A stretch of DNA of 61,688 bases, counting the filler, from Globobulimina sp. (lineage: Eukaryota), in NCBI GenBank assembly GCA_003354225.1. It is 21 parts of 21 records of this genome, joined end to end, with 100 filler letters (N's around TTAATTAATTAA, not from the genome) between each part and the next. Parts side by side here need not be neighbours in the genome. Positions count along the whole stretch, not along the records: positions 35,322 to 38,163 come from PIVH01004661.1; 20 more parts are not named here. The stretch is one strand, 5' to 3'. The position numbers were made by a program, and so were the translations under genes. Positions 1 to 61,688 of this stretch are shown here, one piece after another (the first letter of the stretch is position 1; each line of letters begins with the position of its first letter). Under the pieces are notes generated by a model, which worked only from the letters and a program-made list of their open reading frames with translations, was not told where the DNA came from and made no database searches.

Positions 1-2845
1 CGGTTCAATGCCGCGATAAAAGGCCTGAACCTGGTAATTATAAAAAGACTCTTTGGTCAATACAATATCCAACAACTGCACAAAACACAGCGCATTCCCG
101 GCCTCCCTCAACAACGTAAACACGCCTTCGCGCAACGCCGGGTACGATTTGATGTATTTCAACATCATATCGTAATAACCATACACGCCCAACACGCCAT
201 AATAGGCAGACTGCAACTTCATAGGGTCCAAATTCTTCAATATCTCCTCCACGTACGGCGAGATGTCGCGGATGATGATATGCGCCACGGTCTTCACCGT
301 CTCGTCCACCAACAACGGCATGCTGTCCACCCCCATCATCTCCACAATCGAGGTCAAGTGCTCGATGCCGAAAAAGCCGCGCGTCACTTTGAACCGCTGC
401 AACAAGATGGACGTAAAGCGGCTGCCCCACAAATACAACGAGTCGATCTTCTTGAACGATTTGGGCCGCTCCAAGCTCACAAAGCGCCGCGTCAGCCCAT
501 TGAAGATGTAATTCCTCAGCAAATTGGTGAAGATCTGGTTGTACGTCGTCAAGAATAAGCGCCCCCGGTAGGAGCCCACCGTGGTATCCTCGTTGATTTC
601 TTGCAAGATATTCTCGAACGAGTCCAAACCGGCCAAGTGGTCGTGCAACATCTCGCAAGTTAGCCGCAATGTGCGCAGTAAATGCCAGATCTCCATACAC
701 GAAGTGATCACAGACGACTCGTACCGATTGATGATCACTTCCACGTTCTCGCGGATGAACAGATTCAACTGCTCCGTTAACAGCGACTCGATATCGATGA
801 CGCGGCCCAAAATCTGCACGTGTTTCTGCGAGAAGATGCTGTTATATCTGGCCAAGGGAAGCTTCATTTGAGAGCCTAACTTTTTGACTCCCAAGCCGCG
901 CTTCAATTTGTTGTAGAAATTCTTGTCCAACAGCACCAAACTCGCCTTGTTCTTGTAGTAATCGAAGATCTTTCGGTACAGCGTGAACATCAACTGATCG
1001 AACACCAAATTCACCTCAGCCTCCACCTCGTCGAAGAGATGTTGCTGTCGGAAGCCCGCCGGCGATAAGGCGTACGCTGCGCAGTCGTTGTAGATGGACA
1101 GCGGGAAAAACACATTGGGCGCCAACGACGGCGTAGACATCGCGAAGTCCGTCAACATCCACGGGAGGCTCATCGCGATGGGGAACTGTATACAGTCCGT
1201 CATATTCAAATAGAATTCGCGGTACCATAGACACGATAAGTCGGCCGATTTGTTGATGGTTTTGTGGTAATTGCTGACATAGTCGCATTTGCCTAATACG
1301 GTGTATAAGTCGGTAAACGTTTTCACATCGGACTTGCTGAAAAAATTGCTGCCCATAAAGCCACTTTGCTGCCACGGCACGTCGGGCGAAACCACGTAAA
1401 ATAAAATGCGCCGCAACAACAATAACTGTGTGCGCGTCGGATAGACGCTGCGATGATTAATGCTCTGTTGCTTGAGATTGCGGTTGATTTCCTTGTCGCG
1501 TTTGCCGCGATAGTCGGCGCGCAATATCTTCTCATTGTTGTTGTCGGCCACAATCAACCTCGCGGTTAATAGCAACGACTCTAATAATTCCTTCTTTTTC
1601 TTGAAGGCTTTGTTCAAGGGCCACACTATGGTTTTATGCACAAATTCTTGCAATGCGCAGTGCATATAACTGGCAGTCACGACTCGCATTCGCGTCTCTG
1701 ACGACAACAACAAATTACTTAAGCCTTTGATCAAGCCGATGATTTCCACCATGGCATATTTCAACTCATTGCTGTAATTGAAGCGTGTGATCTGTTCATA
1801 CACTTTGTTTTTACCGCCGCGCCCACCCAATATCAAATACTCTGACTCTGAGGTGGGATTATTCGATTTGTACACGAATTGTTCGCGCAATTTGGCGGTC
1901 CAATCCCCGATCAATTTCATGCCACGAATCACTAACTCGAAGCCGCGACCGTATAATTTGAGATCGATGCGACCGCTCTTCTCCTTCTCATTGGCGCGCA
2001 AATTATGCAAAAAGGTGCCAAACGCAGTGGTGAAAGAGATGTAATGGTCCTGTATGGTTTGCCGCCACCGGATCAAATCGTACGTTTTCTCGTGCTTTTT
2101 GTCCATCCATTGGCTGCTGTATTGCATGTCTTTGGTGAAGTTGTCGCAAATGGACAAGGCCATGGGGACCGTAGTATGGATGTCCATGAACACGGGCAAA
2201 ATGGGTAATTTCTTGCATACGTCGCGGATTTTGTTAATATTTTTGAAGTATTTGGACTTGAACACGTTCAAACCGCTCGAAGCGTCGTCGGTGAGATACA
2301 AACTGGCCAATATGCAGCGATAAAGCATGTGTTTCTCCTCCGACACGATGTATTTGTGCGTTTTGATCATATCCATGCATTGGTTGATGATGATGGAGAA
2401 TAATTCCTCGCGGTGGGGGATGGCGCCGACGTCCTGTTTCAACTGCCATAATATGATATTGTTTGGATGCGTTGGGTCGTTTAAGAAGTTGTGGACTTCG
2501 GTGATCTGAGCCATTAACTCGCCGCTGTTGGATAGGATGGATCGGATGAAGGAGAAGGCGCGTTTATAGCGACTGAAGTCGTTCTTAGTTTGGCCCTTCA
2601 TATCTTTTAAGAGATTTAAAACGAAAAACTTGTCAATTACGCGGATCAAAATAGTGATATGATCGCGCCAAAGAGGCTCTTTTTTCTCTAAGGGGAAGAT
2701 CAATAATCGGATGTTTTTGATGAAGGATTTGACGAATCGCGCCACGAACTCCATCAAGCCTTTGATTTTGTTGATGTGCGGCGTGATGATGTCGAAGACG
2801 GTTTTGTAGAGCTTCTTCTTCTCTGCGTCCTCGAAGTCGGCAGGG
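1..2845 (-). CDS. CYFIP: CYFIP/Sra1/PIR121 (WAVE regulatory complex subunit), internal fragment, open at both contig ends
   Basis: Not in the ORF track. Manual minus-strand translation gives LLKDMKGQTKNDFSRYKRAFSFIR, RYNSIFSQKHVQILGRVIDIESLL and VFTLLREAGNALCF, matching CYFIP motifs LKNMKCSVKNDHSAYKRA and RHVQLLGRSIDL. Confidence 0.92.
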
Positions 2846-2945
2846 NNNNNNNNNNNNNNNNNNNNNNNNNNNNNNNNNNNNNNNNNNNNTTAATTAATTA
2901 ANNNNNNNNNNNNNNNNNNNNNNNNNNNNNNNNNNNNNNNNNNNN
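2846..2945. other. Artificial contig-joining spacer (44 N + TTAATTAATTAA + 44 N); first of 20 in the window
   Basis: The same 100-nt block with stops in all six frames recurs about every 2.94 kb; contig lengths fall from 2845 to 2840. Confidence 0.99.
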
Positions 2946-5482
2946 TCATTAAAAAGAAATGAAATAGAAACAATATGCAATGACAACTATTCAGACTTTA
3001 TCTCATCCATTGATGAATTATTAGGCGTACAGTTATCTGTAAATGAACTACAAAACAAAATACATTCATTAAATGGGGAGATCCAAGCAAATGGCAACAA
3101 TCTACAACAAAAAATCTCCAATCTATTAATACTAAAACAAACCCGAAGGAATATGGACATTACCATCAACAAATTGAATCGTTTAAAATATATATTATTA
3201 TTAATGGATAAAATCCGTGATATGATGCATAAAAAAAAATATATCTCAGCCCTCAAAAACTTAAATCAATTGACATCGCATCATTTGATACAATTACAGG
3301 AATACTCCGTCACGCGGAAAATATGGGATTCTGTGCATATGACAATGGAGAAGATCACAAAACAGGTCGACAGCAATTTTGATGAATGGATACATGGCAT
3401 AAATAAACAGGGGAATACATTAGGTATTACTCACTCGATTAACATACAAACAAAACTCACTGCAATACTCACAAAAAATAATCAGGAAAATTAGCGTTCG
3501 AACAAACGAAAAAATACATTCAAAGCCTTCAAGAAAAAGAAGAAAATGACAATGAAAACGAACAAAACGACGTTAAATTGTTTGGCTTATTTATCACTGA
3601 CGAAAACGAAGAAAAATCCAAAGCCATTATCTCCACCGCTGAGCAAGAAAAGGATATCGATTTTGGAGGAACATTGTTTGAGAAAATCGAAAATCTGGAC
3701 TTCAACGCCATTTATCAATGCATTCACATCCATGAAACTTTGGGCAGCATCGACCAATTTGTGACTCGTTACAGCGACTTACGCAAAAGAACGCGATTAA
3801 AGATCTTGAACGAAAGCTTAATTCGCATGGACGGCGACGGCAAAAAGAAGAAAAAGCGGCGAAAATCGAAGAATAAAACTATTATAAACAATGATTTTTT
3901 CTACAATTTGTGCGGTTTTTATGTGATTCAACATGCGGTGTCCAGCCGCTATCAGCAGCTCATGAATACGGAGCAGGTTCAGACAGAATGGGATCAAAGC
4001 TGTAAAACGTTGACTTTGCGCATCAAAACAGAGTTGTTGTCCACTTGCAAGTTACCGAACGAATTGATATCGATTAAAAATAATGTGTTTATATTAAGCA
4101 AAGCGATGACGAATTATGATTTCAATCGAAATCATATCATCTCTTTCTTGGAAGAGCTACGCATTCAATTTGAGCAGCGCTTAATTGTGGTGTTGGGGAA
4201 AAATGTGAAAAGCATATTATTGAAGGACAAATTCCTTCCCTTCACAGTGCAGAATATCCAGGATTTTGAGTGTATCGAGGCGTATAACTTAGATGTGGCG
4301 ATACAGGATAACAACGAGCGGAGTCCACAGCATATGGGCACTATCCGCGAGGAGGATGATGATAAGGACGATATATATTACGAAGAGTCGGACTTCCCCA
4401 AAGTTGTACCGTTTTCTGTGTCTGTGCCGATGATCTGTGGCTATTTGGACGATTTTATTACATATTATGAGAATTATAGTCAATATTTATCTGATATGGG
4501 TCCTCATATTCGACAGTCGGTGGAATCTGCGATAAAAAACGTGATTTGTCAGCAGCTGAGACACGTGATCTCGGCGAGTAAGCACGAAAACGTGCAGCAA
4601 GCTCAAGTTGGCAATGCGCAGCAAGCACAAATAAGTAATACTGCAGCTGGCATGAACAGGAAGTTAGAGATTGGAGAGTTAGCGCAGTTAGCTGTGAATG
4701 CAGCGTATTTGGAAAAAAGTTGCAAGTTTTTCGAGCGGGAGTTGGCCACTGAAGATCAGATCAATTATACGGATAACAATAAGAAGGATAAGTTAGTGAT
4801 TGTGGATGATGGATCGGAGCTGATTCAGATACCAAAGATGCACGAAGCCCGCGATGCGTTGAAGTCGGTGATGAGTCAATGTGTGGACGCTTTGTTTGAG
4901 AGATTGGGTATTTGTGTGGAGAATATATTGAATAAATACATGTGTAGAATCAATTGGTGTGCTGACAAAATCAACAATAATATCCATGAATGGGTGTATA
5001 AATTGCTTGAGTTTCTGGACAATGTGTTGAAGAATAAAATAAAATATTTGCCGGAACAGTATCGGGATTCGGCGTATTTTATCACAATGGTTCGGATTAA
5101 GCAGTTTATAACGACGTTGTTTACGCAGAGAGAGATGGATAACGGCATTAAGAGATGGAATATTATCTCAATGTATAATTTTAATTTGGATATAACTCGG
5201 TTGGAGACGTATTCGCGACAGACTTTGGTGCCGGATTTGTATCAGATCTTTAAGTCATTGCGGCAGTTATTGGATTTGCTGTTGTCTGGGAAGGAGATTT
5301 TGTTGTATTTGAATGAGGAAATTCGAATGGAAAAGTATGGCATTGTGGAGACGCATCACGTCCGAACTATGTTGGAAAAATATAAGACATTGGGATTCCT
5401 GAATAAATTACCAAAACATATTAAGGATTTAAATAAGAAGACTGTACAACAAATGTTGAAAAATTTAAAGGATATGGATTGA
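2946..5482 (+). CDS. EXOC6: Exocyst subunit Sec15/EXOC6, 5'-partial; intron 3424-3485
   Basis: IETICNDNYSDFISSIDELL and DFNAIYQCIHIHETLG motifs. Removing the GT-AG intron joins the ORFs as NTLG|KLAFEQT. Confidence 0.88.
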
Positions 5483-6010
5483 GTAAGTTGCGTTTTTTTA
5501 TAATTCACTTGTTTGTTTTGTCATTTTGGATGCTTTCGGTTTAATTTTGATTAATTTCCACGTTGTTTATAACGTTTTTCGTTTTTGCTGGACCGGAAAG
5601 TTGCATTTTAAAACCCTGGCTGACTTTACTGTATTTTCTGAAATTTTCAGACAGTTAACTAACAATGGCGCGACAGGCGCGTCCACTCCCATTCGCTCAA
5701 AAAATGAAATTGATGAGAAACCAGCAACATTACGAGAAGAAACCAGCAACATATACGGTCATATGACAACGCTATACTGTCAGATAGAAANNNNNNNNNN
5801 NNNNNNNNNNNNNNNNNNNNNNNNNNNNNNNNNNTTAATTAATTAANNNNNNNNNNNNNNNNNNNNNNNNNNNNNNNNNNNNNNNNNNNNAACAGACACA
5901 AAATACCGAAAAGCTGCACGTCGCATTGTGTACATGTTTCCGCTTCTCCGAAAATAATAATAATAATACAAAACAAACTTTAAGTTTATAATTCTCAAAC
6001 ACTTCAAATC

Positions 6011-7774
6011 ATGGCCGAGCCTATTGAAGCATGGCTAGCATGGACAATTTATGGATTGATCGTTTTAATAGTAATTGCATTTTCCGTCTGGTTTGTAACC
6101 TATTACAAATTACGTGGCGAGCCAGCCGGGGTCACAGTCGTAGTGGGATTCACTTCCATATTATTTGCATTATTATCCTTATTTTTAATCCCCATCGATG
6201 TCTACATGTGTCCTGAATACGGCGGGGATAATGATTACAGAGACACTGCCAAATTTGTATATTATGGCTTTTACTCCATATTTTTATTTTGTTTGTTCGT
6301 TGCCATACCATTTGGATATTTTTATTACGAAGAATTAGGTGATTTGCAAGATAAATCCAACACATTCACCCAAAAAGCATGCAACGCACTCAAATATGCC
6401 GGAATCACAGCCGTGTTATGGCTCACTTTAATCATAATCGGTTTATTTGTCAGCTTCAATTCCTCCGCATCAGACTCAGGAAATAACGAATGGACACACA
6501 AAATTGCAGACTCTTTCAGCTCCAATGTAGATGGCATAATGCCATTTTGTATCGCAGTCGTGACTGGAATCGGTATGTTCTTCAGTATGGTGTACACAGC
6601 CTATGGTTTATCAGCATTCCCCATCTCATTGTTCCAACCTATCATTACTCCGCCAGAGGAAGACCCCGTTCATATTCAAGTTGAATTAAAACGTGTGTCT
6701 ACAGACTTAGATATGTTATATACGAAGTATCGAGGACACGACACCTGGCCTCCACAGGAAAAAGCAAAGCGACATGAATTGGAAAAGAAGAAAAAGTTCA
6801 GTACTTTTTGTTTTTTGTTAATTTCTGTTCGAAAATGCGCAGTATACTGATATTAATATATATATTGACACTTGCAAAGGGTGTTAACCATAAAAAAAGA
6901 GAGAGCTGATTCGAATTTAAGCAATGGAGACTATCCGAGGGAGACTTGTTGTGAAAAGGCGGGGCGTTGTTTTTGGAACTCTGCCGCTCCGATTCGCTAT
7001 GTGTTGGGGATTAGTTTGGAAGGTTTTAGTCTTTTATTGATTGTGTCCATATTGATGCATATTATTGATCAGGGAGTGAATAGTTCGTGTGGCTTAAAGT
7101 GTGGTTTTGCATTGAATGACCCTAAGATTTCTAAATATGATCCGGTGAGTTGGATATTAACTGCCTCTGCGAGCTATTTCCCATTGGATTATGTAGTGTT
7201 TACGGCGGTGTTATTTTGGTTGTTTTATTGCACAATTTATGGCATTGTGCGGATTGATGTGCGGTTTTTGTGTTTTAAGTTGTTTTCATTGCGGCCGCAT
7301 GAGACTATGCATAATGCGTTGTTGATGGCCATTGGATTCTTGTTGTTGATATTAACTTCGTTTAATTATTTGATGTATACTTTGGCTTCGCAGTATATTA
7401 CATTTGGTGACCAAGTATGTGTGTACTTTTGTGGCAAATATGATAATATTTTTGATAAAAATAGGGAAACGACTGTTCGATAATATGTGCTGAGACGGAT
7501 ACACATTGTGTGGAGTGTGAAGGGTCTGAAATATATTATTTATTGTCTGGAATATTAATCGGAATGCCTGTGTTTGGATTGGTATATTTCGTATTCAGTG
7601 GTGTTTTTGTGTTGGTTTTCTTTGTATCTTTGGTTTATAATTTATATAAAAAACCAAAAAAAAAGAATCTATTATTACGAAAACGCAGTGGTATGCTTCT
7701 ATGGTATATATATTATTAATCGTAGACATTGTTTTTTTTTTACAGATGATTTGGAGGCAATATTTAGAGATTGA
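6011..7774 (+). CDS. LMBRD1: LMBR1-family multi-pass membrane protein (LMBRD1-like lysosomal cobalamin exporter); introns 6796-6879, 7415-7464, 7691-7745
   Basis: LFLIPIDVY, IPFGYFYYEE, YTAYGLSAFP, FPLDY and QYITFGDQ motifs; three GT-AG introns restore one frame. Confidence 0.85.
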
Positions 7775-7956
7775 AAGTTGAAAATATAATCATTAATGAT
7801 TTAATCACATGTAACAAATGAAAAAAAAATTAATTTGTTTTGTTTTTGCTATTTACTTATCCATTGCACTTTTGTTATTTAGTTTTTTATTGTTTGTGAT
7901 ACATAGCATAATTCATATTAATTTAAATTACTTAAAGTTACTAAAGTCATTCACAA

Positions 7957-8734
7957 TTATTGGATGGCTAACAATTTACGCTTTTCATCAGGAATTTCAA
8001 TGTCAATCTTTTTGAATATATCATCAGACTGCGCAAAATATTTTGGATAAATCATTTTAAAATTCATATTCATAGCTTGTTTTAGATATTTTTTTGATTC
8101 CTCATATTGTTTTAATTTCGCGCATGAAACAGAAAGTTGATACAAAAATTCTGGAAATTGTGGATGTAATTTACATAATATCACAAACGATTCCTTTGCT
8201 ATTTGATAATCCCCAATTTTTAAACAATGCAAACCGTAAAAGTAATATGGATTTTGATATCCATATTTTTGCAAATGTTGCTGTGGTATTTCCTCAACCA
8301 TTTTCATTAAATTTTTAAAATACCGTTGTGATTTTTTGGTCAATCCCTTTTCCGAAAATAAGTGTCCACCAATCGTTAATACATCAAAATTATTCGTGCC
8401 CAAATAATTCATAATTGAGTGTTTATTGACCGATAACAACTTATCTAATCGGTACGCTTCCAGCCAATATTCATGAGCTTTCTCGAAATTGCCAATCTTT
8501 ATCATAAATAAAATATATTCATTCAACATCAATATTTGCATCGAATGATCATCTTTGACATAAAATTTATCTTTGTACAACATCATTTTCTCAAAATAAT
8601 ATAACCCGCGATGATATTCACTCAAATCGCTATAAATTACTCCTAAATACATATTTGCAAATATATGCGATAACGTATTTGGTTTCTTGCGTCGTAAATA
8701 ATTGTTATAATGTATCTGATCTTCGATTTTTTTG
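7957..8734 (-). CDS. TPR-repeat protein, 5'-partial
   Basis: TPR-like helices (YYFYGLHCLKIGDYQIAKESF, LYQLSVSCAKLKQYEESKKYLKQAM); frame open to the contig edge. Confidence 0.65.
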
Positions 8735-8835
8735 NNNNNNNNNNNNNNNNNNNNNNNNNNNNNNNNNNNNNNNNNNNNTTAATTAATTAANNNNNNNNNN
8801 NNNNNNNNNNNNNNNNNNNNNNNNNNNNNNNNNNG

Positions 8836-10382
8836 GATCGATTACAGACTGATTTATGGACGTTTGAATGGATGTGGTTCTTTAAGATTTGTGACAAAGT
8901 TATCCAAACAAAAGAAAATCAACAAATTAATATTGATGACTGGGTGGGATATATGATGGTTGTGGTTGAACATCGCCCGGATGGTATTTTTAATAAATTA
9001 GAAGCAGTCAAACAATATAAAGCTGCAAATGGCATTTATTATAAACATATAAAGTTTACGCAGATTGAATGTAAAATAATATCGCTTGCAATTTCGACAC
9101 AAAATGAATTGATTAACAAAAATATTAAAAATTTCTTGTGTGATGCGTGCGGTCAGAGGATGAAAAATGTTCGGTTGAATTGTACAGAATGTGCAGATTT
9201 TGATTTATGTGGTGATTGTAAAGAGTTTGAGAATGATAAACATAAAAAAGAGCATGGGATGAAAGAATACGATATTAAGGATTATATGCAGTGCGATATA
9301 AATGAATTATCGTCAAATGTTATTGAATTAAGAACAGAAATTCTCGAATTGGATGGTTGCACTGCTTGGGATTACGATGAATTAATGAAATTAGTCGAGA
9401 AGAAAGCAGCAACTGTGATATTAGAAAAGGGATTGAATAAGTTCCCAAACAATGCGTTACTGCGACAACATCAAGTTATCAATGTCCTGCAAACGAATGA
9501 CTTTGTCGGTGCGTGTAAGCTAATCAGTGATGGGGAAGGTATGTCAGCAGAGGTGGTTAGTAATGTATATCAGGCATTAATTGGTGTCAGTGCCGATGCA
9601 GCTTTTCATATATTATGTGTTGGTGTTGATAGATTTAAAAATGACACCATTTTATTATATAATCAAGCCGAAGGATATGGAAATAGGCAAAAATATTTAG
9701 AGGCTATTGAGGTATGTATATGATCTATTTTTTGTTATACTGTTTCTTTTTAATAGTTTCATATTACGGTAAGGTTGGTTTGCATTTAATTGATTGCTAT
9801 AAACAAAATGAAATTGGTGAAAAAGCGAGAGCTTATATATTGATTGCTAAATATCATGCAAATTTAGGACAATTTAACGATGCAATTAGTTTATTTGATA
9901 AATGTATGCAACTCACTCAAAACAGCCAAATACAGCTTGCAATACAATGCAACCAAACAGCAAAAGAATATATTGTTAAATGTAATGAATTAAAAAAAGA
10001 AAATGCAAACAAAACCATTGTGCCAAATTATTATTGTGATGCATGTAGTAAAAAAATTGAAAATATAAGGTATAATTGTAAGGAATGTGCAGATTTTGAT
10101 TTATGTGGTAATTGTAAAGAAAATGGATTTGAAAATGAAGCACATAAAAATAATCATAAAATGGAAAAATTTGGCGATGAAAATAAAAATGAAAATGAAG
10201 AAAAGCAGCAACAACAACAAGGTGCATATTATTCGTGTGATGGTTGTAATAATAAAATTGACTCAAAACGATATCATTGTAATCAATGTGAAGATTTTGA
10301 TTTATGTATTGGTTGTAAAGAAAACGATTTTCAAAATGATGCACATAAAAAAGAACATAATATGCAAGAAATCAGTGTGTAA
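8836..10382 (+). CDS. Protein with three ZZ-type zinc fingers and TPR repeats, 5'-partial; intron 9712-9773
   Basis: Three CDxC...RYxCxxCxDFDLCxxC...H...H motifs; TPR ARAYILIAKYHANLGQFNDAISLFDKC. Confidence 0.85.
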
Positions 10383-10516
10383 CATATGATTGCCTTTTTT
10401 TTGTTGTTTACTATAATTTTTGTTGTCTCTGAAGTCCGAACGAAACAATTTTAATGTTGTTACTAAATGAGTTGCATTCTAAAGCTATACGACATAGGTT
10501 AGAATTTAAAAAAAAA

Positions 10517-11558
10517 TCATATCCATTTCCAAATTCTTGCTTTTTTATATGGCGGTTGTAAATGGATAGGAATTTGCCTCGAGATCCATTTATTTGAATT
10601 CCTATCAAATAATTCTATATTACACATTTTGCGATCATCGCCAATCCAAACAATATAATTATTCCATATGGAACAAACACCCATATGATGCTCATAGTTT
10701 GTTGCCGGTAATCGATACCATTCGTCTTTAAATACATTATAACAATCAATATTTTTATCTCTTCGCAGACCACCAATCACCAAAAAAGTATCATACTTAT
10801 CCCAATATAAACCATCACACCGATAATTATAATTTTTCATATTCTTCACTTGCATCCATTTCCATCCCTCATCACCATCAATATCCACATTCTCTGCTTC
10901 TTTCTGCAACACATAACACGTATTATGCACACTGTAACTGTCTTGTCCTCCGGCAACAAATACTTTGCCTAATCTCTCCACCGACGCTGAGGCAAAATAT
11001 ACATTTTTGCGCGGCAATTTAGGCAAATATCGCCACTCATTGCTCTTAAATGAATATAATTCCACAGAGTCCATTGCTTCGACTTGGTGTCCGCCCAAAG
11101 TGATACATTGATATTTATTGTACATTACAGATATGGCATCACTCCGTGTATCATGGCATGGTGATAGCGCATAAAAACTATTCTCATTTATCGAATATAA
11201 CTGACATTCATTGATTGCAATTCCTTTCTTCTCATTAAAACCACCAACAAATAATATGTCATTTGTATTATAGCCACGATTTAAAACACTACAACGAAAT
11301 GTAAATTTGTTGTTTTTATATTTTATTGTTGTTTTGATTAATTGTAATAGGCGGATTTATATTGATTGTATTTGGTGAGATCAAATTGTAGATTTGTAGT
11401 CGATCCATAAATATTATCAATATGTCACCTTTGCCATAATATTGGCAAAGCATTGAATATAATACTTTTGGCACTTTTACTTGATGATAGCGGGACCAAT
11501 TTACAATGATGTGACATAATATTTGTTTCATAGTTTGCTTCGGACTTTTAGCTGCCAT
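10517..11558 (-). CDS. Kelch-repeat protein with an N-terminal box motif; apparent frameshift near 11320
   Basis: GG...Y...W..LP Kelch blades (LFVGGF, ITLGGH, FVAGGQ, LVIGGL). The upstream ORF 11316-11564 is in another frame and no in-phase GT-AG intron was found. Confidence 0.72.
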
Positions 11559-11784
11559 ATACAATAAATTACTAGCGCAAGGTTTTTATTTTACTCTTCA
11601 AGTACGTGTTGGGAAATATATTTTATTTACATATACAATGTAGCATCATGACCTTCAACACTTTCATCATCATCATTTNNNNNNNNNNNNNNNNNNNNNN
11701 NNNNNNNNNNNNNNNNNNNNNNTTAATTAATTAANNNNNNNNNNNNNNNNNNNNNNNNNNNNNNNNNNNNNNNNNNNNTCTCGT

Positions 11785-12027
11785 TTAATTGATATATTTC
11801 AGATTTGTAATTATTTTCAAGTACTTCTTTGCATTGTTCTGATTCTTCTCCAGTAATAACTTCTTTTGCTGATTTCCCTTCAAGTCCTTCATAATTTCCA
11901 TGGCTAAGTTTGTTAGCTCATCGTCTGATGGATCGAGGTTTGGTTTATTTTGTAAATCTTGCATGATTTGCATTGCCATTATGGTTAACTCTGCGTCGTC
12001 GAAAGAGTCGGTTGGATGAGATAGCAT
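11785..12027 (-). CDS. Small hypothetical protein with an internal ~23-aa duplication
   Basis: DDAELTIMAMQIMQDLQ and DDELTNLAMEIMKDLK repeat. Confidence 0.4.
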   Translation of the reverse strand: MLSHPTDSFDDAELTIMAMQIMQDLQNKPNLDPSDDELTNLAMEIMKDLKGNQQKKLLLEKNQNNAKKYLKIITNLKYIN

Positions 12028-12394
12028 TGTTTACGCACAGAGAGTGGTGGGTTCAAAATGAAAACTCCAGCAGCTTAAAATGGAACTTTCTGTTCAGTTG
12101 ACAGGTAGGATTAATCCGACCATGGCAAAAACCGCAATTTTGGTGGTCTGATGAACAGAAAGTCCAAGCAAATATTTGCTTAGTTCCATACAAAAAGCTG
12201 TTTTTAATCTTAGTATACAAAATATTTGCTATAACTCAGCTATAAAAAGTATACAGTATATAAATTATATAAAGGTACGTAATAAAAATTAAAACAATTA
12301 ACTATCAATATAGATATATATGTATGGACACTAGACACGACACACAGAGCACTTTACAATCATTAGAAGAAATATATAATCAACAGAATATTCA

Positions 12395-13153
12395 TTAGTC
12401 ATTACATTGCACATTATGTCTTGGAGAAATATTTGCGATGGTTGGCACTGTTTGCGATGGATAATTACCATTTTTATTTTTATTTTTGTATTTTTTATTT
12501 TTCAAACGTGCTCTTTTATGACTTTTATCGATATCTATTCTGTATTCTATATGTAACTGACCGCAATTATTTTTCATTAGTACTGGTGATGATATTCGCT
12601 TTGATGAACCATTTTTCTCAGTTTTTTTCTTTTTATGTTTTCTCATTAATAATTTTGTAGCTTTCTTAGTTTTTTTTGGTGATTTTTGCGTGAAATCTGG
12701 TATCTGTGATGTTCGGTGTTTAGTTTTTTTATTTCTTGGTGATATTAATGATGATACACTGCATATTGATGCTATTATGCTACAATTGCTTGTGGTGGAA
12801 GAAGGTATATCAATCAATGCTAAATTATCTGAAAAACATGTGTTTTTATTATTTGTTTGAGGAGAAATTGGAGAAATGGAAGCAATAATTGATTGATTGA
12901 AAGTATCATTTGCAGAGAATGTAAACGGTGAATTCCAAGCAATAATTGGCGACAATGATGGTGGATAATCATTGTAAATCATATCATCAGTATATGATGG
13001 TGATGATATATATGATACGGTCGGTTTAATAGCAATCTCATTGTAGCGAATGTTGAATTTATCAACATATAAATCATTTGGATCTGCAATTGCTTGGGAA
13101 CTTAAATTGATAATTTCTAACGCTAATGATGTTAATTTTGTGCCTGTTGACAT
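12395..13153 (-). CDS. Hypothetical Ser/Pro-rich, Lys-rich protein
   Basis: About 250-codon ORF in AT-rich DNA, with repeated ISP motifs; no recognised domain. Confidence 0.5.
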   Translation of the reverse strand: MSTGTKLTSLALEIINLSSQAIADPNDLYVDKFNIRYNEIAIKPTVSYISSPSYTDDMIYNDYPPSLSPIIAWNSPFTFSANDTFNQSIIASISPISPQTNNKNTCFSDNLALIDIPSSTTSNCSIIASICSVSSLISPRNKKTKHRTSQIPDFTQKSPKKTKKATKLLMRKHKKKKTEKNGSSKRISSPVLMKNNCGQLHIEYRIDIDKSHKRARLKNKKYKNKNKNGNYPSQTVPTIANISPRHNVQCND

Positions 13154-13263
13154 TGCACAGCCAAAAACTTTCACAACAACTACAAACATTTAGTTTTCAC
13201 ATTAAGTTAATGCATGCCAATAATTGCATGAATAAACGTTACTGCCTAACAAAAAGAAACAAA

Positions 13264-14622
13264 TTAATCATCTGTACTGTCATTATCACCAATTTTTTGT
13301 ATACAACTAGTAATTTGATAAAGTGGTTTATACGGTTGAGCGTTTGGATCAATTTCTTTTGGCTTCACATACAATTTTGGCATGTCCTCAATACTGTGCT
13401 TGTGTTCATTTTCATGTTCATTGTCATCCGTTTCGCAATCATTTAATTTCAAAGCAATCATAATTTGTTTTTTAATATTTTCCGCAGCCACACCATCACA
13501 TTCCTTATTCAACATAATCGCGTCCACAATATCTTTGATTTTAACCGCGCCCATATCATCCTGCTGTGACTGCAATTCATCAAATAACAATTCCGCATCT
13601 TCCATAATATCATCATAATCATTTACCACATTCATAATCGCCGAGGTAAAATCTGCTAAATCTAACCTGCCTTCATCCATTAAATCCATCTCACGCAAAA
13701 TCAAAATCAACTTTCTTTTCATTTCAATTTCAGATTTTTTTAATTGCAATTCATCATTTTTCAACAATTCCGTCAACATTTTATCATCCAACAAATCAAA
13801 CGGATCAATTATTGAATGAATTCTTCCTTTTTGCGGAGCCGAACCATATATATTTACATAATGTTTCTGTTCCGCGTCCAGCTCTGGATCAACATCCTTA
13901 ACATCCTGCGACTTCGTATCATAATCCTCATATTCGTCCAATATGAATGTATAGTCAATATTGGATAAGGCAGACATATCCGACCCACTTTCATGCGTTG
14001 CATCATATCCAATGTCATCATATTTTACCGCATTCAACGCGGCATTGGCGGCCCAATTTGGTGACAACAACGTTGCATTTAAATGTGCAAATGCCTCTGT
14101 TTTATATCGTGTATGTTTCCGTTTCCGTAGCTTTATCTTCAAACTGCCAATGCTGCCAATGCCTTGTTTTAATGAATGGTTTTTAAAATGAGTGAAATGA
14201 GTCTCTCGCATTCGCAATAAATCATCATCACTAAATTCGTGATCACCATGCAATCCCATCAATGGTTCGCGTCGTTTATATAAATTATTCAAATTATTCC
14301 CTGCGCTGATCGCTCGCGACCGGCTGCTGAAAGTATTATAATTTATGGGCGCCTCCGTCAACAAATCGCACTCACTTTTGGCCATATTAATATTTGAGGT
14401 ATAACCCGTTACAGAACACATTGAATGTCTCCGCTGTAAAGATTTATTAATTTTGTTCTCTTTCAACAATTCATTGCGAATTTTATTGATGGTATCATCA
14501 TTTAATTTCGATTCATTTTCAAATAATTTATGAATCGCATCAAGTTTATCATCTTTTAAGTGTTTTATTGCCAAATTACTATCTGAATTACGACGTTTTT
14601 TGTTAGCGACAGTTGGGACACT
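13264..14622 (-). CDS. Hypothetical protein with an EF-hand-like pair, 5'-partial
   Basis: 436+ codon ORF; LREMDLMDEGRLDLADF EF-hand-like loop and a second degenerate loop. Confidence 0.55.
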   Translation of the reverse strand, partial: SVPTVANKKRRNSDSNLAIKHLKDDKLDAIHKLFENESKLNDDTINKIRNELLKENKINKSLQRRHSMCSVTGYTSNINMAKSECDLLTEAPINYNTFSSRSRAISAGNNLNNLYKRREPLMGLHGDHEFSDDDLLRMRETHFTHFKNHSLKQGIGSIGSLKIKLRKRKHTRYKTEAFAHLNATLLSPNWAANAALNAVKYDDIGYDATHESGSDMSALSNIDYTFILDEYEDYDTKSQDVKDVDPELDAEQKHYVNIYGSAPQKGRIHSIIDPFDLLDDKMLTELLKNDELQLKKSEIEMKRKLILILREMDLMDEGRLDLADFTSAIMNVVNDYDDIMEDAELLFDELQSQQDDMGAVKIKDIVDAIMLNKECDGVAAENIKKQIMIALKLNDCETDDNEHENEHKHSIEDMPKLYVKPKEIDPNAQPYKPLYQITSCIQKIGDNDSTDD

Positions 14623-14722
14623 NNNNNNNNNNNNNNNNNNNNNNNNNNNNNNNNNNNNNNNNNNNNTTAATTAATTAANNNNNNNNNNNNNNNNNNNNNN
14701 NNNNNNNNNNNNNNNNNNNNNN

Positions 14723-17566
14723 AAATCGCTGATAATACCTTCAAATAATATTAAATCTTGAGATAAAAACTTGGGTACATTGGCATCACACAAAGCACGC
14801 AGTAATATTAACTCTTCATCTTTATTTGGAAACTTCTTCTTCAAATTGCCAGCTTGCACAATCACCGATTTTACTGCTCGCATACCATAATCATAGTGAT
14901 CTTGCGACGATAACTGCTCTGAGCATAAAGTAAAGGTCGCCACCATTTTCTTAGATAACGGCTCAGCTCTATTAAAACCATACGAATATAACATGATCTC
15001 CGCAATCAATGCGTAATCGGGCACCATCATCGCAACGGGGCGGAATAACGCGACTAAGTTGTCAGGCAATTCTGTACGCCCCGCATAGCCTGGATTCATT
15101 GTAATAAATGTGCAGCAGGTTGGATTTAATGAGATCTCCGTTTCTTCGAAAATAAAGGATTTCTTTTTAGCTTTGATCGCGTTCCATATCGATGATATTT
15201 GCTGGGCCACAACGGACAAAACCTCAATGTCAATACGATTAAACTCATCAAAACAGGCCCAGGCTCCGCTCATAGCTAAGCCTTTGAAAAACTTGGCCAT
15301 CGCTAAATGGTCCAAACTATCCGAACAGTTAAACACCACACATTGTTTAGCAACATTTTTCGCCAAATCCTTGACTGTTTCAGTCTTACCAGTCCCGGCT
15401 GGCCCTGCTGGTGCACCGCCTAAATGTAATTGCAATGCGCCCATTAACGTCATATAACAGCGCTCAGTCAGCGGTGTGATCACTAATCGGAATGAGTTGC
15501 CTTGATATTCATAGCCATATGGAAAGGCTGCTTGCACCATTTTTACAATGATCACATCTTCTTTGCTTAATACGGAGGCTTCTTCCTCCTCCTTTTCCTC
15601 TTTCGAAGGGGTTTCTAAGTAGTATCTCAATTGGGAGACCCACATGAAATCATTGATGGAATCTACATTCTCGCCGACCATGTTTTTAACTGTATTTAAA
15701 TTATGCACATCCAATACAATTAAAGCACCCACATTTATTCGCACCAATTTGTCTAATTTACCTCGAACCATTTCAACCGTTTTATCCATATCAGCTTGCA
15801 TTCGCTCTCGGTATTTGCAAATACCTTTATTGCCTTCACTAAGTAACGCATGCTCCACTTCCTTAGTCCAGGCCACCTGCGACATGGTTAGGACACATTG
15901 ACCGTAGGTCCGCTTGACCCATTCTGTCCGCTTGGTGGATTTATCAAAATAATCTCTATATGACTTGTTTAATTGCGTTTGCAACGACATTTGCATCATA
16001 TTCTCAACCTGTTCTAACCAGCACTCAACCTGTGATTGGGTGGGATCTATGGCCTCATTAAAGGGGAATTCTTCGCCGGAGGTGGAATACATGGCAGTGA
16101 TTTGCAAATTGTCATCGAATTTTAGTTTTTTTATCGACTCAAAACATTTTTTAATGTGCGGTTGTACGGCTTTTACATCTTTGGTTTGCGATAATATTTG
16201 CAATAATTCATCGTCAGATAAGAAATAAAACCTTGCAAAGGCAACACGTTTTGTATTCAAATAATCCGATAATGCTTTCTGTACTTGATCTAAAACGCGA
16301 GTGGCATCTCTAAATTTTAATAGCAACGCATCATTATCGGCAAATATCAAGACATTTGCATTTTTTTTACAATTTTCCATCGTTTGCCTCCAAAATCTGT
16401 CCACACCGTTAAATTTCTTGCCTTCCACAGGTAATTGTTTCATAATATCTGCAGAATCGAATATAGGTTGTAAGTGTAACCAATTCCGTTGCACCATTAA
16501 CCATTCATCGATCACCTCCGATATTAATGATAATTTTGCGTCCCAACATTTTATTCGATCTTCGAATGGTCCCTTAAAAGCACTGAATTGCATAGCTTGC
16601 GTAGTCACGCGATGCTCATCCAATTGCTGCATAATGTCATCCACTTCTAATAAGCGATACGTTTTAGTCTTTTTGTATGGATCCACTGTAAACCGTACCC
16701 CTTTCCATTCATCTTCCATTTTATCCAAAGCTTTTTCAATTTGGAATTCCTTGGCGGCTTTCTCGCCTTCTTTGATAATAATAGTTATATTTTCTTTACA
16801 ATCCAATTCTATGTCTAATGCTTTCTGCAAATTGAAATCTTTATCATTAAATACATCCAATTCAATATATAATTTATTGGATAATGTGTTCCAATGTCTA
16901 TCCCTCATTCCTTCATTGGCCAAACTAGTAATAATTGGCATTTGTGGTTTAAATCTCTCAATTTTAGCAAATATATCTTGTGCTACACCGCTGACCCCGG
17001 TGTTATTTTTAATATGCTGCGAACGCAAACATTTATTGACAGATCGTCGATAAACTTCGACATCTTTCTCAATTTTATAGGGATCAATGGACAAAAATGA
17101 TTCATTCATACATTTATAATAGGTTTTATTCCATGAATCAGCACTGGACCATAACGATAAAAATGGATCAAATTTCTTTTGTTCTTGTCCGATCTCTTTG
17201 TACTCAGTTAATTCCACTTCAAAAGCGGCCTCTTTATTATTAAAAACAACCGCTTCTGCTTGTAAATGTTGTAATTTTTGATGCAAATTCCTGGCTTTAA
17301 TGGCAATTTTGGTGGTTTGGGTGACATCCGTTAATTGATTAAATTCGTCAATTTCCTGTTTTGCATCTTCAAAATCAGCCGAAAACTGAGCTTGTTGTTC
17401 TTTTAATTGTTGATAATATTTTTTCTTATCATCGGTCATATTTGTATTCACTTTCAATATTTCATCATTAATTGTTTTGGCACGGCCAAAGGTTTGCCAT
17501 TTTAAGCGGAAATCATTGGCATCTAAGTTATGATTAAATTCTTCCAATAAATCAAAATATTCTATG
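14723..17566 (-). CDS. Axonemal dynein heavy chain (inner-arm type), linker + AAA1 fragment
   Basis: RLVITPLTERCY, GPAGTGKTETVKDL, CFDEFNRI, MNPGYAGRTELPDN and LSSQDHYDYGMRAVKSV. Confidence 0.97.
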
Positions 17567-17666
17567 NNNNNNNNNNNNNNNNNNNNNNNNNNNNNNNNNN
17601 NNNNNNNNNNTTAATTAATTAANNNNNNNNNNNNNNNNNNNNNNNNNNNNNNNNNNNNNNNNNNNN

Positions 17667-18084
17667 TACGGAATACATTGAAAAATCGTCGATAGCAAAA
17701 TAGTTCAAAAGGCCAACGACGTCATTTGATTGCATGGACGATGAAACAGCAAAGTATTTTGTGAATAATGTTAGATTATTTATCAATGCGTCATATTATT
17801 ATATCTCATATCTTATAACATGTAAATCAAACAAACATACGTTTATTATAATGTGTATAGCAATTTTATGTAGTTTTATTGGAGAATGGTTGTCTGGCAT
17901 TACACTGTGTGCATTATTATTAATTGCTATATTTACAATTCCATATTTGTATAAAAATAACTCCAAATCAATTCAATTCTATTCATATCCAATCAGCGGC
18001 TTATTATTGTTTATTTTTTTTAAATTCAAGGAGTTGATAGTAACGATATTAAGCAGTAACACTGTGAAAGTGAAAAAAAAATAA
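17667..18084 (+). CDS. Reticulon-like membrane protein, C-terminal fragment
   Basis: Hydrophobic hairpin ILCSFIGEWLSGITLCALLLIAIFTIPYLYKNN resembles the end of a reticulon domain; C-terminal KVKKK. Confidence 0.5.
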
Positions 18085-18225
18085 GGACTGATAAATTTGC
18101 ATTGTGTGCAAGGATAATAATTATACTGTTCGATATTTATAATTTTGATAATATCCAACACCTTTAAATTGCAAAACTTTTTTTGAAGTGATCTGGTTAT
18201 CATTTGTCAGCATAAATGTATAATT

Positions 18226-20217
18226 ATGCAATTGCGCATGCTACGATTATTCTACATATCAATTGCTACGAAAACGACAACCACAGCAAGCAACGTAGCG
18301 AATAGCGCGCGCGCTGCACGACTCATAAAAGATATCGATAAAACTAATAAGCAAACAAATAATGGACAAAAGAATGAAACTAATGTTGAAAAAGCATTTG
18401 AAATCTATAATAAAATTGATGGAATCAGAAATCATTTTGCAATAAATGCATTCATATCAGTTTGTTTGCATTTTAATTGCAGTGACAAAGTTCTGTTGAT
18501 TTGGAATGATCTGAAACAACAAAATGATATTTCATATGTATTACTATTAAAATGTTGTACCTATTCAAATGCGTTTGATACTAATCATTTAACACAAATT
18601 ATGGAATGGATTAAATATATAAATTATGAATTTAAGACAGAAAATGATTTGAAAATGTATTCAATTTGTGTTTCAAAGTTAATTGCAAATAAATGTGAAA
18701 CTAATAAAGAATTAAAATATATTCATTCGTTGATTAGTAATAATAATAATAATATTTACATTAAAACTGCATTAATAAATGGTTATGGCCGATTTGGTAA
18801 TATGGCAGATGCACAAAAAGTATTTGATTCAGTCAGTGATGATAAAAAAGATGTTGTTATTATTGGAGCAATGATGAAAAGTTTAATGCAGAATCGATTT
18901 AATACACAAGTTCTAACCATTTATAATCAATTTAATTCATTACATAATGACATATTACATTTAATTGCCATTCAAACCTGTGTTAATATGAATGATTTCC
19001 ATAAAGGAGAATTTATAATTTATAATTTGGAAAGATATCGATCGATATCATTGAATGTAATGAATATAAAGCTTAAAACAACGTTGATCGATTTTTATGG
19101 GCATTTTGGATGTATTGAAGAAGCAAAACAGGTCTTTAATTCCATCGGAATTGATGCATTAAATACAGTTTGCATCAATGCAATGATAAAGTGTTTGGTG
19201 AATAATAAATATAATCAGCAAGCATTGATATTTTATGATAAATACCCTCTGCACAATGACATTACAAATTTATTTGCCATCAAAGCGTGCATAAATAATA
19301 ATAGTTTTGAGAAAGGACTGGATATTATTAATATTAATCAGTGCCGTGATGAAAGTACAAGTATTGCATTAAAAACAACATTGATTGCATTTTATGGCCA
19401 TTTTAATGATATCAGCAGTGCTATGAAAATATTTGATTCCATCAGTAACGAAAATAAAACAATCGTAACAGTGACTGAAATGATGCATACTTATTGTAAT
19501 TGTGAAATGTATGAAGAATGTATTCAATTATTTAATAATTATAATTCTAAATATAATTCTAAATTGGTCCCAGATGTTATGTATTATGCAAACATATTAC
19601 GAGCATGTACTCAGTCTATGTCATATGATATAGGTTTACAAATACATAATGATTTAAAGCAAAGCAAGCAATCATTCTTAAATGATTGCATTATTCAGGT
19701 GAGTTTAATTAATTTTTATGGGAAATGTGGTAAATTGGTAGCATGTAAACAATTGTTTGATGCAATAAATGAAAATAAGAAAGACACGGCGATTTGCAAT
19801 GCAATGATAAATTGTTTTGGGCTGAATGGTGATTCAAAGAATAGCAAGAAAATATATGATGAATTGCAATGTGTGCCGGATCGAAACACATTTATATATT
19901 TAATAAATGCATTCAATCATGATTTATATTGCGGTGATTTGAAAGATGTAATCAAAATTTGGCAAAATGAAATAATTGATATGAATATAAAATATGATTC
20001 TTATTTAGTTACGACTTTAATTGATTGTTTATTGAGAAGAGGTGATTTGATTAAGGCTTACGATTTGATTGAGGAATATGAGCATAATAAATTGTGTAAT
20101 CATACAAACGATGAGTTTATGTGGATTGCATTGTTAACTGCTTGCAGAAAATATGAAAACAATGAATTAACTCAAGTCGTCTATAAAGAAATGAAAACAA
20201 AAAATTTTAGCAATTGA
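18226..20217 (+). CDS. PLS-class-like pentatricopeptide repeat protein ending in an S2/E1-like motif; possible organellar targeting peptide
   Basis: Repeats TALINGYGRFGNMADAQKVFD, TTLIDFYGHFGCIEEAKQVFN, SLINFYGKCGKLVACKQLFD; C-terminal LIDCLLRRGDLIKAYDLI...MWIALLTACRKY. Confidence 0.88.
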   Translation: MQLRMLRLFYISIATKTTTTASNVANSARAARLIKDIDKTNKQTNNGQKNETNVEKAFEIYNKIDGIRNHFAINAFISVCLHFNCSDKVLLIWNDLKQQNDISYVLLLKCCTYSNAFDTNHLTQIMEWIKYINYEFKTENDLKMYSICVSKLIANKCETNKELKYIHSLISNNNNNIYIKTALINGYGRFGNMADAQKVFDSVSDDKKDVVIIGAMMKSLMQNRFNTQVLTIYNQFNSLHNDILHLIAIQTCVNMNDFHKGEFIIYNLERYRSISLNVMNIKLKTTLIDFYGHFGCIEEAKQVFNSIGIDALNTVCINAMIKCLVNNKYNQQALIFYDKYPLHNDITNLFAIKACINNNSFEKGLDIININQCRDESTSIALKTTLIAFYGHFNDISSAMKIFDSISNENKTIVTVTEMMHTYCNCEMYEECIQLFNNYNSKYNSKLVPDVMYYANILRACTQSMSYDIGLQIHNDLKQSKQSFLNDCIIQVSLINFYGKCGKLVACKQLFDAINENKKDTAICNAMINCFGLNGDSKNSKKIYDELQCVPDRNTFIYLINAFNHDLYCGDLKDVIKIWQNEIIDMNIKYDSYLVTTLIDCLLRRGDLIKAYDLIEEYEHNKLCNHTNDEFMWIALLTACRKYENNELTQVVYKEMKTKNFSN

Positions 20218-20313
20218 GGCCATTCAAACAAAAAAAAATCAACATAGGTAATATTATTTGATTGAATTTGTATTGACGATGTTGATTTTTTTTTTGTTTG
20301 AATGGCCTCAATT
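20212..20313. repeat. 34/35-bp inverted repeat with a 33-nt loop (hairpin or MITE-like)
   Basis: AATTGAGGCCATTCAAAC(A9)TCAACAT at 20212-20245 and ATGTTGA(T10)GTTTGAATGGCCTCAATT at 20279-20313. Confidence 0.93.
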
Positions 20314-20616
20314 TACCAATTTTAAATCTTGATAACTTAGCAAAAGTAAAAAAAATGATAAAATGTATTCAAATCGCTCCAAATCGTAAAATTCCGACGA
20401 AAGTTTCGCAGAATCACCACAAAATCATCAGAATTCTTAGTTAATTTGGATTAAAGACTTTTTTTTAGGAGACATATTGAAAGGACCTAAACTACAGTGT
20501 GTGGCATCANNNNNNNNNNNNNNNNNNNNNNNNNNNNNNNNNNNNNNNNNNNNTTAATTAATTAANNNNNNNNNNNNNNNNNNNNNNNNNNNNNNNNNNN
20601 NNNNNNNNNTACAGTG

Positions 20617-21714
20617 TCAAAAATCAATATCATTATTTGCATCTTTCTTTTGTTCTTTGGTATATTGGGGAGTAGACTCAGTAGTGCTGTTTGCTGCATG
20701 TTGTGTGACTTTATTCTTATGCTTTTGTGTTCTAATTTATATAAACAAAGACAATTAACATTCATATCTATGGTATACATATAACAAACCGGAGATGTTG
20801 CCGATAATATTCTATTCGCGTAAACTGTGCACGACATTGTTTACATTCATATTGGATGGCTGTCGAATGGGTCAATTCATGATAATTTTTGTGCGATATA
20901 GTCTTGAATCGTTTGGGACAATATTGACATTGAAACTGTTTTTCTATCACAGAATTATTCTCATTTCCCTTATGTTCACCTAAACCGTCATCCATTGCAG
21001 ATGATGCTGCTGAAACATTATGATTATTACCATCCATTATCACATCTTCTGATACAGCAGATTCTTTATCCTGTGTTTCTAATTTGTTATCATTCAAAAT
21101 AACTCTATACAAAGTTCAAAAACGTGTTTGTATTTATATAATATACAAAAGCAACAACATAACTGTAATAATTGCTGCGTTGTTTTATATTTCATATTTT
21201 GTGCCAATAATAATGTATTTTGCTGTTGCAATCCTTTGATTTCTTTCTGAAATCTTTTTATTTGAATATGATGTTCCTGTTTCAAAATCTTTTCTCTTTC
21301 TTTATATTTTTGCCGTATTTTCTGCTTTGTTTCTTTAATAAAATCCATATTCTTAGTTTCCTTTTTATCATTCGATAGCTTTGGTTTTTTGGGTGATGCA
21401 ATCTTATCGGTGTAACTTCTTTGCCTTTTTCGTGTTGGTTTGTTGTTGTTGTTGTTATTGGTATTATTTATTGAGATTGATTCTTGCAGCCATTCACATT
21501 GATTTGTTAAATCACTGTCACATATTTCACATTTGTTTAAAAATGCATCGTTCCTACAACTACACATGCAACAAATCCATAATAAATTGTAATTACCGGT
21601 ATCATTTGCTACATTCCGAGTGCGCAACGGTGTCATATCCAGACTGATAATATCATTACGAATATTTGAGACTGTTGCTTTATTATCATTTGCTGTTTTA
21701 ATTGATTCTGACAT
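20617..21714 (-). CDS. RanBP2-type + two C2H2 zinc finger protein; introns 21105-21163 and 20732-20789
   Basis: WICCMCSCRNDAFLNKCEIC; FQCQYCPKRF...HELTH; YECKQC...HLR|TQKH completed by splicing. Confidence 0.8.
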
Positions 21715-21903
21715 TTTTGTTGGTTCACTTCAAACAAACATTTTCGTCAATTTTAAGATCACACCATAGTCCAAACGCTGTTGAATACATAGTCCTATCA
21801 TACATTACACATAACAAGTTAGAAATATTCTCTTTAATCTGATACATACAGAATTTATCACAATGTTTCTGTTATATAAAAAAAACAAAAAAAAGAGAGT
21901 GAT

Positions 21904-23085
21904 ATGATTATCTTAGTTTGTATCGGCTTGGCATCGTTGATATCGTTTGCGGTCAGCTTAGAGAATCCGGATTGTCAACGGATTCGGCAGCCATGGCACG
22001 CTCAAACAGATGAAGAGAAGAACTTATTCGTGTCTGGCTTATTAGAATTGCGTAAAAGAGGGCAAGGTTCGGTGGAATCTGACGAATTTATCAATATCGC
22101 GTCGGTTTTTGATGATTCTACAAAAGTGCCCAAAGCAGGGAGCTCGGCCTACTTATTCTGGCATGGTTACCTTGTCTGGGAGTTGGAGTCTCGTATTCGA
22201 AATCTCGATGGGAAATGGAAATGTTTCGGTATGCCATATTGGGATTTTGCGCAAGAAGCGGGCCGGGAACATAATGCGGTGATATTTGGGCGTGCCATAG
22301 CCCGCGAGATTGGCGGTAATGGCGACCCGGATAACCATTGGGCAGTAAATGAGTGGTCGTGGGACGTGGCGGTGCGAGAATATTGGGTACCAAATGAGTG
22401 CAGTTCGCCCACTGACAAATATCCGAAATGCTCTTTAAAACGGTCCTTACGCACTGCCGACGAGAAATGGTCAATGCCGACTGGAGAAAGCATCGGCAAA
22501 TTATTTCAAAAAAAGAAATTTTCAGATTTCGCGCCGGCGTATTCTAAATTGAGCGCATCAGCCATTAATTTAATCGACGCGCATATCGGCGAGAAAGCGC
22601 TCAAAAAACATAATTATGCGTACGATCCGTTGTGGTGGCTGTTTCATAGTAGCATCCAATTACATTTTGCGTTGTGGCAAGACTGCAATGGCTATTTGGA
22701 TATCGATATGAAAGAATTAGAGAAACATTCGGATGCGTTTAGCACAGTGAGTGACGGCATCGGTTTGGATGATGCCTTTGTGTTTGAGGGCGCCTTAAAA
22801 GGCAAGAAATGGAGTTATATCAATTCAAATGATGTGACCGTGCGTGGAATGTATTGGATGCCGTCTTGGAATATCAGATATGACTTAGATAACGGAGAGG
22901 GTTTTTGGACGCTATCTGGTGTCGGCTCTCAATGCAAAGAGAAACTAAATACCGAGTATTTTATTGTGGAGCGCTTAGATATGAGTTCCGAGCATTGGTC
23001 TACGCATTGGATGTTTGATGTGGTTGTTGATGGCCTCGCTGTGGTTTTAGTGGTTGGCTTTATGAAATATTCAAAATTAATTTAA
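21904..23085 (+). CDS. Tyrosinase-fold membrane-anchored protein with incomplete copper sites
   Basis: Signal peptide; YLFWHGYLVWELESRIR, MPYWDF and YDPLWWLFHS motifs; C-terminal hydrophobic segment. Confidence 0.8.
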   Translation: MIILVCIGLASLISFAVSLENPDCQRIRQPWHAQTDEEKNLFVSGLLELRKRGQGSVESDEFINIASVFDDSTKVPKAGSSAYLFWHGYLVWELESRIRNLDGKWKCFGMPYWDFAQEAGREHNAVIFGRAIAREIGGNGDPDNHWAVNEWSWDVAVREYWVPNECSSPTDKYPKCSLKRSLRTADEKWSMPTGESIGKLFQKKKFSDFAPAYSKLSASAINLIDAHIGEKALKKHNYAYDPLWWLFHSSIQLHFALWQDCNGYLDIDMKELEKHSDAFSTVSDGIGLDDAFVFEGALKGKKWSYINSNDVTVRGMYWMPSWNIRYDLDNGEGFWTLSGVGSQCKEKLNTEYFIVERLDMSSEHWSTHWMFDVVVDGLAVVLVVGFMKYSKLI

Positions 23086-23593
23086 ATTCTATCTATTCTA
23101 TAATTATCTTATCTTATCTTATTACTACTTATTACGAGACACTTATATATTTACTGATTTTTATCTTTTTTGCTATGTGTTTTCCTTAAATTCTATTCCA
23201 TTTATATTCGATACACATTCCTAGTTAGAAATTTACGGAATTTTCTTGCTTTTATGGCATTGCTGGCTAGTTTCACTAACACATTAGACATTGGAAAATA
23301 TTTTTAGAATTTTTAGAATTTTAAAATATTTAACGATGAATATTTGAAATCAGCCATATCTAACCTTAAATTATTCAATATATGGCAACGTCCATTTTTG
23401 TTGATTACTTCCAGTACAGATCCATATTTTGCAGCTCCTTCTTCATACTCGGNNNNNNNNNNNNNNNNNNNNNNNNNNNNNNNNNNNNNNNNNNNNTTAA
23501 TTAATTAANNNNNNNNNNNNNNNNNNNNNNNNNNNNNNNNNNNNNNNNNNNNATGGTCCAATGACTTCAGAAAAAACTCTTTGGTTAATTTAA

Positions 23594-24238
23594 ATGAGCG
23601 CAGTCTGTAAAAGGGTGTTGCGTAATATTGTATTGGTTAAAACACATCATCGGTTACATACATACTCTCACACTACAAAATTTATGAAATCAGCTCCGAG
23701 ATTTTTAAAGAAAGCAATACCAATGTTACATTTGGAAGAAAACGATGTATTTTTAGATATAGGATGTGGTGATGGAGCTGTGATTGGTGAAGTGTTGCGA
23801 ATGGGGTATCGGCCAAATAAAATTGTTGGTATAGAAGTGTGTGAAACGTTAACAGAAATATGTAAAACAAATGTGTTACAAGAAAAAAGACAGTTGAATA
23901 TTGATGATAATGATATGGATATTTGTATATTTAATGGTCGATTTGAAAATTTATTGACTGGACATTCCAAAGTTAATTGGCAAATGCATGTACATGAAAT
24001 TAACAAAGTATATTTTTTTTTAGATAAAGGTTGTACTGAGATTTTAGGACCAATTCTAAATGAAATGTTTAAACCTGATACGTTGATTATAAGTTGTGAT
24101 TTTCCGATAGATTCAAAATATTTAAGAATAGAAAATGAATTAAATGATAAAGTTGAAACAAATATAAAACAACGATTAAAGTTAGAATGTAAATATATTG
24201 TTGGAGATACGGACTTATTCGCTTATAAAGTCGTTTGA
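23594..24238 (+). CDS. Class I SAM-dependent methyltransferase (FAM173/DOT1-like)
   Basis: VFLDIGCGDG motif I, IVGIEV motif II, LIISCDFPI. Confidence 0.8.
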   Translation: MSAVCKRVLRNIVLVKTHHRLHTYSHTTKFMKSAPRFLKKAIPMLHLEENDVFLDIGCGDGAVIGEVLRMGYRPNKIVGIEVCETLTEICKTNVLQEKRQLNIDDNDMDICIFNGRFENLLTGHSKVNWQMHVHEINKVYFFLDKGCTEILGPILNEMFKPDTLIISCDFPIDSKYLRIENELNDKVETNIKQRLKLECKYIVGDTDLFAYKVV

Positions 24239-24327
24239 TCCTTTCCTTGATATAAAAAAGATTGATTTGAATAGCTAAAGAATATATATAATTCTGTAAC
24301 AAGAGTTTTTGATCTGCATAGTTGATA

Positions 24328-24981
24328 ATGGCAGTGTCATCAACAAAGAAGTTAAATTGTTTGGTCGATGGATATTTGAAATCAAATATTATGCAACATA
24401 CTAGTAGTTGCTATGAAACATCTTTGGCCGCTATGATTGAGCAATACTTGACAGATTTGATAATGAGATTCTGCAAGAAATTATTTGATTCAACAGATAT
24501 GAAATTGGTTAATGATCATTATGTAACAGTAATTTGTGGATGTGGTACTACCGCACTTATTGATTTCCCAATGGATGCGAATGATAAATCAATAAAATAT
24601 AAATGGAGTATAAAATTAATTGGCAAATATTTTCCAAATTATCATTATTTTATTGGAATGACAACAAACCGTTTAAAAAAATTCAATACATCTTCTAACA
24701 AAGATTCTGGTGATTGGACAGGAATTAAAGGTAGTGTTTGTCTGCCTCTTGTATTGGGTGAGCAATATAAATCTGCGAAGAAAGGATACGCGTGCAAAAG
24801 TAATGGGATTTTAACACTTGAATATGATGGTAACTGCAGAGAATTGAAATTTTCAGCATACAATTCAAACAAAGTTGATCTTATTTTAAAAATACCAGAT
24901 GTACTTCCTCAGGGTATAACTCATTGGTATCCTGTAATATCATTATGCAGCATAGGAGATTCTGCAGAAATTATTTTTTAG
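24328..24981 (+). CDS. N-terminal box motif + SPRY/B30.2-like domain protein
   Basis: LVDGYLK motif; YKWSIKL, FIGM, ILTLEYD...ELKF and WYPVISL SPRY-like strands. Confidence 0.6.
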   Translation: MAVSSTKKLNCLVDGYLKSNIMQHTSSCYETSLAAMIEQYLTDLIMRFCKKLFDSTDMKLVNDHYVTVICGCGTTALIDFPMDANDKSIKYKWSIKLIGKYFPNYHYFIGMTTNRLKKFNTSSNKDSGDWTGIKGSVCLPLVLGEQYKSAKKGYACKSNGILTLEYDGNCRELKFSAYNSNKVDLILKIPDVLPQGITHWYPVISLCSIGDSAEIIF

Positions 24982-25034
24982 TTTGTCTTTGCAAACATTT
25001 CCCATAACACGCGTTATATCAAAAATGTCAATAA

Positions 25035-26044
25035 TCACATTGGTGATTTAACACTATCATAGTCATTGATATTTGGTATTTCTTTGTGAACCAAGTCTTT
25101 TCCTTTGGTTAAATACAATTCATTCATTTGTTCCATAGCAAGTGTATTCCCTAACAAAGCACTCTCCTTTTTCCATGACAACGACCGTTTAGAATTAACA
25201 CTAACTCCATATCTCCCATTCGCATATATTTGCGCCAACATATAAGCGGAATCTCCATTATTTTTGCCAATCTCTTCCAATATTTTTAAACCTAAATCAC
25301 AATCTCTACCCACACCATAACCTTCCAAATAACACAAACCTAATTCATATTTGCTTTGCGATTTCAATGTATCCGATATAGTTTTTTTCTGTTTATGTGT
25401 GTCTGTATCGCCTTCATCTCTGTCCATGGATGAAACACTAAAATGATGAAAGGCAGCTTTGGGATTTGAGGCTTCAATCATCTCCATTTTATGCAATAAG
25501 CCTAAATAATAATGTCCAGTTTTATTGCCTTGTTCTGAGGCCATTTGAAATAAATTGAATGCGCGTGAAATATATCTTTCTTTTAATGCTTTTTTTGAAT
25601 CTTTTTTAGATAATAAAAATTCACCGTATTCCACCATTGCTAATGCTTTGCCTTTCTTTGCCTGAACAAAGTTAATAAACAATGGAATGTATAAAGCTGT
25701 GTGTTTGCGAAATTGCGAATGTATTTTGGTTTAACTTTGCGTCGAATTCGTCGTTCGTAGCCAGGGAATTCACGGTTATAAATGGATGAAAGTGTTACGC
25801 CGAGAACAAAACCATAAAATACATTAATAAGACGGTGATCCGGAATGTATTCTAATGGCTTAAATGATGGAAAAGAGGATCTGAAGGGTCTTATTGGTTT
25901 GATTGAATAATTATGGATACATAATGCTTTGTGGGGATTATAAAGTTTTGACACTGATCTTTGTTGCAATATATTGCAGAAACATGTTGGATGTTATGAA
26001 TGTATATTGAATATTGTGTAGTTAACATACCGTAAAGGTCGCAT
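25035..26044 (-). CDS. Sel1-like repeat protein with a putative mitochondrial presequence; introns 25959-26030 and 25662-25735
   Basis: SKYELGLCYLEGYGVGRD and AYMLAQIYANGRYGV; spliced N-terminus MRPLR|SVSKLYNPH. Confidence 0.8.
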
Positions 26045-26110
26045 ATTCAGATTGAGTTTTAGTAGAAACTTGAAAAAACTTTTAATATAAATTTAATATA
26101 AAGTATCAGC

Positions 26111-26395
26111 ATGTCTGACATTGACATGCAAGAACTGATGAATGAAATATTAAAACCAATCACATCATTTGATAGCGCAGATGAACTTGCTACAAATGGT
26201 ACTGCCAAAGACAACGACACTAATACGAATGCATATGTTGAGGATACTAATTCTGGTGATCATAAAAGTGATGAACTTGATTTTGAAGAGTTATTGGTCG
26301 AAGCATTTGTACTGAGTGGCTATACAAGAAAGTTCATGCAAAATAAAGATAATATCATGAACAGGTTTGTTGATATTGATACTTTAACCAATATG
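26111..26395 (+). CDS. Hypothetical acidic protein, 3'-partial
   Basis: ATG-initiated ORF running into the contig end. Confidence 0.45.
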
Positions 26396-26495
26396 NNNNN
26401 NNNNNNNNNNNNNNNNNNNNNNNNNNNNNNNNNNNNNNNTTAATTAATTAANNNNNNNNNNNNNNNNNNNNNNNNNNNNNNNNNNNNNNNNNNNN

Positions 26496-26982
26496 AATGT
26501 GCCGGATACGATTTGGAAGCGGATTGTGTTGCTTGGAATGTGCACAAAGAGTGTTGCGATGGCAAAACGTATTTCAATCCGTGTGCTGCGGAGTGTGACG
26601 GTATTTATGAACCGGCAGAGTTGCAGTATGATCATTGTGTGATGGGTAGCTGCGAGAGTTTGTGTTGTGACGGTGTCGATTACAGCAATGCGTGTACCGC
26701 TCGCTGCGATGGTATCAAGAATCAGGTGACTTGTAATCATGGACGTTGTGACCAACAGACAGAGTGTTTATGTACGCGAGAGTACAAACCATTATGTTGT
26801 GCTGGTGTGGATTATGCAAATAAATGTTGGCGCAATGTGATGGTCAGGATCCAAATGACGCGTTATGTCAACGTGGACGGTATGATGAATGTTTATGTTC
26901 GGCAGAGGTTGTACCAGTTTGCTGTGGCGACTATGGACAAGAATATGATAATCAAAGCACGTCGATACCGGCAAGAAAATGA
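26496..26982 (+). CDS. Kazal-type repeat protein, partial, with an apparent 1-nt frameshift near 26828
   Basis: CCDGKTYFNPCAAECDG and CLCTREYKPLCCAGVDYANKC; the Kazal pattern resumes in another frame (AQCDGQ...CLCSAEVVPVCCGDYGQEYDN). Confidence 0.72.
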
Positions 26983-27101
26983 TAATCAATTTTTTATACA
27001 CCTGTTATATTTATAACAAAATGTTTCTATGTACGGATATATGTAGCATGTAATAATATTCCTCCGTACACCTGAATGCATAAATATCTTAATAATTAAT
27101 A

Positions 27102-27201
27102 GTGCCATTAGCCAGGCTCGCGAGTCTGCGACGTCTCGCATACACCGCAGGCTATGAATGCCAGTCCATATCACAGCCGATCCGGCCAATTGGTAATTGA
27201 G
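27102..27201. repeat. Diverged ~100-bp direct copy of 28132-28232
   Basis: Shared TAGCCAGGCTCGCGAGTCTGCGACGTCTCGCATACAC and CAGCCGATCCGGCCAATTGGTAATTGAG, with a few substitutions and a 1-nt indel. Confidence 0.93.
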
Positions 27202-28767
27202 CGAATCATCTGACCAGGCAAAAATATCTGAGAGGTCAGCGAGATTAACGCAAAAAAGGACTGCTGGTAAAAAAAAGCTTCACTCATCTCCAGTTTGTGG
27301 TGGTTTAGTTCTAATATCACATCGGGACATTCAATGGTTATTCCTGCCCAAAACCCCAAAAAATACGAATTCTTCAAATCCCCCGCTCCTAAGTGTCATG
27401 CGCATATATTACATATTTGAGTTTATGTCACTTTGGAGATACCAAAATAGAGCGAGGCAAACCGAAAAACAATGGAAACACGCAAATAAATACAGTACCT
27501 GGATACTCGTCAATTTGATCGTAAGTCGGCCACCAATCACTTAGACCATTATACGTATCCAACTCGCCATCTTCGTAACCTTCGGGAGCCTTGAAATCAA
27601 ACACAATGTCCTCCATAATCACATACTTTCCTATACACAAAACATCACAAAACCTATCTGAAAATCTGCAAATCCACAAAACAACATACCAGCTTCAGTG
27701 ATTCTGTAGGTGCCATCCATAAAATCCTTCTGATACAGCCGCACAATGTTCAAATCCTCCCTCTCTTTCAAAGCGGTGAATTCCTGCTCCTTCACAGCAT
27801 CCGTCAGTTTCTTGTCTTGTTTCTCCAGTAATTGCTGCGTCGCTATTTCGTACTCGGCATAGCTGTCTGGCTCTGGTTTGATGCACATACAAAACCGGCC
27901 GTCCTTCCCAATGGACGGCTTCCTCCGCGGCAGAATAACTTCCCCCTCGACGTCTTCGTGCGTCACAGTCTTGCAATGTTGAAAGGTGTCCGTCTCGCTG
28001 CTATGGCTTGCTTTCGCATCGCGGATAGTAAAGCCGCACAAACCATACTTGGCAAAACTTTCTTCGTCCACTTCATTTTCGAAATGCAACGCCGTGTCCG
28101 GGTCATTTAAGCCATTGTACACTTCGTAACTGTGCCAATAGCCAGGCTCGCGAGTCTGCGACGTCTCGCATACACGGCAGGCGTACGAATGCCAGTCCAT
28201 GTCGCAGCCGATCCGGCCAATTGGTAATTGAGTGCAGCCGGCCGTCACTGGCGTCATATAATAGCCTTTTTTGTGTATATAACAAGGGATTTTATTTATT
28301 TATATATTTATTTATTTTTTATACGGTACAGTACCGGAAGCAGTGGAATATAGCTTATTGAGCTCGGCCTCTTCGTCGCAGGTGGCACAGTCGGGAGAGA
28401 CGAGGAATTTGTCCATTTCCGGCACGATCCATTCTTGCCAGTTGACGTGGTCATCTTTCTCGGGGCCAACCAAATTGTAATGATATTCGCGCGTGGATTG
28501 GAAGTATTTGCTCCATAGAATGTCTTGTTTGAGGTTAACAATCATATATTCCTGGTTGCACGCCACGGACAGAGCAGGGTAGGAATCGCCAGCTAATAAT
28601 TTGACAATGACATTGGAATCGTCTGCATGGTTGACACATGAATTTGGGACTAAGGTTGTCGACGAAAGGTCCACTATCTCCTCCACTTTGGCTTTGTTTA
28701 GTGGCACCGGGTGGGATGCACATAAATACAGCAATGATAAAAGAAAATACATCCTTTTTTTGATCAT
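27171..28767 (-). CDS. Secreted protein, Cys-rich N-terminus followed by the start of a beta-helix-like domain; introns 28266-28334, 27631-27689, 27389-27498; appears truncated
   Basis: Signal peptide; splicing gives DFMDGTYRITEAG|KYVIMEDIVFDF...YPG|AGDLKNSYFLGFWAGITIECPDVILELN. Confidence 0.65.
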
Positions 28768-29003
28768 TTCTGTATTTTTTGGTTGTTGTTGCGGGATGTT
28801 TGAAAGATGAAGGAATTTTGGATTTGAGTGAAGCGAAAGTTTTTGGTCTAATCTCAGCACCTACAGAGCTCAACGAACAATAAAGGGTACTGGGTATAGA
28901 ATCTATTTTGTCCAGAAACGGTCCAAATATCTGACCATTAAAAAAACAAAGATCTAATTAATTATTTGGCAACAAAACTGTCAAAACAAAACAAAAATTA
29001 TAA

Positions 29004-29337
29004 TTATTTAGCAGTATCTTGAATATTCGGAGCAACAATGGCATGGATACCGCCTTCAATTTGTGAATATTGCTGAATTTGCGGATTTTTATTTTTCTGT
29101 TTATATTTTTGAATGAAAAGAAGAATTTTTTTGCGATGTCCTTTTTTCTTTATGTCCATATCAATTAAATCCTGCTCATTGATGGTATTTGTAATTGTAA
29201 GCATATCCTCATAGCCATCCTCGATAAAATTATTAAAATATTGTCCGAGTTCGACTGTCGTTGTTAACCATTCTTTGACCACATTTTTCTTTCTCTCTTT
29301 GATATTGAGATTAATATTTGGTAATTTGTTATTATTA
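29004..29337 (-). CDS. C-terminal SAM (sterile alpha motif) domain fragment
   Basis: VKEWL...LGQYFNNFIEDGYE...DLIDMDIKKKGHRKKIL. Confidence 0.85.
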
Positions 29338-30059
29338 NNNNNNNNNNNNNNNNNNNNNNNNNNNNNNNNNNNNNNNNNNNNTTAATTAATTAANNNNNNN
29401 NNNNNNNNNNNNNNNNNNNNNNNNNNNNNNNNNNNNNTAAATCGGAAACATAGGATGGAAGAAATTCGGTTGTATTTAACCAAAGAAAAGTCGAAATCAA
29501 AAACAATTTTATTAGAAATGGATAAAACGATATCGTTTTATCACTCAAATTTTCAAAAATCATTATCGTTTAAAATGACACATATCACCAATCCAGTTTA
29601 TAAATGGATGCATGGAATTTTAATCAAAAAATGCACTATCAAATGTTCGAAATAATTCATACATGATACATGCAACCAGTAATCCAGTATTTGTTATGTA
29701 TATATTACCATTTTATACACTGTGTCATGTTTTATTTTATAACTTTGTGGATTTGGATGCCTTTTTTACCGTTCTCTCATTGTTTGGATTGTTGATGCTT
29801 TCCTTGCAACAATGCCATCATAAAAATGTATTTTAAACTTCTTCTTGTTTACTGAGGATCATTGAGAAATAAAGCATGTAACAAATAAAATTGATTACTG
29901 ACCAGAACGTATTAATACTGTGAAACACATCATATTTACGATGGCAAAGGCCGGTATGTATTTATACACAGTCAAAGTATATACTGATTTGAAAGAGGAA
30001 TTCACATTTCTTATGCTGTAAAATGAATTACCGGCCAGGTGCAGCGCCAGCAAATACTG

Positions 30060-30680
30060 TTATTGTTTGATCGTATGCCTATAAGCGCCATTAACACATT
30101 CAGCAGCAACAACATGATCAGTTTCCCATGTAAATATTCTTCCAATTTGATTCCAGATACCCATCAAATCACAACTTAACGTAAAACCATGTCTTGATGG
30201 ATGCGTTGCAGTCTGTCCACTACAAATCGATGCTTTGAATGTACAAACAGTTCGTTTCAATGTAGATGTACTTTGTTGCAACGCACAATGTCTTGAAATG
30301 TCATGCGCCCAAAAGAAATCCTCATCATTTGCATGACCTGGATGCTCTTCGTTAATTTGTTCGTGTGCCAATTTATACCAATTTTCTACTGCTGTTTGTT
30401 TAGCGAACTTTGGAATTATTGATATTCCTTCAACTGATAAATCAGCCAAATGTTTAAATGAATAAGCTCCCGATTTCGGACAATTTTTTGCTCGCTCGTC
30501 TTGATCAAATAATCGAACTTTCTTTGCTCTCCGTCTAGCCAAAGGATTTATTTTTCTGTTTTGATTCAATAATGAATATAAATTGGAGTTAGTTAATCGA
30601 ATTTGATTGGCAGACATAGTAATTCCAGATTGCATCAAAATTGTTAATAAGACGGCTAATAATGCCAAAGCGAAATTCAT
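30060..30680 (-). CDS. Secreted hypothetical protein
   Basis: Signal peptide MNFALALLAVLLTILMQSG; six Cys; no recognised domain. Confidence 0.55.
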   Translation of the reverse strand: MNFALALLAVLLTILMQSGITMSANQIRLTNSNLYSLLNQNRKINPLARRRAKKVRLFDQDERAKNCPKSGAYSFKHLADLSVEGISIIPKFAKQTAVENWYKLAHEQINEEHPGHANDEDFFWAHDISRHCALQQSTSTLKRTVCTFKASICSGQTATHPSRHGFTLSCDLMGIWNQIGRIFTWETDHVVAAECVNGAYRHTIKQ

Positions 30681-31039
30681 TCTTAAAAGATGTTTGTCTT
30701 TTCAGCGTCAGCAAAAGTTTCACCTATCCATTGCACCAATGTTTACTGATGTTTTTAAAAAACAAAAAACTTTTGCTTCAAATTTAAAGCAATCAACTCC
30801 GCCAATCAACGTATACGTGTTTACTGAGGAAAGTGTGTTAAATAATTCCTAGATACGGTTATCTCACAATTGTTTCCTGAAACGTCTTGAACACAACAGC
30901 AGACTCATTAAAAATATGGATTGCAAAGCGCAACTATTATAATTATTATTATTTACTGACAATATTGATTGATTTTTATTTTTACTCAACAATAATACAA
31001 TTACACATACACATACATACACAATAAACCAAAAACAAA

Positions 31040-32279
31040 TCAATTATAATAAAATATAAATTCTTTAACATTTAATTTCTTTCTTTCTGTGTTTTGTAGC
31101 TCATCGGGTATTTCCACCTCCTAACTCGTACGTTATTTAATTATAGAGACTAAATATTATATGACACACAAACAAAATTGTAATTATCACACACCTTCTC
31201 TGATAATGCGGACTTAATCACTGCCGCTAATTGTTTTGAATATTGATTGGATAAACCACTTTCTTTAATAATACTTTCTGCAGATTTACCGACCGTATAA
31301 TCGACATCTTGTTGACCCACAAACACCCGAATAAAATCCACAGATTTCCAGTATCCCTCTGTTAAAATGCACGGATTTGTGCCACTAATTTCCACTGAAA
31401 AACGAATGATTTCAAATATAAAATTGTACGTATCATTATCATCAGAATTTACATAAGATAAATATCTGTTGATTGCATATTTAATATTAAATGCATCTGT
31501 TTCCTCCATATTATTCAATATTTTGCCAAATTTGCTCACATAGCCACTCCTCGCATATCCATGCAATAATATTAGGCATTGGATGAATAAACCTCCTTCT
31601 TCCAATTTATTACATGCTATATTATTGATATTATAATATAAAACGGATATTATTATAGTTATTGGTGATATGTTTTGTCTTCCATTATACGTAAATATCC
31701 AATTCCATAATGTTTCAGCAACCTTTCTATTGATACCATGTGTTTTTAATGTTGCTACAAACTCTGTTTTTGATGCAATGGAATGGCTGTTTTTGCCTTG
31801 TAAAATACGTATAATTCCATCAATATTCTTCGCACCGAATAGCTCATAAAGTTCTGACAATTGTTGTTTTGTTATTTTCTGTAATAACGCATTTGATCTT
31901 TTTTGTTTTGGTCTTGTGCGTGCTGTAATATTTGCATTTAATTTATTACAAAACGGCACAAAATCATCACATTGAGATAATACATTGCTACATTGTAAAA
32001 GTTTTGCGTTGAATGGCGGATCGCGATCAAAACCACCACAATTATTTTCTTTACATTCTGAATCCAAAAATGGTTTAATTATTTCATTCCATTTTGTTGG
32101 GTCTAATTCGTTATCCCTTAATACGAATAAATAGCGAAACCAATTACAAATATCCTCCATTTGCCATATTCTAATCACTGCATCGCCATAAAACAAATAA
32201 TATTTTAAGACCGAGCCACATTTAAATATTACAATTCCAATACTTTTCTCGTTATTATTATTTGTATTCTTTGCTACCA
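31040..32279 (-). CDS. Hypothetical protein, 5'-partial, with a probable final intron near 31122-31194
   Basis: 348+ codon ORF; GT donor after LSEK and AG acceptor before EVEIPDELQ. Confidence 0.55.
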
Positions 32280-32589
32280 NNNNNNNNNNNNNNNNNNNNN
32301 NNNNNNNNNNNNNNNNNNNNNNNTTAATTAATTAANNNNNNNNNNNNNNNNNNNNNNNNNNNNNNNNNNNNNNNNNNNNAATTAAATAGAATTAAAATAA
32401 TGATCAGATAGAGAGTGAAATCAATACTATGAGGTTTCATCAATTATTATTATGGAAAGAGAGAGTATTATCATCAGAAATATCTGTAATATCTGTGGAA
32501 AGAGTACGTACCTATTTAAAGAAGAAGGGTGAAGTTGGGTTTTTTTTTTTTAGTTAAAACTTCAACAACTTTACCTTGCTCCATACAGC

Positions 32590-34665
32590 ATGACAACCAC
32601 CTTACTAGCCAACGCATCAAAAACAGACGAGAATAATAATAATACACAATGGATAGAAATAACATCGTTATCCTCATTCACAACCAAATGGAGTCTATTT
32701 TCATCATTCAACAAATCATTTGGTAATGTTTTGAATGTGGTGCTCAATGCAAACAAACGGAGTGCCAAAGTATTATTTGGTAATCTTGAATCAGCCCAGA
32801 AATGTTGCAAATGGTTTACATCGAATCGAGTATTGGATGGTGAATGCATTGAAATATATTTGTGCTCGGAATCAAATATTACACAACGAAATGCACAAAA
32901 ATGCCATGATATTTTAAATGAGAAATTAAATGGATTTATTGTATCGAGTGAAAGAATTAAATGTTGTGCAGAAAATATAGAAACATTGACTCCATTTTTT
33001 ATTTCTAAATGCCACTCAAAAATATTATTGCAATTATCTGAAACGCAAAATAATAAAAAAAGTGCCATATTTGTGACGGATGCTTTTAGTGTCATTGGTG
33101 TCGATGCTTATTGTTTCAGCGATTGTTTCCATACAATAAATGCTCTCAATTCACACCGAATTTTTTATTCAAACTTAGTGGATAATATTAAATTATTTGG
33201 GCGCTTTGCAACACCCATAAAATGTTTAAACCTCAACTTTTATGATATTTATAATAATTTATGCCAACATATTGTGTACATCGACTCGTTTAATATGAAT
33301 ATGAACACAAACAACAAACTAAAATGGAACGATTGTTGTGCAGATATTTCATATTCGCATCGGAATAAAAGCCAATATTTATCTCAATTTTGTGTGGATA
33401 TTTATAGAAATAATCAGATTAAAATGAATAACAAAAATAATAATATTAATAATAAGCAGATTGTGGCTTTGATGTTGATCGCAGTAAAAGTGCCCAAACA
33501 TTTTATGGTTTCTGAATTTGCCGAGAAAGTGAAGCAATGTCAATGTCAAATAATTGTTTTTGATTTTGAATGTCATCAATTGATGGTTTTAGATTTCCAG
33601 CACAATATCAACGAATTGCGGTCATTGGAATTTAAATGTAATAAGTTCAAAGATTTGTGTTTTTTTAAAACATTTATTTTTCAAAGATTCCTTGATCCAA
33701 AGCCAGTGTTAAAAAAAAGGAAATTGAATAATTATCATTGCATTGTGAGTGAGAAAGAGATTGCATTTCAAGTTTCCACTCATTTGAAAGAAATTGGATT
33801 TAAATCGTTTGGTGTTGAACATACAAAGAACTTCAACCAAAAATTAAAAATCCAAATCTATTCCAAACAAATGATTCGAGAAATTATCAATTTCGTGGAT
33901 TTAAAATCAAAATTTCAAGAAATCCAACAAATTGAATCATTTCTAAAAGAGAATGGAAAGAATAATGAAAATAAAACATGGATTGCGCCCAATATTGTTG
34001 GTCCCCGATATTTAATTTATGCCACCTCACAATGGACCATTTTGGTGGATGAGTGTTTGAATATGTTTTATCATCCAACTTTCAATGAGTTTTATCAAAA
34101 TATTCTGTTTGGGACAAATTCAAATAAACAACAAACATTAAACAAAAGTGTTACGATTTTGGATGGATTCTTAATTCCAAGCAATTATTTTAAGAATGAC
34201 AAGAATGAGAATAAGAAGAATAGAAATAATGGAATATCGCCATTACAGTTTTGGATCTTAGACATTTTATCATATCAAAATAATACATCTGTTGTATTGC
34301 GAGATCGCTTCAATTATTTTCAAAATATTGTTGCTTCATATAACAGAGAATGCAAATATTTGCACAGCGGACCAATAAGTATTCACAGTTTACATTTTGA
34401 GGAATATAACAATTTAAATAATTTATTACAATTTGTTCATTCGGATAAAGAGAAACAATGTGTTATTTATCAAACTAATGAATGTGTTAAATATGCAATA
34501 AATGGATTTGTTTTAATTGACAATGGGACGCAATGTATTATTCATGATAGGAATAAATATTCAGAGAGTTGTGTGTTATGGAAATGCGATTTTAATGCGT
34601 TGTTCACTCAATATTTTATTCAGAAAAGAAAGCAAACAAAAAATACTGACATGTTTCAAAAATAA
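32590..34665 (+). CDS. 691-aa protein with a C-terminal degenerate mRNA-capping guanylyltransferase/snurportin-like domain
   Basis: Ordered motifs WIAPNIVGPRYLI (I), TILDGFL (III), FWILDIL (IIIa), INGFVL (IV) and VLWK (V). Confidence 0.55.
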   Translation: MTTTLLANASKTDENNNNTQWIEITSLSSFTTKWSLFSSFNKSFGNVLNVVLNANKRSAKVLFGNLESAQKCCKWFTSNRVLDGECIEIYLCSESNITQRNAQKCHDILNEKLNGFIVSSERIKCCAENIETLTPFFISKCHSKILLQLSETQNNKKSAIFVTDAFSVIGVDAYCFSDCFHTINALNSHRIFYSNLVDNIKLFGRFATPIKCLNLNFYDIYNNLCQHIVYIDSFNMNMNTNNKLKWNDCCADISYSHRNKSQYLSQFCVDIYRNNQIKMNNKNNNINNKQIVALMLIAVKVPKHFMVSEFAEKVKQCQCQIIVFDFECHQLMVLDFQHNINELRSLEFKCNKFKDLCFFKTFIFQRFLDPKPVLKKRKLNNYHCIVSEKEIAFQVSTHLKEIGFKSFGVEHTKNFNQKLKIQIYSKQMIREIINFVDLKSKFQEIQQIESFLKENGKNNENKTWIAPNIVGPRYLIYATSQWTILVDECLNMFYHPTFNEFYQNILFGTNSNKQQTLNKSVTILDGFLIPSNYFKNDKNENKKNRNNGISPLQFWILDILSYQNNTSVVLRDRFNYFQNIVASYNRECKYLHSGPISIHSLHFEEYNNLNNLLQFVHSDKEKQCVIYQTNECVKYAINGFVLIDNGTQCIIHDRNKYSESCVLWKCDFNALFTQYFIQKRKQTKNTDMFQK

Positions 34666-34707
34666 TTTTCTTTTAAAAAACTGTTTAAACTTTAAGGCCC
34701 TTCCATC

Positions 34708-35221
34708 ATGTCTCAGATTGAGGAAACGTACAATTATTCCATTAATCCAAGTTTGTCGACATTTGGAGACATATAATGCAAAAGAAACAGCGGAGTTTGG
34801 CGGGAAACTCTTTGAAATCCTCTTGCGACATGATATCCTATTTCGAAATCCAAATATGATTCAAAAGTTATTGTGTTGTATTCATTCAATGCTTTCAAAT
34901 GAAATATTTGATGAGATATCTCAATCGTTATTGAGAAAAGATGAGCAGATTAAAGACAGTATTTCCATAAATTCACAGGTTGACATTAATCAAAGTCAAC
35001 GTAATAATATTGTCGAAATGTCAAACGATTTATTGATTTACACATTTCAATATCTGGATATTGACGATATTTATCAAGTGGATAAAACCTGTCGTTTATT
35101 CTGTGGCATTAGCCGTGATCCAAATAGTTTATACAAACTTAGTTTATACAGACTTCGTTTTACATTTGGAAATGAGCCAAATTATCGGATATTTGCGCAT
35201 TTTAATCATGTCCGATATTCA
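34708..35221 (+). CDS. F-box-like protein, 3'-partial, start uncertain
   Basis: IVEMSNDLLIYTFQYLDIDDIYQVDKTCRLF F-box pattern. Confidence 0.7.
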
Positions 35222-35321
35222 NNNNNNNNNNNNNNNNNNNNNNNNNNNNNNNNNNNNNNNNNNNNTTAATTAATTAANNNNNNNNNNNNNNNNNNNNNNN
35301 NNNNNNNNNNNNNNNNNNNNN

Positions 35322-36155
35322 CACCGCTTTGTTGTTTTCTTTCGGCGAAACCCGAATTCTCAGCGGTCGTCAAATCGAATTTGCCCTGTGTGTCCTATAC
35401 AAAATACAGTAATATACACACAAATCGAAAAAATTGTACAATAAACGAACTTACTCTGTAAATGAAGTAACCGAAATCGTTTCGGTCCTTGAACTCCTTG
35501 CTGCTTTTGAACACATTTTCCAAGTAAGACAAGTATGGGTACAAGTCGTGAGAGCCTGTTATTTGGGTACTGTTGCCCAATGTTACGACCACGCGAGAAA
35601 AAAGACTGCCACCTGAAACGAATGTCACATTTCAAGATCGACAAACAAGACACTTTTTTAAGTACATACCCAAATTCGCGGCCGGAGCGGCGTTCGTAGC
35701 TCCCAGAGGTGTGCCGTCTCCGTTCAACACTTGACAATGTATCACGAGTCTGATGGAAGAAGGGTCCAAAAATCTTTCCGAATCTCCGCTGAAATTTCGA
35801 TTTTAAATCAGAATATTTTTTGCCGCCCTGTGCGGTGGAGTGGGCCCAAGAGGGTGTTGTCCCGAATACATAAAACAAGTACAAATAATAAAATACTTAC
35901 TGTATAATGAACACTGTTTCACCCCCTTCTTGCAGTGTACCTATAAGCAATTTGGTCAGTTTTCGACTTTAAAAAACTTCACCCTTCTCTTCTTTACTTA
36001 CCCTGCGGCAAAATTCTCTCGGTAGTATAGTTTTGAAACTGCACTTGCAGTCCTTTTCTGTTGAACAAATCGACTTCCGGCAAATTAACGACAGGTTGAA
36101 CATCTACAGAAGTACTAGTGCCGGCTATATGAGTTTTTCTTTTTTTGGGAGGCAT
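35322..36155 (-). CDS. Polinton major capsid protein (double jelly-roll), N-terminal part. Exons 36155-36002, 35940-35901, 35788-35670, 35612-35455, 35394-35322
   Basis: Spliced product MPPKKRK...PEVDLFNRKGLQVQFQNYTTERILPQG|TLQEGGETVFIIH|GDSERFLDPSSIRLVIHCQVLNGDGT...APAANLG|GSLFSRVVVTLG...LYPYLSYLENVF...YR|DTQGKFD...NSGFAERK follows the Polinton MCP pattern ELDLF...IEF.I.G....YLD...PVN...SLFSQV...YPYRAY.E...YKDTAG..D...N.GF..R. Confidence 0.88.
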
Positions 36156-36178
36156 TTTTTTGACGAATGATAAATAAA

Positions 36179-36604
36179 TTATTTAAATTTGCGCAAAAGT
36201 TTTACAACTTGAGAAACAAGTTTCGTATTATTAATAGGTTTTCGTTTTCGACCGACTGTTTTTCCGCCGGTTCGCTTCTTCAAATTGCGTTTTTGGCCAC
36301 CTTTCACGACCTTTTTTCGTCCGGCTTTTTTTGATTGTTTTTGACCACCCGTTTTCTTATTTTTCTTCTTTTTGACGACTTTTTTGCGACGAAAACGTGG
36401 GAATTTGATAGTTTTCAACGCGCGTTCACGTCGTTTTCTTGGAGGTTTGACTCTGGCCAAAGGTCCAGCCGAAACGGGACTTTCGAAACCGTGATGATAT
36501 TGAAACAAGGGATTTTTTATTTTCTCAGAAGGGTTACGAGACAAAATGTTTTCAAATTTTTTCACAAAATTACTCTGAACAGCACCACCGACGCAAGAAG
36601 ACAT
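36179..36604 (-). CDS. Highly basic Lys/Arg-rich protein, candidate virion DNA-condensing core protein
   Basis: Lies between the minor and major capsid genes; K/R-rich with repeated xGG motifs. Confidence 0.6.
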   Translation of the reverse strand: MSSCVGGAVQSNFVKKFENILSRNPSEKIKNPLFQYHHGFESPVSAGPLARVKPPRKRRERALKTIKFPRFRRKKVVKKKKNKKTGGQKQSKKAGRKKVVKGGQKRNLKKRTGGKTVGRKRKPINNTKLVSQVVKLLRKFK

Positions 36605-36646
36605 TAGTATCAATAATAATAAATAAACAACAGTACATAACTTTTT

Positions 36647-37438
36647 TTACACAAACAACGACAGAGGTTGACGTTTAATCAATAATTCGATGACGCAAGA
36701 GGCGTGATTCATAAATTTTGGCAAAGTTTTAAAGTCGGAGCAGACCACTTGAAAGGTCACGTGACTAAAGCTGTCTGCGGCCACGAGCTTGGACCACCTT
36801 AATGGTGAGTCATAGGTGAAGGTAATTTTTCGGCCGAAAAGGGTCTGCTCGCTATTAAAATCGATAATGTTTAAAATTGGCAAGGGTCCAGCGGGAGTGG
36901 GACATCGATTAACCAAATCGCAAAGCAAGTACATGGGGGTGTAAAACAAATACATGTCGGGCAATCTTTCGGCCGTCGAAGATCTATCGTATACTATATT
37001 ATGATCAAAACCGAGCAATGCGGCTAATTTGGGGGAAAATTTGACCTCGGTCTCTGGTGTTAATTCCATTTCCACTCTTCTGGCCTGATTTTCTTCGGGA
37101 ATTGTCAGTCTGATATCATGAGGCGCTTTTTCGTTTATATTGGTCAACAAGCAATTGATAACATCGCACTGTTCTGTATCGCAAGTAATTTGATCATCAA
37201 AATCTTCGTCTCCGTTCAAATTGTATTGCAAATAACAGTCTTCGTCTACAGTAGGAAAGGACAAGTCCATACATACACTTCGGGCAGTGATCAAATAATT
37301 GTAACCAGGTTTCACAAAAGTACAAGCCGAGTCAAGATAAGCGGTAAAAGAGGCGTTAGTTCGCCACTTTTCCATGTCCTTTTCGTTGCTAACAAAAAGA
37401 GTAAAACTGTCAGAATCATTCGCCATCAGTGCTGTCAT
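36647..37438 (-). CDS. Polinton minor capsid protein (penton, single jelly-roll)
   Basis: SFTLFVSN...NASFTAYL, LAALLGF, MYLLCDLV...PILNII, FSHVTFQV and IELLIKR match the Polinton penton pattern; overlaps the integrase stop. Confidence 0.75.
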   Translation of the reverse strand: MTALMANDSDSFTLFVSNEKDMEKWRTNASFTAYLDSACTFVKPGYNYLITARSVCMDLSFPTVDEDCYLQYNLNGDEDFDDQITCDTEQCDVINCLLTNINEKAPHDIRLTIPEENQARRVEMELTPETEVKFSPKLAALLGFDHNIVYDRSSTAERLPDMYLFYTPMYLLCDLVNRCPTPAGPLPILNIIDFNSEQTLFGRKITFTYDSPLRWSKLVAADSFSHVTFQVVCSDFKTLPKFMNHASCVIELLIKRQPLSLFV

Positions 37439-38133
37439 CGGTGTTCAATCTTTCGGGAAACGAGGATTTCAATTTCAAATATTCACTCTCGTTCAACCAA
37501 CGAGTATAGTTACGATTATGTCCGACAAAATTGACCAAATATTCGTTTTGACCAGACTTCGATTGACGTTTGTCTAGGGTACGATCGACGATTCTCCAAT
37601 TTTCGAAATCTGGTTCGGCTTCGAGCAAATTTTCGGGTCTAAAGTATCCCTGAACAGTTCGACCGTCGGAATCGGTCAATCTATAAGTGGGTGGATAAGT
37701 GTCCCTTATTTCGGATACAATAAACGTTTCTTGACTGAACCCCGGCTTGCTTCTTTTCAAAAAACTGTTTTTGTCCGGAATACTAATTCTCACAAAGGTG
37801 GAAACGGGAAATAGGGGTCGATTAAGGTCCTTTGTTTTTTGATCAAAAAATTTGGAATATTTTCTTCGGTAAACGAGTCCCGCGTTCTCCAATTGTCCGC
37901 TTTCGGTAGGATGCAATTCGGTCAATATAGAAGGGGTAGAGTTGACACTGTTCACGATGCGTGACAGCGCTTTGGACAGGTCCGGTTTTCTGTTCAGATA
38001 TGTCGAGTGGCGATTCAATTTGCCTCGAATCGTGGCGATACTCTTCTCGGCCAAGAAGCTCTTTTGATCGGGGTTTTCGGTTGTCTGATGTTTGCCGATC
38101 GGCAAAGTCTTGAACAGTTTGAATTCGTTTCCT
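37416..38133 (-). CDS. Polinton-type retroviral-like integrase, C-terminal part with chromodomain
   Basis: GNEF...KSFLAEKSIATIR (DDE Glu), VNSVNST, FVRIS...F.K...PGFSQETFIV...PPTYRLTD...GYF..ENL, and chromodomain YLVNFVGH...RW. Confidence 0.9.
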
Positions 38134-38263
38134 CTGAAATAAATGAATTTTAATTTTAAAAAANNNNNNNNNNNNNNNNNNNNNNNNNNNNNNNNNNNNN
38201 NNNNNNNTTAATTAATTAANNNNNNNNNNNNNNNNNNNNNNNNNNNNNNNNNNNNNNNNNNNN

Positions 38264-40631
38264 ATGGATGGCCGCGATAATAACACCATTTCACACTCAC
38301 TAAATCGTCGCCGATCTGGTCCATTATGCATTTCATGGTTGTCAATTGTGAATATATTAAATAGGAACAAATTGTATTGTCGCTACCAATAGAAAACACA
38401 TAATAATCTCGTTCAAAGGACATTAGTTTGTCTACAGATGCAAAATGGCACTGTTTACTGAATATATTTTCATTGTGATACAGATTAAATATTTCAATAT
38501 ATCCATCTGAGTATCCTATGAATAATATGCCATCATTCTGTCCATCGCAAGGTATACATTGTAACAATAAGCATGTTATGGACGATAAGCGAGTATGAAT
38601 GGATAAGAGCGATGATGAGGATGTTATATTATATATATAAACTTCTCCAGAGTCATATCCTAAGCATAATAAAACACCCACACTCGCTATGTTCATACAC
38701 GAACAGGTGATATTATTCTCATCTTCGTCTTGTTCATTTTCAGTCACATTCTCTATCATATCACTCGCCATTTCCTCGTCGATGGTTAAACTGCGCGATA
38801 TGGTACCGGTCGTGCTGTACATCATAACATTAAAAACAACCTAAATTTACACTAATTCGCACAGAAAGATTTTAGGACTGATACTGTAGTCGTTACATTT
38901 CTGTGATAATCCACTGAATGGAAATGAATATACTGTATATGACAATGAATGGCATTAAATTCATATCCATTTATAGTGAATTCATTTGGTAATCAGTCGA
39001 TCGTTGACGGATTATACACTCATTTCCATTCAGTGGACTGTTCTCAAAAAAATACAATGGTCCCTTCTGGCTTCAAGCGTAAAGGGAACGTTTTGAAATA
39101 AATACCTTGAACAATTGTGATGTGATGTTATTTGTGGTGAAGCATCAAACGAATATTTGATGTCTCCACTGATATTTGATTCTAATTTGGCAATGTAATT
39201 ATTATTAATTACACGGAAATTATTTTTCAATAACTTGCCATATGCCGCAATCGTAACTTCTCTTAATTTTTCAATTGAAAATGATATTATTTTGCCATTG
39301 TGCAGTGGCACATAAATGTATTCGTCGTCATTTGTAATAACATTCCATTGTATAATATCCTCATTGTCGTCAAATATAATTAACTGCGTCATTGGTGTCA
39401 ATATTCTCGATGTTTCCTTTGAAACCAGATACAATGTAACATTCTTGCAATTATTCTCCCATAAAAACACAAAAAATGGTTGCTGAACGATAAAAAAATC
39501 TTCCTTTTTATCATCATCATCCTCATCCTCATCATTTCTATGGTGGAAATCTGGCAACATTTCATAATTTATATACTTATCAAATACCAACAAACCATTC
39601 CAATGTGCGTCTCTTTCCGTTTTTGATGCAATGTTTGATAATATGGGATAAAGGCAGTACACTGCAAATTCATTGCATGATATTGCAACGACATATTTGT
39701 CATTCAATGTAATGTCCATACAAATTGGCACATTCCTTAAAGTAACACATCACTGATAATTATCATAATTTTCATTTATAAAAATCCGAATATTGATCAA
39801 TAATTTTTTATATCGAAAATTGTAACAATTATCAGCATTCAATGCCATTTATATTATATACCTCAAACTGCTCTTATTTGGAATGGATATCGTTTGTATG
39901 GCTTTGCAATTATTATATTTATCCATTTTGAACATAGCTATTTTGCCACAAACATCGATACAAATAAATGTGTTTATGTCCGTATTGCAACAGACGATAT
40001 CAATCACTTTAAATATTTCTTGATTGGAAGGCAATGCAAATTGTTTGATTTCTTTCCCTTTATTTAAGTCAATTAAATGTATCAAGTCATTGTAGAAATT
40101 CGTAGCCAGCATATATTTATATGATTGATTGATTTTATTGCACGGGAATATACATTGTATGGCCTGGTGGCAAATAATTGGTCTGTCCGAGCGACAGATT
40201 TTTAATACACCACTGCCGGATACAGACAGTATTTCTAGTTCGCCATCATTGTGTATGGCAGCAAAAGAAGTCTCATCGCCGTACAGTGACAGACCAAGAA
40301 TTGATTTTATTGCAGTTGTGTTTGTCGATATTGTCATTGCCATTGCTATCCATTTCATATCGAATGCATCGTTTTCAGTCAAGAAATTTGATTTTGATTT
40401 CCAGATCACAAATTCTCCAGAAATTGAACCAGTTATCATCAATTCACCAAAACGTAATGATTTATGAACTAATATGGCTGTTATTACATGTTTTGGTACA
40501 CAACTCCAATAAATCAGTGGTATCATTAGTTCTTCGTGTGATAATCGGGAGAGTTTGTTGTAATTATATGATGTAAATATATCATCTGCGATTGTATTAG
40601 TGGTTGATTCTTGTCGTGAACGCATGATGTT
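38264..40631 (-). CDS. WDR7: WD40 protein, WDR7/rabconnectin-3 beta-like, 3'-partial, with introns
   Basis: IYWSCVPKHVITAIL...MITGSISGEFVIW; LCLGYDSGEV; ITCLL; VFSIGSDNTI...KCIM...VKW. Confidence 0.65.
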
Positions 40632-40678
40632 CGTCAAGAAAGTTTTCGATCCAAAAAAAGTTATTTATATAATTATAT

Positions 40679-41104
40679 TTACACTAAAAGTGTTACAATA
40701 AAAGCTACAAATATGGTTGCTGTGGTATAGAATTGAATGGATTTATCAGTGTTGCATTCTTCAATTATAGTAAAGAAACCGGCATCACAATTGTCTGTTT
40801 TATGCACTGTAATTGTTTCCGTTGGTGTATCTTCACATGATGTGGATGCATATATTTTTTGCGTAACCTCTGTATCACTACATTCATACATAACGCCTGC
40901 ATTACAATATCCGACAACTACTGTTAACTCAATAAAATAATTGGATTCCGCACAATCAGTGGTTGTATATCGTCTTATTGTGGCATATGGACATCTTTTA
41001 CTTGCTTCATCACATATTACGCTATCAAAAGAAACTGGGATGTCTTGTTTATGAGATACTAATGAACAGTCGGCGGTGGCATATAATTCCATTACTGGTT
41101 CACC
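40679..41104 (-). CDS. Cys-rich surface protein with a C-terminal hydrophobic tail, 5'-partial
   Basis: Nine Cys; ends ATIFVAFIVTLLV (GPI/TM-like). Confidence 0.6.
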   Translation of the reverse strand, partial: GEPVMELYATADCSLVSHKQDIPVSFDSVICDEASKRCPYATIRRYTTTDCAESNYFIELTVVVGYCNAGVMYECSDTEVTQKIYASTSCEDTPTETITVHKTDNCDAGFFTIIEECNTDKSIQFYTTATIFVAFIVTLLV

Positions 41105-41626
41105 NNNNNNNNNNNNNNNNNNNNNNNNNNNNNNNNNNNNNNNNNNNNTTAATTAATTAANNNNNNNNNNNNNNNNNNNNNNNNNNNNNNNNNNNNNNNN
41201 NNNNTTTTTTTTTGTTTTTTTATTAATTTGTTTACACGCTGTTCGTGCATATGATTATCTTTTGTTGCCTGATCTTTTTTTCTTATTTTTGTTCTGTTTA
41301 TAAAATAATGTTTCTGTTCTGTTTATTCACTGTTGTATGCGCTTTTTTTATTATTTTTATGTATAAAATATTAATTTAGTTTTTCTTTTGTTTTCTGCAC
41401 TCAAAATAATCTGGTTTTTGATAATAAATTTGGTTGTGTGCACAGCTGTGCATCGTAAGGGAAATCAGTCACGCGATCAATCAAAGCAATATCATTCAAA
41501 TCGGCACTGGTCACCGCGGATTTTATTTGCGGCATTATATACTGCGATAAACCACCATAGCTTCGATTATCTCTCCATTCATGTTCTCGTTCGGAGATAT
41601 GTAGAGTCTCTCGGGTGGCCACAAAA

Positions 41627-42844
41627 ATGCAAATGTCAAACTACAACATGGAAAACAAAGCTAACAAGCTATCACTGGGTTATAATTATCGTATAACAGA
41701 TGATTATGTATTTTTTATGGACGGATTCTTGCATCAATGGTATAAAGCATCCATCAACATTGACAAATTTGAATACAACTGCTGTGAACAATACATGATG
41801 GCAGAAAAAGCGATATTATTCAATGACCAAGAATCAGTACACAAATTACGAAAATGTGAAAACCCTCTCGATCAAAAAACAATTGGAAGGCAAATTAAAA
41901 ATTTCAACGAAGAAATGTGGCAAAAACATCGTTTTAATATTGTTTATAAAGGTAATTTATGTAAATTCAAACAACATAAACATTTAAGAGATAAATTATT
42001 ATCCTATCCATATACAATGCAATTTGTCAATGCCAATCCTGGCGACAAGATATGGGGAATTGGTGTGGCTGTATTTGATGCAAAAGTGGTGGATGCCAAT
42101 AATTGGAATGGTTTAAATTTATTAGGAAAAGTTATCACAAAAGTTAGAAACACTTTGATTCCAACACTTTGTAACCAAAAAATGATAAAAAATATGAACA
42201 AGAAATCCGTTTTTATTACGACGGGATATATCAGATTTGTTGAAAAGACGTATAACTTTATCATACCAAACGAGATTATATTATTAGTATCACAGTTTTT
42301 TGTTTTATTGGAAGATGTGCGATTCACTGTTTTTAATGCACAAAATTGTGTGGTTGATGATGGATTAATTTGTAAAACATCGAATGCTCCACATTTGGCC
42401 AGATGTCATCGGTTATTTACGACTGATACAGGCTATGATAATGGTGTAATTATTTGGAAAATAAAGTTTACGACAGCTAATTTGCAATCGGCTGAAGGTG
42501 CTATCGGAATTATTTCAGGATTTGATAGGAATAGAATCGTAGAGAAAAGACCATGGATAAATGATGACAGTTTCACAGATTTGGTGTATTGGTCGCGAAT
42601 TGGTTGTAAGATTGGTGGTGTTGGTGGTATGCGGGTTGGTGTTAAGTGGATAGATGGTGATATTATTACTATTTTATTAAATTGTTCATGTCAACAATGG
42701 TATGTTGAGTTTTATTTAAATGATAAATTGTTGAAAGATATTCATAATGCGGGATTTAACAAAATATCGATTGAAAATAATAGGAAATATTATCCCGTGC
42801 TCGCGTTTTTTGACCAACAAGACCAATATGAAGTGCTTCTGTAA
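41627..42844 (+). CDS. NADAR (YbiA-like) domain + box motif + SPRY-like domain fusion
   Basis: FLHQWY, CEQYMMAEKAILFND, GNLCKFKQH..LRDKLL, DKIWGIG and GLNLLGKVI; then TGYIR...IPNEII and WKIK...IGI...ITILLN...YYPVL. Confidence 0.88.
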   Translation: MQMSNYNMENKANKLSLGYNYRITDDYVFFMDGFLHQWYKASINIDKFEYNCCEQYMMAEKAILFNDQESVHKLRKCENPLDQKTIGRQIKNFNEEMWQKHRFNIVYKGNLCKFKQHKHLRDKLLSYPYTMQFVNANPGDKIWGIGVAVFDAKVVDANNWNGLNLLGKVITKVRNTLIPTLCNQKMIKNMNKKSVFITTGYIRFVEKTYNFIIPNEIILLVSQFFVLLEDVRFTVFNAQNCVVDDGLICKTSNAPHLARCHRLFTTDTGYDNGVIIWKIKFTTANLQSAEGAIGIISGFDRNRIVEKRPWINDDSFTDLVYWSRIGCKIGGVGGMRVGVKWIDGDIITILLNCSCQQWYVEFYLNDKLLKDIHNAGFNKISIENNRKYYPVLAFFDQQDQYEVLL

Positions 42845-43052
42845 AACAACGGTTTCTTTTTAAAGGTTTGGGTTCTGTGTTAAAGTCATCGTTAAGCTAT
42901 GTTATATGTCAGAGCACGCCTTCAGTTGTGATATAAAAAATGTCAAGAGTCAAAGTGCAATTAATGTTATCCAACGATTGAAATAACAGGTTATATCATA
43001 TGCATATATTCCGTCTGAAAACAAATAAAAACAGAAGCAAAAAGTCCAATAT

Positions 43053-44045
43053 CTATTTTTTAGATTTTTTCTTTTTCTTATCCCCATCATCTTTATTATC
43101 GCCATCTGTCTTTTTATCATCCTTAAAAAGTGTATCCTCATCTCCTGTATTTTTCTGCTGTTTCTTTCTGTCCTCTGCCTCTTTCTTATCCTCCTATGGA
43201 GCATTAATAGTACATTGAGTGCAAGGATAAAAACAGGAAAAATAAAAAAAAAATGCATACTCTATTTTTATTTTCCAATCTATTTTGCAATAAATTGTCT
43301 AAAGCCAATATAGACCGCAATAACGACGCAATATAAATATTTAACATCAAATCATTTTTCTTGGTTTGAAAAGATTGAATCACATTTTGTTTGTTTAAAT
43401 TTGGTAATAAATTAAATATTAATTGTAAATTTTGCAAAATATCCTGATTTATGGGTAAATTGCCGCCAATCACATCCGTTAAATAATCCCTTATCATAAT
43501 TAGCCGTTCAGTTAAGCCATGCAACGAAGACAATTTATGATTCACTTCCGTTGTGAGTGTGGACAAAGAAATATTCTCAACACTTCGCAATAAATGCTCG
43601 ACGCCGACTTCTTCCGCTTCCGACGCAATTATACTGGACTGGACATGGGCAAATTCTTTGCTATGTCTGCCATCCGATTGGACCACATCCACACCGCAAT
43701 ATGCTTTGGTCGGTAACGATTCTGTCTCCTCAGAAACGCGTATTATACAACATATTGGCTCGGAATTGTATTCATAAAATAATTTATGAATATCAATATC
43801 ATTTTTTTTTAATTTAGGTCCGGATGAATACCATCCAACGATGCGTTCTCTACTATTCACTCTCTTAAACATATATGCTAAGTCTTCCAAGTAATTAAAA
43901 TCTAAAAACCATGTAGACGGCGTACGGTCTTCTTCATCAAATGGCACCGCAAAGGAATTTGTGACATCTAATCTTTTACCCATACGTTGTCCTAATAAAC
44001 AACCTACAACTCGTTTTTTGGTGTCTTTGGCCACGCGGTTGTAAT
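43053..44045 (-). CDS. PSMD7: 26S proteasome lid subunit RPN8/PSMD7, 5'-partial; intron 43194-43260
   Basis: KRVVGCLLG, VTNSFAVPFDE, IVGWYSSGPKL, EAEEVGVEHLLR; K/E/D-rich tail after the intron. Confidence 0.96.
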
Positions 44046-44145
44046 NNNNNNNNNNNNNNNNNNNNNNNNNNNNNNNNNNNNNNNNNNNNTTAATTAATTA
44101 ANNNNNNNNNNNNNNNNNNNNNNNNNNNNNNNNNNNNNNNNNNNN

Positions 44146-46986
44146 ATTGGCAAATTCATGTTCAGTTATTTCAGTATCTGTGCTCTCCCCGGTCGTATTA
44201 CGACTAATTGGCGACATTGGATTCGTTCCAAAATCCACGCTCAGACTGTCCTGTTTATACAGCAATGGACCGCCCTGTTTATATAGCACTGAAAATAAGC
44301 TTTTCGATTTACGTAATTTGACCTTTAAACTCTGTTTTTTTGAAAGTCTCCTAACTTTCTCTCTGTTTTTGATTGACTCTTCAAAATAATCATCGTCAAA
44401 TTCATCATTCATGACATTATTATCCTGCTCAATATCACACACATAAACTAACCGCTTATCATAGTTGCGATAATATTTTAAATTTGGCAATAAATCAAAT
44501 ATATGTTTCTTATCAATATATATTTTATTATGTATTCGTTCTATAAAAAAATTGCGCAATTTATCAGTCATATAATCATATTCTAAATGAAACGTCTCAA
44601 AGGTGACAAATTCCCGCTGTTTGCACCAATTCTCTAATAAACACACAATATATCTGATGGTTAACCGCTGTTTTGATTTCAAGGTTTGATTATTAAAATG
44701 TTTATTGATAATAGCTTTGGTGGAATCTGCTGTATTTTTCATATCCAAATGGATATAAATCAACTTCAGCAGCAACTTCTGCGTAGTTTTGATATTCAAA
44801 TACAAATCTTTGGAATTATAAAATTGATAATTAAACATGGTTTGAGACAGTATCTTCTCCAAATATAGCAACGCAGGCAAATAATCTTTCAGTTCCAACG
44901 TATTTGTCAATACATTTGGATTCAAAATCAGTCGCTTGATCTGCAGCTCGCAGGTATTGCCAAAAAATAACCGCTCACTTTCGGCAAACCCGGACAGCTC
45001 GGAAACATTCATAAATTTTGTGTTGTTTATGCTGCTGATATACTTCGGCTTGAATTGGATGATACAGCCTTTATCCCCGGCAAATCTATTGGCAATGTTG
45101 CGATTGTTGGTCGTTGACGAGGGGTAATTCAATGTGCATGAAAACGTATTGAATGTGAAAATATGCCGCATGCCTTGGTACAATTCATATTGCTTATTTT
45201 CGTCAAACCGTTCGCCATAAAACTCAATGGCTTCATACAAGAATCGGCCTAACCAATAAAAACTGTTACAATGCAAATGTTGGATTTGTTTTTCGTTGGT
45301 TTGGAATAAGCGCAGTTTCCAATATGATCGACTTAATTCATGCGCGTATTTGGTGCATTCTGTATATATTTTAATTGCTAAAACATGCTGGATCCCAATC
45401 GAGGAATACTTCTCGATACCAAAGTTTTTGTTGCTTTCAGCGTTGGAAAATATATTTATTTTGGTACAAATGTCTTTGGCTTTGCATAATAGCATTTTCC
45501 ACCGAGTCATATTTATTTTGATTTTGCTGTTTAACATACATTCCTCCGCTAAACAGGTAAAGCGCGAATTTAGTACAGGATATCGCATGAATACGCCAGT
45601 CAAAAAAGTATGTAATTTCTTGTCTTTTTCTGGTTTTTTTTCTTCCTCTTTGCTATCGTCAATTATATTATTGCTGTATTTGTGATATAACGCGGTATAT
45701 TTTTCACGTATTTCCTGTTTAAATTTGTCTACAAATTTTAATTTTGTGTCTTGTAGAAATTCATCAAAAGTTGGTATTTTTTGGTGGTTTATGTCATAGA
45801 AAGCAATAATAGTTTTGATCTGCAATGATGTGTATCTTCTTTTGCTGCCATCGATATAGTCGCCTAATATTCCGGTGTATACTGCAGCGGTATGGAGGTT
45901 ATTACGGCCGCGGTCTGTATTAAATTGTGCTAAATCGCCAATTAATTCGTATGTCATTTTGTTTGTATAATGTATATTTTGCGGATATTTCGTATTTAGT
46001 TTACACCAAATTGTATCAGCGGTATTACATCCAATGGCATCTTTGGAGAGATTGTGTCTGTGGATGGAAGAGAGAATATTTCGGAAATCAATCATACTCA
46101 AAATACTAAACACAGAGCAATTTATTTTGAATTTCTCTAATTTTTTTATGATTTTCATTAATTTTTTGTGTATTTCATATAATGCGTTGGTATGTTTCCA
46201 TTTAAATTGAACACCGGTTATCGTGTTTTTATTTGTGGTAATTCTTAAACCAATCAATTTCTCTCCGAGGCTTGCAATCTGACCAGTTTTGCAAAATGAA
46301 TCGCCTGCAGTAATTCCATTCGATTTTGTCGTGTCAAGCTTATACAATTCAAAGTCATGATCGACATTATGTCAAACTAAAGTTAAAAACTTACTTACTT
46401 ACATCATGTCGATCATGACAAGGTTTACAAACCTTAATAAATCTGAATTTATCATCAAATTTAATTCTAATCGCACATATCATTTCCTCTCTAAACTGCG
46501 CATTGAAATCTAATGTCAAAACCTGTTCATTCCCTTCAGTCAAACCATATATTTTATTAATATCCCATCTATTATTTATCATTAACTGTACACCATTTAC
46601 AAATCCATTATCATCATCCACAGACCATATCCGTATCGCATTTAATACCTCTTTTTTATGTTTCGCGTCAAAGATCCAGCCATGATCAATAATCTCCTCA
46701 TTTTCAGCTCCATCCTCGCCAAAAAAAAAACTTTCTTCCACAGTCAATGTCTGAATCAACTCTTTCACAAAAGCTGCGACGCACTGTGACATTTTACTGA
46801 ACCCTCTCATAGATTCACCATCAATACACAACGATTTATCTCGTTCATAAAACAATAAATTGATCATATCTTCATCATAATTGGTATTGCCACAAAAAGC
46901 GCGTTCATAACAGTCTTTAAATATATATTCATCAAATATTCCATAAACGCCTGCATCGATCATTAACTCTGTCGTATCTATAAATG
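44146..46986 (-). CDS. Large protein with a jacalin-like lectin domain and an ADP-ribosyltransferase-like domain, partial; intron 46339-46432
   Basis: Jacalin-like AIRIW...VNGVQL...YG...EEMICAI...IK|LDTTK...ITGVQF; ART-like AIKIYT...LYQGM...PSSTT...ANRFA...GCII...VSELSGFAESERLF. Confidence 0.7.
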
Positions 46987-47086
46987 NNNNNNNNNNNNNN
47001 NNNNNNNNNNNNNNNNNNNNNNNNNNNNNNTTAATTAATTAANNNNNNNNNNNNNNNNNNNNNNNNNNNNNNNNNNNNNNNNNNNN

Positions 47087-49338
47087 TTCTTACTAGTTTT
47101 CTGTCTATATCTCCCACTGAATTTCCTATGTCTATTCCTATGAAAATTCATTAATTCCTCGTACATCAAATGTCGAACCCCAAACAATGTATTGATTTTC
47201 GCCTCAAAGTCTCCCGATAAATCAAATTTCTCTGAACACATATCCAACTGCTGCTCATCCTGCTGGCTCGCAAACTCATTGCCTATCTCTTGTATTTGTT
47301 GCTGCGTCTTCCGAATCTCTCTCATTTTCTTTACATGCGACTGAACCGTCGCATTATATAACTCTGACAACCATTCACTTTGCAAACAGCTTTGCACCGA
47401 CACTCTTTGATGCGGATCCATGGATAGCATCACTTTGATCAATTTACGCGACGCATCGGTGGCAGTGGGGAATAATTGTTTGAACGGCTGACCCGGTTTC
47501 CTGTCAATGCCAGATACCCACCGCTTGGCATCAGGCGTCTTAATCCAATCTAAATTGCTCGGCGTCCCAAGATAATGAAATATTAATTTAAGTTGTTCGA
47601 TGTGGTTACTTCCCGGGAAAAACGGTTTACGCAAATATAACTCCGCTAAAATACACCCCACACTCCACACATCCACCAATTCGTCATATTGCCGCGAGGA
47701 ACACATGATTTCTGGCGCGCGATACCAGCGCGTCACCACATATTCAGTTAATTTGCCCTGTTCGTTTTCCTTCAATACGCCGCGCGCTAAGCCAAAATCA
47801 GTGATTTTTAATTTGCAATCACTGCCATTAATTAATATGTTTTCCGGTTTTAAGTCTCTGTGGATCACGCCGGCGGAATGGATGTATTTGAGACCGCGCA
47901 ACAGCTGAAATATAAAATATTGTTTGTGTTTCTCAGATAGGGACTGTTTGGAGCGGATAACGCGTGATAACGTAGTCTCCATTCGGGGCATAATAAGGTA
48001 CACTTCCTCAAAGTCTTCGCGTTCATCGTCATCGGGCGGGATGACTGAGATTAACGGCATCACATTTTCGTGGCGAAAGTGCATCATTAACTTCACTTCG
48101 CGTAATATGCGCTTGGCGTCACTCAATGCACTGAAGACACCTTTGTTTTTCTTGATGGCCACAACTTGATTGCTTCGCATATCGGTGGCCTCAATCACGA
48201 CGGCATACGCGCCTTTGCCCAAAATCTTGGTCGGTTTGTAATAGTCATAAATGACGAATTTCTCACCGTTCAATTTGTAGGTGATTTTCTTTTTGGGTTT
48301 ACGTTTTTTGATGGCTGGTTTCGATGGTTTGGCAATGGGCGCATTTTCAAAAATATCCATCATTTTCTGTTTATGGTCGTCGTCGGTTTGGTCGTCACCG
48401 TCTTGCATAGTGCTTAGAATATGATTATGTGCATGATTTTTATTTAATTCTTCAATTTGTTTTTGGGTTTCAATCATTTCCATTCTTCGCCTGGCCTCTG
48501 CTTCTTTTTTTTGTTGTTGCCGTATTTTCTCGATATCTTTCATTGGAGCCATACTGTATCTCTTCCTGTTTCTTTTTTCGTTGTCGTTGTTGCTCTTTTT
48601 TTCATGAATACTGCCTCCTTTGTCATTGCTATTGTTGCAGTTGCTATTATCAGTGCTATTTTTGACAGGTTTTCCATTGATGAATTGACGGTTTTTTAAG
48701 CCGAATTTGTGTGAGTTTTGCAAATTCATAGCATCGCCCAGCGATCGACGATACGAGGGACCCCTTAGGTAATTACGTGTATTTTAGATTATATTTGTAG
48801 AACCTTTGTAGATTAACTTATTTTGTGTTTTATTGGTATAATTATTTAGTGCTTGTAAACGATTTTGAACTTTTGGATTATTATTTACAGCATGTTGATA
48901 TATCGATGGGTTATTGCTGTTTTTACCGTTAACATTTTGATGATTAATATAATTATTATTTGGTTCTATTGCTACTGGTCTTGGTGGTGTGGCTTTGATT
49001 TGTTGTGGTTGTGGCTGTGGCTTTGGTTTTGGTTTTGGTTGTTGGTTATTTGTATTATGATTGATATGGGTGGGGCTAAATATAGGTGGCTCAACGTCTT
49101 GTGATGAATCCGTAGGTACGGGATCTGTTGTTAATGACGAAAATTGTTCAGTTATAGGTGGTGATGATTGCTGGGTACGCGTATTATAACTATTATGGTT
49201 GCTGTTGCTGTGATGATCTTTATGAGAGAATATTTGTGTAAATTTTGTTTTTATTTTTTCTAATGATTTTGTTCTGGACCTTTTTAATTTAAATGATGCA
49301 GAAGAAGTTTGGTCGTGGATAACTTGATCAGTTGACAT
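47087..49338 (-). CDS. MAP kinase (TEY) with a long low-complexity N-terminal extension; intron 48764-48817; 3'-partial
   Basis: GKGAYAVV, VAIKK, HRDLKPEN, DFGLAR, LTEYVVTRWYRAPE. Confidence 0.95.
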
Positions 49339-49482
49339 TATGTATAAATATATATTTTATGATAATTAATAGGTTTTAGCTATAAAGAGTGGAAGGATTA
49401 AAAAAAGGATTTTTAACCAAAACTACGGTAAAGATTCATTCATTGTATGTAGAAAGAACAAACACAAATAATAACAAGCAAA

Positions 49483-49927
49483 TCAATGGATTATTTTTGC
49501 TTTATTTTCATTGGTTGTATTTTGTGTAATAATTCTATTTTTAAATTTAATTCCATAGTCTGTGCATTTATTTAATATCATATTAGATAATGTAATATTC
49601 GTAGCATCAATAACACCAATATTTTCCTTATAGTTTTTGTCAATATCGCCATTTAATAAGAATTGTGTTGCAATGGCTAACGGAAATCCAACAGTTCGGG
49701 ACATTGCCGAATATTCATCGTCGCCATACACCAACAATGATGACTCATACATCTTATTCTCATTCGTTGATATTCTGTTTATCATTATTACCATATCCCG
49801 TTCCTCCACTTCATCAAAACACAATTTATGTTCTAATAACTCACAAAATGCATTCATTGCAGATTTATGAGTGTTATTTAATTTTGTATTGCTATCAAAA
49901 ATATGTAAATCAGTTTCTAAACATTGA
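49483..49927 (-). CDS. LYS9: Saccharopine dehydrogenase C-terminal fragment
   Basis: FCELLEHKL...ERDMVIM...SSLLVYGD..YSAMSRTVGFPLAIATQFLLNGDI. Confidence 0.85.
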
Positions 49928-50282
49928 NNNNNNNNNNNNNNNNNNNNNNNNNNNNNNNNNNNNNNNNNNNNTTAATTAATTAANNNNNNNNNNNNNNNNN
50001 NNNNNNNNNNNNNNNNNNNNNNNNNNNCCGGATCGCCTTTTACAAACAGAAGCTCGCTTTTAAGCAGTTGATACGGAAGTTCGGATAGCGTTTCGTCGAT
50101 TAAACAAATATCCTTGTGCTGCATCAAAGTATCCAGCCTTATCTCATCCACAAGTTCCTGGAAAATTATCTTTCATCGTATCGCATAGTTCAACATACTC
50201 CATGGCCTTTTCAAACTTTTCCAGGACAACACATTCCATCAGAAAAACTCTTGCCTGACTAAGTTTTTTATCAAATACTATC

Positions 50283-51080
50283 ATGCCTTCAACAGTTGCA
50301 AGTCTGCAAGATTGCGAGTATCTTTTTTCTGGTTATATTCGGGAAGAATTTGGTAAATTTCATGGAAATGAAGTCATACCAAATGAGATAGTGCTGATAA
50401 TGTTATCATTTTATCCAATCACAACCATAAATTGGAATAAAGACTTGATTAATATGCAAACATCAGAGATTAATATCAGAATTCATGAATCTTTCCTACA
50501 TTTGTCTGGTCATATAAATTTTAAAAAGAGTCGCTCCAATAATTATGAACAAATTGGTGAAATTGTATTGAAGGAATTGTGTCCAACTGCAGAAACAGTG
50601 CAATTGCAGCCATTAAAAGGCGTTTGGGGCTCCGCCAGATTAGCATGGAACAAACATGGTATTATTTCAATTAAACCCAGAAAAAGTATTTGGTTAAATG
50701 CATCAATTTATTTTCCAACTCAATATGTCAGAAAAAAAGCGCAACAAAAAATGGAAAAATTGCAAAATAAATATAAAAATAAAATTGAATGGGAAGAAAA
50801 TCAAATCGATTTTGCAAAAACAGATTTTAACATTGAAAAAAGGGATAAGATGGTTTATGTTTCAGGTCATTTGGAGTTTGTAAGCCAACAACATAACAGT
50901 GGTTATGTTAAGATTGGACAACTGTGCAAAGACTATATTCCTTTGTCACATACATTAGAATTGGTTGCGTTGAAAGGTGTTGGAGGAGTTGCAAGATTTG
51001 AATGGTATAAAAATGGTACAGTTTGGTTGAAACCCAAAAGAAATGTTTGGCTTAATCTTATGTTTCCAACCAACGATTAA
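50283..51080 (+). CDS. Box motif + two tandem ~95-aa beta-rich domains
   Basis: LFSGYIR...IPNEIVLIMLSFY; repeats LSGHINF...IGEI...LKGVWGSAR...KPRKSIWLN and VSGHLEF...IGQL...LKGVGGVAR...KPKRNVWLN. Confidence 0.7.
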   Translation: MPSTVASLQDCEYLFSGYIREEFGKFHGNEVIPNEIVLIMLSFYPITTINWNKDLINMQTSEINIRIHESFLHLSGHINFKKSRSNNYEQIGEIVLKELCPTAETVQLQPLKGVWGSARLAWNKHGIISIKPRKSIWLNASIYFPTQYVRKKAQQKMEKLQNKYKNKIEWEENQIDFAKTDFNIEKRDKMVYVSGHLEFVSQQHNSGYVKIGQLCKDYIPLSHTLELVALKGVGGVARFEWYKNGTVWLKPKRNVWLNLMFPTND

Positions 51081-51306
51081 TTTCCGTTTAATACTGTTTT
51101 CAATGTTGTGTATCTATGTATTATTTTTTCTTAGTAATATTCCTGTTTACCACTGATTATGAAATTAATATACCACTGATTTAATCGACCACCAATTATG
51201 AGTTGTCTTGTTCAAATTGTTGGAAGCAAGCATTGTTAAGATTTTTAGTCTGAAAAAAAAACCGTTGCGTTTGTGAGAATCGACCATCTTTGTTTTCTGT
51301 GCCGTA

Positions 51307-52868
51307 ATGTCGCAAACACAAGAAAACGAGTCGCAACTATATGACTCTCAGGTATGAACGCAATATCCTCTATCCATCCCCACTCATTCTATCAATAAAA
51401 ATTCAAACACAAAAAAATGTAACACAAATAGTCTGATTTAGCATTTTTAGATTTCACGTCCAATCTATCATCTTCACAACCAACCACCCAAACTTTATGC
51501 GGCACCGAATCCCAAATCAATCCATCCCTCACTCAAACCCAAGACACCACCACCTCCGACAACACTGATTACAAATCGGGTTACAACCATGACAGTAACC
51601 TTACCCTCAACATGCACATCAAACCAATCCACCACAGCCACAGTCAAAGCCACAGCCACAGCAACAGCAACAACATCCCCCTCATCCATAGTCATCCCTC
51701 CATATCCAAATCCAAATTGCATAATCACAATAAACGCCTCGACTCTCAACAACAAGCAAACTCCGCGTCCACCCAAACCCAAAACGACTCCGCCTCTCAA
51801 TTGCCACTAATGGACGCACGTGCCTTCGACACGCAGTCTCAGACTCAGACCCAAGCCGCATATACCTCCCCTTCCCAGGCAGCGCAAAATCGCAATAAAA
51901 AAAGCAGCCAAATCCACTCTCAAAATACCGCCATCTCCAGCAAACAGTCCAAAAAAGCCAAAAATATAATAGACGACGACGACCTCGAATTAGAGTTCCA
52001 GCAATTTGATGATCAGGTTTTTATCCCTATCCTTGCACACAAAACAACAAAAAAAGATAAAATAACTGACACACAACACCCATGTAACCCCCCTCAGCAA
52101 TCGCGTCGTCTCCGCATCACCAACACCAATTACCTCGACTCGCAGACGCAGAGCCAAACTCAGACCCAAACCCAGAGCGAGACGCAAAGCTCGCGGCACA
52201 AATCCACCACCTCCGAGTCCAAAATGTCTGAATTAAAGGAAAACAACGCCTCCTTAGACCTCAACAACCCGAACCTGAAGGCCTACGACTTCCAGAACCT
52301 GCCCTCCCACGCCTGCAGCTACTGCGGCATCCACAGCACTTCGTGCGTGGTGCGCTGCGACATCTGCACCAAATGGTTCTGCAACGCGCGCACCAACAAC
52401 AGCGCCGGCTCGCACATCATCCACCACCTCGTCCGCAGCAAACACAAACGCGTGTCGCTGCACAGCGACTGTCCCATCGGCGAGACCAGCTTAGAATGCT
52501 ACAATTGCGGCACGCGCAACATCTTCCTGTTGGGCTTCGTGCCGGCGACCAGCGACGGCGTCGTGGTGCTGTTGTGCCGCAGCCAATGCCTCCACATCTC
52601 CAAATTGCGCGAAATGGAGTGGGACGGCGCCAGCTGGCAGCCCTTGATCCGCGACCGCGAGTTATTAGATTGGTTGGTGCAGTCCCCGCAGCCCATCGAA
52701 TTGATGCGTTCGCGGCAGATCTCTACGGAGCAAATGAACGGTTTGGAGGAGCATTGGAATCAGGTTTGGATAATTCTCCAATGTATGATGATGTACCATT
52801 TGACAGCGAGAAGAATCTTCTGATGTTGGCAGTGGTGTGCACCAATTTGACGAGAAGTCCGAGAGATC
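51307..52868 (+). CDS. UPF1: UPF1 (NMD helicase), N-terminus and CH domain, 3'-partial; introns 51352-51431, probably 52017-52097, and from 52764
   Basis: HACSYCGIH...KWFCN...SHIIHHLVRSKHKRVSLH...LECYNCGTRNIFLLGFVPA. Confidence 0.95.
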
Positions 52869-52968
52869 NNNNNNNNNNNNNNNNNNNNNNNNNNNNNNNN
52901 NNNNNNNNNNNNTTAATTAATTAANNNNNNNNNNNNNNNNNNNNNNNNNNNNNNNNNNNNNNNNNNNN

Positions 52969-54031
52969 TTTTGTTTTTTGTTTTTTTTTCATTAAAAACG
53001 GATTATTTATCAAATTTCTTAATACATTCACATTTTCCTCATTAAACTCATCATTACTTATCATTTCATTCAACTTTCGCTTTCTACCTCTTTCTATTCC
53101 CAATATTTGTGATTTTTTTGTGATAATCTGGCTATTATAACTTTTCTTATTATTATTATTATGATTGTCATTGCTTTTCATCCGAATATAATTATCTCTC
53201 GAACAACATTGCCATTCTCTTAAATTATAATTACATCCATTGATAATCCGTTGCACCGTATGATCGAATTCGTGCTTATTTCGCATATATAAATCTGCAG
53301 CAAACTTGTTCAAAATCACCGATTTTGTACACTTGTTTGCATCCGAAACATAATTATGATTCTTATTCTTATTCGATTCATATTTATGAGCTTTAATACT
53401 TGAGAACATATAATCAGAGGGCTTGGAATTGTGACTGTTATTATTTGTGAGACACGGCGTAACAAATAACTTTTGAACGGAAACAATTATGTCATTCAAT
53501 GAGAACACAGGCGACCAATTATTCAATATATTTAAACCAATTTGCTTTGTTTCCAGGTTAATGTTTGGATGAAATATATCATTTTTACATAAAATAAATG
53601 GCGCTGAATACGGGTAATCTTTTTTTATCGATACATAGAATGGGAAGATTCCATTGCGGTAATAACCTTCGATTGGCTTTATCGTAAACTCAAAATCCAA
53701 TAAATTTGATGCATTTGCTTTTATGCTATGGATATATTGCTGTTATTATATGTGTTTGTATTTATATATACATGTATTTATACGTTGTAGTCGGAGCACC
53801 AAATGATTTGTATTTCGATTCATTTATTTCATTTAAATCTTTTTCAATTCGACATTCTGCGATTGATTGTTTTTTATTTTTATTCATATTGTTGTGTTGT
53901 TTATTTTTTGTAATACGAAGTTTGGAGAATAGAGTTGTTTGGGTCATTAAAACAATGTCAATGTCATCATCTGTATCACAATGATTTACCGGATTATATC
54001 CGGAATCTTTTGCATCTATTTCCATTGCCAT
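52969..54031 (-). CDS. UBC12/UBE2M-like E2 lacking the catalytic Cys; intron 53726-53783; 3'-partial
   Basis: RIEKDLNEI, FTIKPIEGYYRNGIF, YPYSAP, FHPNINLETKQIGLNILNNWSPV. Confidence 0.82.
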
Positions 54032-54111
54032 GCTCTCCGCAAACAAAGAAACAGAATTTTTCTCTAAAAAATCTTTGCATGCTTAAGATTTTCTAGCTTG
54101 AAGTGAGCCAA

Positions 54112-55075
54112 ATGGCAGAAGCAAATCCATTAAACGAAGGGATGGCTGATATTATTGCCAATATTGTAAACAAAATCGGTGATGATGAGGAGTCTCAGGA
54201 TTTAAAAATGGAGCAACATAATAAAGTAAAACTGATAATATACGATTTTGATCAAACAATAACTGAATTACATTTATATCGAGAATTACATGGTGGGAAA
54301 TTACGAACTTTATCCAAAGTATCGGATGATACATTAATATCAATATTTGGCGGCCAACAAAGGATCACCGATTTAGACGCACACTTTAAATTTTTAACGA
54401 GCCAACACATTGAAATTGGAATCATTTCATTTGGATGGAAAGAAGTTATTAAACAATCGCTAAATCGCTTAAATTTGGGAATATATTTTCAAAATAAAGT
54501 TATATTTGGGAGGGATTCAAAAGAATTTATTGTTGTCAATAAAAATAAAGCCAAAGTTGTTACAATATTGATGCAGCAAAGAAACCTAAATTATAATCAA
54601 GTTAATATGCATTAACTCTCTCTCTCCCTCTCTCTATAATTAATGTTTATATTTATTGAAGGTGTTGTTTGTCGATGACTCATTGGCAAATATCAAGCAG
54701 GCATCGCAAATATGTAAAACATTATATATTGAGAGCCGAAGTGGAATAAACAATGATAATATGGATGAAATTGAGAAACAAATCTATGTATACAATGAAG
54801 ACGAATTAAAAGCATTGAAAGAGATATTAAGTACAAATAATAAATGTGAAGAAAAGGAAAATAAAGAAAATGATGATGATAAGAATGGAAAACAAATGAA
54901 AAGGGTCTCCAATTTGGCAAAATATCAAATAAAATCTGTTCCAAAATGGTTTGCGGATCTTAACAAAGTTGATGATGAAACCGCTGTTATTGAAATAAAG
55001 GAAAATAGCGACGATAAACAGGAAGTTAAAATTGCTCCAACATTTACTTTTGGAAATATTAATAACAATGATTGA
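54112..55075 (+). CDS. HAD-superfamily phosphatase; intron 54601-54661
   Basis: IIYDFDQTIT (DxDxT), IISFG, NKAK, VLFVDDSLANI. Confidence 0.82.
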
Positions 55076-55299
55076 AAGTCAAAAAAAAAACATAATTGAA
55101 AATTATACAGTACTTGTATTGTCATTTAAGATATTAAAATCGTGTTTTTTTCCATCGTACGCGGGTGTATGCATTTTTCATAATGTCTGCTAAAATACAT
55201 GTTGCAATTTATATATAATGAACAAAGCTCCGCTGGCTCGCGCACATTCTGATCACAACCAAAACCTACATCAGGTTTTCTGATAAATGTGCTGAAATA

Positions 55300-55808
55300 A
55301 TGGCACCTAAAAGATCTTTTTTTTACATAATATTATTAATATTGCTTGTAATAACATTATTAGTTCCAGAATGTGATGGAAGAAGAAGAAGAACAAGGAA
55401 AAAAAGAAGGAAAAAAGGCAGAAGAAAAAGAAAAAAAGGCAGAGGCAGAAGAAATAAAAGAAGAAGGAAAAAAAGCAGAAGAAAGAGGAGATATAAGAGG
55501 AAAGCCAGGGCCTTTGCATTGATTACAAATAAATTGAGAAGACGCAGACGCAGACGGCGCCGTCATTGGTTTTGTTCGAAAAGGAATTGTTTCATTATTA
55601 AACAACAAAATAAACTACAAAACTTAATGAGCGATTTGATATTTCATTCGATTGCAATGTCTCCGCCCATTGATATTACCGATCCAAAATATAAAACAGA
55701 ATTAACGCATACTCAACGACAAATGTCTAAATTCCCTGCATTTATACAAGGAGATGTTGGCAGATTGCGGCGGAGAGCATTGTTAATGGAACAGGAAGGA
55801 AACGAAAA
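55300..55808 (+). CDS. Secreted polycationic (Arg/Lys-rich) protein, 3'-partial
   Basis: Signal peptide ending VPECDG followed by long R/K tracts. Confidence 0.65.
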
Positions 55809-55908
55809 NNNNNNNNNNNNNNNNNNNNNNNNNNNNNNNNNNNNNNNNNNNNTTAATTAATTAANNNNNNNNNNNNNNNNNNNNNNNNNNNNNNNNNNNN
55901 NNNNNNNN

Positions 55909-56298
55909 TACAAAACAAAACTTTTCTTGCTGTTTCTTTACCGCTGTGGACAGATCCACCATTACAGAATTAAAGGATTTGCGAGCTTGTAATCGCTTTG
56001 GGTCTTTATCATTTTTGAGGTGGCCATGGTTATTGTTCTTGGGGTGGTTCTCGTTGTTTTGATGATTATTGTGAATGGCAATGTGCAGACTTGGGAATGA
56101 GCTGTTAATATTATTCTCATCACCATCTTCGAATTCAGGCGTATTTTCACGAATGGAGGCATTGTATCTATCCAATATAGCTCGTGGTGACACCGGATTG
56201 TCTTTTTGTGATCTACGTGTAAATGGTAATGGTGTAGTCTCATGTGTTGATATGTCACGTTTGATAGCATGCACTGTTATTGAATTTGGAGCTGCCAT
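55909..56298 (-). CDS. Hypothetical protein N-terminus, partial
   Basis: ATG-initiated ORF running toward the contig end; divergent from the UNC-93 gene. Confidence 0.45.
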
Positions 56299-56394
56299 TC
56301 ACTTCTCAGTAAAATTTCTCAGTAAAAAACATCTCGCAGCAATTAACATTAGGTGTAACTATTTTGTAACTATTTAGAACGCCCAGCCTCAATT

Positions 56395-57828
56395 ATGTGG
56401 CAACTTGACACACCAAAAGTAGCTGAAACGAATGCATCTCTAACTGGATTATGTTTCTTTTTGGTATTCTGTGGCTGGTCAGCAATGTCAAACATAGCCA
56501 CGTCAACCAGAGGAAACACAGGATCTTATTCTTTATCCATTGTCTACTTCACATTGACTGTGGCTAATTTAATTACAGCTAAATTAATATCAAGATATCA
56601 ACCAAAATATATCATGTTGTTTGGCTCACTTTCCTATGGACTGTGTGTTGCATCGAATATTGCTCCAATTCCGATCATACTGTATATCATGTCATTCTTT
56701 GTCGGTGTTGGAGCTGCTGCAATTTGGGTAGCACAGCAATTATATATTACTCAATGTTCAAATTATTATGAAAAACAGAATAATTTGGAACTCAATTCAA
56801 AATTGGGCTATTTCAATGGCTTATTTTATATGATTTATTCATTTAAGAAGATAATTGGGAATTTTATTGGTGCTTTTACAGTGCAAATAGGATTTAGTTT
56901 AGCTGTCATGTATGCAATATTGACTGCATTGTGTTTTATTGGCAGTCTCGGATTTTTGTTATTAAAACCTATGAATGTTGATACTATCAATCATCATATG
57001 ATACAAAATAAAGAAGAAGTTGTCAATTTGTTAGAGTCGGAGTCTGAGTCTCCCAATGAAACTGAAACAATTTCGCACACAGAAATACTTTCTGATTCCG
57101 GAAAAACTAAAACATCACAATTTGAATTGCTGGATAATGAAAACATAGAACTGACATTATCACAAAGTATTTGTAAGATATTTGAATTATGGAAAAATAG
57201 AAATCTTTGGAGCTTGGTGCCTTTTACTTTATATTGCGGAATGGATTCTGCTTTTGGTATGATTTTATTTTATTTTTTAGATTTCCGATAATAAAAATAA
57301 TAATAAATATATGCGCATGCAGTAAATGGAGTGTTTCCATTATTTTGCAGAGAAAGAACAGAATATAAATTCTATATTATTTCGTACAGTGGATTAGTTT
57401 TGTGCATATTCTCAATGATTACCGGTAAATTGTCGGATAAAATAGGTAGGATTTCAATAATATTAATATCTGCATGTTGTCAATCACTTGTTTATATTTG
57501 GTCGATTCGAACAGATTTTAAAGATGCTAACTATACTGAGAATATTTGGTATTTACTGGGATTAAGTACATTGATTGGAATCTCAGGATCGGGATATTTA
57601 ACTCAGATATCAGCTGTTTATCCCATTATATTGGGAAAGAAACCAGAAGTATTTGCGAATTTGAAATTATTTCAAAGCTTAACAATGGCGAGTTCATTCT
57701 ATATGGAAACAAAATTAAATATTGATGTGATAGCTAAAATAAATTTATTAATGTTGGTGATAGGGCTCATGCCATTGATTATAGACTCCTCTGTCAGAAC
57801 TAAATTGCAAAAGACCGCAGGGAAATGA
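56395..57828 (+). CDS. UNC-93-like MFS membrane protein; intron 57257-57322
   Basis: GSYSLSIVY, FFVGVGAAAIWVAQQLYIT, IIGNFIG, GKLSDKIGR, FANLKLFQS. Confidence 0.85.
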
Positions 57829-57857
57829 CAGTCTATAGTCATGTGAAAAAGACAAGT

Positions 57858-58748
57858 TTATTTTTTATGCATCATTTTCTTGCCACATGTTTTAGTTTGC
57901 GTGAATGAATAAATTGTATAAATAGATAATATCCATAAAGATACGGAAGCGAATACAAGTAAATATGTCCCCCATAGTATATGACCTTCCACAGCAAAAC
58001 ATTGCAAACCATGAACTACTTTTGGTACAATACCATTTGTGCCACATATTCTGGCATGATTTTGATTTAATATCCATTGGGATATTTTATCTAACTCTAA
58101 TGTGGCAGCAATAGAAGCGACAGCAAATACATCTAAGGCTGCCCACGCCATACAGGTTTGCATCAAAATATTTAAATAACTTATAAATTTATAACGCATT
58201 GGCATAAACCATAGGAATAATATTGTTAATAATAGTAAAAGTGGGAAAAATATTATAGTTAAAAATAATGTAAATGCTAAGAGAGTGGCTGCTATATGTT
58301 GATCCGTATCAGATCGGACTTGTGATATAATTTGCCATGGAGTGTATGCACGAATTGGACTATGTACAGCCCATCCAAGTAATCCTGTGATGTTATATCT
58401 TGCCGGCGCTGTAAACACAGAATCGATAATACTCCACATGGAACATACAAGCAATAAAAACATAAAAGCACGCGTAAATATTGCAATATACGACGATGGC
58501 ATCAATCTGACACATAATGGCTGATTGTTGCAGTTGGTGTTATCATATTCATTGTTACACTCATTTTTGGATGTTGATGCTGCATATTTTCGATCTAAAT
58601 ATAAGAACGTATGCGAAAATATCATTGATATTACTGTACCAATCACAAATCTATTTATTTAATTATTTTTTAGTTCAACTCCGCTTCCAGAGCTGCATGA
58701 ACTTAACGTATTTAATCCAACATCAGGTTCAACAACAACTTTTAACTC
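57858..58748 (-). CDS. Membrane protein with a PqiA-like domain, 5'-partial
   Basis: Several TM helices; WAALDVFAVASIAATLEL resembles the PqiA WSMLDVF motif. Confidence 0.6.
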
Positions 58749-58994
58749 NNNNNNNNNNNNNNNNNNNNNNNNNNNNNNNNNNNNNNNNNNNNTTAATTAA
58801 TTAANNNNNNNNNNNNNNNNNNNNNNNNNNNNNNNNNNNNNNNNNNNNATAATATATTGGAAATATTTTTTGAAAAGAGCATAAAAAACAAAAAGTCAGG
58901 GTCTTATTTTTTTAAATATTTGAGAAAAAAAACTTTACTCTTTTCAAGTTGACTAAAAACGCTGGTTGCATCATGTGCTTTTGTTTATAATATT

Positions 58995-61688
58995 ATGTCT
59001 AAAAAAGCACTCTTAGATATTTGGTCTGTTCAATTTATCCCATTGGAACGTACTATATATACTCAAAGATCAATTTTTTTACAACAAGCTCTTGTAGATA
59101 GACCTCCTATATCCAAAATAGCTGAATTAGGCTACATCGACGACACTGCACAACTTTCTCGCATAATGGACACCGACAATCCAAACGAAACCAATGAAAC
59201 CAATGAAAGCAATGAAAGCAACGAAACAAATGAAACCAATGAAGCAAATGAAACAAATGAAGTAAATGAAGCAAATGAATCAAAAATAGAACTCGATGCT
59301 AATAACACTGAAAATATAAATGAAAATAGCAACAATGACAAACCACAAGAAAACAATGACCAACCACAAGAAAACAATACTAACGACGACCATAAACAAG
59401 AAGAAAATACAGAACAAAATACACAAGAAAGCAACACCAATGATACAGCACCAGAAAGCACACCGCCACAGAATACAAACACAGAGCTCGAGCTAGAAGT
59501 AGGCGATTACGTAGAATTAGCAGATGGCATTCGCGGCATCATACAGTTTATAGGCCCCACCGAGTTTGCAAAAGGAGAATTAGTGGGTTTACAAATGTTA
59601 ACCTACGACACCGACGGCGAAGATGGCACCAAAAACGACAAAACTTACTTTGAATGCAAGCCCGGCTACGCACATTGGACACGTACAGAGAAAATAAAAA
59701 CGCACTCAAAAACAGCACCTACGCCTCCACCGCAACAGTCTTCGTCGCCGCCACCGCAGGAACCTCAATCTTACGTAGAACGTTTCTCCTCCATCTCAGA
59801 CTGGAAGATCCCCACCGAATTATTGGAAGAGGCCAAGCGTTTGGACCAAGACTCTGACTCCGATGAGTTAATAGACACTCAACAGCATCCCGACAGCCTC
59901 GCCATCGCCGTCCGTATCGGTGACCGCGTCATCACCGTCAGTGGGCATACCGGCATCGTACGTTATATCGGCGTTGCTCATTTCAGCCATTCCCACGACA
60001 ACATCACCGATATCATCGGCATTGAATTAGACAAATGGACCGCGACGGGACATAATGGCACTGTCGAAGGGTATACATACTTTACCTGTATACAGGGCCG
60101 AGGTTATTTCATCACCGCCACGGGGATTGCGTCCAATTTGGGCGCCACTATGGCCAAACGACGCAAGTCCAGCATCCTAATGAACGCACACATGCTACCC
60201 AAGGATGTGTTGGCCGATATGAGTGACCTAAAAGCAGACGAACACAAGCTCGAAATGAGTAATATCAAGCGGCAAATTCAGAAGATTGAGAAAAAACTAC
60301 ATGAGATTTCCGTCCTGCAACAACAACAGAAACAGGGCGATGTATTAGACAGCGCTCAATTGACCAAAATCGACCGTAAGAAGCACTTAAAAGGGAAATT
60401 AGACACATTGACACAGTCATTGATGGACATCAACCCCACGCCGCGGGTACAAGGCATCAAGGCGCCGCTGCCGCAGATCAACTTCAATGTGGGCGATGTG
60501 GTGAAATTAGAACGCGGCAAGACCGGCGTGGTGAAGTTCGTGGGGGAGACCGAGTTCGCCAGCGGCGAGGTGATTGGCTTGGAATTGGACACTTGGACAC
60601 CGGCGGGACACAATGGCAGTGTGCGGGGAAAGTGCTACTTCGAAGCGCAGGAAGGTAGGGGGTATTTTACGCGGAGGTCCAACATATTGAACGTGGTGTT
60701 GCCGTTGGTGGCGCCGCTCAGGAAACGGAGGATGAGCATCAAGTATAAGTTGAATCCCTTGTACGTGGGCGATAGGGTACGGATGCAGACCGATGATACA
60801 CGCAATGGGCGTGCCGGCGTAGTGCGCTACATCGGATACCCCAGTTTCACGGATGGAGAGGTGGTGGGATTGGAGTTGGATGAGTGGTGCATCAATGCGC
60901 ACAATGGCTTTGTGGACGGCGTGCAGGTGTTTGTGTGCAGTACGCCGGGCAGAGGCATCTTTTTGCGACGCGATGAGGTGGAGAAGTACGACCCATTGAA
61001 GGAGAAATTGAAGGAAATCATCAAGAACTTGAAGTTGGGCGACACGGTGTTGCTCAGTAACAATCGCAAGGGACATGTCAAGTACATCGGGCCCGTCACG
61101 GGCTACGATGAGATGATTGGCGTCGAGTTGGAAGCGTGGAGCCCGCAGGCAAAGGATGGACGGTATGATTTGTTGAGAAAAAAGCAGCAGAAAACCACAC
61201 AAAATCACTTTATAATTATAAAATGTATACAAACCTATATAGTTACGATGGATTTCGTTACTTTACGGCGCCCGACGGACGCGGCATATTTATTAAACGG
61301 TCGACGATTATGGACGTGATACCGTTGGAGGCCATCCCTCAGATTGAAGACGACAAATACGACGAAGAGGACACTGGCACTGAGACCGGCGACGACAAAC
61401 AAGACAGCACCGTGACGCCGGTGGTGGGCAACCGGGTGAAATTAAGTAAGGGCCGATTCGGTATCATCCACAGCATCGACGAGATGGATGACGGCTCGTT
61501 GGAGTATGCCATTGATATTTCGCAGTTGATCTCGCGTACACTGTTAGGCGGGAAGCACACCGTCGATATCGCGCATAAACGGCAACATAGCATGGCCGGG
61601 GCCTATAAAAAGGCGCCGGATAAACAGATACAGTCCGCGCGGCAGAGCGGCTTATTAGACATCGAAGACTTGCACGGCGGCAAGATAT
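58995..61688 (+). CDS. Protein with at least five CAP-Gly domains; intron 61163-61242; 3'-partial
   Basis: Five VGD.V....G.V.(F/Y).G...F..G..(I/V)G.ELD......(N/D)G....YF....G.G.F units; splicing completes the fifth. Confidence 0.9.
59183..59280 (+). repeat. 9-bp coding tandem repeat (AAYGAAnnn; NET/NES/NEA), about 11 copies
   Basis: aacgaaaccaatgaaaccaatgaaagcaatgaaagc... Confidence 0.85.

Follow-up and report, generated by a model that had tools for sequence, protein, structure and literature searches.

The window, by which we mean the whole stretch of 61,688 nucleotides that was analysed, was found from a map of its N runs to consist of 21 contigs, unrelated to one another and 2840-2845 bp in length, between which N44-TTAATTAATTAA-N44 linkers had been placed, and the sequence outside positions 35322-38163 therefore provides no genomic context for the locus described here. 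The contig at these positions carried the end of an integrase gene, a middle ORF, a small basic ORF and the beginning of a capsid gene (Table 1), and both of its ends fell inside genes. Other contigs of the window contained long ORFs without interruption for cellular proteins of eukaryotes, including Sec15, PPR, tyrosinase, kinase, UPF1 and CAP-Gly proteins, and a dynein heavy chain ORF (947 aa) occupied one of them entirely. Because its GC content (Table 1) and intron density differed from those of most other contigs of the assembly, the contig may be of other-organism origin; either its intron density contrasts sharply with that of the host, or it belongs to another organism in the sample. 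A blastn search of the phage collection gave no match. The Rfam search of the whole window also gave no match, so no sign of self-splicing introns was obtained.

Table 1. Features of the contig at positions 35322-38163 of the window, listed in the direction of the genes
Feature	Coordinates	Strand	Remarks
Element-bearing contig	35322..38163	(-)	2842 bp; GC 0.406; N linkers on both sides; all genes on the minus strand
Probable fifth intron, 3′ end	38134..38163	(-)	30 nt, AT-rich; acceptor TTTCAG; truncated at the contig end
Integrase, last exon	37419..38133	(-)	From GNEF of the catalytic core through an SH3-like part to a C-terminal chromodomain
Middle ORF, candidate minor capsid (penton)	36650..37438	(-)	263 codons; between the integrase and basic ORFs
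Basic ORF	36182..36604	(-)	141 codons; Lys/Arg-rich C-terminal half; stop 23 nt before the capsid ATG
Capsid exon 1	36002..36155	(-)	154 nt; starts with the ATG at 36155 and the basic sequence MPPKKRK; phase 1 at its end
Capsid intron 1	35941..36001	(-)	61 nt; donor GTAAGT, acceptor TTATAG; phase 1; CTGAC at -19; GC 0.328
Capsid exon 2	35901..35940	(-)	40 nt; 13 residues together with two split codons
Capsid intron 2	35789..35900	(-)	112 nt; donor GTAAGT, acceptor TTTCAG; phase 2; CTGAT at -23
Capsid exon 3	35670..35788	(-)	119 nt; alone 23.9 bits against the family profile; tblastn matches
Capsid intron 3	35613..35669	(-)	57 nt; donor GTATGT, acceptor TTTCAG; phase 1; multiple of 3, with an in-frame stop
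Capsid exon 4	35455..35612	(-)	158 nt, 52 aa; most conserved part; alone 37.9 bits against the family profile
Capsid intron 4	35395..35454	(-)	60 nt; donor GTAAGT, acceptor GTATAG; phase 0; multiple of 3, with an in-frame stop
Capsid exon 5	35322..35394	(-)	73 nt; open up to the contig end, without a stop

The preliminary description of this locus had divided the capsid gene by four GT-AG introns, and every coordinate proved right when the positions, lengths, donors and phases were checked against the sequence by script. Removal of the four segments, which interrupt 544 coding nt, left the stop-free frame that had been claimed, with 181 codons and 0 stops, and the unspliced frame reached a stop at codon 54. 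All four segments had GT...AG ends, a donor of the extended consensus and a YAG acceptor, and their GC content was 0.334 as compared with 0.46 in the exons. A branch motif of the CTRAY type was present in introns 1 and 2, and strict CTRAY or YTRAY was absent from introns 3 and 4. The hexamer GTAAGT occurred three times on the minus strand of the contig, each time as a proposed donor, and seven times in total in the other 20 contigs with both strands counted.

As a control of the junctions, each intron was tried with every GT..AG pair found within 30 nt, and the resulting models were scored. The models numbered 18, 21, 12 and 10 for introns 1 to 4, which made 61 combinations including the proposed model once per intron and thus 57 true alternatives; 19 of the 61 were stop-free. 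For each of the four introns the proposed junction was the top-scoring one, with a margin of 8-12 bits.

The junctions were also compared with the closest continuous relatives of the product, the unnamed metagenome proteins P0001, P0003 and P0007. When exon 4 was used as the query in a word-indexed protein search, the single match was P0001 (123 aa), with 79% identity over this exon only, and P0001 was found to run unbroken across the exon 3/4 and exon 4/5 junctions. P0003 and P0007 were continuous at all four intron sites, whereas the contig is interrupted at each of them. In tblastn searches against the contig, all three proteins gave a gap of exactly 19 codons opposite intron 3 and one of exactly 20 opposite intron 4. 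Exon 1 was matched by residues 1-54 of P0003 (E 4e-11) and by residues 1-45 of P0007 (E 1.5e-8), and in both proteins 13 residues separated the exon-1 match from the exon-3 match, which is the number supplied by exon 2 and its split codons. Furthermore, an end-to-end alignment of residues 1-180 of the spliced product with residues 1-183 of P0003 gave 45.9% identity with 3 gaps (E 3.6e-54), none of them at any of the four junctions, and the identity with P0007 was 40% (E 9e-45). The basic stretch at the N-terminus of the product was common to P0003 and P0007, in a weaker form in these two proteins.

These comparisons bear on the possibility that the segments are decay insertions in a pseudogene, which acquired their GT and AG ends by chance. 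Such an origin would agree with the lack of any RNA run among those listed as containing the contig, and with the lengths of introns 3 and 4, which are multiples of three and carry no strict branch-point motif. However, decay would not be expected to produce extended donors and YAG acceptors around AT-richer segments, to leave exons free of stops and frameshifts whose joining restores colinearity with no gap at four junctions, or to place a hexamer that is otherwise rare in the window at three of the four donors, and the exact junctions had surpassed 57 of 57 alternatives. Since both the comparative junction tests and this control favoured the proposed sites, chance or pseudogene insertions are very unlikely, and we consider the probability to be close to negligible. 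The capsid gene of the contig is instead predicted from its DNA to be cut by four short spliceosomal introns of the U2-type GT-AG class.

In order to place the product in a protein family, a phmmer search was performed with P0001 against 1.84 billion representatives, and 184 proteins were found at E<=1e-3, of which 8 remained at <=1e-10 and only the query itself at <=1e-30. The annotations of these relatives were all "hypothetical" or unnamed. Among the 151 family proteins that were retrieved, 56 had a length of 400-500 aa and were for that reason taken as full length, presumably as single-ORF calls; this number, together with the published passages discussed below, is in line with the earlier remark that these capsid genes are usually single ORFs. 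The 56 homologues were assembled into an alignment (A1), from which the family profile was derived. Against this profile the spliced product gave 124.1 bits (E 3.3e-37 at Z=1000) as one domain that extended across the four junctions. Taken singly, four exons scored 37.9, 23.9, 12.0 and 1.6 bits, and exon 2 gave no match. The contig was found to cover profile positions 13-167 of 436, which is the N-terminal third, with about two thirds of the capsid gene lying off the contig, and the intron sites fell at profile positions 40, 53, 94 and 145.

For the fold of the family, the homologue P0009, whose identity with the spliced product is 29.6%, was modelled with AlphaFold2 using the A1 alignment. 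The predicted structure was a double jelly roll of high confidence (pLDDT 92.7, pTM 0.89), in which the sites of introns 1, 2 and 4 mapped to loops and that of intron 3 to a short helix. The best Foldseek match of this model in BFVD was an uncharacterised protein of Cotesia sesamiae Mombasa bracovirus (E 4e-26, 21% identity), followed by adomavirus LO7 in second place and then by virophage and giant-virus capsids; the best PDB matches were the capsid proteins of Sputnik (3j26_A, 6e-16), PBCV-1 (Vp54), iridovirus and mavirus (6g43). Pfam searches with the A1 members returned DJR-like_dom for 5 of the 56 (best 1.1e-5), Capsid_N for 3 of the 56, and three unrelated single matches. The preliminary description had expected structure prediction or a profile search to return a double jelly roll and Polinton capsids. 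The first of these outcomes was obtained with the homologue; the sequence-profile search of PDB with A1 gave only adenovirus hexon at non-significant values (E 0.1 and 0.59). Overall, the profile match and the modelled fold supported the assignment of the family to double jelly-roll major capsid proteins, of which the contig encodes the N-terminal third. The MPPKKRK sequence at the start of this protein may be regarded as a putative classical NLS.

A motif scan of IMG/VR yielded 23 loci, and one of the 23, L022, was found to encode a member of the capsid family, in a single ORF of about 472 aa (472-473) that scored 600 bits. L022 is a contig of 12,321 bp with terminal inverted repeats of 135 nt that are 96% complementary, and with two further inverted blocks. 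Its genes were arranged in the order 1157-aa ORF, IVa2/A32-type ATPase, two small ORFs, integrase, 255-aa ORF, 129-aa ORF, capsid and Peptidase_C5-type protease, and the Pfam matches were Adeno_IVa2 (4.5e-6), Pox_A32 (2e-5), rve (2e-10), Chromo (2e-6) and Peptidase_C5 (1.4e-4). The 1157-aa ORF stands in the place expected for the polymerase; no significant match to it was obtained in Pfam or PDB.

The contig and L022 shared the order of integrase, middle ORF, small ORF and capsid, and the capsid protein of L022, which belongs to the same family, had 29.4% identity with the spliced product (E 3e-16). The integrases were homologous as well. The fragment on the contig gave 29% identity with the L022 integrase over 201 aa (E 7e-14), and its G-x-E-F and catalytic E region could be aligned by eye, with the two catalytic D residues predicted to lie beyond the contig end. 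The similarity to the L022 integrase started right after the TTTCAG of the AT-rich stretch at this end of the contig, with G-N-E-F on the contig opposite G-Q-E-F in L022, and the ten residues upstream were unrelated. Because the similarity begins immediately after such a stretch, the integrase gene appears to be split, and probably contains at least one intron, which would be the fifth on the contig. The two middle ORFs of 263 and 141 aa were without introns.

The chromodomain of the integrase fragment was matched weakly, at E 0.03-0.1 in Pfam and at E of at least 0.0075 in PDB (16 chains). In the Atlas the fragment fell among Chromo and Chromo+rve clusters with a recognition of 3104. It gave no match in the word-indexed protein search and no direct match to Pfam rve, and when all ORFs and exons of the contig were searched against Pfam, chromodomain matches below threshold were the only ones obtained. 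The Atlas look-alikes of the integrase came mainly from nematodes, arthropods and rotifers, which is to be taken as a lead and not as a taxonomic placement.

The 263-codon ORF shared 23 nt at its start with the end of the integrase ORF. Its product was found to be homologous to that of the L022 ORF in the same position (255 aa), with 23% identity over 112 aa (E 1e-5), and in the feature search of the Atlas it was associated with viral clusters, among them the Sputnik V18/19 cluster at rank 6 with a recognition of 2149, which is low in relation to the mark of 2300. Of the members of this Sputnik cluster 26% carry PF21507. The 263-aa product had no match in Pfam and no near homologue in the word-indexed protein search, and AlphaFold2 run on the single sequence gave an unusable model (pLDDT 31.9). 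The 141-codon ORF had no match in Pfam either, and its similarity to the L022 ORF in the same position was not significant (E 0.62); by its position and composition only, it is a possible candidate for a DNA-condensing core protein.

Polymerase, ATPase, protease, terminal repeats and target-site duplication were all absent from the 2.8-kb contig, and its assignment to an element class therefore depends on two or three genes together with the relative L022. On this basis, we consider the contig to be, with a probability of roughly 80%, a fragment of a Polinton/Maverick-type (adintovirus-like) element that has a four-intron capsid gene and an apparently split integrase gene, and for which splicing, nuclear import and mobility would be predicted properties. 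As far as the contig allows, the profile match of the product, the fold of the homologue and the gene context of L022 thus bore out the identification of a Polinton-type major capsid protein. The two elements differed in their introns: L022 was intronless, whereas the first 181 capsid codons of the contig were cut by four introns and its integrase gene appeared to be split as well.

The splitting of a capsid coding sequence departs from what several published passages state on such elements. In the passages available from Barreat and Katzourakis (2021), intact vertebrate Mavericks are described as intronless ORFs, "in agreement with Kapitonov and Jurka (2006)", and interruptions are treated as decay. 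According to the available parts of a preprint on Caenorhabditis Mavericks, the core genes are intronless and cargo genes have introns (Widen et al., 2022). The capsid gene of the contig is split, unlike the core genes of vertebrate and Caenorhabditis Mavericks as these passages present them. Genes are commonly called with prokaryotic or plain ORF finders in surveys of endogenous polinton-like viruses, and in passages from two further studies such ORF-only calling was justified by the statement that introns are missing from endogenous viruses (Chase et al., 2022; Bellas et al., 2023). In Krupovic, Bamford and Koonin (2014) the words intron, exon and splic- do not occur. Our literature search, which had incomplete coverage, did not yield any description of a Polinton capsid whose coding sequence is interrupted by several spliceosomal introns.

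A related case in print is that of dinoflagellates, whose Maverick/Polinton-like proviruses harbour introners according to the sections available from Gozashti et al. (2025). From what these sections report, the dinoflagellate proviruses resemble the contig in that introns of the spliceosomal type are found in integrated polinton-like elements which still encode capsid genes. Dinoflagellate introners are described there as repeated, transposon-derived families, whereas the introns of the contig are mutually dissimilar, 57-112 nt in length, and have strong GTAAGT donors. An introner origin was considered for the four introns and was rejected within the window, where the only matches among the four, and between them and the remaining 20 contigs, were chance ones of 7-10 nt.

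The finding contradicts the working assumption of virus mining that viral insertions are intronless. A capsid gene divided into exons of 40-158 nt would be missed by ORF-only pipelines or scored as a fossil, and the closest relatives in the databases indeed appear only as ORF scraps of 74-123 aa. With introns in its capsid and integrase genes, the element would also depend for its expression on the nucleus and on splicing by the spliceosome. Such introns would help to trace its host and the length of its residence there, and they bear on the question whether virus-like transposons can move introns between genomes. In the course of events that we propose, the element would be transcribed in the nucleus, the host spliceosome would have to splice the capsid pre-mRNA before an open frame is available, and the basic N-terminus of the capsid may return the protein to the nucleus. 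The introns themselves would have been gained within the sub-lineage of the contig, in a capsid family that is otherwise intronless.

Nuclear dsDNA viruses commonly use splicing, and adenoviruses and adomaviruses in particular are nuclear dsDNA viruses with double jelly-roll capsids that depend on the host spliceosome. The contig would resemble them in both respects, and an adomavirus protein was the second structural match of the capsid family in BFVD, as given above. However, when the late genes of adenoviruses and adomaviruses are spliced, leaders are joined to capsid ORFs that are themselves intact, and the capsid coding sequence is not known to be cut, whereas on the contig the capsid coding sequence itself lies in small exons. 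Given this use of splicing by nuclear viruses, the contig could belong to a free, exogenous adintovirus-like genome whose late genes are spliced by its host and which is not integrated. It would fit this reading that the closest relatives came solely from metagenome or run assemblies, and that L022, whose terminal repeats are complete, is entered in its database as a viral contig. On the other hand, the chromodomain integrase points to chromosomal integration, the diverged copies described below, all from one sample, are no less consistent with multi-copy genomic elements, and nothing on the contig tells free DNA from integrated DNA. We therefore regard an unintegrated virus as distinctly unlikely.

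Pieces of the locus were recovered from only one (X1) of three runs. This run, which is not on record as RNA, contained the contig at 0.83 of the sampled words, and its contigs covered introns 1 and 2 as DNA; no joined form without introns, and no joint, was seen in the X1 contigs. Two X1 pieces matched the 263-aa and basic ORFs at about 87% identity and were open in the parts seen, and a second, diverged copy is therefore indicated. In the 263-aa ORF the X1 variants changed 6 codons synonymously and 10 non-synonymously, which are too few to show selection.

Close relatives of the capsid, most of which were the short ORF scraps mentioned above, were then compared with the contig at their ends. 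In P0001, P0005, P0006 and P0008 the similarity was lost at profile positions 158-162 and short unrelated tails followed, which started with G-K or G-I; the contig product and P0003 continued uninterrupted through these positions. Tails of this kind would be expected from read-through of a donor GTAAG or GTAT that follows a G. P0004 stopped two residues past the site of intron 4 and ended in V-R, as GTAAGA would be read. Just before the exon-3 match, P0001 had F-Y-R and P0002 had F-D-R, which fits a TTTTATAG-type acceptor at the site of intron 2. P0002 seemed to be frameshifted with respect to P0001. No locus of the relatives was found in the metagenome, viral and genome collections with A3, P0003, P0027 or P0010, and the intron positions of the relatives are therefore read from protein ends only. 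Judged in this way, relatives of 56-79% identity seem to share some of the intron sites (2 and 4), to lack others (3, and in most of them 4), and to have an intron near profile position 160 that is absent from the contig, which hints at gain and loss of introns inside a virus-like transposon lineage.

The truncation patterns also bear on the choice between an intron-rich lineage and a long-resident copy. The contig might represent a domesticated or fossil Polinton copy of the second kind, which is now host DNA with host introns and is no longer mobile or infectious. Four introns within so short a coding sequence are typical of resident genes in intron-rich hosts, terminal repeats, polymerase and packaging genes are not visible on the contig, and its depth was low in the one run that contains it, all of which would suit a resident copy. 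A fossil, however, would hardly be expected to retain four genes that are all open in a compact virus-like layout, with an ORF overlap of 23 nt and another 23 nt between the stop of the basic ORF and the capsid ATG, or to keep the gene order of the intact L022 with its terminal inverted repeats. The second copy in the same run, which has about 87% identity and an open frame in the parts that were covered, is against it too, and introns at what seem to be partly different sites in close relatives fit a diversifying lineage better. We consider a fossil copy to be unlikely, and the truncation patterns of the close relatives may be taken as a hint in favour of the intron-rich lineage.

In its strongest form, the intron-rich lineage would be a living sub-lineage of Polinton/Maverick elements whose core virion and integrase genes carry spliceosomal introns of their own, with fast gain and loss of these introns. 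This extended proposal is tentative, and we regard it as possible but somewhat doubtful. If it were true, the element would need the nucleus and the spliceosome of its host and could ferry introns between hosts, and virus mining based on ORFs would systematically miss such elements. With regard to the capsid end of the contig, a loose end in X1 was observed to extend beyond position 35324.

The Polinton/Maverick-type fragment (the element contig, 35322-38163, minus strand) is one part of a composite window. The stretch 1-61688 consists of 21 contigs of 2840-2845 bp apiece joined end to end by linkers (N44-TTAATTAATTAA-N44), apparently in order of size, and GC content varied from 0.275 to 0.476 from contig to contig. 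The non-element contigs carry long ORFs, uninterrupted throughout, for cellular eukaryotic proteins (seven are listed below), and GTAAGT was nearly absent from these contigs. The main organism of the assembly looks AT-rich and intron-poor, in contrast to the element contig.

Features of the window and of the related element L022
Feature	Position	Strand	Remark
Long uninterrupted ORF	14725-17565	-	dynein heavy chain
Long uninterrupted ORF	3482-5479	+	Sec15
Long uninterrupted ORF	47089-48783	-	protein kinase
Long uninterrupted ORF	51432-52820	+	UPF1
Long uninterrupted ORF	58953-61316	+	CAP-Gly
Long uninterrupted ORF	18187-20214	+	PPR
Long uninterrupted ORF	21880-23082	+	tyrosinase
Putative integrase-gene intron, 3′ end	38134-38163	-	acceptor TTTCAG
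141-codon ORF	36182-36604	-	between candidate penton and capsid genes
1157-aa ORF	L022 2085-5555	+	polymerase position, element bounded by terminal inverted repeats

The element contig looks like it begins within an intron of the integrase gene, and this putative intron interrupts the conserved D-x-G-x-E-F core motif. The C-terminal half of the 141-codon ORF is very rich in Lys and Arg, and its product may be a DNA-condensing core protein. At the matching position, L022 (the IMG/VR contig with a related capsid protein) carries an ORF of 129 aa whose tail is basic; the similarity between the two ORFs was not significant.

When the 1157-aa ORF of L022 was searched against Pfam and PDB sequences, no significant match was obtained. 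Its sole match was a weak one to Endonuclease_7 (HNH-like; residues 371-418, E 0.012), which recalls the HNH-bearing pPolB2 that Jeong et al. (2023) described in nematode and oomycete Polintons.

In sequencing run X1, which contains the element contig, contig pieces about 87% identical to window 36499-36693 and 37022-37195 were observed, with 25 and 27 differences per ~200 nt, respectively, and small insertions near 36621-36636. The sample thus also harbours another copy or strain of this element, diverged from the first.

Among the closest database relatives of the capsid product, P0002 was 89% identical to P0001 as far as the Q-I-T motif, beyond which it resembled the same sequence displaced by one frame; this suggests that one of these relatives has decayed or was misassembled. 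In another database protein, P0017 (961 aa), nine separate stretches matched the 30 best-conserved residues in the N-terminal region of the capsid protein, which looks like tandem repetition of a capsid fragment.

Follow-up and report, generated by a model that had tools for sequence, protein, structure and literature searches.

The window, a stretch of 61,688 nucleotides, consists of 21 size-sorted contigs of 2,840-2,845 bp each that are unrelated to each other. Positions 35322-38163 are exactly one whole contig of 2,842 bp with a GC fraction of 0.406, its boundaries being given by the N44+TTAATTAATTAA+N44 spacers on either side. The contig carries four genes, all on the minus strand, in the order integrase, penton, basic protein and capsid gene. 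The start of the penton gene overlaps the end of the integrase gene by 23 nt, a gap of 42 nt separates the penton gene from the basic protein gene, and a further 23 nt lie between the latter and the capsid gene. This confirms the initial annotation, which described a co-oriented block with overlaps or spacings below 45 nt and no disabling mutations. Reading frames are indeed unbroken in all four genes. The contig ends truncate the integrase and capsid genes, and "intact" here means that the frames stay open over the length of the contig. No protein-primed family B DNA polymerase, FtsK-type ATPase, adenain-like protease, terminal repeat or host flank was found on the 2.8-kb contig. A repeat search of the contig returned trivial repeats only, and tRNA and Rfam family searches of it gave no match. 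The same gene order is found on a second contig, PJEL010031851.1 (3,819 bp; hereafter L001), whose proteins are 29-44% identical to those encoded here.

The putative rve-type integrase is represented by its last exon (37416..38133, minus strand; stop codon TGA at 37416-37418), which is preceded by the 3' end of an intron (38135..38163, minus strand) whose acceptor TTTATTTCAG ends at 38134. The exon encodes a conserved AE-motif helix, an SH3-like region and a probable chromodomain. It matches the C-terminal half of a 320-aa integrase-like ORF of L001 (L001:365-1327) at 43% identity, and the homology begins exactly past the acceptor, at L001 residue G146, where L001 is uninterrupted. The L001 ORF has weak, below-cut-off matches to rve (E 0.25), IS481 (E 0.0026) and IS30 (E 0.028). 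The fragment itself, the contig holding only this last exon, has no significant family match, and a word-index homologue search with it at longer lengths found nothing; with the L001 integrase as query, no related locus was found in viral_contigs. The AF2 model of the fragment is poor (pLDDT 48), and a wide fold search with that model gave no match with Z ≥5, only generic SH3/Tudor-like barrels with Z up to 4.8.

The C-terminus of the integrase (37467..37592, minus strand) probably carries a chromodomain, judging from matches that are weak but consistent. All 17 PDB sequence matches, which fall on residues ~164-219, are to chromo or chromo-barrel domains (E 0.0065-1.1), as are 12 of the 14 profile matches, and Pfam Chromo, MSL3_chromo-like and Tudor-knot score under cut-off with E 0.02-0.1. 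Residues 180-224 of the model form three strands and a helix, a locally chromodomain-like arrangement with pLDDT 56-79. The putative domain sits in a 64-aa C-terminal extension that is missing from the L001 integrase.

The penton gene (36647..37438, minus strand) encodes a 263-aa vertex protein with a single jelly-roll, and its predicted fold confirms it as a penton. The AF2 model has a pLDDT of 85 and a pTM of 0.79. Among solved structures its best matches in Foldseek are the pentons of mavirus (6g41/6g42; E 2.3e-10 and TM 0.52 for 6g41) and Sputnik (3j26_N; E 5.5e-8), at sequence identities of only 10-12%, and adenovirus penton bases were also matched. The best BFVD match is M4QZG2 of Tetraselmis viridis virus S1 (TsV-S1), a Polinton-like algal virus (E 1.9e-12, TM 0.60; 11% identity); BFVD also yielded adintovirus proteins, adomavirus LO5 and the minor capsid protein of mavirus. 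In sequence the protein is highly divergent. It belongs to no Pfam or NCBIfam family, has only 12 relatives among 1.84 billion representatives and is 32-33% identical to the L001 penton. As a single-protein query it retrieved no related locus from viral_contigs or metagenome_contigs; with a 4-row alignment as query L001 was the sole related locus, and a 10-row alignment proved too loose.

It is extremely improbable that the contig holds the integrase of a Ty3/gypsy chromovirus followed by unrelated downstream ORFs, with no virus module. A chromodomain on the integrase is a typical feature of chromoviruses (as cited by PMC8502044), but the gene that overlaps the integrase stop folds as a viral penton and the identical order of four genes recurs in L001. 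The chromovirus candidate was rejected: downstream of the integrase there is no long terminal repeat, the penton gene overlaps its stop, and the penton fold contradicts it.

Downstream of the penton lies a gene for a basic protein of 141 aa (36179..36604, minus strand), with 33% K+R and a pI of 12.0. It has no Pfam or NCBIfam family. L001 has a homologous basic ORF at the corresponding position, 29% identical across 111 aa (E 2e-15, uncorrected for composition). By its composition and its L001 counterpart, the product is probably a DNA-condensing core protein.

The capsid gene is present as its first part, with five exons and four introns on the minus strand: exon 1 (36002..36155, with the ATG at 36155), exon 2 (35901..35940), exon 3 (35670..35788), exon 4 (35455..35612) and exon 5 (35322..35394, cut by the contig end). 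When spliced, it yields 181 codons without a stop, and the protein opens with MPPKKRK, a nuclear-localisation-like motif. It is 44% identical to its L001 counterpart of at least 390 aa (E 1e-49). The capsid exons have no Pfam or NCBIfam family, and a word-index homologue search with exon 4 found nothing. The named ESM Atlas neighbours of exon 4, in turn, are capsid families only, with scores of 0.92 (Sputnik_MCP_1st/Capsid_N), 0.89 (Capsid_N) and 0.88 (DJR-like_dom). The capsid exon of L001 has DJR-like_dom, Capsid_N and a Preplasmiviricota cluster as Atlas neighbours (0.94-0.97). With that exon as query, a PDB sequence search gave 0 hits, a word-index search returned the exon itself and, beyond it, a single 86% relative, and no related locus was found in viral_contigs. 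By position, identity to L001 and Atlas neighbours, the gene probably encodes the major capsid protein. The Atlas neighbour clusters of the capsid pieces are animal ones, as with animal Mavericks and Polintons, and come mostly from Arthropoda and Mollusca, which we take as a lead only. The penton fold, the gene order of L001 and the capsid-like Atlas neighbours together support the initial reading of the locus as a Polinton virion module.

The contig carries five introns, four in the capsid gene and one in the integrase gene, and the alignment with L001 is continuous over all five sites. The introns are supported because the related L001 reads through each of them. Those of the capsid gene are of the GT..AG type and 57-112 nt long: intron 1 (35941..36001, 61 nt, GTAAGT...TTATAG, phase 1), intron 2 (35789..35900, 112 nt, GTAAGT...TTTCAG, phase 2), intron 3 (35613..35669, 57 nt, GTATGT...TTTCAG, phase 1) and intron 4 (35395..35454, 60 nt, GTAAGT...GTATAG, phase 0), all on the minus strand. 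The strong GTAAGT donors and the several TTTCAG acceptors that had first drawn attention are thus present at three of four donors (the fourth is GTATGT) and three of five acceptors (including that of the integrase gene; the remaining two end in TATAG). Their contrast with the rest of the window was also borne out. Among 15 junctions between same-strand ORFs of the other contigs, each taken by assumption as a single intron, a frame-compatible GTAAGT donor is possible at no more than one and a TTTCAG acceptor at none (Fisher p 0.016 and 0.009, respectively, for this contig against the 15 junctions). With four introns in its 544 nt, the capsid coding sequence has ~7 per kb, whereas neighbouring contigs hold uninterrupted ORFs of 947-948 codons (CYFIP, dynein). 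A test for introners over 21 intron pairs found no sequence in common (best z 2.8). Caenorhabditis hosts have short introns with a TTTCAG-type acceptor consensus. Short introns with TTTCAG/GTAAGT signals also occur outside animals.

L001 has short introns of the same GTAAGT/TTTCAG type, but not one of them coincides with an intron of the contig. The aligned parts of the two contain seven intron sites (five and two), none of which is shared; an eighth site, the third intron of L001, lies past the end of our sequence. L001 further differs in that it has no chromodomain and its capsid protein lacks the start resembling a nuclear localisation signal.

In its DNA make-up the contig also stands apart from the remainder of the window. 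Its dinucleotide signature gave a mean delta* of 0.201 for the contig against 0.071-0.135 for the other 20 (z 6.4). The nearest sequence by this measure is L001 (delta* 0.109), which is similar in codon usage as well: the RSCU of the contig correlates at r 0.79 with that of L001 and at 0.45 with that of the pooled foraminifer-like ORFs, and 14 of 14 foraminifer-like ORFs are closer to each other than to the contig. On the other contigs, the ORFs annotated by Pfam (27 of the 52 scanned) carry ordinary eukaryote families. An origin outside the foraminifer-like organism is partly supported: four contrasts with the 20 contigs, each independent of the others, speak for it, in dinucleotides, codons, splice signals and intron density. 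The foreign or horizontally acquired origin proposed at the outset gains from these contrasts; a nematode in particular would be no more than a candidate. Since the contig differs from the foraminifer-like contigs in both introns and DNA make-up, it probably derives from another sampled organism. The make-up of a virus or mobile element need not match that of its host.

A rather unlikely alternative is that the element resides in the foraminifer genome, either as a newcomer (acquired horizontally or endogenised not long ago, its make-up still unadapted) or as one of several Polinton lineages. The contig is filed in a foraminifer-like assembly in which the annotated ORFs of the other contigs belong to ordinary eukaryote families, and its sister L001, the sole relative with DNA in hand, likewise comes from foraminifer-associated data. 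The record set of L001, however, comprises contigs that its authors placed with neither the bacteria nor the draft genome of the foraminifer, according to PMC6783311, so that L001 itself was left out of the foraminifer bin. Composition, codon usage and splice signals all resemble those of L001 and not those of the 20 neighbours, and the intron density far exceeds that of neighbouring foraminifer-like genes. As for a recent arrival, five lineage-specific introns argue instead for a long stay in an intron-rich host.

Words of the contig occur in one sequencing run (X1; share 0.83), and two more runs of the same sample contain next to none. X1 covers the contig at a depth of ~2-11 and X2 and X3 not at all, figures that, taken without a control, are silent on origin or expression. 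No RNA run is among the listed runs containing contig words, and these are likewise silent on expression. Two sequence variants occur in X1, a run in which eight sites vary (three synonymous, three non-synonymous and two intronic), too few and too shallow to interpret. The low depth and the two variants in a single run, together with compact, overlapping genes, frames that are all open and a contig that includes no host flank, would suit an adintovirus-like virus in the sample whose genome is free or episomal, with introns as the virus's own expression strategy. We regard this as improbable. An integrase with a putative chromatin-reading domain points to integration, and the contig ends inside genes, the termini of the element lying beyond it. 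The introns, moreover, are wholly different between two related elements, which fits genomic residents and not a conserved viral splicing programme.

Introns also bear on how the contig compares with known systems. Virophages depend on giant viruses, and we know of no spliceosomal introns in virophages. Kapitonov and Jurka (2006) reportedly found some Polinton genes to contain introns. The word "intron" is absent from the text of Krupovic et al. 2014, and PMC10120064 states that endogenous Polinton-like virus elements of protists lack introns. In adintoviruses, integrases are reported to carry a predicted chromodomain (Starrett et al. 2021, PMC8502044). Adintoviruses and animal Mavericks/Polintons resemble our contig in a chromodomain integrase (the domain being a probable one here) and in penton and hexon-like capsid genes (same source; the major capsid gene being likewise a probable one here). 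They differ in that sequence similarity is very low, the penton has no Pfam hit, and the integrase and capsid genes of the contig are split by introns. Mavericks of Caenorhabditis encode an integrase together with capsid proteins of the major and the minor type; their core genes are called "intronless", with introns in cargo genes only (Widen et al., bioRxiv 10.1101/2022.07.12.499685). Here, in contrast, core genes hold five introns. In the literature on foraminifer Polintons or Polinton spliceosomal introns, we found no description of such elements.

The contig belongs to the known Polinton/Maverick/adintovirus kind, of which it is a divergent representative. Elements of this type are integrating double-stranded DNA viruses with an adenovirus-like capsid. 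With moderate confidence, we favour the explanation that the nucleus in which this one is read is that of an intron-rich eukaryote distinct from the foraminifer-like source of the other 20 contigs, most likely a small animal that was co-sampled. Its integrase would insert the element into host DNA, and the chromodomain may, in line with proposals for chromoviruses and adintoviruses, steer insertion to marked chromatin. The close-packed genes would be expressed via spliced RNA polymerase II transcripts. The capsid protein, with its MPPKKRK start resembling a nuclear localisation signal, and the penton would then form an icosahedral shell in the nucleus, with the DNA presumably condensed by the basic protein.

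The element extends its family by a penton, core-protein and capsid lineage that is very divergent. Its core virion genes are interrupted by host-type introns, whereas in two well-known surveys genes of this sort count as free of introns, and such elements are therefore likely under-counted. For the assembly itself, the contig should be flagged as probably non-foraminiferal before claims on host-virus relations or gene transfer make use of it. We also consider, tentatively, that there may be a little-sampled Maverick/adintovirus-like lineage in which core virion and integrase genes gain or lose spliceosomal introns quickly while the frames stay open. If that were true, it would mean either long germline residence with capsid genes under continued selection or a virus relying on host splicing, and surveys with intron-blind gene callers would overlook such elements.

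The window does not represent a single locus: it is made up of 21 contigs of 2,840-2,845 bp each, set apart by spacers of the form N44+TTAATTAATTAA+N44. Positions 35322-38163 are exactly one contig (2,842 bp, GC 0.406), and every gene on it lies on the minus strand. Read in that direction, it begins with the 29-nt tail of an intron (38135-38163, ending TTTATTTCAG), followed by the final exon of an integrase-like gene (38133-37416), whose stop is overlapped by 23 nt by a 263-aa ORF (37438-36647). A 141-aa basic protein (36604-36179; K+R 33%, pI 12.0) follows after 42 nt and a capsid-type gene after a further 23 nt, with its ATG at 36155. The latter has five exons (36155-36002, 35940-35901, 35788-35670, 35612-35455 and 35394-35322, where it runs off the contig), separated by introns of 61 nt (GTAAGT donor, TTATAG acceptor), 112 nt (GTAAGT, TTTCAG), 57 nt (GTATGT, TTTCAG) and 60 nt (GTAAGT, GTATAG). 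The contig ends cut the first and the last gene; splicing of the partial capsid gene gives a stop-free product of 181 aa. The mapped exons, the gaps and this product bear out what the initial annotation says of gene spacing and orientation, of the open frames and of the splice signals. A 29-nt direct repeat with 72% identity (36150-36178 and 36599-36627; TTTATTTAT(C/T)ATT..ATG on the gene strand) sits just upstream of the capsid-gene and basic-protein ATGs, and may be a common start-region or promoter-like motif or a mere AT-rich spacer. Eight single-base variants in 35354-36832, at a depth of 2-5 in one sequencing run (three synonymous, three non-synonymous, two intronic), suggest two alleles or copies, or errors.

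Neither Pfam nor NCBIfam has a family for the 263-aa protein. HMMER, run in full against 1.84 billion representatives, found 12 relatives at E ≤ 0.001, six of them at E ≤ 1e-10 and the best 41% identical; the six clusters examined have 1-4 members, come from contigs no longer than 5.7 kb and are named nothing beyond "hypothetical protein". An AlphaFold2 model (mean pLDDT 85, pTM 0.79; 10-sequence alignment) was matched by Foldseek to the pentons of mavirus (6g41, E 2.3e-10, TM 0.52) and Sputnik (3j26_N, E 5.5e-8) and to many adenovirus penton bases. In BFVD, it matched a protein of Tetraselmis viridis virus S1 (E 1.9e-12, TM 0.60), as well as the mavirus minor capsid protein, adomavirus LO5, adintovirus proteins and giant-virus minor capsid proteins. 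The predicted fold confirms the protein as a penton.

A four-row penton alignment compared with metagenome contigs identified one locus, L001 (PJEL010031851.1, 3,819 bp), a sister element with the same gene order. Its integrase-like ORF (365-1327, 320 aa) is followed by the penton (1318-2103), a basic protein (2105-2497, 130 aa) and a capsid-type gene that starts at 2494 and is interrupted by three introns (49-53 nt; donors GTAAGT, GTAATG and GTAATT; acceptors TTTCAG twice and CTTTAG). L001 has no space for the 29-nt repeat. Upstream of its integrase, on the opposite strand (1-310, minus), is a small 73-aa ORF with an apparent 57-nt intron (GTATAT..TTTAG) and no family match, which could be another element or cargo gene. 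The two basic proteins (window 36560-36604, minus; L001 2105-2190) have in common a conserved, non-basic N-terminal part, ..GG/QG-A-xV..FV(K/R)K(F/Y)..L..NPLFQ/SPFFQ; purely as speculation, a maturation protease might cut at its G-A step, by analogy with adenovirus core proteins.

The spliced capsid products of the two elements are 44% identical over 169 residues (E 1e-49), with two one-residue gaps. The window introns fall after codons 51.3, 64.7, 104.3 and 157.0, and the alignment is unbroken across all four; it is equally unbroken at the two L001 introns in the common part, which correspond to window codons ~90 and ~168. At the window integrase intron, L001 reads through. Because the alignment is continuous over the window intron sites, all five window introns are validated by homology. 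The aligned regions contain seven intron sites, none common to both elements, and 21 pairs of intron sequences have nothing in common (best z 2.8), so the introns are not copies of one introner; introners have been described inside dinoflagellate eupolintoviral elements (PMC12166617, in the part available).

Pfam, PDB sequence and word searches gave no matches for the capsid gene. Its position immediately after the penton and core-like genes and the length of the L001 homologue, which is incomplete yet already reaches at least 390 aa, support a capsid identity. ESM Atlas neighbours of L001 capsid exon 3, all at 0.94-0.97, are clusters with DJR-like_dom (24% of members) or Capsid_N (74%) and one Preplasmiviricota cluster, and the sole named neighbours of window exon 4 are Sputnik_MCP_1st/Capsid_N (0.92), Capsid_N (0.89) and DJR-like_dom (0.88). 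As leads, these make the gene a candidate for a double jelly-roll capsid gene. The window protein starts with MPPKKRK (36135-36155, minus), which resembles a classical monopartite nuclear-localisation signal, and has a 13-residue N-terminal extension missing from the L001 homologue.

Matches of the L001 integrase-like ORF to rve (E 0.25) and to IS481 (0.0026) and IS30 (0.028) transposases are weak. From residue G146 of that ORF on, the window exon shares 43% identity with it; the homology begins exactly at the predicted acceptor, and the window exon extends 64 residues past the L001 stop. This extension is a probable chromodomain. All 17 matches of the fragment to PDB sequences are chromo or chromo-barrel, albeit weak (E 0.0065-1.1), and so are 12 of 14 profile matches, the other two being glucanases (E ~0.5). 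The grading reflects this weakness, Pfam matches below cut-off, a poor AlphaFold2 model (pLDDT 48, two-sequence alignment; last domain of three strands and a helix, pLDDT 56-79) and an unspecific wide fold search, which found generic SH3/Tudor barrels only (Z ≤ 4.8).

Polintons/Mavericks are defined, in the parts of the sources available, by a protein-primed polymerase, rve integrase, protease, ATPase, two capsid proteins and terminal repeats in 15-20 kb (PMC5718144, PMC10748475). Only the penton is firmly present here; the putative integrase and capsid gene are compatible with this definition, and polymerase, protease, ATPase and terminal repeats lie off the 2,842-bp contig. Integrases with a chromodomain are reported in adintoviruses (PMC8502044, in part). 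The contig is a real, divergent addition to the known Polinton/Maverick kind. It has introns in core genes, whereas published surveys, in the passages available, treat these as intron-free: protist endogenous viruses "do not contain introns" (PMC10120064) and Caenorhabditis Mavericks have "intronless genes" (bioRxiv 10.1101/2022.07.12.499685). Besides the penton, the element demonstrably has a conserved block of four genes and introns of the spliceosomal type. The original Polinton paper reportedly draws introns in some elements.

The other contigs are of a different character. The window contigs have 124 stop-to-stop ORFs that reach 90 aa; 52 were scanned against Pfam, and 27 of these matched families at E ≤ 1e-4, nearly all ordinary eukaryotic ones (CYFIP, dynein heavy chain, Sec15, LMBR1, Rpn8-type MPN, UPF1, kinase, CAP-Gly, UNC-93), and none of these 27 matched a viral family. 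CYFIP and dynein heavy chain ORFs (948 and 947 codons) fill whole contigs (1-2845 and 14723-17566) without an intron; their GC3 of 0.71 and 0.38 indicates a wide spread among one organism's genes. By GC content alone the contig does not stand out, as conserved foraminifer-like genes go up to 0.47-0.48. By dinucleotide signature it does: delta* to the other 20 contigs averages 0.201, compared with 0.071-0.135 among those (z 6.4), and its nearest sequence is L001 (0.109). AA/TT is raised (1.38 vs 1.12), and AT (0.77 vs 1.12), CA/TG (0.96 vs 1.28) and GC (0.83 vs 1.27) are lowered. RSCU correlates at 0.79 with L001 and 0.45 with 14 pooled foraminifer-like ORFs (L001 with those ORFs, 0.21), and all 14 are nearer each other than the contig. 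As to splice signals, all frame-compatible GT..AG pairs were considered at 15 places on the other contigs where one ORF follows another on the same strand; each place is taken to be one intron, an assumption that weakens the comparison. One of the 15 allows a GTAAGT donor, compared with 3/4 donors in the contig (Fisher p 0.016), and none allows a TTTCAG acceptor, compared with 3/5 (p 0.009). Four probable foraminifer-like introns recognized there by eye (3424-3487, 6786-6880, 9715-9756, 57227-57300; in Sec15, LMBR1, ZZ-finger and UNC-93 genes) have mixed donors (GTATTA, GTTCAG, GTATGT, GTATGA), which fit the differing donors noted initially, and acceptors other than TTTCAG; the Sec15 intron is A/C-rich, not T-rich, ahead of AG. 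Intron density differs as well, with four in 544 nt of capsid coding sequence and none in the CYFIP and dynein ORFs.

The foreign origin proposed in the initial annotation is partly supported by dinucleotides, codons, splice signals and intron density, and the verdict is not firm. A host other than the foraminifer is moderately favoured, and the L001 record set holds contigs classed neither as bacterial nor as foraminifer draft genome (PMC6783311, in part). Viruses need not match the make-up of their hosts, and both contig and L001 come from foraminifer-associated data, which tempers this reading; residence of the element in the foraminifer, set against the compositional differences, is nonetheless rather unlikely. 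The contig is also without flanks, and it was found in one sequencing run and not in two others of the same sample, an uncontrolled observation. That the contig is a free virus genome is improbable. For the favoured non-foraminifer host, a small animal in general is the best guess, given the short, dense GTAAGT/TTTCAG introns, the arthropod/mollusc Atlas neighbours and the adintovirus-like chromodomain integrase; nematodes are not singled out.

Judging by its gene families, the rve-type integrase would insert a linear genome, with the chromodomain biasing the choice of target chromatin, and penton and capsid protein would form an adenovirus-like icosahedral shell. The overlapping or near-abutting genes and their introns imply transcripts of nuclear RNA polymerase II processed by splicing. 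Capsid assembly may be nuclear, which the MPPKKRK start fits, and the pI-12 protein might pack DNA as an adenoviral core protein does. In practice, the contig should above all be regarded as probably not foraminiferal; the most interesting point is that the two sister elements have not one intron position in common.
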